Assembly (NCBI GenBank): GCA_002269645.1
Contig: NIVC01003788.1
Coordinates: forward strand, 1 to 59,852
Length of the DNA: 59,852 bases
Origin: Macrostomum lignano
Lineage: Eukaryota
Direction of reading: 5' to 3'
The notes under the pieces are model-generated. The model saw only the letters and a program-made list of their open reading frames with translations, had not been told where the DNA came from and ran no database searches. The position numbers were made by a program, and so were the translations under genes. Positions within the stretch are counted from its first letter, which is position 1, and every line of letters begins with the position of its first letter. Shown piece by piece: positions 1-59,852 of this stretch.

Positions 1-170
1 CCAGCAGTGCCGCAAAGAGAATCCGGAACGCCGGCGTTAGCACAGTGTCAGGTAGTCAAGGCAACGCCGATAGGGTGCCTGTAGCCCTCGAATTAAGGAA
101 GCCTGTGAAAACCGATGTCGGCCGGCACCATGTCCGACTCTCCTGGAAGTCCTTCAGCGCTCTATTATTA

Positions 171-850
171 TCATCAGGTCATAAAGACTTACTGTTTCCA
201 TCAGGTCATAAAGACTTACTGTTTCTATCAGGTCACAAAGACTTACTGTTTCCATCAGGTCATAAAGACTTACTGTTTCCATCAGGTCAGCAAAGACTTA
301 CTGTTTCCATCAGGTCACAAGACTTACTGTTTCCATCAGGTCATAAAGACTTACTGTTTCCATCAGGTCACAAAGACTTACTGTTTCCATCAGGTCATAA
401 AGACTTACTGTTTCCATCAGGTCATAAAGACTTACTGTTTCCATCAGGTCACAAAGACTTACTGTTTCCATCAGGTCATAAAGACTTACTGTTTCCATCA
501 GGTCACAAAGACTTACTGTTTCCATCAGGTCACAAAGACTTACTGTTTCCATCAGGTCATAAAGACTTACTGTTTCCATCAGGTCACAAAGACTTACTGT
601 TTCCATCAGGTCATCAAAGACTTACTGTTTCCATCAGGTCATAAAGACTTACTGTTTCCATCAGGTCACAAAGACTTACTGTTTTCCATCAGGTCATAAA
701 GACTTACTGTTTCCATCAGGTCATAAAGACTTACTGTTTCCATCAGGTCACAAAGACTTACTGTTTCCATCAGGTCATAAAGACTTACTGTTTCCATCAG
801 GTCACAAAGACTTACTGTTTCCATCAGGTCATAAAGACTTACTATTTCTA
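171..850. repeat. 27-bp minisatellite (CATCAGGTCATAAAGACTTACTGTTTC), ~25 copies
   Basis: Unit read directly; it explains the 9-aa periodic ORFs 45..644, 115..699 and 310..606. Confidence 0.97.
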
Positions 851-1930
851 TCAGATGACACCGCTCGGTAGCGAATGCGGAACCCGCGCATCAGCACGAG
901 CCGTCAGTGCTGAAGATGATGCACATGCGGGTGCCGGAGCTGTTCCGGGACGTCGAGAACACCGGCAGGACGCTGCAGTTCGGGTAGTAGTCGACAGCTC
1001 GGCCATGAGCACCGAGTTCGCATCGAGCAGCTGCACCTTGTCGAGCTGGGTCTCCAATTCTAGGAATTCGAACCAGACTCAATGAAAAAGGATTCCGGCA
1101 CCGTCAGGATCCAGGAGCAGGTCATGTTGATCGAGTAGTACCGTCCGGATTCGAATCCCGGATGGCTCACGAGCGATCTGGGCGGGTCGAACGGACTCAC
1201 AGCCACCTGCTGGCTGCTGTTGCAGACTGGAAGCATTGATGGCGGGAAGGGTCATGTGCAGTCATGGCATGCTGTTGCAGACTGGAAGCATTGATGGCGG
1301 GAAGGGTCATGTGCGGTCATGGCATGCTGTTGCAGACTGGAAGCATTGATGGCGGGAAGGGTCATGTGCGGTCATGGCATGCTGTTGCAGACTGGAAGCA
1401 TTGATGGCGGGAAGGGTCATGTGCGGTCATGGCATGCTGTTGCAGACTGGATGCATTGATGGCGGGAAGGGTCATGTGCGGTCATGGCATGCTGTTGCAG
1501 ACTGGAAGCATTGATGGCGGGAAGGGTCATGTGCGGTCATGGCATGCTGTTGCAGACTGGATGCATTGATGGCGGGAAGGGTCATGTGCGGTCATGTGCT
1601 ATCGTCATTGCTTACTCAATCCTGCCCTTCATCCTGCCCAGCAAGTAAAGCGGTTTCTTAGTCGGAGAGAATTATTTAAAGACCCCACCCAGTACCTCCG
1701 CCGCTGGTGACGCGGTCCAGTACGGCATGATAGCGAATACGAAATCCTCGTCTCGCAACGAGACCCGTCGACGATTCTGCCAGAAGGTTGGATTTTCCCA
1801 TAAGCGCCAGTGTATTCAGTACACCCCTGTGCGCCAGTCAGCACTGCGCCTCAGTGCAGCCTTGACAAGCCTCCAAATTTCGTCAGCACGTCGACCACAT
1901 GTGCTTGCATCAGCTCTGTTTCGTTGATCA
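850..1930 (-). pseudogene. Multi-CUB-domain gene fragment (two exons), frameshifted as assembled
   Basis: Minus-strand pieces in alternating frames read SHPGFESGRYYSINMTCSWILTVPE / WFEFLELETQLDKVQLLDANS / MCIIFSTDGS / VLMRGFRIRYRAV (~850-1226), which are typical CUB strands. A second CUB C-terminus, ARRGFRIRYHAV, lies at ~1720-1760. At least 3 frame switches; could be assembly errors in a functional gene. Confidence 0.7.
1215..1597. repeat. 55-bp minisatellite, ~7 copies, in the CUB gene intron
   Basis: Unit GCTGTTGCAGACTGGAAGCATTGATGGCGGGAAGGGTCATGTGCGGTCATGGCAT; copies start at 1381 and 1436. Confidence 0.95.
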
Positions 1931-1931
1931 C

Positions 1932-2331
1932 TACACCTTTTTTCCATTCTATTTTGGCAAACGTGCAATCAAAGTCAAAATCTTTTCATTCAATTCAGAC
2001 AGTTTATGGTAGTTCTTGGCCGGCTTGTCTAAATAGATTGAAATTTGTCGGAATTGATAGGAAATTTCGCAGTATGAGCCATAGATAGGAGGACAGAAAA
2101 AGCCAATTCATAGCCAACTGTCGGAATTGATTGCAAATTGTTTGAATTGATTGCAAAGTGTCGGTTTCTCGTGGTAGCTTGTTTGCTTTGTTTGAAAATT
2201 GTCGCTTTTGAAAGCACATTTGTCGGAATTGAATGCACGTCCGGCCAAGAACTACCATAAACTGTCTGAATTGAATGAAAAGATTTTGACTTTGATTGCA
2301 CATTTGCCAAAATAGAATGGAAAAAGGTGTA
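1932..2331. mobile_element. MITE with ~90-bp terminal inverted repeats and TA target duplication (Tc1/mariner-type non-autonomous element)
   Basis: TA|CACCTTTTTTCCATTCTATTTTGGCAAACGTGCAATCAAAGTCAAAATC...GGCCGG at the left is the reverse complement of 2241-2329, which ends AAAAAGGTG|TA. No coding capacity. Confidence 0.85.
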
Positions 2332-2498
2332 CTGTTAAATGTAGGATTAATACATGTATATAGCTGCTGCGTGCTTTAATGGTTTTGGTCACGAGTGCGC
2401 GTAGCCAAAGACCATTGAAGCACAAAGAAGCTATATACTGTATTAGTTACATTATAATACTACGAATTACCATAGACAAAAGGTTGCAGTTGCGTTAG

Positions 2499-3235
2499 AT
2501 GCACGTTGAAGACGAGAAGAGAGAGAAGAATAAAGCAGAGCTAGCTTTACTGACTCAAAAAGAGAATGGAACTACCGAGAAAAGAAAACTAATAGATCTG
2601 CTGCACTTTCCAAATGAAATAATTTCTTGGAATGTCCACGGATCAAATCAAGAATTTATTGACGCATTCCCTCAAGGATTTATCAAGGATCAAGGACGCA
2701 TTCCCTGAGTCCAAGATTTCTACAGCTCTACAGGCCTACAGATGGAATATCTGGAAAAAATGTCCAGGAACTACTGGAAACCTGCTTTGTGTAAGAACGT
2801 AAGAATGTAACGTGCACTGCATCGTGGTAGTGACGTGACTCCTACAGCCCAAGAGCCTGCTAACACCACTGTTGAGCCGCCTAATCAAGAGCAACATGTT
2901 GTGATGGTCGATTCATTGGCAGTGATGAGCCAGTCTCTGAACACAGTGGAACAACTGATATCACCACCGCAACGACGCTGACCAACACTACTGGCAATGG
3001 CAGGCCTACAGTGATCTACAACATCTACGGTACACTGCACAACTGCATTTTTGAAGTGAATCAGATCGAACTACGCGTGAGCAGACTATATTTTAGGACC
3101 GCATGCTTGCTTTCAATCTCTGTGTACTTAATATCTGCTCCCGTTTTTAGCGTGCCTATAATGCATTATCATATAGACTATCGTTTTTTAATGCATTTTT
3201 TAATGAAGCTGTTAAGTCACGATAAATTGCCATAG
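2499..3235 (+). pseudogene. Degenerate second ORF convergent with the recombinase
   Basis: Broken pieces MHVEDEKREKNKAEL...EFIDAFP / ESKISTALQAYRWNIWKK / ...VIYNIYGTLHNCIFEVN. The last resembles the recombinase C-terminal NCxF motif. A local GACGCATTCCCT duplication (2661/2695) disrupts the frame. Confidence 0.4.
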
Positions 3236-3383
3236 ATTATGAGCGAGAAATTCACTGTTTTTATTAATTTAAGCAACAAGAACTTTAACAGGAAACAGAT
3301 CGAGGATATAGCAAAGCAAACGAATACCAAAGTATTTGATTTTCGACAGTTAAGACTTATAAGTACGAGCTATATATTCTTTG

Positions 3384-4733
3384 TTAGAATTTGAACGTGC
3401 ACCCATCGAAGAGGCAGTTGGCAAACATCGGCTGTTGCACACTTCGCAGGTCAACTTGAGCTTGCTGCATGACTGTTGCACTAGTGGTTGCACTCGTAGT
3501 CGCATCGGTTGGTGCGGCCAAATTGTCACTAACAGCGGTAGCAACCTTCCTGAGGGTTCTGTCACGCTTGCGTGCGAGATAACGTCGAACAGTGGACTCC
3601 GATCGTTGTCCCGTTACCGCCATTATCTCCCCCATAGGCATTCCTTTGTCGAAAAGATCCGCAATACGCGTGACGCGTATGCAGTGATTCGTGTACTGCT
3701 TGGAGAGGTTGCACACACTACTAACGTGCTTCATGAATGCAGCCAACCAATTGACACCGCGCACTTGCGTAGCAGAGAATCGAATTTGTCCTCCCGAATT
3801 GTTAGTCAGAGGGCGCGGAAAGAACGAGGACGAATTCTGCGGTAACAAACTCTGATAATGCAGGATCAACTCCCGCTGAGCGCCGTAGATCCGACTCTGT
3901 TTGCGCTGATTTCCCTTGCATTTTGTTGGATCGCTAGTCTGGTTTTTTGTCTTTAACGGCGGCAACGCAAGATATGGATTCCCATCAGCGTCGACTTCTT
4001 CTTGGAGCGTGCCAACTTGCTTTAGACTTGACAGGTGTTCTTGACCTCTCTCGCCCAGGACATACAGCAGCGTAAATAGTACTTCATCTTGCAACCGTTC
4101 TGCTGTAGAACGGTCAAAATAAGCACGCATTTTCTGTAAATCACCTTTTTCTATTGGCTCGTGCTGATTGACAGTGCCTCCATCAGCATGAAAATGCCGC
4201 ACCTTTACTCGCAGCATCCGGTTGGCAGTGGCGAACTCGTCACTGGAAATAATATTTGTTCGACGCTTCAGCACGAGAGTCAAGTACCTCTGCACTCCAG
4301 CACGAATGCAGACCAACGTAGCTGGCGAATAGCAACTGCCGTCAGATTTTTTTAGACAGAAGTAAAAGAACCTTAAAAATTCGGCCAAGCGACTGTCACT
4401 GATCACGCTTACATCCACAGCACCATGTTTCTTCAAAAACTCCACGAACATTTTGCCATACAGAAACATGTGTTCTCGTGTAGTGCTCGGCAGTGATTCC
4501 AGTTCGGCAACATCCATCGCACTGGGTAAATCAGATAGTTCTGGAAGCTCGACACTAGAAACCGCAGCGGCCTCATCAGCCGTCTCGATTTTAGTCAGGT
4601 AGTCGATAAAATCTCCAAGAATTTCATCGGAACTGTGGTTCACGGCGCTCAGTTCACTCAGAAAATCTAGTTCAGTAGACGAGACGCCATCTAAACTGTC
4701 GACCGGTAGGTTTTTCCAGTTGATAAGAGACAT
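3384..4733 (-). CDS. Crypton/DUF3504-type tyrosine recombinase, 449 aa, intronless
   Basis: YSPATLVCIRAGVQRYL (Crypton-type N-terminal helix), LGERGQE (catalytic R), LKTKNQ (K), NHCIR (HxxR), TGQRSESTVRRY (H/W position and nucleophile Y), C-terminal FANCLFDGCTFKF. An AATAAA signal lies on the minus strand near 3260. Confidence 0.9.
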   Translation of the reverse strand: MSLINWKNLPVDSLDGVSSTELDFLSELSAVNHSSDEILGDFIDYLTKIETADEAAAVSSVELPELSDLPSAMDVAELESLPSTTREHMFLYGKMFVEFLKKHGAVDVSVISDSRLAEFLRFFYFCLKKSDGSCYSPATLVCIRAGVQRYLTLVLKRRTNIISSDEFATANRMLRVKVRHFHADGGTVNQHEPIEKGDLQKMRAYFDRSTAERLQDEVLFTLLYVLGERGQEHLSSLKQVGTLQEEVDADGNPYLALPPLKTKNQTSDPTKCKGNQRKQSRIYGAQRELILHYQSLLPQNSSSFFPRPLTNNSGGQIRFSATQVRGVNWLAAFMKHVSSVCNLSKQYTNHCIRVTRIADLFDKGMPMGEIMAVTGQRSESTVRRYLARKRDRTLRKVATAVSDNLAAPTDATTSATTSATVMQQAQVDLRSVQQPMFANCLFDGCTFKF

Positions 4734-6376
4734 TTTTAATTCGATTTCTCTCGCTTCTTGCTTCTAGTTCTTAACTTCCTAACAGACTTCATGGTCGAGC
4801 TTTTCTTTTAGAGAACTGTATTCTAAAAAATTGTCTATGGTCCAATTAGTGGGGGCTCTGCCCCCACACCCCCGCAAGGGAGCTGCGCCCCCTTGTCCAT
4901 GCTCACTGCCGAGCCAATATCTATGGCACGAAGACACTGCAGCGTTACTTAATGGCGTGGCTTAATGGCGTTACATAATGATCAACCGAAAACGCTAGTC
5001 TATATGATAATGCGATTAAGTCTATGGTTTCAGACTACCATTAATGCCTGCGTTAAATGCACGCTGATTATATTTTGAAATACATAATGATTACCACGGT
5101 TTCGCCATAGACTATGTTGTTAAATGCACACTTCGTCGTGTTATAATGGAGGAATCTAGCACGCTGACGAGTGCGTCAATGGCTGAAACACGAGTGCGCG
5201 TAGCGCACGAGGGTTTTTACCATAGACGCACAAGTCAAAGTGCTTGATTCCCATTCTTATTTGATCCAACATGTGTGGCTAAAGTAGACAAGGGTGAAGC
5301 TGGGGGTGTGGAGTTAGACTTGAACCATAGACAAAATATGCGCGAGCTAGTCTGAACATTCTTGCACGATGGAAAGAAGATTATGCTTGTAGTCTATGGC
5401 TGTTATGCTAAATATAGAAACATTGCGCATTACATTCTTGCACGATTGACATTCTTGCACGGAGTGCACATGTAAATTCAAGGTGCTTTTGCCATAGACA
5501 CTTGCATTTCTGCACGCATATGGCGACTTCCAAAGCATTCTTGCACGCTGGATCAAATAAGAATGATATATTCCTGCACGGTCACGAGTGCGGGAATGAC
5601 ATCTGCACGAGTGCGCGCTAGCGCACGAGTGCACGATGTCCTTCACGCACGAGTGAACGTGAAGGAATTCCATTGTCGGATGATTCATCGTGCAGGAATG
5701 CACAAAACCGTGCAGGAATGCATTTCTGCGCCTAATGCTTTTTCAGTGAGATTTTACCATAGACATCCATTCCTGCACGCAAAAGAGTGCAGGAATGCCA
5801 TTCTTGCATGGAAAATCAGCCGACAATGGCTATTATCTTATACTTTATGCCTTCCCAACGGGAAGATAGGATGGCCACTGTTTTTCGTACCAAATTTGAG
5901 TTATCCAATCAGTTGTAATTCCAGACTCCACATGTAGTGTTTTGTACTCTATCGCCATTTATTCATGCTGCGTATTGTGGGCGAGGGGAGTTGGAGACTG
6001 GGTGGGGAAGAGATTGTATAGGCTGGCAGGTGGCAGAAACGGTGTGGTAATGCTTTGAATGGACGGAAAATTTACTGCATCAAAATTATTAAAAAAGTCT
6101 CATAGGCTACTTCAATTATTGCTTGTCCGCCGGCGACCCCTACAGCTGATCATTAGGCATCTGGCACTATGCAGACCCGGTCCCACCGCCGGAGCCAGTT
6201 AGTTCTACGGATATCTGTGTCCAAGTATAGAGAAAACACTGCTTCTGCAAAGGCAAGGTCATAAATATTTAATGAAAAGTTGGCTGCGTTTAACGAGAGG
6301 ATATTGCTGGGGGGTTGCTGTCAGCGTGTGCACAGATGGTCTGGGAATTTCTGGCCAGAGATACTGCAATAGGTGT

Positions 6377-6699
6377 GTTGCTCTGCACTCTGTGCTTGAT
6401 GGTGGCTGCTCTGCACTCTGCTTGATGGTGGCTGCTCTGCACTCTGCTTGATGGTGGCTGCTCTGCACTCTGTGCTTGATGGTGGCTGCTCTGCACTCTG
6501 TGCTTGATGGTGGCTGCTCTGCACTCTGTGCTTGATGGTGGCTGCTCTGCACTCTGTGCTTGATGGTGGCTGCTCTGCACTCTGTGCTTGATGGTGGCTG
6601 CTCTGCACTCTGTGCTTGATGGTGGCTGCTCTGCACTCTGTGCTTGATGGTGGCTGCTCTGCACTCTGTGCTTGATGGTGGCTGCTCTGCACTCTGTGC
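6377..6699. repeat. 28-bp minisatellite (CTGCTCTGCACTCTGTGCTTGATGGTGG), ~11 copies
   Basis: Units at 6486, 6514, 6542. Confidence 0.96.
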
Positions 6700-7134
6700 T
6701 GTAAGGTGTTTTTTTTCTGGCCATGATCATCAATGTCACAAATTTTTTTAAATTTACGGCTTCAGGAAATTCATTAAGCAAATTGATTTTTCATGGCTTT
6801 TGTTCCGCTGCTGCAATTGATTCAATTTTAATGACGCTGTCAAAGTGAGGGCGCAGGGGGCTCTGAGCAGACAGAGAGCGCCAGTCATTCTACTGTCATG
6901 TCTGTAGGACTTTATTGTTTTATTGCCTCTGTTGCCATGCAGCATGGCTAGAGATATATGAGACAGCGATACAAGACCGGAGTCTACAGCTGTCAGAAAG
7001 ACTATACCCCGCGGGGTTCATGATTGACGAATGATCAAGACAGGGCTGCGGCAATGGCAATGGGGGCATTTGAGGATTTTCCGTGTTTTGAATGACCAAA
7101 AAGTTAAATGACGTATTACAGAAGAGTGGACTTA

Positions 7135-7811
7135 AGTGCTTCAAGCTAAGTGCGATTGTGTCTCAAGCTAAGTGAGAATGTGTTTCAAGCTAAGTGAGAT
7201 TGTGTTTCAATCTAAGTGAGATTGTGTTTCAAGCTAAGTGAGAATGTGTTTCAAGCTAAGTGAGATTGTGTTTCAAGCTAAGTGAGATTGTGTTTCAAGC
7301 TAAGTGAGATTGTGTTTCAAGCTAAGTGAGATTGTGTTTCAAGCTAAGTGAGATTGTGTTTCAAGCTAAGTGAGATTGTGTTTCAAGCTAAGTGAGATTG
7401 TGTTTCAAGCTAAGTGAGATTGTGTTTTAAGCTAAGTGAGATTGTGTTTCAAGCTAAGTGAGATTGTGTTTCAAGCTAAGTGAGAATGTGTTTCAAGCTA
7501 AGTGAGAATGTGTTTCAAGCTAAGTGAGATTGTGTTTCAAGCTAAGTGAGATTGTGTTTCAAGCTAAGTGAGAATGTGTTTCAAGCTAAGTGAGATTGTG
7601 TTTCAAGCTAAGTGAGATTGTGTTTCAAGCTAAGTGAGAATGTGTTTCAAGCTAAGTGAGATTGTGTTTCAAGCTAAGTGAGATTGTGTTTCAAGCTAAG
7701 TGAGAATGTGTTTCAAGCTAAGTGAGATTGTGTTTCAAGCTAAGTGATAATGTGTTTCAAGCTAAGTGAGATTGAGTTTCAACCTAAGTGAAAATGGATG
7801 TGTTTCAAGCT
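7135..7811. repeat. 22-bp minisatellite (TTTCAAGCTAAGTGAGATTGTG), ~30 copies
   Basis: Units 22 bp apart (7321, 7343). Confidence 0.96.
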
Positions 7812-9453
7812 ATAATTCATAATTCTCTCGACTCTGTCTTTAGAAAAAGTTTGTAGCTCCTAGTTTAATTTTTTTATTTGATTAATTTGTTACTGCAGAA
7901 ATATGAGTCACATTTGGTAACAGCAAATTGCTCCTCCTAACTTTCCTCTATAGAGGGACGTCTTGGGGAGAAAAAACTGACGGGTAAACTGCCCCCATGA
8001 CACTTTCGCGGGTGGCCCAGAGTATTCCTGTATTTTTTACTATTCACTTGCTAAAATGCCCCCGTGATCGAATATTGCACTGTAACCATTATTCATGATT
8101 GGTACTATTGCAGATTATCCAGCTAGAAAAAATGGGCATACATTTTTAGGTTTGCCTGGCTTTTCTCATTGAAACTATCTTTCGCGACGCTAATTGGCGC
8201 TGAATCGGCCGTACAGACACAAAAGATCGAGAGATAGTATGCAGTAAAGCGCACACGTAAAATCTTCTTAAGTTCTCTTAAGCTAATTTTAGCACTCTGC
8301 AGCACGTGTAACATGCTATATACATGCAGTGACAGTATAACACTGAATTTACATGTATGTATACACTGTATGTACATAGTGTATCGCCCCTAGGTTAAGG
8401 CATCCAAACCTCAAGCAAATATATTTATCTATATTATACAGCAGAAGATCTACATGAATCTACGTTGTCAGTTAACGCTATGCAAAGCAGCAGATTCTTT
8501 CACGGACTTGCATGGGTATTTCCTGAACATAAGCTTTTGCCAACTAAATAATTCGAGGCTCTGGGCACCGGAATCAGTCGATGCTTTGGATCAAGCGTTT
8601 CGTGCAAGAAGCTACACCGCGGAGAATATTATACAGTTTTAACAAAATTAGTTTTAATTATTTTTGTTTCACACGTGAATATAATCAAAATAGGAAATTT
8701 AATTTTTTGATACTGTTATTTCTATTAACTGTTTTTTATCAAGCAAAATATTATTCTATTTTCTGTAAGCAGTATAAATAAGGCATTTCGAATTCCTTTT
8801 CACTTAATATTTCATGTCTGTCAAATTTGCCCAACAGCTATTTGGCATTTCTACTGTTGCAATTGTATTAGATGTTTTTGAGAATACTTATATACTAGCT
8901 ACATGTCAAAATACTAAAGGCTTACTACGAAATTACTTTTCGATTTCATATTTATACCATTTAAGCTAGACTTAGGTCACAAGTGCTCAAAACATAATTC
9001 ATGTATTGTCTTGTATGTATTGATCAATATATTTAAAACTATAAAACTTAAATTTTAACAGAATATACCGGATATTTTTGGTATTTCGATTAACTTTATA
9101 CGTCTCTATGCCAAAATAAACGTACAAAAGTAAAAACACGTAAAGCATGCAGATGTAACATTAACAAGGATTATTAAACTTTTAATTTGTATAGAAACCT
9201 GACGTTTTTTGATAATTCCAAATAGTTGTAAAAAACCTTTGAGTTTAAATAGATTGACAACTAACATTGCCAAAAAAATTGACAAAGCATAGCCATCAAA
9301 TTAAATTTTTAAAGTGATTAAATAAGCAAAGATAAAGTATTTTTTCAGACTTAAGCTGCATGATTGTTACTATTTTAAGTTTCACTCCTACAATTCATTT
9401 ATTAATAGCAATAACTTAGAAACAGTGCACTTTTTCTTCATGCCCAATCCAGC

Positions 9454-12400
9454 ATGAAATCCAGAGGTGTTCTCAAATGTCGCGATGAAGAGTACCAGCT
9501 CTGTCCAAAAATAACTACAATTGGGTCAACCGGATGCGACATCATTGTTGAGGTGATCTACAGAAAACCATTAAGCATTCAATGCTTAGATGCTTCAATG
9601 CTTTTGGTTGTAGCTTTTACTAAGGCTTTGTAATCCTTGCATTTTTTTCAGGCTGAAGGCACAGAAAGTCAGCACGCCATCATCGAGTATTCCGAAGAGG
9701 ACGGCGGCTTCATTTTGAAAGACTTGAATACCGAATATGTGAGCTTGCCATGCTGCCTGTTTTGCCTAGCCTAGCGCTCAGAGCTAATGGCATCCAGTCT
9801 TTGACACAAGAGGCCTGTCATGAACATCTGCCTCAAAGTTGTGGCAAAAAGACAGACTGAACTTTATCATGAGAGACCGTTATGGGCCCCAAGAATTCAG
9901 AATAAGCTTCAGGAGCAGTTGGTCATTGCCCCCCCCCCCTGTTGGGGAGGCAACAAAGAAAGGAATAAAATTTGTTTGAATAAGCTACATGCAGGCTTTG
10001 ACCGTGCAAAGTCGCTATTGCCAGTTTCTTAAGAAAAATGATGTTTAACGCAAAAAGCATCAGTCTCGAAAGCCTTTGGCTCATGGCTCAACCCTAACTC
10101 TCCCTTTGACCTACCTTTGGCTTGGCCTACCAACAACCTTGGCATCTCAGCAACCGCCCTCCATGAGCCACACACATTTCAGTGATCCCCCTATGAGCCT
10201 TGACATCTCTGCAACTCCCTCGTGAGCCCTACAACTCTCATCTGTCCCCACCAAGAGTTGAAGTAAAATCGAACCATGCTAAGTTACGACCATAACTGAG
10301 TTGAATTATAACCAAACTCGCCACCCCAGGGCACGCGCATCAACGATTGCCTCGTCCAGAACGCGGCAGTTCGGCTGAGCCCCGGCGACCAGCTTCGATT
10401 CGGGCAAGGGCAGGCCGTGTACCAGCTGGCTGTGCAGCAGCAGCCGGTGCAGCTCGGCCGCCCCCTGCCGAGCCTCCAGCCGGGCACCCCCGGTCTCATC
10501 CGCGGCGGCGGCAGCGGCGGCGGCGCAGGCAACTTTGCCAGCTTCGGATCCACGGCCGGAAGCGGCACCTTCAGGCTGGGCCGGCCGACCAGCGCCAGCC
10601 CGATGGTGCTGATGAGCGGCAGCAGCGGTCGGCGGCAGCAGCAGCAGCAGGAATTCGGCCAGCACGTCGGGTTCACCGTGCCGGTGATTTCAACCGCTAC
10701 GACAACCACCGCTGCCACGACGCTGCGAGTGCAGAGCGCTCGCGGGTCGAGGGCCCAGCAGCAGCAGCAGCAGCAGTGCCTGGATGAGAAGGACCAGCAG
10801 CTGCTGTCGCTGCAGCTCGAACTGCAGCGGTTCCGCTCGCTGGAAGCTGAGAGCCGCGAGAAGGACCGTCGAACAGAGGAGATGCGAGCCCAGCTGGCCG
10901 GGCTTCAGAGGCAGCTGGCGTCACTCAACGACCCGGAGCTGCGCCGCCGTCTGTCCCACCTGGAGACCGAGGTGGCGGCCAAGCAGCAGGAGGTGGCGCT
11001 GCTCAAAGAGCAGCTGCAGCGGGCCAGGGCCGACCGAGAGCGGGCCTCCGGCGGCGACGAGGTGGCGGCCAAGACGGCCGAGCTGGCTGCGGCCCGGCTG
11101 GAGGCCGACAAGCTGCGCCGCGACGCCCAGGTGTCCGGGGGCCTCATCACCCAGCTGCAGCGAGACATGACCGGCAAGGTGAGGCTGGGTTCGCTCTGCA
11201 TGACTGGTTATCTGGGTGTTGGACTTTGGGGCGAGGGTATTGAGGTGAGGGTATTGGGGTGAGGGTATTGGGGTGAGGGTATTGGGGTGAGGGTATTGAG
11301 GTGAGGGTATTGGGGTGAGGGTATTGGGGTATTGGATTGAGGGTATTGATGTGGTATTGGGGTATTGGGGTGAGGGTATTGAGGTGGTATTGGGGTATTG
11401 GGGTGAGGGTATTGGGTTGAGGGTATTGGGGTATTGGGTTGGGTGAGGATATTGGGGGTAATGAGGTGAGGGGAGGGTATTAGGGTATTGGGGTGTTCAG
11501 GCCAGGGTATTGGGGTATTCAGGCGAGAGTATTGGGGTATTGGGGTGAGGGTATTGGGGTATTCAGGCGAGGGTATTGGGGTATTTAGGCGAGAGTATTG
11601 GTGTATTGTGGTGAGGGTACTGGGGTGAGGGTATTCGGGTGAGGGTATTGGGGTGAGGGTACTGGGGTGAGGGTATTTGGGTGAGGGTACTGGGGTGAGG
11701 GTATTCGGGTGAGGGTACTGGGGTGAGGGTATTTGGGTGGAGGGTATTCGGGTGAGGGTACTGGGGTGAGGGTATTCGGGTGAGGGTACTGGGGTGAGGG
11801 TATTGGGGTGAAGATGATGATCTATTTTCTCTTACAAAATAAGAGCGAATCAAAACCTATTAGGTATTTAAATTTAGCCAAGCGCCGTCCTCTCACGCCC
11901 TCTACCCAGGACACGACAATCAGCCGGCTGAACCGCGAGCTGGAGACCCTGAAGGAGGAGGTGAAATCCCGCGACTTGACAATTTCGGCTCTGCAAGCAA
12001 AGGTGAGCTGGATATGGGCCTACAGTATTGTTCCTGCGTCAATGTAATATGAAGCTCTAAGATCTATCAGCATCATCCTACTGTCAGTAGCTTGAACCTG
12101 AAAGTTGTGCATAGAAAATCGACTGAAATGTAAAACCCATGAACTAAAAAAACCCGGGGACAAAACGGCAGTACCCGGAGGATTTCCGATGCCCGAGGCT
12201 TGTGCGATTCGAGGAGCGAACTGGGACCCGCCGGCCGCCTCAAAGCTGCCTGCAGCCTCCGATGAGGTTTAAAAACGCCTGGCGACGCGGCTCAGCGTCG
12301 CTGACGTCGCGCTACGTCACCGACAGGAACAAAGACTTGCTGGCCGAGTTCGGCGCCGCGGCGGGCCGGAGCAGCTCGGAGCCGGTGCAGCACCCGCTGT

Positions 12401-15400
12401 GCGGCACGCTGTACATCCCGATCTCGCGGGACTCGCTAGACGAGAGCGGCGGCTACCACCTGGATGTGCATGTTAGGCCTGGCTGTGGTTCGCTTTGGCG
12501 CCTTCACGCAGCTGAAGTAGAAGGATGCTAAACTCGATTTCTTAGAAATCAGCTGTAGGCCCTTCAGCAACGCACCGATACCAAATGCACTATCGATACG
12601 TTCCTGACGGGCCTCCAATTTATTTTTAAGAAAGTCGAGCGTAGCGTCACTCTACTGCAGTCGTCGTCACGGCTTCACAATGCTTTTCGTGAAGCACTTT
12701 TTCTTCGCCACTAGCATGGATTAACGCGAGCTTTGTTGAATTGACCAGTGCAAAGTATGCATTCACAGCAAGTCTAGACCGCATGCCTCTGGTTGGTTTA
12801 AGAATGTACACGTCACACCTGCTCATAACTCACTAGCCTCAAGATTTTTCATTGAAATGTACATAGCGATTATACAATGAAAGAGAGCATGCGCTATTAA
12901 ATGTACGCGATTTGAGTTTTATCTATTGAACCTAACACCCCACCGCCATCAGTTCGCCCGCATCAAGGACACCAAGCGGGAGGAGGAGGAACGCGAAGCT
13001 CGAGAAAAAGAGTTGATGGCGCTGCGCACGAAGTTCAAGGACGCCGAGGCGCGGGCCAACGGTCTTCAGGAGTCCTGCCGCCAGGCCAAAGAGGAATTGG
13101 AAGCCGCCAAGACTGTGGCGCTGCGCGAGGAATCAGCGAGGCAGAAGCTGCGACAGGAGCTGGACGAACTGCAGGCCCAGGTGGCCGACGGCCAGCGTAC
13201 TGAGCGACTGGCCAAGGTGGGTTTGGATGGAATCCAGTTCATGCAGCCTCGTTTGCTTGCCGCCCTCAGCACACTCACCACCCCACAGCACACCCACCAC
13301 ACCACAGCACACCCACCACCCCACAGCACACCCACCACACCAAAGCACACCCACCACCCCACAGCACACCCACTACCCCACAGCACACCCACCACCCCAC
13401 AGCACACCCACCACCCCACAGCACACCCACTACCCCACAGCACACCCACCACCCCACAGCACACCCACCACCCCACAGCACACCCACTACCCCACAGCAC
13501 ACCCACCACCCCACAGCACACCCACCACACCACAGCACACCCACCACCCCACAGCACACCCACCACCCCACAGCACACCCACCACCCACAGCACACCCAC
13601 CACCCCACAGCAGCCCCCTAGCCATTCTCACTGTCTCGCTCCACCTGCATGCAGGCGGACGCCCAGCACGCCACGCAGCGCCTGGAGCGATTCCGCAACC
13701 GCGTGGCCACCGTCGCCTACTCGGCGCCCGGACTACGCGTGCCCGAGCAGGAGGCCACCGACGACCAGCTGCTCGAGCTTCTGAAGCGCTCAGTCGAAGA
13801 ACGCACCGAGTTTCAGCGTCGAGTTGGCGAACTGAAAGAGTCGCTGAAGTTGGCGGAGGCTTCGGTGACCAAAACCGACTCCGGCATTCAGCGCTGGCGA
13901 GTCCAGCTGAAGGATGCCTTCGCCAGGCTGACCGAGAAAGGCCGTCTGGCGCGAAACCTGCGGGACGAGCTGGCCAGGTTGACTGCCGAGTCGACCGAGG
14001 AGGCGCTGCAGCCGCTGCGGGACGCCGTGCTGCTGGACCTGCAGGCGCAGGTGCAGTGGCAGCAGGAGATCGAGGACGCCGTGGAGCGATGCGGGGCTCC
14101 CGTGCGCCTGTCACCAGAATGTGAGTGCGGCGGCTGAGGTCCGGGTGCTGGGATTTGGGTGCTGGGATTTGGGTGCAGGGATTTGGGTGCTGGGATTTGG
14201 GTGCTGGGATTTGGGTGCTGGGATTTGGGTGCTGGGATTTGGGTGCTGGGATTTGGGTGCTGGGGTCTGGGTGCTGGGATTTGGGTGCTGGGGTCTGGGT
14301 GCTGGGATTGGGTGCTGGGATTTGGGTGCTGGGATTTGGGTGCTGGGATTTGGGTGCTGGGATTTGGGTGCTGGGATTTGGGTGCTGGGATTTGGGTGCT
14401 GGGATTTGGGTGCTGGGATTTGGGTGCTGGGGTCTGGGAGCTGGGATCAGATTCTGTGACTTTCTATGAGATTTTGCAATCATCGTAATAAAATCATAAA
14501 CAAAATTCTAATAATTTTTTCGCAGCTGAGGATGCAACCGAAGTCCAGCAGAGTAAGTTAAGGTGGCAATGAAACAGTTTTGATCAGCAAATTTTCTTCT
14601 CAAATAATTTACCTTATTACCTGTTGCCTAAAAATTCGCACCTGTCACTGGATGCTTTTTATGATAAATTCAGTAGTGAATTAGCCACAAATTTGCATCC
14701 ATTGTTTGGTTCCTTGTAATTTTGCAATTTTGCCAGTAAGTAAGAGACGGAGACAACTGGAGGTAAAACTGATAGGAGAGGAGAGGAGAGGAGAGGAGAG
14801 GAGAGGAGAGGAGAGGAGAGGAGAGGAGAGGAGAGGAGAGGAGAGGAGAGGAGAGGAGAGGAGAGGAGAGGAGAGAAGAGGAGAGGAGAGGAGAGGAGAG
14901 GAGAGGAGAGGAGAGGAGAGGAGAGGAGAGGAGTGGAGAGGAGAGGAGAGGAGAGGAGAGGAGAGGAGAGGAGAGGAGTGGAGAGGAGAGGAGAGGAGAG
15001 GAGAGGAGAGGAGAGGAGAGGAGAGGAGAGGAGAGGAGAGGAGAGGAGAGGAGAGGAGAGGAGAGAAGAGGAGAGGAGAGGAGAGGAGAGGAGAGGAGAG
15101 GAGAGGAGAGGAGAGGAGAGGAGAGGAGAGGAGAGGAGAGGAGAGGAGAGGAGAGGTGAGGGGAGGGGAGAGAAAAATGAAAGCAGATTTTGATTTTCCG
15201 ATTACTAAAGCGTCATATTAATTTTTTTGCTGACAACCGAACTCGAAGTTAAATTTCGAGTGCTGCAGCGCCAATCCTGTTGAGCACACTTGGCTTCAAA
15301 CAGCCACCCCACCTGGCCTGCTCCAGTTTAGCGTGGAAGCAACTCGCACTGTTTTTCCCAAACCGCGGATTCCGCAGCCCCGGCGCATCACGTGACCCAG

Positions 15401-18400
15401 CTGTACTCGCGCTGGCAGGACGCCTTGAACGAGCGGGAGCGGCTCCGGTCTCGCATCGCCGAGCTGGAGTCGCAGGCGGCCGCTGACCGCGAAAGCTTGG
15501 AGGCCCGGCTGGCTGGCGAGACCGAAGCCCGCGTGGCCGAGGCGCTGGAGAAGGCGGCGGCCGAGGCTGCCAGGGAGCAGCAGCGAGTCATCGACGACGT
15601 GGTGGCAACGGAGACGGAGCGGCGCGAGGCGGCGGTGGCTCACGAGCGCGGCACCATCGCGGAGCTGCAGGGCCGTCTGGCTGCGCTGCAACGCGCCCTT
15701 GAGGAGCGCGAGGCTGAGCGCGCCGATGATCTGAGCGAAGCGCAGTCGGCGGTGGAGCGCCTGTCGGAGAAGGAGGCCACCGAGGCCGAGCTGCGTCGCG
15801 ACGTCGCCAGGCTGACGGTCGAGAAGGAGGAGGCTCTGGCCAGCGCGGAGGAGCTGGTAAGGGCGGCGGAGGCGCGGCACGAGAAGGAGGCACAGGGCTT
15901 CAAGGACCAGGTGAAGCAGCACAGCGTCACCATCTGCCATATGGAGGAGCGCCTGACCAAGGTGAGAACTTCTTCACTTCTTCTGGGATGCTGCTCTGTG
16001 CGAGTCAGGGAGTGACGACGGTGCACTGGAAGCCTTTGGGTCAGTGGGTTCAGCATCTCAAGTGGGTCAAGTATCTCAAGTGGGTCGAGCACCTCAAGTG
16101 GGTCAAGCATCTCAGATGGGTCAATCATCTCAGGTGGGTCGAGCATCTCAAGTGGGTCGAGCATCTTAAGTGGATCAAGCATCTCAGATGGGGAAAAGCT
16201 TCTCAAGTAGGTCAAGCATCTCAGATGGGGAAAAGCTTCTCAAGTGGGTCAAGCATCTCAGGTGGGTCGAGCATCTCAAGTGGATCAAGCATCTCAGATG
16301 GGGAAAAGCTTTTCAAGTGGGTCAAGCATCTCAAGTGGGTCAAGCATCTCAGGTGGGTCGAGCATCTCAAGTGGGTCAAGCATCTCAGGTGGGTCGAGCA
16401 TCTCAAGTTGGTCAAGCATCTCAGGTGGGTCGAGCATCTCAAGTGGATCAAGCATCTCAGATGGGGAAAAGCTTTTCAAGTGGGTCAAGCATCTCAGGTG
16501 GGTCGAGCTTCTCAAGTGGGTCAAGCATCTCAGATGGGGAAAAGCTTCTCAAGTGGGTCAAGCATCTCATATGGGGAAAAGCTTCTCAAGTGGGTCAAGC
16601 ATCTTAAGTGGGTCAAGTATCTCAAGTGGGTCAAGTATCTCAAGTGTGTCAAGCATCTCAAGTGGGTTGAGCATCTCAGGTGGGTCGAGCATCTCAGGTG
16701 GGTCGAGCATCTCAGGTGGGTCGAGCATACCTGAAGCACACAGTGGCAAGACCCGAACCCGCACCCGCTGCCCAGGTGGTGAAGCAGAACAAGCAGCTGC
16801 AGGAGGAGCTCAACCAGGCCCGCCAGGAAGCCAGCGAGCTGCGAGGCCAGCAGGAGGCCGCCTCGGCCAGACGCCGAGAGGCGGCCACCACGCCGAAGGT
16901 GATTGTGCAACGGCCGACAGCGGAGCTGGCAGTGATGGAGCGCACCGTGGTCGGGCTGCGGCAGGAGAACTCCAACCTGAAGGAGACGGTGCAGAGCCAA
17001 CGACAGGAGATGGAGAGCCTGCGCCGCGACCTGCAGGGGATGTCAGCCCGGCTGTCAGACATCCGCGGCGAGCTGACAGATCAGCAGAAGGAGGAGCTCG
17101 AGGGCTCGAAGCACCGCCTGCGGGAGGTGGAGGCGGAGCTGGCCGAAAAGAAGGAAAAACTGGCAAAGCTGACTGAGGTGGCTGAGAATCAGGTGAGGCT
17201 AGCAATATACCATATTGGCTAGGCTAGCAATCCACTCTATTTGGCTAGGCTAGCAATCCACTCTATTGGCTAGGCTAGCAATCCACTCTATTTGGCTAGG
17301 CTAGCAATCCACTCTATTTGGCTAGGCTAGCAATCCACTCTATTAACTAGGCTAGCAATCCACTCTATTGGCTAGGCTAGCAATCCACTCTATTGGCTAG
17401 GCTAGCAATCCACTCTATTGGCTAGGCTAGCAATCCACTCTATTGGCTAGGCTAGCAATCCACTCTATTGGCTAGGCTAGCAATCCACTCTATTGGCTAG
17501 GCTAGCAATCCACTCTATTGGCTAGGCTAGCAATCCACTCTATTGGCTAGGCTAGCAATCCACTCTATTTGGCTAGGCTAGCAATCCACTCTATTTGGCT
17601 AGGCTAGCAATCCACTCTATTGGCTAGGCTAGCAATCCACTCTATTTGGCTAGGCTAGCAATCCACTCTATCCGCTCCCAGGCTGCTCAGCTGGCCGAAG
17701 CTCGAGCCCAGCAGGAGAAGCACCGGTCCGCCCTAGGCCGCATGCAGTCGGCCCTGGATCGCACCGAGGTCGGCTCCAAGGACCTTGAGGCCCGTCTAGA
17801 AGCCGAGCGTCGCCGGGCCGATGAGGCTGCGGCGCGCACCTGTGAGGAGGAGCGAATCGCTGCCGAGATGTCCTCGCTGGGTCACCAGTGCCGCGGCGAG
17901 CGCCACGCCGAGGTCATCGCTCACCAGAAGGAGGCGCTCAGCGAGCTGCGAAAGCGGCTGAAAGAGCTGGAGCGGACTCGGCCGTCTGGTGAGCGAGTTC
18001 AGCTTCCTTATTCCTCTCTAGCCTACTCAGTATTTCCTCTGTTAGTGCACTTCTATTAGAAGTTCACAAATTTTTTTCTCAGAATCAGAACCTACTTCCC
18101 TACCCAATTTCATTGCCCAACCTCTCGACTGAGGGAGGATTTGGCCCAGGACAATGCACACTACCTGCCTTGGTCTCAGTCGCATCTCTACCCCATTTTA
18201 TTGCCCAACCTCTTGATTGAGGGGAGGATTTGACCAAAGACAATTCACACTATCTGCCCTGCCTCAGTCGCATCTCTACCCCATTTTATTGCCCAACCTC
18301 TTGATTGAGGGGAGGATTTGACCAAAGACAATTCACACTATCTGCCCTGCCTCAGTCGCATCTCTACCTCATTTTATTGCCCAACCTCTTGATTGAAAGG

Positions 18401-21400
18401 AGGATTTGACCAAAGACAATTCACACTATCTGCCCTGCCTCAGTCGGATCTCTACCCCATTTACTGCCCAACCTCTCGCGTGGGGGAGGATTTGGCCCAG
18501 GACCATACACACTATCTGCCTTGCCTCAGTCGGATCTCTACCCCATTTTACTGCCCAACCTCTCGCGTGGGGGAGAATTTGGCCCAGGACATTTGCACAC
18601 TATCTGCCTTGCCTCAGTCGGATCTCTACCCCATTTTATTGCCCAACCTCTCGCGTGGGGGAGGATTTGGCCCAGGACATTTGCACACTATCTGCCCTGT
18701 CTCAGTCGGATCTCTACCCCATTTTATTGCCCGACCTCTGGCGTGCGGGGGTTTAGCTGGGCAATGTACGCGACGCTGACAACGTGACGTGTACTTTGTT
18801 TAATTGATAGCAAAATTTGTCACGCGAAACTCCTTGATACAGTATATCTCAAGTCAATTTAATGTGCACTTTTAACAATGTACACCCCGATTGGACAATT
18901 TCTCAATTTCTCTTCAGCGGCTGCCTCGCAAGACCAAGCAGCCCAGCAGCAGCAGGTGACGCTGCTCAAAAAGGAGCTGGCCGAGCTCCGAGCCAAGCAG
19001 GCCATGGCGGAGACTCGCCCGGCCATCGGGGCGCCTCCGCCGGTGACGCCAGGCAGCTGGGAGCCTCCGGCGTGGCTCGAATAGCTTCCTCGGCGGCCGA
19101 TTTGGAGGCCGAACGGGCGGCGCACAAAGAGACTCGCGACTGCCTGGAACTGTCTGAGCACACCTACCTCAGCCTGCTGCGGGGCCTGGCCAGTGGGCTC
19201 GAGCTCGAGTCTGTGCAGGTGAGAGGCTTTCAGACATTTCACCCATTCCATCACTGCCTAGTTCACTCATTCTATCACTGCCTAGTTCACTCATTCCATC
19301 ACTGCCTAGTTCACTCATTCCGTTCACTCCTCGCCATCGCCCAGGGCCTCCGCTCGATGGCCCACCTGCCCCGTGACGAGCGCGACCGCCTGGCCCGGGA
19401 GCGGGAGGAGGCGGCCAGCCTGCTGACCCAGCGGGTGCGGCTGTTCAAGGAGCGCCTGGGCCGCAAGGAGGACCTCCTGCAGGGATACGAGAGGGACCTG
19501 GCCAAGCTGCGGCAGGCCGAGGAGCTGGCGGGCAAGAGGAGCCATCAGGTGAGCGAATCTCGCTGGAAAGCCGGTTTGTCAGCGAAAATGCACCGGCGAG
19601 TCAGGGAGTTTTCTGAGCTTCAGCACTAAACTCATTATATTAGCCTAGTGATTGGTTGGCTTCAGTTTACTTAATCCATGCGGCAAAGCCATTGCTGTTG
19701 CCAAGTCTCACTACCGATGTATTTGATGAGGAAGTGAGGTGGTTGATGGAGTGGGGTGGGTGAGGGAATGGGGTGGGTGAGGGAATGGGGTGGGTGAGGG
19801 AATGGGGTGGGTAAGGGAGTGAGGGGGGCGTTGCAGGGGGCTGCGGGCATCCGGATACAGAAGGAAGGTGTTAACACCCGTTCCGCTAGAGTGAGGTGGA
19901 GAAAGAGTAAGAGAATTTGATAGATAAATGAGATTTGATGGAGCTTGAATGAGATTTGATGGAGCTTGAATGAGATATGATGGAGCTTGAATGAGATTTG
20001 ATGGAGCTTGAATGAGATTTGATGGAGCTTGAATGAGATTTGATGGAGCTTGAATGAGATTTGATGGAGCTTGAATGAGATTTGATGGAGCTTGAATGAG
20101 ATTTGATGGAGCTTGGATGAGATTTGATGGAGCTTGAATGAGATTTGATGGAGCTTGAATGAGATTTGATGGAGCTTGAATGAGATATGATGGAGCTTGA
20201 ATGAGATTTGATGGAGCTTGAATGAGATTTGATGGAGCTTGAATGAGATTTGATGGAGCTTGAATGAGATTTGATAGAGCTTGAATGAGATTTGATGGAG
20301 CTTGGATGAGATTTGATGGAGCTTGGATGAGATTTGATTTTTTAAGTTTTAGCACTAAATTAACTATATTAGTCTAGTTCAGTGTATGCATTGTGTATGC
20401 ATTGGTAGGGTATGCACTACCGATATGTATCGAAATTAACATATTACCCATTCAACCAGGTGGACAGCCTGGCCCAGGACCTGCGATCTCGCGGCGAAGA
20501 GGTCGACCTGCTGCGCGAGAGCCTCAGCCGGACAAAGGACGTGCTCAACCAGGAGAAGCGACTCAACACGGCCATCAAGCAGAAGAAGGCGCTGCACTCC
20601 GGGCAGAACCTGGCAGCCACCACGGCCAGGGGCAGCCTGGGGGCCGGCGCCAGCGGGGGCGCCCACTGCCCGCCTGAGGATGTGCACGCCAAGGTGAGTT
20701 TTGGCTGGCTGAGTGAGTGAGTGAGTGAGTGAGTGAGTAAGTGAGTGAGTGAGTGAGTGAGTGAGTGAGTGAGTGAGTGAGTAGTGAGTGAGTGAGTGAG
20801 TGAGTGAGTGAGTGAGTGAGTGAGTGAGTGAGTGAGTGAGTGAGTGAGTGAGTGAGTGAGTGAGTGAGTGAGTGAGTGAGTGAGTGAGTGAGTGAGTGAG
20901 TGAGTGAGTGAGTGAGTGAGTGAGTGAGTGAGTGAGTGAGTGAGTGAGTGAGTGAGTGAGTGAGTGAGTGAGTGAGTGAGTGACCAATCCCTGCTCACAC
21001 TGCGGTCACCCAGGAGGAGGCCAAGAAGCGGGCGATCCGAGAGAAAATCAAGCGAAAAGACTACGAGATTCGAACTCTCAAAGCCGAGCTAATGTCGCGC
21101 GAGAAGGACCTGTCAAGTGCCTCATCCAGGCTCGTGAATCTGGAAAGCACCCTTGTGAGTCGAGTTTCTTTGGTTTATGCATCTCTTCTCTGCACTTCGA
21201 TCCATCCTCATTATCTACATCATTGCATAACATAAATATTTGTAATTTCAGCCAGATAAAGCCTTGAATGCCCGAGAATCGCCTACTTAAAGTAGCATCC
21301 CTTAGCTATTTTCTTATTTTTCACAGCACGTCACTTGGAAAGTTTTTGGTTCGTTTTACAAGAATTAAAAGCTTGTTTTACTGTCGAATACCGAGCTCAC

Positions 21401-21609
21401 AAATTACCCGATTAGGCAGTTAGAATACAGATACTTGAGTTCCTGCGTATTAGAGGTGCATCCTGCACTGGAGCCGACCAGCATTTGCACTTTTATTTTC
21501 TGTCACGGTTGCATCATCGCACAGTTAATTTGGCTCGTGCATTCATTCAGCACCTGTTTATCTTGCCCAGGGCCTGCCGCACGAATCAGAGCTTACAGCG
21601 GAGTCCTGA
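9454..21609 (+). CDS. FHAD1: Forkhead-associated domain protein 1-like (N-terminal FHA plus long coiled coil), ~1370 aa, 15 exons
   Basis: Exons 9454-9552, 9652-9738, 10330-11178, 11910-12002, 12953-13216, 13655-14120, 14526-14552, 15378-15961, 16776-17192, 17682-17988, 18918-19218, 19345-19548, 20460-20693, 21014-21154, 21571-21609. All are GT-AG and phase-consistent except one missing base near 19030. FHA region: [12 protein letters not shown] / [24 protein letters not shown] / [25 protein letters not shown], matching the recalled FHAD1 N-terminus. Confidence 0.9.
11225..11811. repeat. G-rich ~14-bp minisatellite (GTGAGGGTATTGGG) in FHAD1 intron 3
   Basis: Read directly. Confidence 0.93.
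13268..13616. repeat. C/A-rich minisatellite (CACACCCACCACCCCACAG variants) in FHAD1 intron 5
   Basis: Read directly; explains the HHPTAHP ORFs. Confidence 0.93.
14140..14446. repeat. 14-bp minisatellite (GGGTGCTGGGATTT) in FHAD1 intron 6
   Basis: Read directly. Confidence 0.95.
14773..15172. repeat. (GAGAG)n microsatellite in FHAD1 intron 7
   Basis: Read directly. Confidence 0.97.
16030..16730. repeat. Degenerate 18-bp minisatellite (CTCAAGTGGGTCAAGCAT) in FHAD1 intron 8
   Basis: Read directly; explains the KWVKHL, GQASQV and SSGSSI ORFs. Confidence 0.93.
17195..17670. repeat. 25-bp minisatellite (GGCTAGGCTAGCAATCCACTCTATT) filling FHAD1 intron 9
   Basis: Runs from just after the donor to just before the acceptor. 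Confidence 0.95.
18090..18740. repeat. ~88-bp tandem repeat, ~7 copies, FHAD1 intron 10
   Basis: CATCTCTA anchors at 18183, 18271, 18359. Confidence 0.9.
19925..20340. repeat. 21-bp minisatellite (ATGAGATTTGATGGAGCTTGA), FHAD1 intron 12
   Basis: Read directly. Confidence 0.96.
20708..20983. repeat. (GTGA)n microsatellite, FHAD1 intron 13
   Basis: Read directly. Confidence 0.97.
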
Positions 21610-23444
21610 GAGCGATGAATCTATCAAAATGCCACACTGATGAGGAGCATCAGGTGACTAATTTTCTGTCCAGCTGCGCAAACTGCTGCTCTGTTCGCAT
21701 ATTTTTCTCCTCTAATAATTGGTATTCTTTTTGTTGTGCGTCTTTTTTCTCCGCCTGATACATTTCGTCAATGATTTTCGCATATTTCTACTCTCAGTAG
21801 AGTAGCTTGATTGATAAATTTGTGAATTTTTTCTGCGCTTCAAGGTGAAAAATGTCTGGCAACATTTTTCGGATTCTTTTAAAAGTTTTTTTTCCAGTTC
21901 CGATCCCCGATGCTCCGGGCTGACTCGGCACAGCTGTATTCAACCATGCCTTACCTTATCAATTACTGTAGACCGCTGTAGTGAGTATAACTTTCCGAAT
22001 AATTTATTGTACGTACTCTATAATCCCGCGTGTCCCCCGGACTCTGCGTGATTTTTCACTTGTTCTTCTGCTGATAGTGATAAATATTATTATAGTTTTC
22101 ACTGATAGCCTGGCACCTGCACTTAGACTCCTACAGAAGATGATAAATAAAAGTCCAAATGGCTATGTAGTGTATTTATCGCGCAGAAAATTTTTGTATA
22201 TTTGAAAAAATGACTTACATTATTACTCTAGAATTATTATTTACGCCTTGGGTTGGAAGTTTCCAATCCAGAATTCAAGCGCACCCTGTCGCAGTTTAGA
22301 TCACCGATACTGGAACTACTACCTTAGATAGATGGTTGATAGCCCACTCAGCACATTTGCGTGTAAGCTACTTTCAGTTCAGTAGTAAGTTAAACAGAAG
22401 CATTTCAATGTATTTTCAAAGCCAAGGCTCATTTATTGGCTCTTGCCCCCAACTTCTACCCAAACTCTCCAATCGCGCCTTTCTACTAACCCTCGTCCCG
22501 CCCCAATTTTTATTGGCCTTCTCGGAATTCCAGCCTAAAGCTGCCATGTACATTTCAGTGGACTGGCTAATGTACATTATCGCTGAACCAATTAGCAAGC
22601 TGTTTACGACTGCAAGCTTGGGCTTCTAAACTTATTAAAGTAATTTCAGCTGCCATTATTTCTATATAATAGCTTATGCATTCTTCTTTGCTACTGAACT
22701 GAAAGTAGAAAGCTGTTTTACTAAAGAATGTCTGAGTGCCCATCTATCCGTGGTTTAGATTAGCAAACCGTAAACTGGACTGCGAGGCCAAAGATCTTTT
22801 ATGAGAACAGGACATGAAAATGAAATTGACTTCCAGTTGCAGTTGGAACTTTTATAGTTGCTTACAAGTAGCTAAAAAGTGGCTAAAAAGTAGAACAATG
22901 GCTTGTATTCCACAAACTTTAAACTCTTTAAAACTCAGCTCAGTCAACAATGGAACGAGACTCAAGGCTTCAGTCTGTGCGTGCGACCCGCATAAGGAAT
23001 TAGCGCGCCACGAGTCTGGCTCAACCGATCTCAGGCGTGACCCAATGCATCAACTATTATCATTTATCCACAGGTTGGCCACGCGCTCGAGCAGATCCCA
23101 ATCAGTCCGTGCCCTGTCATCATATTGCACAGGCCGGCTCTCCCCTTCATCGCTGGCAAAATTATTCATTCATTTTACTGTGTGCGACTGTCAGGGCTCA
23201 TGCGGGCCCTGCTCGTATCTGCCGCTTGGCTCGGGTTGCGCAACACCACCCTAATTACTGCCGTAGCCTGCGCATGTCCCGGCCGTGAAAGCAGATTTTA
23301 AAGGGTGTTTAATATAGACGATTTAATTGTTCTCTTGTATGCTTCTGAGCTTTTCTGTGGCCCTTTCTTAAGCTGCCAGCTTAGTAAGAGGTCCGTCTCC
23401 TAATTCTGTTAACTCCCGTCCTGTCACTATCTCTGCTTCCCCCC

Positions 23445-23514
<70 letters not shown>

Positions 23515-24035
23515 TCCCTCTCTTCCTCTCCCTCTCTCTCTCCCTCTTTCTCTCCCTCTCTCCCTCTCTCTGTCTCACTCCTCTCCTTCTCTCTCTCCTT
23601 CTCCCTCTCTCTCTCCCTCTCTCTCTCCCTCTCTCCCTCTCTCCCTCTCACTCCTCTCCTTCTCTCTCTCTCCTTCTCCCTCTCCCTCTCCCTCTCTCCC
23701 TCTCCCTCTCCCTCTCCCTCTCCCTCCCCCTCTCTCTCTCCCTCTTCCTCTCCCTCTCCCTCTATCTCTCCCTCTCCCCCTCTCTCTCTCCCTCTCTCCC
23801 TCTCACTCCTCTCCTTCTCTCTCCTTCTCCCTCTCCCTCTCCCTCTCTCCCTCTCCCTCTCCCTCTCTCCCTCTCCCTCTCCCTCTCCCTCTCCCTCTCT
23901 CCCTCTCTCCCTCTCTCCCTCTCCCTCTCTCCCTCTCTCCCTCTCCCTCTCCCTCTCCCTCCCCCCTCTCTCTCTCCCTCTTCCTCTCCCTCTCCCTCTA
24001 TCTCTCCCTCTCCCCCTCTCTCTCTCCCTCTCTCC
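23445..24035. repeat. CT-rich low-complexity microsatellite
   Basis: Read directly. Confidence 0.95.
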
Positions 24036-24839
24036 CTCTGCGGTTTTCACTGTCGCTATGAGCGTACGCAAGTTGCCGGTCAATTTTGATGCTCCTGGCC
24101 TCTTCTCTTTGCCTTTCACTTCCATTTACAAACACACGGCTGTCCATTTTGGCGTGTGACAGCGCGTGGCTGCCAAAAGTTTTGTCTACGCAGCCATGAT
24201 AAATACTCGCAATTAGCGTCATAAAAGGTAGTCATAAAACTTTATGAAAGTTTTGCTTCCAGCCCGACTGGAGGACATGATAGGAAACTGGCATATTCTA
24301 TGGCTTTTTTGACACCTCCTGAATTATAATTCAAGCTATTCGAACTGGTGAGGCCTCAGGCTCGCTTGACTAATTCCATCGCTCCATTCACAGCTCCTCC
24401 GAGCTTCGAGCTTCCCAGGCCCGCCCGCATCGGTGCTAACCAAGCTGGCGCCTTGAAACTCCAATTCCAATCCATTTTCTTAAGAGTCCCCCTATTTTCA
24501 AGTCCCCGGGCCCTCAAGTCTCCGCGGCCGCCTCTTCAAGGCTCAGACCGAAGCCCGCATCACTCGACGGCACTTGTTAAAAAGCGGGACATTCCTCCCA
24601 AGGCGCCGCTAAGAGACAGCGGACGGTGGGAGAGGGGCCTTGGATACGAGGAAACCTGCGAGGCCCCTGAGTCATCTAAGAGTTGCCCTCCAGCTGTGCT
24701 TGCCAGGGTTCCTACCGCCCCCGTGCCTGGATTAGCCGGTTGCTGTGTGTTTTGAAAAGCCACACTGAAAAATTGTGATACAGAAGGGGTCTAGCTAGCA
24801 TCCTTGATTAGGAGTGCGTCTTTTGGAGACCCTAGCTTC

Positions 24840-25370
24840 AAGGGCGCCAGCACCAAGGGCGCCAGCACCAAGGGGCGCCAGCACCAAGGGGCGCCAGCAC
24901 CAAGGGGCGCCAGCACCAAGGGGCGCCAGCACCAAGGGCGCCAGCACCAAGGGCGCCAGCACCAAGGGGCGCCAGCTCCAAGGGCGCCAGCACCAAAGCG
25001 GCGCCAGCACCAAGGGGCGCCAGCACCAAAGGGGAGCCAGCACCAAAGGGGAGCCAGCACCAAAGGGGCGCCAGCACCAAAGGGGCGCCAGCACCAAAGG
25101 GGAGCCAGCACCAAAGGGGCGCCAGCACCAAAGGGGCGCCAGCACCAAAGGGGAGCCAGCACCAAAGGGGAGCCAGCACCAAAGGGGCGCCAGCACCAAA
25201 GGGGAGCCAGCACCAAAGGGGAGCCAGCACCAAAGGGGAGCCAGCACCAAGGGCGCCAGCACCAAAGGGGCGCCAGCACCAAAGGCCAGCATCAAACCTG
25301 CTGTGAGGTGGCGCCAAACCTGCTGTGAGGGGGCGCCAAACCTGCTGTGAGGTGGCGCCAAACCTCTTGC
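24840..25370. repeat. GGCGCCAGCACCAAGG-type minisatellite (16-19 bp variants)
   Basis: Read directly; explains six overlapping periodic ORFs. Confidence 0.95.
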
Positions 25371-25854
25371 CAACTATAAAAAGTAACTTCTGAAGGTCAA
25401 TGCTGGTGAAAACGGCTTGACAGCTTGTCAAGTTTTCCTCAATTCGCCATTGAGTCCTCAAGTCCAAAGGATTCGACCTTCGGGACACGAACCGTTCACG
25501 GGACGACTTGGCGCAACGTTACAGGAATTTCTATTCAATTTTCGATTCAGCTTCAAAATACAGTAGAGAGGTAGGTATTTTTTATAGCTCGTAGTTTCGA
25601 CACTCCATTTTACGCTGTTTTTGAGCCAGGCATTGCGTCAAATGGAATTCCCTTGATAGCCTAAATTGGATGCCCTGGCAACCAGCAAGCCATCAGATAA
25701 AAAAGAAGGGCTGCTCTCGGGTCAACAGCGTTCAGTCCAATATTTATTCGAATAGCTGGCGCCCTTATGGCAAACACTAGAAGCCGCTTAGACACGAGAT
25801 AGCATCGTCATTTGAAGTCAGTATTGCGCCATTACCCAATGATTTATGGCCTAA

Positions 25855-26285
25855 ATGAATGGAGAGCTTGAATGAGATTTGATGGAGTTTGAATGAGATT
25901 TGATGGAGTTTGAATGAGATTTGATGGAGCTTGAATGAGATTTGATGGAGCTTGAATGAGATTTGATGGAGCTTGAATGAGATTTGATAGCGCTTAAATG
26001 AGATTTGATGGAGCTTGAATGAGATTTGATAGCGCTTAAATGAGATTTGATGGAGCTTGAATGAGATTTGATGGAGTTTGAATGAGATTTGATGGAGCTT
26101 GAATGAGATTTGATAAAGCTTGAATGAGATTTGATAGCGCTTAAATGAGATTTGATAGAGCTTGAATGAGATTTGATGGAGTTTGAATGAGATTTGATAA
26201 AGCTTGAATGAGATTTGATAGCGCTTAAATGAGATTTGATAGAGCTTGAATGAGATTTGATGGAGTTTGAATGAGATTTGATGCT
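25855..26285. repeat. 21-bp minisatellite with the same unit as 19925-20340
   Basis: ATGAGATTTGATGGAGCTTGA variants. Confidence 0.95.
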
Positions 26286-26570
26286 ATCTTCAGGACGCTG
26301 TCTGGTTTATGCTCAGTGATGCCCTCTGTGCCTTGAGAGTGACAGGTCTCAGGGCAGGGGGTGACATATCGTGGTGAGATCTGGGCACGTGCCCCCTCGA
26401 TTCCACAGTCCCACAACCCTTCCCAGCCAATGGGAGAGCAGGGGGGCAGCCCACCCCACCACCTCAACCCGAGCCAGACAATAAGAAGGCTAACATTGGT
26501 GGCCTGCCAGACAGACCCCAGAGCTGTCCAGTCTTTACCCACCAACCAGGCACAGCTGCATCCCACAGCC

Positions 26571-29500
26571 ATGACCGAGTACTGCATCAGCCGGCTGCTC
26601 AGCTCCCGCCAGCCCGCCTCAAGCGACTCAGCCAGGCAGCCGGCAGCCAAGCGGGCGCGACTGTCTCCCCAGCAACAGCCGGCTGGCCTCCCGGAGCCCC
26701 TGCTGTTGCGCGGCCTCGGCGACTCGTTGAAGCGTCAGCTGAGCAGCGACTTCAGCCAGATGATTGACAGCTTGGTGGCGAAACTGAGGGCCAGCGCCCA
26801 GCAGCAGCTGGAGAGGCTGATGCAGCACCAGCAGCAGCAGCATTTGGTTCCTGCTCTGCCGCTTCCATTCTTTCACCATCCTCAATTTGCCTGGCCCCTG
26901 ATGCCGCTGCATCCGGCAACCGCGACGTTTCCCGCAGCTTCCGGCGGGGCCAAGGCGGCGGCTGATGAAGCATCGGAGTCGACCGCTCCCAGCTGCACCG
27001 GCGTGGAGAACTGGACCGGGCGGCGTAGAGCAAAGGTGGGCGGGTTGCTTTTGGAGAGGGTGGATTGCTTTTGGAGAGGGTGGATTGCTTTTGGAGAGGG
27101 CAGATTGCTTTTGGAGAGGGCAGATTGCTTTTGGAGAGGGCGGATTGCTTTTGGAGAGGGCAGATTGCTTTTGGAGAGGGCGGATTGCTTTTGGAGAGGG
27201 CGGATTGCTTTTGGAGAGGGCGGATTGCTTTTGGAGAGGGCGGATTGCTTTTGGAGAGGGCGGATTGCTTTTGGAGAGGGCGGATTGCTTTTGGAGAGGG
27301 CGGATTGCTTTTGGAGAGGGCGGATTGCTTTTGGAGAGGGCGGATTGCTCTTGGAGAGGGCGGATTGCTTTTGGAGAGGGCGGATTGCTCTTGGAGAGGG
27401 CGGATTGGTCTTGGAGAGGGCGGATTGCTCTTGGAGAGGGCGGATTGCTTTTGGAGAGGGCGGATTCGTCAACAGAGAGGGGCGGATTCTCATTGGAGAG
27501 GAGCGGATTTCTCAATGGAGAGGGGCGGATTTATCAACAGGGGATTCCCCAACAGAAGGGGGGGCGGATTCCTCAGAAGGAGGGGTGGATTTCCCAGCAG
27601 CAGGAGAGGCGAATTCCCCAGCAGGAGGGGCGGATTTCCCAGCAGCAGGGGCGGATTCATCAGGAGGGGCGGATTTCCCAGCAGGAGGGGCGGATTCCCA
27701 AGCAGGAGGGGCGGATTCCCCAGAAGGAGGGGCGGATTCCCTTAACAGTACCAAATCATCTCAATACAAACCGGAAACAACAATGCCGCAGGTCGGGGCA
27801 CTGGTCGAGGCCGACACTGGTCGAGGCCGCCGGCCCCTCCAACCAGAGGCGAACCCCGCGCCGGTCGGGGCGGATGGCCAGGGCGGATGCCCGGATGGCG
27901 GCAGCAGGGCCTCCACGCCATGTCAGCTTGCGGTGAGTCAGAGATGGTGAGGCGGTCGGTAATTGCTGGGCAAACAAGGGAACCGTTTGCCTTCCAGTTT
28001 GGGATTTTTTATTTATGATTTATGATTAGTGAATTACTTCTGTAAAGCAAATAAATGGCTTCCCACAGATTCCTTGCACTCTTCCAGCACCCACTCTGAT
28101 CTCCCAGCATCCCGCATTCACCCCAACCCAATTTGCCCTTCGCCTTCGCAGTGCGGCCGCGGAGACCCGGCCGGCCACCCGCTGTCCGCCGGCCACCTGC
28201 GCAAAGCCAAGCTGATCTTCTTCTACAGCCGCTACCCCAGCTCAGCCACACTGAAGTCCTGCTTCCCGGACGTTCGGTTTGACAAGAACAACACCGCCCA
28301 GGTGGTGAAGTGGTTCTCGAACTTTCGGTGAGTCAAGGGACATTGTCTATGACTGACTGACTGACTGACTGACTTGAGTGACTGGGTGACTGACTGACTG
28401 ACTGACTGACTGACTGACTGACTGACTGACTGACTGACTGACTTGAGTGACTGGGTGACTGACTGACTGACTGACTGACTGACTGACTGACTGACTGACT
28501 GACTGACTGACTGACTGACTGACTGACTGACTGACTGACTGACTGACTGACTGACTGACTGACTGACTGACTGACTGACTGACTGACTGACTGACTGACT
28601 GACTGACTGACTTGAGTGAGTGGGTGACTGACTGACTGACTGACTGACTGACTGACTGACTGACTGACTGACTGACTGACTGACTGACTGACTGACTGAC
28701 TGACTGACTGACTGACTGACTGACTTGAGTGAGTGGGTGACTGACTGACTGACTGACTGACTGACTGACTGACTGACTGACTGACTGACTGACTGACTGA
28801 CTGACTGACTGACTGACTGACTGACTGACTGACTGACTGACTGACTGACTGACTGACTGACTGACTGACTGACTGACTGACTGACTGACTGACTGACTGA
28901 CTGACTGACTGACTGACTGACTGACTGACTGACTGACTGACTGACTGACTGACTGACTGACTGACTGACTGACTGACTGACTGACTGACTGACTGACTTG
29001 AAATCTCGCTTGAATTTGCTCAGGAGTGAGCGGATTGGGCAGAGTTGCCTCACCCCTGCAATTATTATTATTAGTAATTAATTAACTAACTAAATCATAT
29101 GCATATAAGGTTCAATGAAATTCTGAACTGCAATAATTTAGGGCCAATAAATTTCGATGCTTATTGCCGCTGGTGTCTGCAATATCCGGGTTATTGCAAT
29201 TTTCCACTCATTTTTTCATTCAGCGAGTTTTTCTACATCCAAGTGGAGAAGCTCGCCCGGGAGCGCCTGGCCACCGGCGAGGGCCTTCAGGTGAGCAGCG
29301 GCGATGAACTCATGCTGGCTCTGTGCGCCCACTTCAACAAGTCTGACCGACTGCAGGTGAGAGCAATCAGGTTACTGGGGTATTAAATACCTGTTAGCAT
29401 GGGTCACTGCATGCGATGTTCTCTATAGGTGTCCTTCACTCTCACTCTCTGTTCACAATCATCTGTAGCGATCATTCACAGTCCTCTCACACTCACTGTT

Positions 29501-30159
29501 CACAATCATCTGTAGGGATCATTCACAGTCCTCTCTCACTCACTGTTCACAATCATCTGTAGGGATCATTCACAGTCCTCTCACACTCACTGTTCACAAT
29601 CATCTGTAGGGATCATTCACACCCTCTCTCACTCACTGTTCACAATCATCTGTAGGGATCATTCACAGTCTCTCTCACTCACTGTTCACAATCATCTGTA
29701 GGGATCATTCACACCCTCTCACACTCACTGTTCACAGTCATCTGTAGAGATCATTCACACCCTCTCTCACTCACTGTTCACAGTCATCTGTAAGGATCAT
29801 TCACACCCTCTCTCACTCACTGTTCACAATCATCTGTAGGGATCATTCACAGTCTCTCTCACTCACTGTTCACAGTCATCTGTAGGGATCATTCACACCC
29901 TCTCACACTCACTGTTCACAATCATCTGTAGGGATCATTCACACCCTTTCACACCATCTATCTTCCCTCACAGGTTCCATCCCACTTTCTGGCCGTCGTG
30001 CAAGCAGCTCTGATGGAGTTTTACCAAGCTCTGTCGGTCAGCCGAGATCAGCAGCCGGCCTGGAAGAAGCCCATCTATAGAGCCATCGCCCGTCTGGACC
30101 AGCCCGTTCCTGATTGGCTGAGACGAGCCGACTGCTCTAGCCCGTTCCTGATTGGCTGA
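26571..30159 (+). CDS. pros: Prospero/Prox-like homeodomain plus Prospero domain transcription factor, ~366 aa, 5 exons
   Basis: Exons 26571-27035, 27792-27932, 28152-28327, 29224-29356, 29974-30159. [54 protein letters not shown] ... [17 protein letters not shown] is the Homeo-Prospero signature. The start codon and the first two exons are less certain; it may be a divergent paralog. Confidence 0.88.
27045..27740. repeat. 20-bp minisatellite (CGGATTGCTTTTGGAGAGGG) grading into a degenerate array, prospero intron 1
   Basis: Read directly. Confidence 0.93.
28350..28998. repeat. (CTGA)n microsatellite, prospero intron 3
   Basis: Read directly. Confidence 0.97.
29430..29955. repeat. ~47-bp minisatellite, prospero intron 4
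   Basis: ATTCAC anchors at 29521 and 29568. Confidence 0.92.
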
Positions 30160-30467
30160 GACAAACCGACTGCTCTAGCCCGTTCCTGATTGGCTGAGAC
30201 GCGATAGATATTATAATCTTCATTTTTCGCATCATTTTATTTATTTCATTTTAATTCTGCAAAATAAAAATTCCAATTGACTACTGACTTTCCAAAAGTA
30301 GTATGTTTTGTGTGATTGAACAGGTGACAGGCGCACCAGTGCATTCCCTTGAGACATCTTTAGTGTTTTTTTTTAATAAAAGAAAAAACTGCATGCAGGT
30401 TATTGCAACTTTGCTCCCTCCGAGCTCTGGCCTTGTGGTGCCTCTACATGTAGCTTTTGATTTGTGG

Positions 30468-30970
30468 CGCCCCTACTTGTTGATTTGTGGCGCTCCTAGC
30501 TGTTGATTTGTGGCGCGCCTAGCTGTTGATTTGTGGCGCCCCTAGTTCTTGATTCGTGGGCCATTAGTTCTTGATTCGTGAGCCATTAGTTCTTGATTTG
30601 TGGCGCCCTTAGTTCTTGATTTGTGGCGCCCTTAGTTCTTGATTTGTGGGCCCTTAGTTCTTGATTTGTGGCGCCCTTAGTTCTTGATTTGTGGGCCCTT
30701 AGTTCTTGATTTGTGGCGCCCTTAGTTCTTGATTCGTGGCGCCCTTAGTTCTTGATTCGTGGCGCCCTTAGTTCTTGATTCGTGGCGCCCTTAGTTCTTG
30801 ATTCGTGGCGCCCTTAGTTCTTGATTCGTGAGCCCTTAGTTCTTGATTCGTGGCGCCCTTAGTTCTTGGTTCGTGAGCCCTTAGTTCTTGATTTGTGGCG
30901 CCCTTAGTTCTTGATTCGTGGGCCCTTAGTTCTTGATTTGTGGCGCCCTTAGTTCTTGATTCGTGGCTCC
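30468..30970. repeat. 23-bp minisatellite (GTGGCGCCCTTAGTTCTTGATTC)
   Basis: Period 23; bracketed by CTACATGTAGC on both sides. Confidence 0.93.
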
Positions 30971-31129
30971 CCTACATGTAGCACTCTGGAATGAAAGTCT
31001 GCAAGCATAAATGCGCATACTCAGCAACAGTCAAAAGTTCCACCCTTCAAGCGAGATGAGTTTTTTTTCACTTATTGCGAGTGACGCAACTTACGGCACG
31101 CGCAAAGCTTATTCCACTTGGGGGCGGCT

Positions 31130-31400
31130 TGGGTCTGCTTAATGGTCCAAGATGACAACGCGCCGCCACACCAAGCCGATGCTGTGAGTCAACTGAAAGA
31201 GCAGCTACAGCTGCGCACTCTGCGCTGGCCTTCCAGGTCCCCCAGACATGAATCCCATCGAGCATGTCTGGGACTTCCTAAAACGCAGCATTCGAAAAGA
31301 AAATCCACCACAGAATGCAATGTATTTATATTCAGCAACATTGAAAAGTCGCCCACCGGCGTAGCTAATTTGCGTCACTCGCAAAGATTGAGAGACTTCA
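31130..31400 (+). mobile_element. Tc1/mariner DDE transposase relic
   Basis: QDDNAPPH...LRWPSRSP, then after a frameshift PDMNPIEHVWDFLKR. These are the Tc1 DNAPxH and WPxxSPDLNPIExxW motifs. Confidence 0.85.
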
Positions 31401-31471
31401 CCTGCACTCTCAAAAGTGGCGACCACAGACGGAATCTTCTGTGATGGCGACTTTCGATGTTGCTGAGTATG

Positions 31472-32318
31472 CATCTACGCTTACATACATATACGCTTAC
31501 ATACACATACGCTTACATACACATACGCTTACATACACATACGCTTACATACATATACGCTTACATACACATACGCTTACATACACATACGCTTACATAC
31601 ACATACGCTTACATACATATACGCTTACATACACATACGCTTACATACACATACGCTTACATACATATACGCTTACATACACATACGCTTACATACACAT
31701 ACGCTTACATACATATACGCTTACATACACATACGCTTACATACACATACGCTTACATACACATACGCTTACATACATATACGCTTACATACACATACGC
31801 TTACATACACATACGCTTACATACACATACGCTTACATACACATACGCTTACATACACATACGCTTACATACACATACGCTTACATACACATACGCTTGC
31901 ATACACATACGCTTACATACACATACGCTTACATACGGTACACATACGCTTGCATACACATATTCTTACATACACATACGCTTACATACACATACGCTTG
32001 CATACACATACGCTTACATACACATACGCTTACATACGGTACACATACGCTTGCATACACATATTCTTACATACACATACGCTTACATACACATACGCTT
32101 GCATACACATATGCTTACATACACATACGCTTACATACACATACGCTTGCATACACATATGCTTACATACACATACGCTTACATACACATACGCTTGCAT
32201 ACACATATGCTTACATACACATACGCTTACATACACATACGCTTGCATACACATATGCTTACATACACATATGCTTACATACACATACGCTTACATACAC
32301 ATACGCTTGCATACACAC
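31472..32318. repeat. 16-bp minisatellite (TACACATACGCTTACA)
   Basis: Read directly. Confidence 0.96.
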
Positions 32319-32969
32319 ACGCCCGTTCAGACGGAGTCGAGTTCAGACGCGCAACTGCAATTCAAAATTCACACACGCATCTATTTCAGCTTGTCAAAAC
32401 TGATTGAATGAAAATTCTGACAACCCTTTGCCTGTAATTGGCGCAGTAATTTTGAGTACAGCATAACGTCATTGTGGAGTTGGGGGCAGAAGGTGTGCAC
32501 TGTGCACTTCGTGCACACTGACTCAGGGGTCAGCACCAGACTGGCCTTCCAGCACAATGGACAATTGCAAGGGCAGCTGTGTGCTTACTATTTGTTCGAA
32601 CTCCACTATAGCGCACGACGCATTGTTGCTGTGGGACCGCGCGACAGCCAATGGAAGGAAATGCAGTTGGCGAAACTGCCTGCCGAGCTGAGCCACACGG
32701 GGCAGAGAGAGAGAGGCAGAAGGTGGGAGAGGGCGGCATTTTTACTAAGATTGCCCGACTGCGAGCTTGCGCAGCGTATAGTGATTCTAATACTGGTACA
32801 TGCATGCATACCCTGTGTAAAACAGCATAGTGAGGCATTGGTCCTGATTTGGTAGCCAGGGCGGATGTCTGCTATCTCAATACATTCGATCGGTCCGCTC
32901 GGCACTGCTGGCGGACATTCAGTTCTCATTCAGCTTCTGGCCTTGCCAATGGTGAGGAAATTTGGATTT

Positions 32970-33445
32970 ATCTATCCTGTTCTATCCTTTTCTATCCTGT
33001 TCTATCCTGTTCTATCCTGTCCTATCCTGTTATATCCTGTTCTATCCTGTTCTATCCTGTTATATCCTGTTCTATCCTGTTCTATCCTGTTCTATCCTGT
33101 TCTATCCTGTTCTATCCTGCTCTATCCTGTTCTATCCTGTTCTATCCTGTCCTATCCTGTTATATCCTGTTCTATCCTGTTCTATCCTGTTATATCCTGT
33201 TCTATCCTGTTCTATCCTGTTCTATCCTGTTCTATCCTGTTCTATCCTGCTCTATCCTGTTCTATCCTGTTCTATCCTGTTCTATCCTGTTCTATCCTGT
33301 TCTATCCTGTTCTATCCTGTTCTATCCTGCTCTATCCTACTATCCTATCCAATCCAATCCTTTCCTATCCTATCCTGTCCTATCCTATCCTATCCTATCC
33401 TATCCTATTTTACCCTATTCTATCCTATCCTATCCTGTCCTATCC
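32970..33445. repeat. (TCTATCCTGT)n / (CTATC)n microsatellite
   Basis: Read directly. Confidence 0.96.
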
Positions 33446-34073
33446 ATCCTACACACGTAAGCCTAAGTACACATCGCATGACGTTCCGTTCCAAAATTCA
33501 CGCCAATCCTGCATGCGCAATGGCCGCACACAGAATTGCCAACCGAAAAGCAAACAAAAAGGTTTTTAAACAGCTCGGAAATTCTTGAGCTTACCTAAAG
33601 AAGAGCTCCGAAAGCAGACTGGGTGACTGCAGAGCACTAACTAGCATTGGACAATGGAGAGGTGTTCAGCTTCCCGAGCACGCATTGCCTGTACTCAGGC
33701 TGCACGTACAGCCTCTGCAGGCATTGGACACATCCGCAGAATTGGGAGCTGAGAGCCTCCTGCTGGCAGCAAAGCTCTCCTCTCTCTTCTCCCAGTCTGT
33801 CTGCTTTCAGAGGAAAAAGCAGATATCGCGGCAGATTTGAATGGCGGGAGTGCGGGAGACTAGGTGAGGTGGAGGGAACTGCCTGCATTGTTGTTGCTGC
33901 CCAGCCCCACGCCATACTGGGGATCAATTGTGTTTCTGCCCACCTTAAGCTTACTAATAATGAATGCCTGTCAGCAAGCACTACTGCCCCGAGTTGAGAG
34001 AGACAGCAGGCCCGCGCGACTCGGCAGTTAAATTCTGCTTATCTCAGCTACCCTAGCAATCAGCATGTAAGTG

Positions 34074-34124
<51 letters not shown>

Positions 34125-34454
34125 GCCAGCTAGCACATGCTCTCGATAGAGTCCGAGTGAAATTACGAGCGTTATTTAGCGCACACCGCAACTGCTGTGC
34201 CAATATTGCCACGGTGCCTCAATTCAAGGTAGAGAGACTCCCCTGGGTGATTGTTGCATGCACTTTATGCTATCATTTCGCTGCCAGCATTGTCTATGGC
34301 AATTCTCCCCTGCATCTTTGTATTTTTCGTAATAAAGAGTAGCAGAGCTATTGAGCAAAATTGAGAATATGAAGCACGCCGCATGCACAAAGCTGGCAAT
34401 GTTGCGCAAGTGAATAAGGGACTTCCTTTACCGAAGGCACAGCAGGTAAGATTG

Positions 34455-35140
34455 AGGTAAGAGATTCTCAAGGTCAATAGATTCCCCTGAGTGAGATTCG
34501 TGAGATTCTCTAGGTTGATAGATTCCCCTGAGTGAGATTCTCAAGGTGAAGGGATTTCCCTGGGTGATATTCTCAAGGTCAATAGATTCCCCTGAGTGAG
34601 ATTCTCAAGGTGAAGGATTTTCCTGGGTGAGATTCTCAAGGTGAAGGGATTTACCTAGGTGAGATTCCCAAGGTAAAGAGATTGATCCCCTGGGTGAGAT
34701 TCTCCAGGTCGATAGATTCCCCTAGGTGAGATTCTCAAGGTGAAGAGATTCCTCTGGGTGAGATTCTCCAGGTTGATAGATTCCCCTAGGTGAGATTCTT
34801 AAGGTCGATAGATTCCCCTGAGTGAGATTCTCAAGGTGAAGAGATTCCCCTGGGTGAGATTCTCCAGTTCGATAGATTCCCCTAGGTGAGATTCCCAAGA
34901 TGAAGAGGTTCCCCTGGGTGAGATTCTCAAGGTGAAGAGATTCCCCTGGGTGAGATTCTCCAGTTCGATAGATTCCCCTAGGTGAGCTTCTCAAGTGAAG
35001 GGATTCCCCTGGGTGAGATTCTAAACTAGAGAGATTTCCCTTGATGAGATTCTTAGAAATGATACTTTGGCTTTGTATTCTCATGAGATTCTTAAGAAAG
35101 ATTCCTTTGGATTCGACTCTTAGGAGGGGAAATTCTCCCA
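34455..35140. repeat. Degenerate ~21/42-bp minisatellite (GATTCCCCTGGGTGAGATTCTCAAGGTGAAGA)
   Basis: Read directly. Confidence 0.9.
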
Positions 35141-35643
35141 TATGAGATTGCCAAGGTGCTGAGAATGCTGTATGGTCACTACCCGAGTGGAAATGGCTTG
35201 GAACTGGGTTTTTTGCGAGTCAATGGGTTAGCCCGTGAAGATTAGCTAGTGCAGTCAGCGACCGAGGCCGGGGTCGCAGGGCTGTACATAAAAGTCAACA
35301 GACACGGGAAGTCACTCCGGCTCCGGTATTTTACTGAGAGGTTTGTGTCGTGGGCGTTGGTGCTCAGTTTTTCTTTCAGTCTCTCCTTGGAAACAAATAA
35401 TACTGAGTGCTAGGCAGTGGAAGTTAATCTACACGTTCATTGGCATTGCAAATACGCTTTGCCGTTATATTACGAGTCCCAGAGGAAGTCACGTGCTTTA
35501 CTTAAAGTCATAAGGAAGCTCACGATTTTTATTTATCAAAGCTCATATATTTAACCCAGCTTTTTTGTCTTGAAAACTGAGTGTTAAAATTTATTTGTGA
35601 CGCTGTCTTGCGTTCGTAATTTGAAAGCCAGTTAAGCCAGGAG

Positions 35644-35937
35644 CTTGAAGTCACGTGAATTTCTCAAGGTCATGTATTCAATCTGATGCTTGAAGTCACG
35701 TGAATTTCTCAAGGTCATTTATTCAATCGGACGCTTGAAGTCACGTGAATTTCTCAAGGTCATGCATTCAATCTGACGCTTACGAGCGTATAATCACGTG
35801 AATTTCTCAAGGTCGTGTATTCAATCGGACGCTTAAAGTCACGTGAATTTCTCAAGGTCATGTATTCAATCGGACGCTTGAAGTCACGTGAATTGATCAA
35901 GGTCGTGCATTCGATCTGACGCTTGAAGTCACGTGAC
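35644..35937 (+). promoter_or_regulatory. 45-bp tandem repeat with seven TCACGTGA E-boxes, the last a perfect CLEAR palindrome GTCACGTGAC, ~100 bp upstream of the hexosaminidase ATG
   Basis: Boxes at about 35650, 35695, 35740, 35794, 35838, 35883 and 35928. An additional GTCACGTG lies at 35488. Confidence 0.7.
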
Positions 35938-36039
35938 TACAGAAAGTTGACGATTTTAGAAGATTCTTGTTAAACCTATCGCCGTAAGTTTCTTTTAATT
36001 TCAGAAATTCCTCGCGGACCATAAAAGGCACCTCTAGCG

Positions 36040-47460
<11,421 letters not shown>

Positions 47461-47467
<7 letters not shown>

Positions 47468-47625
47468 CCCAGTGGTTAGAGCGTCAACTCACGACTGAAA
47501 GGTCGGGGGTTCGATTCCCGGTCCCACTGGAACAATTTGTGTCCTTGAGCAAGACACTTAACTCTGCATTGCTTCAGTTCACCCAGCTGTAAAATGGGTG
47601 CCAGAATTAGCTGGGGTAATTGAGG
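47461..47625 (+). mobile_element. tRNA-derived SINE with a CORE/MIR-like central domain
   Basis: A-box TAGCCCAGTGG and B-box GGTTCGATTCC, followed by GTGTCCTTGAGCAAGACACTTAAC...CAGCTGTAAAATGGG. Confidence 0.85.
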
Positions 47626-47939
47626 GTGTGTGTGGCGACCCCCCCCCCCAGTCCTTGGACTGAACAGCCGTACGCAGACTTCAGATGCGCCGCGCAATAG
47701 CTGCGGCTGAGCTGTCGGTTGCATATCTGGGCATTAGGGCAGGTGTAATCAATAATTATAATATAATTAAATCGATATATATACTCGTAGATCGATATTT
47801 GACCAATTAAAAGCTCTTAGCTTGATGTTGAACACACTATTCACTCGCTCAGAGAATGGGGGTCTTCATTCTTTTATCACAAAGTTTAGAACATCTGTTA
47901 ATAGCACGCTGAACAAATGCTCATCTTTTGATATTTTTT

Positions 47940-48062
47940 CCTACTGAACTGAAGCAATGCAGAGTTAAGCGTTTTGCTCAAGGACACAAATTGTTCCAGT
48001 GGGACCGGGAATCGAACCCCCGACCTTCCAGTCGTGGGTCCAACGCTCTAACCACTAAGCTG
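47940..48062 (-). mobile_element. Second copy of the same SINE, inverted and 3'-truncated
   Basis: Its reverse complement matches copy 1 over ~115 bp with few mismatches. Confidence 0.85.
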
Positions 48063-51000
48063 CAATCCCTGACTGTGTAACGAAATGTGCAGCAGAAATG
48101 ATAAAATGGAATCATTCATCAAACCAATGAGTGGAGCCGAGCCATTTTAATCATTTTAGGCACAGGAAATGTACGCAGGATAATAAAATTAGCATAGCTC
48201 GTAAAATCCAAATCAATAGAGCCAATCGAAAGGCAAGTCATATCAAAATATGAACATTGGGTTTGCCTTCTATCAAAAACAATTACACGTTTTGTGCTGA
48301 AAAATGAAAACCTCTATTCTCGGTAATGTATTTTTAGTAGAACATGCCCCCTAAAATTTGTCCAAGAAACATACTTTTCCGTTTTTTTACTTAAGTAGTC
48401 CTTGGGCCAAATAAGTTGTAAAATAAGTAAAGTATTCAAATGTTTAACATGTATTTTGAACGAGCGGCTGCAGGCAGATCTGCGTGCTGCATCCATGTAC
48501 AGGTTAAGTAGAAGGCTCAACATGTACACCTGCAATTTCAGGTAAATTTCAATGAACTTGCCGTGGAATTAAGCTGGAAATTATAATTTTGCGGATATGA
48601 ATTATCGGTTCTTTAGCACTAATAGATTACTCATGGTAAATTCCAATTATTTTAGTTTAAATCTCTTTAGAGAAAGATGAAATGTGACTGGATTAGTTGC
48701 TCTCTACCAGTGTCTTTAACTGTGTCCATATGTGTGCCTACTGAAGGTACAGTAGTAGAATTTGCATATGCAAAGAAAAATTTTCGTCAGAGCGTAAATT
48801 TTAATGGGAAGAGATAAGAATGTACATCAGTTTGTGCATGCCTGTCTGTCAAATTAGACTTGAGTAGTCAGATTAGAACTTACTAGAAATTGCCGCGATA
48901 TTGCAGCCCTCGCCGCCGAGCCAAGACTGGGGAATGAAAATGCCAACGGTATATACAGATGATTTGGCTGCGCTGTGAACAAATAGACTAATCATTTTGC
49001 GAACTTAATTAATTCTATAAGATTAAAATAGCTTAACTCGAGTGTCAAAGTAGCGTTTAAAGGAGGCTGACATCAAGCCCGAGTAGGGACATTTTTCAAG
49101 CGCTGGAACCCACTTCTGTAACACTTAAACGGATTCATTTTGTCGTGCTGTGTACATGCTGCTGCTGCTGCTGTACAATTAATGAACTTTTGTGCAAAAC
49201 ATTTCTTCTTTTTGCCTAAACACTAACCCAGCTGCTTCTGCATTGCCACTGTGTAGTAGGATTCTTCCTTCTTCTAAACCTAAAATGGAGGAACAGATTT
49301 TTGTGCATATCCTTCAAGGGCCTCTCGAAGACCTCAGATTCGAAGAAAATAGTCAAGGTAACTAGTTTTATTTAAATGAACTGTACGATAAAAGCGGCCG
49401 GTAGTGTGGTTGTACAGTTGCATATGTGTTCGACAATTCTTTTCAAAAGTTTGAGTAGTTCATAATCTATATTGGGCACAGCTGAGCTTGCAGTCGCCCT
49501 GACAACGCTTCGTCTTATTTGCAGCTGCGATCCACCATATAGACAAAATCTCTACACGGACACTAACAATAATGCTAGCAAAGCAGCCCGAGTGATATTG
49601 GTAAACTATGCAGACCTTACTATCCATTCATTTCAGCCCGGTAGCAGCGGCCAGTGCTGGTTTTACAAGTGGGCCTGCATCGCCATGTTTACTGTCTACA
49701 CTCTATCGAAGTTGCTGACCAGAAAACAACAACAGCAGCCGCATCTGTACAATCGGCAGCGATTGTCCCAATTGTTGGGTCTGCTGCGTAGGGGCCCTGT
49801 TTGGTTGTGGATGAAATTACTAACCCTTAACGAAGGAGTTCTGCTGCTTCTGCTGCTGGCTGCCTATTTACTGGGCTGGATCGTGACTCAGCTGCTGGTC
49901 ATATGAACTAATTATTTCTTGAGCTCTTTTTTGGCGTAGTCTTAACCAACGTTGAAATTAATCAATAGTTTCTATAGTACGCAAGCGGAATTAGGGGACT
50001 AGAGGCGGGCGGAGATTGTTTAGCTAGGCAGGAAGTGGGGTGGGTTAACAAGTGTCATACGCCAGCCAATCAGATACAACTGATGGGTAGAGGCGGGGAT
50101 TGTTTAGCTAGGCAGGGAGTGGGGTTGGGTTAACAAGTGTCATACGCCAGCCAATCAGATGCAATTAAGCTGAATTAAATGGTACAATGCTTTCCTCTCT
50201 ATGAAATGCACTTTTCCGCGTGACTGGTAAAAGCAACTTCATAATTGAAAGAAATTGCTGGACTAGCTGCCATTCTTTCTTGTTTTTCTCGTTTTTACTT
50301 TTGCTGTACACGGCCTATATTTGCTGAATCTATTTCTGTTAACTATTAAATAGCATTGTGTGCTTTTGTTCGCCGCCTGGACTCCCGCCTTTCAATCATT
50401 TGTACAGTGTCAGCAGCCTTACAACTCTTATTTGTTGTTCTGTTCGATTGTGGACCAAGCTGTGGCTTATTGCCTCATGCATTAATCTCTCGTACTATTG
50501 CTATGCTTTACTTATAAGTATACTTTGAATAAACTGTGGATTCTAAGAGAGAAGATTTACCAAATCGTGGAATGAATTTCAGAGATAACAATTATTTTCT
50601 AACCAAGTTTTGGTGAAAATCAGTTGAGCCGTTTTTTTTTAATCAATCCCATAGCCAGTCGATTGCAACTACATTTTTAGTACCTCAGCTAGTATTTATG
50701 AGCATGCAATCTAGAGTTGCGCTTACGAATATGAAATTATCTGTTAGAAACAGATAATGTAAGATGATTCGAAAGCCTAGGTTTTTCCTTTAATGAGATT
50801 GTTTGGTTGGAACTTGGAACATTGGAATGTGGAGTAGCAGTCAGTAGTATCTATCTGGTCCATTTGGATTTCCATGCCCATAGCGTACTTACAGGCACTG
50901 CTATTAAGGGTCACGCGACACGCGAATGGAAAATGGCGCATAGTGCTAAAAATAGAATCGAGGCAACCCCATTCTCCCGGCTTTGAGTGCGCCATGCGCA

Positions 51001-51291
51001 TGCTGCGTGGCCCTGCACGAATTGACCTTGACAAGAAACCATTCCTCACTCGCCAAATTTCGGGTTACCACAGTAGGAGAGGATGGAAAAGGAAGCCCCA
51101 TGCGCATGTGGCGTGTGCAATTTCAGATTCTCACCCCCGGAATTCCTCTTATATAAAACAGGATTGCGCACACAGCATACGCCATACAAAAGCGTCTGTT
51201 CAAACAAACAGTGAGTGTGTTGATTTGCCTTCATGAAACAATCGCAATTGTCCTAACAATTAACTATTTTAAAGATTTTTTTCAAAATAAA

Positions 51292-54200
51292 ATGAGTTGC
51301 CTCGTTCACTACGAAGTGACTCTGCCAGACGGGCGAGTTCGGGTTGTCTCGTTCGACAAAAGTGCCAGTGGATACGACTGCATTAAATTGGTGAGCAAAA
51401 TTTTGCAGTTTGATTTGGCGACCTGAGCAGTGACTGAGTTTCTTGCTTTCTGTGAGTTAAGCAGTAGTCAAAAAATTCAGTTGGTACAAAAAATCTTAGC
51501 AAAAAGTGAAAACATACACAGCTAAGCAGGGATTTCGGTAAAAAAATCTGACAATGTCACAATGCTCACTAACTTAGATAAAAATAAACATTCGAATATT
51601 CGGGTGCGACGTCTAATTTTAGTTTCTGGCATACAGAAGAGGTCTTGTAGCTAAGAGCAACAATGAAAGACACCCATTTTGCTATGCCCGTCTGAAAATT
51701 CGCTTATGTCTACTGATAACTACCAGCATATTGTTGGCATATTACTAGAGAATTTAAATCTATTTAGCTGAACCCGCCCGCTCCCAACATGTTTGCAGTT
51801 GTGCCGCAGTGAGGGCGTATTCGAGGAGGCGGACTATTTCGGCTTGACCTATCCAGGCAGCCGAGGCGAGGAGCTCTGGGTCAACAGCCGCAATCGGCTC
51901 GCCAAGCAGGTGCCCCGGCCCGGCCGCTGCCAGTTGCGCCTGGCTGTCAGGTTCTTCGTGCAGCCCCATATGCTGGTGGAAGAGGCGACTCGGTGAGCCA
52001 GTCTCTGGGTGGGCATCGTAGGTTGAGGTCAAGGCCTAGCCTAAGGAATTCATATAGTAATTCTGGGAGTCCAAGGTCACCCAGCCGCGAGTCCAAGGTC
52101 ACCCAGCAGGGAGTCCAAGATCACCCAGCAGCGAGTTCAAGGTCACCCTGTCAAGGTCACTCAGGGAAGTCACGATCACTCTGGTAGCAGGTCACAGGTC
52201 AAGGTCATTCTGGAGGCCTATTCGTTCTGGGTTTTTAGGGTTATCAGGGGTCATTATGGGAGGTCAAGGTTATTTTAAGATTTAGAAAATCATTTTGAAT
52301 GTCCTCACAGGCAGCTATTTCACTTGGAGGCTCTCAGGCGCGCTGGCCACCAGCACCCAACCGAAGCTGCTCGCACGACAACCCTAGAACAGGTGGCAAA
52401 CGGAGCCGCTTACGGCTGTCACTTTCATCCCGTCAAAGACTGTCAGCGACGAAAACTATTAATTGGAGTTGACTGTGAATCGGTCCTCCTTTGCCGCGCA
52501 GATGGCGGAGTTCTGCTGAGGTTGGTGCCAGACTTTTTTATTCCTGGCCTATCAATATATGCTATATCTGCTACTTTCAATGGGCGTCGGTTTGGCGTTT
52601 TTTGGCTAAATTTGTGTTCTGAGTAAAATTTGGCTTCGGCTGGCTGGTGTGCAAAGTTATTAATCTCTTTCCTTTTTCCTTTCTGACTTTCTTATTGGCT
52701 CATGTATATTTTTATCGACCATTAACAGCCCCCAGCCCTTAGCTCAACCCCCGACCGCGTCTTCTACACGCGAACCCTCTACCCCCCACAGCCCTCCTCT
52801 CCCATGTACATTTCCAGCGGGGCGCTAGCCAATGTACATTACAGATTGATAACAAGTTGTTTACGGGCTGGGCTGCAAGCGTTCCGCTTTAACAATGGAC
52901 GTAACTTTTTAGTGGCAGATTTTAGTGGCGCATTTATATCCGTATGCATTTTGCAAGAAATTAGCCAGTATAGAAACGCAAGTAACAACAATAATTTATA
53001 AATTTAACCAACTATTAAACAGGTACGCGTTTCCCAGAGTTCAGAAGGTGACCAGAAGCGGCAGGCTGATTTACCTGTTGCTAAGTAATCAAGACGGAAT
53101 TGCTAGGGAATTTGGTTTCCGTCTGGCCAGCGGCAAAGCTGCCGAAGGCCTGTACCGCTGCGTGACGGAGACGCACAGTTTCTTCCGCAGCGGCAGCGTG
53201 CGCTCCCGGCTGGCGATGCAGCGGCGGCGGCGGCACCCGCTGCGGAATTCGCCGAGGGTCGGCGACCTTAAGGCCAGTTTGGCGGCGCTCATCAAAGGCG
53301 GCGCCGTGGGCAGTGATGCCGTCAACAGCGAGGCAAAATCCGCTGAGGACTGCTGTGAGCATTGCGCTGCTTATGGTCTGGGGTTGATCTGTTTTGTTGG
53401 GGTCAGTGGCGTCAGTGGGGTCAGTGGGGTCAGTGGGGTCAGTAGGCTCAGTAGGGCAGTGGCGTCAGTGGGGTCAGTGGGGTCTGGGGTCAGTAGGCTT
53501 AGTAGGGCAGTGGCGTCAGTGGGGTCAGTGGGTCTGGGGTCAGTAGGCTCAGTGGGGTCAGTGGGTCAGTGGGGTCAGTGGGGTCAGTAGGCTCAGTAGG
53601 CTCAGTGGGGTCAGTGGGGTCAGTAGGCTCAGTAGGGTCAGTGGGGTCAGTGGGGTCAGTAGGCTCAGTAGGGTCAGTGGGGTCAGTGGGGTCAGTAGGG
53701 TCAGTGGGGTCAGTAGGCTCAGTAGGGTCAGTGGGGTCAGTGGGTCAGTGGGGTCAGTAGGCTCAGTAGGCTCAGTAGGCTCAGTGGGGTCAGTGGGGTC
53801 AGTAGGGTCAGTGGGGTCAGTGGGGTCAGTGGGATCAGTAGGCTCAGTAGGCTCAGTGGGGTCAGTGGGGTCAGTAGGCTCAGTAGGGCAGTGGCGTCAG
53901 TGGGGTCAGTAGGCTCAGTGGGGTCAGTGGGGTCAGTAGGCTCAGTGGGGTCAGTAGGCGTTAGTGGGGTCAATAGGCTCAGTGGGGTCAGTGGGCTCAG
54001 TAGGGTCAGTGGGGTCAGTTAGGGTCAGTGGGGTCAGTTAGGGTCAGTTGGGGTCCCTTGGGTCAGTTGGGTCAGTTGGGGTCCGTAGGGTCTGTGGGGT
54101 CAGTTGGGTCAGTGGGTTCTCAGCAGTGCCTTCCACGCGAGGCCGGCCCCGAACCCGCAGGCCCATGCAGCTGCTACGCTTTCGACGTTCGCTGCACAGC

Positions 54201-54618
54201 CAAAGAGGTGCACGACGCGGCCAGGCGCCGTCAGTTCCGTGACCTGCGCAGCGCCGGCGGCGCACTGAAGCCGGCAGTTGCTGCTGCTGCTACGACCGCA
54301 GAGCCGGCCGCCTGTCCTGCCGGGCCAGACGAGGTGAGATGGATGTTCTCTTGCACTACCTGTAATTAGCATGATAATGTAACTTCATAGAATAATGTAA
54401 GGTAACTTTAATTTCCGCAGAGCATTAATGCGTTAGCTAGTCGTTTGGAGTGTCTGCTTCAAGAGCGGACCTGCTGCCTGTGCTCAGACCAGCCAATCAG
54501 TATTGTGCTGGTGCCGTGCAGCCACATGCTGAGCTGCCAGGACTGCTCGGCAAAGCTGCTCGAGTGCCCGATTTGCCGGGGACAAATCGCTGGCAAGCAG
54601 ACTGTTTTGCTTCCTTAA
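51292..54618 (+). CDS. MYLIP: MYLIP/IDOL-like FERM-RING E3 ubiquitin ligase, ~401 aa, 6 exons
   Basis: Exons 51292-51390, 51799-51992, 52311-52520, 53023-53354, 54161-54333, 54421-54618. EADYFGLTYPGSRGEELWVNSRNRL, VRFFVQPH, GLYRCVTETHSFFR, DLKASLAAL and YAFDVRCTAKEVHDAARR parallel recalled MYLIP motifs. C-terminal RING: CCLCSDQPISIVLVPCSHMLSCQDCSAKLLECPICR. Confidence 0.9.
53398..54115. repeat. GGGTCAGT(G/A)-type ~9-bp minisatellite, MYLIP intron 4
   Basis: Read directly. Confidence 0.95.
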
Positions 54619-55044
54619 ATTAGTTGAGTTTACAAAATTCCCTCGTTTTTCTACTGTAAGTAAGCGAGTAGAGACCTGTCTTCCTTCGAATATTTAGTCT
54701 GCAATTTGGCGCTTTGCAAAGCAATGCAGACAACTGGAATCTCGAATTGTTTTGTCTTTTTATTTTTTATGCAAAATTATGCTACGTTTTATGATAGAAT
54801 GCGAAAAGTATTTCTGCACAGTTTGAAGTGACTTTTTATAACTCTAGACTTTGCGGCACATTGCCTGTTCAATGCAAATTGTACGAGTGAAGAGCGCTTT
54901 TCTCAGTTCTTGCTTGCAATTTTCGTTTTTTGCTTTAATAAATTTAAAACGCTATAAAACACGAGTATTTGGCAGTGCAATCAGTTCGTGAGTGATTTTC
55001 TACACGTCTAATTTTTTTGTAAAAATGAAGTTCAGTTGGACGGG

Positions 55045-55545
55045 AGAGTGAGCGAGTGGTCAAGCTCGGTGATCTGGTAGGCAAGGGCAGTGATCTGGTA
55101 GATAAAAGCAGTGAGCTGGTGGACAAGGGCCGTTAGCTGGTGGACAAGGGCAGTGAGCTGGTGGACAAGGGCAGTCAACTAGTGGACAAGGGCAGTGATC
55201 TGGGGGACAAGGGCAGTCAGCTAGTGGGCAAGGGCAGTGAGCTGGTGGGCAAGGGCAGTCAGCTAGTGGGCAAGGGCAGTGAGCTGGTGGGCAAGGGCAG
55301 TCAGCTAGTGGGCAAGGGCAGTGAGCTGGGGGGACAAGGGCAGTGAGCTGGTGGGCAAGGGCAGTGATCTGGGGGACAAGGGCAGTGAGGTGGTGGGCAA
55401 GGGCAGTGATCTGGGGGACAAGGGCAGTGAGGTTGTGGGCAAGGGCAGTGATCTGGGGGACAAGGGCAGTGAGGTTGTGGGCAAGGGCAGTGATCTGGGG
55501 GACAAGGGCAGTCAGCTAGAGCTAGTGAGCAAGGGCAGTGAGCAG
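55045..55545. repeat. ~20-bp minisatellite (GGCAAGGGCAGTGAGCTGGTG)
   Basis: Read directly. Confidence 0.93.
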
Positions 55546-56413
55546 ATTGTTACAATAAACTTGCATGAGCCGGCTGATCTCAAACTGAACCCGATCTTCC
55601 CATCCTTGATGGGCCGGTCATCGGCTAGCTGGTCACGCAATCCCCCCATTTTTCGATTCCCCTTTTCTAACACCTTACAGTACAGCTTTCCCCATGCGAT
55701 GCAACTGCTAGCTGGGTATCAGAGGTGAGGCGGACAGGCAATGTATCGAAAGCAAGGCGCTGAGAGTGCAGCTGTGCCAGCCGGGCCGGAGTGTCGGGTT
55801 TCGGTTCCTCGCGTCCTGCCGGCTAGACCTTCTGCTTATACCATAAGCCTGCGCTGGCTCAAACGGTTCTCCAAACAGTAGCTGTGTCACGCTCAGAGAG
55901 CGAGCTCGGCTTGTGTAAAGCAACAGCTTTTAGGAGAACAGAGCAAATGCAAGGCTAGAAAATAAGTTCAAGCATTTTAGCCACCGTTTTGATTTAGCGT
56001 GTCAGGGCTATTTATTTATTTGTTTATTGCCTACGAAATTATTGCCTCCATTTTAATGCGCCATTTTAAAGGGAACAGAAAAGTCAGAAACAAAATAATA
56101 GTTTACACAATGGTAGATTGACTGGACTGCAAAGCCAGGCAAAATGCAAGCAAAATTGCAGCCTTCTAAAGATACAAAGTACTCGTACGATATCCAGGGG
56201 CCGTCCCAGTAGCGTCGAAGCTTAGAAAACGAGGATGACAAAACAATCTAGCTAGAAGCGAAGACAACGTCACAGCCTTGGTTGCTAGTGACGTCATAGT
56301 CAAATGCAAGATAGTGACGGGATTCTCCAGGTGAGGGAATGAAGCTACAGCCAATGGGGAAAAGGATGCATCAAAGCGTCAATCGAGGGTACCGTAGCGT
56401 CATCGAGCAGAGT

Positions 56414-58859
56414 CTAATTAGCTGCACAAATCCGGGCTAAACATCGGTTGTCAAGGTGACAGCCGCGGAACCACGAGAACGTGACCTTGTAACAGCGGCT
56501 GCGTCCGCGTGGCAGCGGTGGCGGCAGCAGCAGCTCGCGTTCCACCAGCAGCCGCGTCGCTGGCAGGCGGCCGCCACCTCGGCGCTGGTCGCCGGCACCG
56601 CGCCAGGAGTCCGGGCGATGCAGCGGGCAGCGGGCGCCGGCGATGGCCGGGTCGCTTCCGCTCGGAGCCCCGCAGCCTGCGCCCTCATCTTCGCTGCTGA
56701 AATCGTCACTGTCATCCTCCTGGCCGAGCCGGCCGGCCACGGGGAAATTGGCGCTGCCACCAGCCGGATTGGCGTCGGCACAGACGCCACCGCGCAGCAG
56801 AAAAAGCGCCGATGCCGACGCCGACGCCGGATCGCGAGCGTACCGAGGCAGTGCCGTCATGGAGTCGTACGGAGAGCCACAACCGCCGGCGGTACATAAT
56901 CGGGCGAGACGCAGCCGCCAGCCGAGCCCCACAGCATCGGCAGCTGCCCCTGCATTGCTGCCATCGGCTGCGTCGACGGTGGCTGCAGCGGCGGCGATGT
57001 TGGCGGCGCCTTGTCTGGTGTGTCCTGACTGCGCCGGTAGCGCAGCACGGCGAATACCACGGCCACCAGGGCCAGCAGGAACAGCAGCACGGAGCCGATA
57101 CCGGCCCAGAGAATCACCGACTGGTCGACAATCTGCTGTTCCCTGACCACCACCGAGTTGGTGGTGTTGGGCCGCTGCACGCACTTCCTGAGGCGGAACT
57201 CGGCAGGAGGCTCGGGTTCTCCTTGTGCGCCGAAACAGCGCAGGCCGCGAATCCCGTCGCCGAGGAGTCGCCGCTGCCGCTCCCAGGCGTCCGGCTCGAG
57301 CTGGGAGCAGCTGCAGCGGACGGTGACGGAAGCGCCAAGGTCCACACGTGGCGGCGTGGCGCGGCCGGCGGACGCCAGATTGAGCAGGCTGGGCGGTAGG
57401 CTGAGCAGCGGGTTGCCGCTGAGGTTCAGCCAGTGCAGGCTGGTGAAGGCGGCCAGCGGGGCGAAATCCGTAGCCGCAGTGATGCGGTTTCTGCTCAGGT
57501 CGATCCGCTGCACAAGACTGGCGTTGGCGAGCTTGCCGGCGAATTTGAGGCTGGATATCCGGTTGTCGGCCAGCAGCAGATTGTAGCGCACCGGGTGCAC
57601 GCTGGCTGGAAGGCGCCGCGGCAAAGCTGAAAGCCCGGCGCCGCGGCATTTCAGTGTCAGCTCGGACGGCATGACGCGCTCGGTGCAGCCGCAGCCGGTC
57701 GGACAGTCGTCGGTGTGCTCGCAGCGGAGATCCGTATCGGCCAAGCTCGTGATGTTTTTCCTGCTGACATAGCCACCACCTGGGAGGCTGGCGGGGTCGC
57801 AGCGCAGGCGGAGCCAGTAAGCCAGCGACAGCGCGTTCCGCCTGGAAAACTCGTCCGGATCCCGGTGAACCCGGCGCAGGAATGACCACGCGGACAGCAG
57901 GCGGCAGTCGCAGGTGACCGTCGAGTCGGTGTTGTCGATGTACAAAAACGACCGGAAGGCGTCCCGGTAGAGCTTCAGCGCGTTTACCACGGCGTCAGTG
58001 GCCGCGTCAGAGTCGGAGTCCAGGCTGGGCACCGGGAGGCCCCAGAGGGTGCGGCCGTCGGCAAAGGCCTCCGGGCCGATGCGGTTTTGCACGAGCTGCA
58101 CGGACAGGCGGGCGTAGTAGTTCGGGTCCTGGGTGCGCCGCCAGTTCCGCTCGGCGGCGATCGCGGCCACCTTGTCGGCGTCCAGCGCCATCGGAGCCGG
58201 TCAGTGACGCGGGACACCCGGTTGTAACTCAGGTCGATGTCCTGCAGGCTGGGCAGGCGCACCAGTGAGATGTCCACCTGCTTGATGCGGCAGCGGCTGG
58301 CCAGGATCGTCTTGAGCGCCGCGCTGCTGCGGCCTGACTGAGACTGCAGCGCCTCGCTGAGGTAGAGCGACTCCAGCTGGCGGTTGTCGGACAGGTCCAG
58401 CTGCTCGAGGCCCGGCAGGCGGAGGAACTGCGAGATGTCGGCCTCGCGAAGGCGGTTGGCCCGCAGGCTGAGCCAGCGCAGGCGGGACAGGCAGCCGGGC
58501 CTGTCGGACAGCTGGCCGGCAGGATAGCGGAATTCGGCTATCAAATTCTCGGCCAAGTCCAGGCCGGACAGCTGATCGAACTGGCAGAATCCGGACAGGG
58601 GAGCCTCGGACAGTTGGGCGCGGCGCATGGTGAAGTTGAGCACCCGGTCGGGCTGGTAGCCGTCTCGTGCAGGTGGCAGCGCTCGGGAAATTGTTGCTGG
58701 CCGGCACTCGTGGGCGGTGAGCATTCGGTAGTCGCCGCCGCCCGAGCTTGACCGAATATTTTTCACCTGGACGCTGTGGCAAAATCGCCAGGGACAGCCG
58801 ACTGCCACAGGTGGCAGCAGCAACAGCAGAAGCAGCGGCAGCAGCGTCTCCGGCCTCAT
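56414..58859 (-). CDS. Intronless leucine-rich-repeat single-pass membrane protein (Toll/Slit-like ectodomain), ~815 aa after repairing two frameshifts
   Basis: Signal peptide MRPETLLPLLLLLLLPPVAVG; LRRs (LSGLDLAENLI, LRWLSLRANRL, LEQLDLSDN, LQDIDLSYNRV); LRRCT (CDCRLL...C); LRRNT (CPTGCGC); further LRRs (LLLADNRI, RIDLSRNRI, WLNLSGNPL); LRRCT; TM ILWAGIGSVLLFLLALVAVVFAVL then RYRR. Frame switches near 58198 and 56876. The C-terminal end is tentative. Confidence 0.85.
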
Positions 58860-59852
58860 CGCCAGCTCAGTCAGTCGGTCACGCACACTGGAGCTGCTCC
58901 AGTTAAGTTGCGCGCATGGCTTCAAGAAATCGAGAAGATGAAAAGAAGTTTGTTGGTTGCTTGGCACGGCTCAGCAAACAGTAACGGGAGAGGCTGGGGA
59001 TGCAATCGAAGCAGTCCTGGCAGGAGTTGCAATGGGCGGCGTTGCTGGCGGAGCGCAGAGCAGAAGTCAGATTATACTGGCAACGGCAAGGGAGTTTGCA
59101 GCCGGGCTCTGACGAATATTGCAGGGAATCGCTGAGCAAATTTTCGCATTACCTCTTCTTATCTTCTCTCTCTCTCCTCAAGCCCTGTTCAATCGGGGCG
59201 AATTGCTGTGTGTGTTTGTCTCCAGCCAACCAGAGGGCAGGTGGGCCAAGCAGGGGTGGGCGGGGCAGGTGGCTCGCAGCTGCATACAGAGATTAGGCGG
59301 GACGGAGGGCTCCGCTTGGCAGCAGGTGAGACACACAGCGCCCTGTGGAGCCGTGCCAGCGCCTCACTAACCCCCTCCGCCCCCGCCCCGCACACTGCCG
59401 AACTTGTCGGCCACTTTGAAACTTGAGGCACTTCGCTCATCTGTGCTTTCTCAATGCTCACGCACCCACTTGTGGGCGTAGAGTTAGAACTCAATTTTTG
59501 CGGTCCTGTTTTTTTAGCAAAGCCGAGCTTGAGCTCGACTGGCAGGCAGTCCCGGCGCGCGCACCTACGCATTTTTAGCGCTGATGTCACGCGGCGTGAC
59601 TATTAATAGAAACAAATTTTATTGCTTTTTATTTCGCTCTCATGACGAAACACCAAGCCGGACGCTTCCATTCAGATAAAAGCAGAGTTTGAAGCCTCTC
59701 CGTCCAGGCTGCATGACTGCTGTTAAATTGCTTCTCGTTATTGTAGTTTGCAAATTATGAACTATGACATCAACTTCAAGCTCGCGAAACGGCTGCTGAG
59801 ATGGGAATGATGAGGCAAAAAATGATTATATCAATCCTGTTATACTAATGAG

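What the first reader, a model, noticed from the sequence alone, without database searches (positions are those of the whole stretch)
2345..5250. Tyrosine-recombinase gene bracketed by two directly repeated lox/att-like palindromic sites, predicting a 2.8-kb self-excising circle
Seen: an identical 16-bp core CACGAGTGCGCGTAGC occurs at 2390-2405 and 5189-5204 in the same orientation. Each core is the centre of an imperfect palindrome with ~40-bp arms. Site 1 pairs TAATACATGTATATAGCTGCTGCGTGCTTTAATGGTTTTGG with CCAAAGACCATTGAAGCACAAAGAAGCTATATACTGTATTA. Site 2 pairs GGAATCTAGCACGCTGACGAGTGCGTCAATGG with CCATAGACGCACAAGTCAAAGTGCTTGATTCC. The 2,799 bp between cores hold the intact YR ORF, its upstream region and a second ORF remnant. 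Established: tyrosine recombinases such as Cre, Flp, XerCD and lambda Int act on inverted binding arms around an asymmetric spacer, and direct orientation gives excision. Cryptons (Goodwin et al. 2003; Kojima and Jurka 2011) are proposed to move via circles and, as I recall, have only short terminal direct repeats. Inference: these are the recombination sites of an animal Cre/lox-like element with an extended site architecture that I do not recall being described.
Basis: partly seen in the sequence, partly recalled or inferred. Interest (0 to 1): 0.85.

Follow-up and report, generated by a model that had tools for sequence, protein, structure and literature searches.

The report
Crypton transposon with conserved hairpin sites
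The repeated palindromes are real and belong to a structured DNA hairpin that accompanies this family of tyrosine-recombinase transposons in many marine animals. They mark the starts of three neighbouring gene-less units, not the two ends of the recombinase element, which is a separate 1.9-kb copy inserted between them.

Summary
The window is Macrostomum lignano DNA. The 16-mer occurs at 2390 and 5189, each inside a strong palindrome, and the 449-aa ORF is an intact Cre-like, CryptonA-lineage recombinase.

A 99.5%-identical second genomic copy shares just window 3165-5044. So the mobile unit is 1.88 kb, ends in a 4-bp direct repeat (TAAT, gene sense), has 23-25-bp inverted repeats, and excludes both cores. 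A third core copy lies at 5606.

Relatives in marine metagenomes share one plan: (N)AAT, then a 90-180-bp palindrome, an inverted repeat, the gene, and the partner repeat ending AAT. About 20 loci show the palindrome beside the gene, and about 8 lineages show the full plan. The palindrome apex is a GCGNAGC or GCGNNAGC "mini-hairpin" flanked by CGAG/CGAG tandem G·A mismatches.

In the window, sites 1-3 each head a non-autonomous unit on the + strand, arranged head to tail. The recombinase copy is nested antisense in the first unit and has lost 82 bp of its own hairpin.

The hairpin is most likely the family's attachment site, with strand exchange at its base. This architecture appears undescribed.

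The parts
2336..2339 (+). Inferred 5' boundary of non-autonomous unit N1 (TAAA where relatives have TAAT), followed by TGTAGGAT and then the palindrome
   Evidence: By analogy with L001 (TTAATGGTAG-AT versus TAAATG-TAGGAT) and with the (N)AAT-then-palindrome rule in relatives. This is an inference.
2346..2447 (+). Site 1: the 5' palindrome (hairpin) of unit N1. It contains the 16-bp core at 2390-2405 and the apex GCGTAGC at 2399-2405. Its right-hand CGAG flank has degenerated to CAAAG.
   Evidence: (dG -30.9, z -7.6).
2450..2466 (+). Inverted repeat of N1 (CATTATAATACTACGAA) directly after the palindrome. It pairs with 5132-5148.
   Evidence: pair I10, 17 nt, 88%. The reconstructed junction folds as one hairpin, -36.2 kcal/mol. 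The pair is weak on its own and is supported by its position.
2467..3164 (+). Body of N1. It has no intact ORF. Positions 2695-2998 are a dispersed M. lignano repeat.
   Evidence: fragments recur in the M. lignano gene model P0014.
3165..5044 (-). Autonomous CryptonA-type unit (1,880 bp), nested in N1. In gene sense it starts TAAT-GGTAG (5043-5035) and ends ...GATAAT (3170-3165).
   Evidence: 99.5% identical to L001 over 1,870 bp with 9 substitutions and no indels, plus the 10-bp CTACCATTAA. The flanks are unrelated.
3165..3187 (-). Inverted repeat at the 3' end (gene sense AAAACGATAGTCTATATGATAAT). Its last four bases, TAAT (3168-3165), form the terminal direct repeat.
   Evidence: (pair I3, 25 nt, 96%).
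3384..4733 (-). Tyrosine recombinase, 449 aa. Catalytic R229, K263, H350, R353 and Y385 are present; Gln376 stands where the family consensus has His.
   Evidence: pLDDT 86.8; Cre, E = 3.6e-10.
4942..4980 (-). Three tandem 13-bp repeats (GCGTTACTTAATG-like) just inside the 5' inverted repeat. They are candidate accessory binding sites.
   Evidence: (family D8). The function is inferred.
4989..5013 (-). Inverted repeat at the 5' side (gene sense GCATTATCATATAGACTAGCGTTTT)
   Evidence: (pair I3).
5014..5034 (-). The single surviving arm (gene sense TCTGAAACCATAGACTTAATC) of this copy's own 5' hairpin. Compared with L001, 82 bp are missing between 5034 and 5035: the other arm plus the apex CACGAGTG-GCGAAGC-CACGAGTG.
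5035..5044 (-). 5' terminus (gene sense TTAAT-GGTAG). TAAT (5043-5040) is the terminal direct repeat.
   Evidence: The P0017 family has the same TAAT...TAAT.
5045..5148 (+). 3' part of N1. It ends with the partner inverted repeat TTCGTCGTGTTATAATG (5132-5148) and TAAT (5144-5147).
   Evidence: (pair I10).
5150..5250 (+). Site 2: the 5' palindrome of unit E2. It contains the core at 5189-5204 and the apex GCGTAGC at 5198-5204, flanked by CACGAG on both sides, with an outer CGAG/CAAG pair.
   Evidence: (dG -34.5, z -8.4).
5252..5273 (+). Inverted repeat of E2 (CATTCTTATTTGATCCAACATG), directly after site 2
   Evidence: pair I4, 22 nt, 91%. The junction fold gives -51.7 kcal/mol.
5544..5565 (+). 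Partner inverted repeat at the 3' end of E2, ending ...AAGAAT(G)
   Evidence: (pair I4).
5578..5660 (+). Site 3: the 5' palindrome of unit E3. Its apex is GCGCTAGC (5615-5622) and it carries four CGAG.
   Evidence: (dG -35.6, z -6.2).
5670..5700 (+). Inverted repeat of E3
   Evidence: pair I1, 31 nt, 81%. The junction fold gives -62.0 kcal/mol.
5799..5829 (+). Partner inverted repeat at the 3' end of E3, ending ...GACAAT(GG)

Best explanation
Window 2336-5829 is a small cluster of Crypton-type (tyrosine-recombinase) transposon units in the flatworm Macrostomum lignano. All are built on one plan.

The plan, read in the unit's own orientation:
- a 5' boundary at (N)AAT;
- a 90-120-bp imperfect palindrome;
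- an inverted repeat directly after it;
- the body, which may or may not hold a recombinase gene;
- the partner inverted repeat, ending ...AAT at the 3' boundary.

Three gene-less units (N1, E2, E3) lie head to tail on the + strand. A recently mobile autonomous copy (3165-5044, gene on the - strand) is inserted inside N1 at an ATTA/TAAT target. That is why the recombinase gene looks 'bracketed' by two direct palindromes 2,799 bp apart. The autonomous copy has lost 82 bp of its own hairpin compared with its sister copy L001.

How it most likely works (inferred):
- The unit excises as a circle.
- In the circle, the two inverted repeats and the palindrome join into one 150-170-nt hairpin or cruciform.
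- This structure is the recombinase's attachment site.
- Its apex is a GCGNAGC or GCGNNAGC mini-hairpin. CGAG/CGAG tandem G·A mismatches make the two strands non-equivalent.
- Strand exchange happens at the AAT next to a 2-3-nt bulge at the hairpin's base, against a TAAT-like target. That leaves the 4-bp direct repeat.
- Integration beside the site of a resident copy builds head-to-tail arrays.

Shown here: unit boundaries, repeats, nesting, conservation of the hairpin, and an intact catalytic site. Inferred: the circle, that the hairpin is what the recombinase binds, and the exact exchange point.
For: Organism and protein:
- 99% identical to M. lignano protein PAA61609.
- R229, E232, K263, R353 and Y385 are invariant in 51 relatives.
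- Relatives carry Pfam DUF3504, QRICH1 and Phage_integrase.
- A profile hits XerA and QRICH1 in the PDB.
- The AlphaFold model (pLDDT 86.8) matches Cre over about 340 columns, E = 3.6e-10.

Mobile unit:
- L001 shares only window 3165-5034 plus CTACCATTAA, at 99.5% identity, with unrelated flanks.
- The inverted repeats are 25 nt at 96%.
- TAAT lies at both ends of both copies.

Independent family P0017 (33% aa identity; 6 contigs, 4-5 different flanks):
- a roughly 1,890-bp unit with TAAT...TAAT ends;
- a 113-129-bp palindrome 4-9 bp inside the 5' end, with apex GGCTGAAGCC-GCGTAGC-GGCTGAAGCC;
- a perfect 15-bp inverted-repeat pair.

Family-wide:
- 36 of the 92 loci scanned had palindromes of at least 50 bp.
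- In 26 palindromes from about 22 loci, CGAG outnumbers CTCG 60 to 7.
- Apexes fit the mini-hairpin consensus GCGNAGC/GCGNNAGC (review PMC13037366).
- In 8 lineages the inverted repeat starts right after the palindrome and its partner ends (N)AAT.
- Reconstructed junctions fold into one hairpin of -48 to -64 kcal/mol, with a bulge right after AAT.

Window units:
- E2's repeat pair is 22 nt at 91% and E3's is 31 nt at 81%. Each sits exactly between consecutive palindromes.
- Junction folds give -36, -52 and -62 kcal/mol.
- All six CACGAGTG in 2390-5648 are on the + strand, against 0.12 expected per 4 kb.

Head-to-tail arrays recur elsewhere: L018 has two genes only 64% identical, each preceded by palindromes 91% identical to each other.
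Against: - Only two DNA copies of the M. lignano autonomous unit could be fetched, so TAAT as the exchange site rests on two copies plus one other family.
- N1's boundaries rest on a 15/17 inverted pair that is not significant region-wide (about 0.5 expected), and its 5' 'TAAA' is a mismatch.
- No circle junction, empty site or binding data exist.
- The palindromes could serve another role, such as a priming signal or a promoter.
- In more distant relatives the palindrome lies downstream of the gene with the G·A-rich strand antisense, so the plan is not uniform.
- In the L040 family no palindrome of 50 bp or more was detected and the termini differ.
- The 82-bp gap in the window copy could be an assembly collapse of a hairpin.
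- Genome-wide abundance of the palindromes in M. lignano could not be measured.
Confidence: 0.62

Rival explanations
1. One reading: sites 1 and 2 are the two lox-like ends of a single 2.8-kb element. The recombinase exchanges strands inside the identical 16-bp core and releases a 2,799-bp circle.
For: The 16-mers are identical and in direct orientation, both sit in palindromes, and an intact Cre-like recombinase lies between them.
Against: - The 99.5%-identical copy in L001 shares nothing outside 3165-5044.
- Each unit in the relatives has one palindrome, lying wholly inside the unit, with flanks diverging 50-75 bp from the apex.
- A third core lies at 5606.
- The outer arms of sites 1 and 2 are unrelated.
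- 2695-2998 is a separate dispersed repeat.
- The sites are antisense to the gene, compared with L001.
Confidence: 0.04
2. The bracket works by accident. The composite (N1 plus its nested autonomous copy) can be excised as a circle of about 2.8 kb by exchange between the AAT sites at 2336-2339 and 5144-5147, not inside the cores. It would behave as a new composite element that carries site 1 as its hairpin.
For: N1 has the full plan: palindrome, inverted-repeat pair and a terminal TAAT. The nested copy supplies an intact recombinase but lacks its own apex, so site 1 could substitute in cis.
Against: No second copy of the composite was seen. N1's 5' site reads TAAA. N1's repeat pair is weak (15/17). 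The recombinase gene points the opposite way from the canonical plan.
Confidence: 0.12
3. The hairpin is a conserved cis element of the family but not the recombination site. It could be a single-strand initiation or priming signal for copying a single-stranded intermediate, as GCGAAAGC and GCGTTAGC mini-hairpins are proposed to be at the complementary-strand origins of phages G4, St-1 and alpha3. It could also be a promoter or regulatory structure for the recombinase gene.
For: The apex matches the mini-hairpin consensus found at ssDNA replication and transcription origins. In close relatives it lies 130-380 bp upstream of the start codon on the sense strand.
Against: - Unit boundaries sit at the base of the hairpin in every lineage where they could be mapped.
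- Gene-less units keep the hairpin.
- In distant relatives the hairpin is downstream and antisense, which argues against a 5'-UTR or promoter role.
- The element encodes no replication protein.
Confidence: 0.18
4. The palindromes are ordinary foldback, MITE or satellite repeats of a very repeat-rich genome, and lie near the recombinase gene by chance.
For: The window is packed with tandem repeats (82 TRF rows). A separate 95-bp-arm foldback abuts site 1.
Against: - The only two CACGAGTG in the 21 kb of L001 lie in the hairpin abutting the second copy.
- The same apex and CGAG design occurs next to recombinase genes of 25-33% identity in unrelated samples.
- There are no further copies in the other 55 kb of the window.
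Confidence: 0.03

Closest known systems
Crypton DNA transposons, CryptonA group (Goodwin et al. 2003; Kojima and Jurka 2011, PMC3212892)
   Same: - A single-ORF element that encodes only a tyrosine recombinase.
- The recombinase's relatives carry DUF3504 and QRICH1-type domains.
- A short (4-bp) terminal direct repeat fits exchange at microhomology with the target.
- A circular intermediate is presumed.
- Non-autonomous derivatives exist.
   Different: Animal Cryptons were reported to have no terminal repeats, direct or inverted (PMC3212892). Cryptons in general are described as lacking terminal inverted repeats (PMC13465315). Here there are 15-25-bp inverted repeats, a conserved 90-180-bp palindrome with a mini-hairpin apex, and head-to-tail arrays.
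Cre/loxP and Flp/FRT simple sites
   Same: The recombinase fold is closest to Cre. The apex region looks lox-like: about 9-bp quasi-inverted arms around a 7-8-bp asymmetric centre.
   Different: Copy boundaries are not in that centre. The palindrome is 10 times longer than loxP. Partner sites share structure rather than arm sequence. There is one site per unit, not two.
Integron attC sites and the CTX-phi attP(+) hairpin, which are folded single-strand substrates of the tyrosine recombinases IntI and XerCD (own knowledge; IntI4-attC structure 2a3v appears among the fold matches)
   Same: - Imperfect palindromes of about 60-150 nt, conserved in structure more than in sequence.
- Strand-specific irregularities (here tandem G·A mismatches and a bulge).
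- The exchange point lies at the base of the hairpin, next to a short conserved sequence.
   Different: Those systems are bacterial. Here the most conserved part is the apex, whereas attC conserves the base. Nothing shows that a single strand is the substrate, and the partner site is a simple TAAT-like target.
Mini-hairpin DNA motifs GCGNAGC and GCGNNAGC (review PMC13037366)
   Same: The apex sequences GCGTAGC, GCGAAGC, GCGTTAGC, GCGCTAGC, GCGTCAGC and GCGGAGC all fit the consensus. GCGTTAGC is the very motif at the St-1 and alpha3 phage origins.
   Different: Known natural examples are in phage and plasmid origins and promoters, not in eukaryotic transposons. Stability in this context was not measured.
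Starship elements of fungi (captain tyrosine recombinase, DUF3435)
   Same: Eukaryotic elements moved by a tyrosine recombinase, with short direct repeats and sometimes inverted repeats. A 2026 preprint reports a circular intermediate.
   Different: Starships are giant cargo carriers confined to fungi and use a different recombinase family. No comparable hairpin site is known for them.

Membership tests
Crypton (CryptonA lineage) | Encodes a tyrosine recombinase with the catalytic R-K-H-R-(H/W)-Y set and a two-domain Cre-like fold | tested here: met
   R229, K263, H350, R353 and Y385 are conserved. Gln376 replaces the usual His. The model has pLDDT 86.8 and matches Cre at E = 3.6e-10.
Crypton (CryptonA lineage) | The recombinase belongs to the DUF3504/QRICH1-related clade | tested here: inconclusive
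   The window protein itself gives only sub-threshold Pfam hits: Phage_integrase 17 bits, QRICH1 16 bits, no DUF3504. Its relatives at E = 1e-35 to 1e-85 do hit DUF3504 and QRICH1, and the family profile hits QRICH1 (9hjt) in the PDB. No phylogeny was made.
Crypton (CryptonA lineage) | No reverse transcriptase or other transposase in the unit | tested here: met
   The 449-aa ORF is the only long, family-supported ORF in the 1.88-kb unit. The short overlapping ORFs are mechanical calls.
Crypton (CryptonA lineage) | Short (4-6 bp) terminal direct repeats that reflect exchange with the target | tested here: met
   TAAT lies at both ends in the window copy, in L001 and in the P0017 family. Other lineages have (N)AAT. 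The M. lignano case rests on only 2 copies.
Crypton (CryptonA lineage) | No terminal inverted repeats, as Cryptons are described | tested here: not met
   Inverted repeats of 23-25 bp occur here and of 11-21 bp in 7 other lineages. This is the main reason to call it a variant.
Crypton (CryptonA lineage) | Moves through an excised circle | not testable with these tools
   This needs reads or PCR across the predicted junction.
   Copy boundaries lie at 3165 and 5044, not at 2390 and 5189. Relatives keep the whole palindrome inside the unit.
   Sites 1 and 2 share only the 16-mer in a scored alignment, plus about 10 bp of weak inner-arm similarity seen by eye.
attC/CTX-phi-like folded hairpin attachment site | An imperfect palindrome conserved in structure while its arm sequence diverges | tested here: met
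   arms differ between lineages, and each folds at -48 to -64 kcal/mol.
attC/CTX-phi-like folded hairpin attachment site | Strand-specific irregularities that make the two strands non-equivalent | tested here: met
   CGAG outnumbers CTCG 60 to 7 inside the palindromes. A GNA or GNNA apex occurs on the same strand. A 2-3-nt bulge follows AAT on the 5' arm.
attC/CTX-phi-like folded hairpin attachment site | Recombined as folded single-stranded DNA | not testable with these tools
   This needs biochemistry with top-strand, bottom-strand and duplex substrates.
MITE / foldback element | High copy number, terminal inverted repeats with target-site duplication, and no link to one protein family | tested here: inconclusive
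   E2 and E3 are small units bounded by inverted repeats, but they carry the family hairpin. Genome-wide copy number could not be measured. No target-site duplication beyond AAT was seen.
DIRS/Ngaro-type tyrosine-recombinase retrotransposons | Reverse transcriptase/RNase H together with the recombinase, and split or inverted long repeats | tested here: not met
   There is no reverse transcriptase in the unit or its flanks.

The most novel reading that the evidence does not exclude
A widespread lineage of animal Cryptons uses a folded, strand-specific DNA hairpin as its attachment site, in the manner of integron attC or CTX-phi attP. The hairpin would have a mini-hairpin apex, tandem G·A internal loops, and a bulge marking the cleavage point. 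That implies a single-stranded or cruciform recombination substrate, and possibly a single-stranded circular intermediate. No eukaryotic transposon is known to work this way.
Probability: 0.22. Interest if true: 0.9.

Novelty: new variant of a known kind. Interest (0 to 1): 0.72.

Why it matters
How Cryptons move has been a model by analogy since 2003. For animal Cryptons no terminal repeats or recombination sites had been found.

This analysis gives defined ends (TAAT), inverted repeats, and a conserved structured site with specific, mutable features: the apex GCGN(N)AGC, the CGAG/CGAG mismatches, and the bulge after AAT. These are seen in a transgenesis-capable model flatworm and in many marine animals. 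Together they make the mechanism directly testable by predicted circle junction, binding, cleavage and reporter assays.

If the hairpin is recognised as a folded strand, that would extend attC/CTX-type recombination to eukaryotes. It could also supply compact new recombinase and site pairs.

The result also explains local head-to-tail arrays of related units. It further flags transposon fragments annotated as exons in M. lignano gene models.

Tried and rejected
- An exact look-up of the window protein, P0004 and P0005 found no contigs, so only one extra M. lignano locus (L001) could be read.
- The word-indexed protein search with an alignment added nothing. The exhaustive search did.
- The PDB sequence search with the shallow alignment found nothing meaningful. 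The first AlphaFold run with 6 sequences was poor, pLDDT 48. Both improved with the 51-sequence alignment.
- I tested whether 2464-3164 is a second recombinase remnant. tblastn with 13 family proteins gave only E of about 3-5, so I rejected this, although the C-terminal-like 'NCIFEV' stretch remains suggestive.
- A concatenated translation of flank ORFs, used to fish for other genomic copies of the palindromes, returned only P0014, which matches 2695-2998.
- I rejected a cut-and-paste model (inverted repeats plus target-site duplication). The right-hand repeat is 31 bp from the end, there is no DDE protein, and ATTA lies inside the shared block.
- The idea that L002's 3' end continues into its 5' end (a circle or tandem) was not supported.
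- The short contigs L002-L006 gave no clear hairpin.
A 10-sequence alignment worked.
- Rfam and tRNA scans found nothing.
- Boundaries in the more distant families (L033/34, L040 group, L037/48, L049 group) did not give a uniform terminal repeat.
- No formal covariation count was made, because arm lengths vary too much for a reliable alignment.

Full report
1. THE OBSERVATION

The 16-mer CACGAGTGCGCGTAGC is at 2390-2405 and 5189-5204 on the + strand. There are no other matches at up to 2 mismatches, against 0.02 expected. Both copies lie in strong imperfect palindromes. DNA folds give -30.9 kcal/mol (z = -7.6) and -34.5 kcal/mol (z = -8.4), and no shuffle does as well (arms). A clean 449-aa ORF runs from 4733 to 3384 on the - strand.

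It is incomplete in one respect. A third palindrome at 5578-5660 carries CACGAGTGCGCGCTAGC, the core with one extra base. Site 2 aligns with it over about 54 bp, scoring 52 against 18.8 +/- 2.2 for shuffles. Sites 1 and 2 share only the 16-mer in a scored alignment.

2. ORGANISM AND PROTEIN

The ORF is 99% identical to Macrostomum lignano PAA61609. Its other close hits are M. lignano 'Tyr recombinase domain' proteins. The window is dense with tandem repeats.

An exhaustive profile search finds 5,101 relatives. The ones I tested carry Pfam DUF3504, QRICH1 and Phage_integrase. These are the marks of the CryptonA lineage and its domesticated derivatives (Kojima and Jurka 2011, PMC3212892).

In a 51-sequence alignment R229, E232, K263, R353 and Y385 are invariant, and H350 nearly so. 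The Macrostomum proteins have Gln376 where the consensus is His. The family profile hits XerA and QRICH1 in the PDB. A confident model (pLDDT 86.8) matches Cre over both domains (E = 3.6e-10, TM 0.65 on the target). The enzyme looks functional.

3. WHERE THE ELEMENT ENDS

The one other M. lignano locus I could fetch is L001 (NIVC01002014.1). It matches the window only over 3165-5034: 1,870 bp, 9 substitutions, no indels. Everything else in the 21 kb is unrelated, apart from one unconnected repeat.

Base-level comparison gives three results:
- In gene sense, both copies start ...|TAAT-GGTAG and end ...GTCTATATGATAAT|. That is a 4-bp terminal direct repeat.
- There are 23-25-bp inverted repeats, window 3165-3187 against 4989-5013 (96%).
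- L001 has 82 extra bp between window 5034 and 5035.

Those 82 bp complete a 104-bp palindrome (L001 9619-9722; -36.8 kcal/mol, z = -11). Its centre is CACGAGTG-GCGAAGC-CACGAGTG. These are the only two CACGAGTG in the 21 kb of L001.

At the same time, a palindrome of the same kind is physically part of the element. A chimeric gene model from another assembly (P0007) differs from both copies at A407P, which points to a third copy or an allele.

4. THE SAME PLAN IN DISTANT RELATIVES

Protein P0017 (33% identity) sits on six marine-metagenome contigs. They share a block of about 1,890 bp at 99.5-100% identity, with 4-5 different flanks on each side. That unit also begins TAAT and ends ...GAATAAT.

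It has a 113-129-bp palindrome 4-9 bp inside its 5' end, centred on GGCTGAAGCC-GCGTAGC-GGCTGAAGCC. A 15-bp sequence right after the palindrome pairs perfectly with the 3' terminus. P0018's contig has a 112-bp palindrome centred on GGCC-GCGTTAGC-GGCC.

A scan of metagenome contigs with the family's conserved peptides returned 80 loci. Of the 92 loci scanned in all, 36 hold palindromes of at least 50 bp, mostly 90-185 bp.

Laid side by side, their arms are unrelated between lineages but their centres follow one design:
- CGAG, then a short G+C stem;
- a GNA or GNNA loop;
- the complementary stem, then CGAG.

A second CGAG/CGAG pair often lies about 20-25 bp further out. L015 (31% protein identity) reads CGAGTGC-GCGTTAGC-GCACGAG, almost the flatworm sequence.

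Inside 26 palindromes from about 22 loci, CGAG outnumbers its complement CTCG 60 to 7. A true palindrome would give equal numbers. In a hairpin, CGAG opposite CGAG makes C:G, G·A, A·G, G:C, so the two strands are not equivalent.

The apex sequences seen are GCGTAGC, GCGAAGC, GCGGAGC, GCGTTAGC, GCGCTAGC, GCGTCAGC and CCGAAGG. They match the 'mini-hairpin DNA' consensus GCGNAGC/GCGNNAGC, and CCGAAGG matches the related ssiA motif. These are exceptionally stable DNA hairpins known from phage and plasmid single-strand origins. GCGTTAGC is the St-1 and alpha3 motif (review PMC13037366).

5. THE JUNCTION HAIRPIN

In eight lineages, including M. lignano, an inverted repeat begins within 0-5 bp of the palindrome's 3' side. 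Its partner lies at the 3' end of the unit and ends (N)AAT.

Joining the 3' end to the 5' end, as in an excised circle, gives one continuous hairpin of 150-170 nt (-48 to -64 kcal/mol). A 2-3-nt bulge on the 5' arm directly follows the AAT. The mapped boundaries thus sit at a structural discontinuity at the base of a long hairpin.

6. REREADING THE WINDOW

Each of the three palindromes is followed at once by an inverted repeat whose partner lies just before the next palindrome:
- N1: 2450-2466 with 5132-5148 (17 nt, 88%).
- E2: 5252-5273 with 5544-5565 (22 nt, 91%).
- E3: 5670-5700 with 5799-5829 (31 nt, 81%).

The 3' ends read ...TTATAAT...AAGAAT(G) and ...GACAAT(GG). The reconstructed junctions fold at -36, -52 and -62 kcal/mol. 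All six CACGAGTG are on the + strand.

The simplest reading is three gene-less units, head to tail on the + strand:
- N1, about 2336-5147;
- E2, 5148-5565;
- E3, 5566-5829.

The autonomous copy (3165-5044, - strand) is inserted into N1 at ...TATAATGC-ATTA-ATGCC.... The 2,799-bp spacing of the cores equals N1 (about 920 bp) plus the 1,880-bp insertion.

Part of N1 (2695-2998) recurs in another M. lignano gene model, P0014, as expected for a dispersed non-autonomous repeat. Head-to-tail arrangement is not peculiar to this locus. L018 carries two recombinase genes only 64% identical, each preceded by a palindrome, and the two palindromes are 91% identical.

N1 is the weakest link. Its repeat pair alone is not significant (about 0.5 expected region-wide), and its 5' site reads TAAA.

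7. MECHANISM

Shown:
- the boundaries, repeats and nesting;
- conservation and strand asymmetry of the hairpin;
- an intact catalytic set.

Inferred:
- The unit excises as a circle.
- The junction hairpin or cruciform is the attachment site.
- Exchange occurs at the AAT beside the bulge, against TAAT-like targets.
- Integration next to resident sites builds the arrays.

The closest analogies for such a site are integron attC and the CTX-phi attP hairpin (own knowledge; IntI4-attC 2a3v is among the fold matches).

Alternatives are a priming or origin signal or a regulatory structure. Gene-less units keep the hairpin, and in distant relatives it is downstream and antisense. Both points argue against a simple promoter or 5'-UTR role.

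8. COMPARISON WITH WHAT IS KNOWN, AND NOVELTY

This is a Crypton by content and by terminal microhomology. But animal Cryptons were reported to have no terminal repeats, and Cryptons in general are described as lacking inverted repeats. I found no paper describing a palindromic or hairpin site in Cryptons; Repbase entries could not be checked. I therefore rate it a new variant of a known kind.

9. LIMITS

- There are only two DNA copies for the flatworm element.
- There is no genome-wide census, no reads, and no experiments.
- Metagenome contigs are short and their hosts are unknown.
- Distant families (for example the L040 group) differ in termini and show no detected palindrome.
- The missing 82 bp in the window copy may be an assembly artefact.

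Noticed in passing
window 1929-2334: A separate foldback with 95-bp arms (1929-2023 and 2241-2334, 97% complementary) around a 217-bp loop that holds 20-bp tandem repeats. It ends exactly where N1 begins. Its arms contain AACTACCATAAAC, which resembles the autonomous unit's terminus GACTACCATTAA.
   Followed up: partly
window 2470-5764; L002 36 and 1678; L004 60 and 150: The 8-mer CCATAGAC/GTCTATGG is strongly enriched. Nine of its 11 window hits lie here, against 1.5 expected for the whole window. It falls in the subterminal parts of every unit and in the hairpin arms of L001. It recurs in the non-coding ends of relatives with about 50% protein identity from other samples. It may be an accessory binding site specific to the Macrostomum lineage.
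   Followed up: partly
window 4852-4896: A G+C-rich, self-complementary block (GGGGGCTCTGCCCCCACACCCCCGCAAGGGAGCTGCGCCCCCTTG) about 120 bp upstream of the recombinase start codon. It is also present in L001, with one substitution at window 4899 just beside it.
   Followed up: no
window 2695-2998; proteins P0014 and P0007: M. lignano UniProt gene models contain transposon pieces as 'exons'. P0014 (ankyrin-repeat protein) includes translated fragments of N1. P0007 ('neprilysin', 1,558 aa) includes the whole recombinase. These are likely annotation chimeras.
   Followed up: partly
L018 1-4050: Two full-length recombinase genes (464 aa each, about 64% DNA identity) lie head to tail. Each is preceded by a palindrome of about 117 bp, and the two palindromes are 91% identical. 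The site is far better conserved than the gene.
   Followed up: partly
window 1-59852: Tandem-repeat density is extreme: 82 TRF rows with periods of 4-273 bp and many arrays of 300-1,700 bp. The recombinase is the only long clean ORF in 60 kb.
   Followed up: no
window 22363-22712 and L001 17774-18093: Another dispersed repeat (about 350 bp, 81% identity) is shared by the two loci and is unrelated to the Crypton.
   Followed up: no
window 3384-4733 (residue 376): All Macrostomum-group proteins have Gln at the position where the wider family has His (TGHK becomes TGQ[KR]). In other tyrosine recombinases this catalytic-pocket position holds His or Trp.
   Followed up: no
L024, L033, L035, L068, L075, L081, L089 and others: In more distant relatives the palindrome lies 300-630 bp downstream of the recombinase match, with the G·A-rich strand antisense to the gene. 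This is the opposite of the close relatives. The hairpin, rather than the gene, seems to define the unit's polarity.
   Followed up: partly
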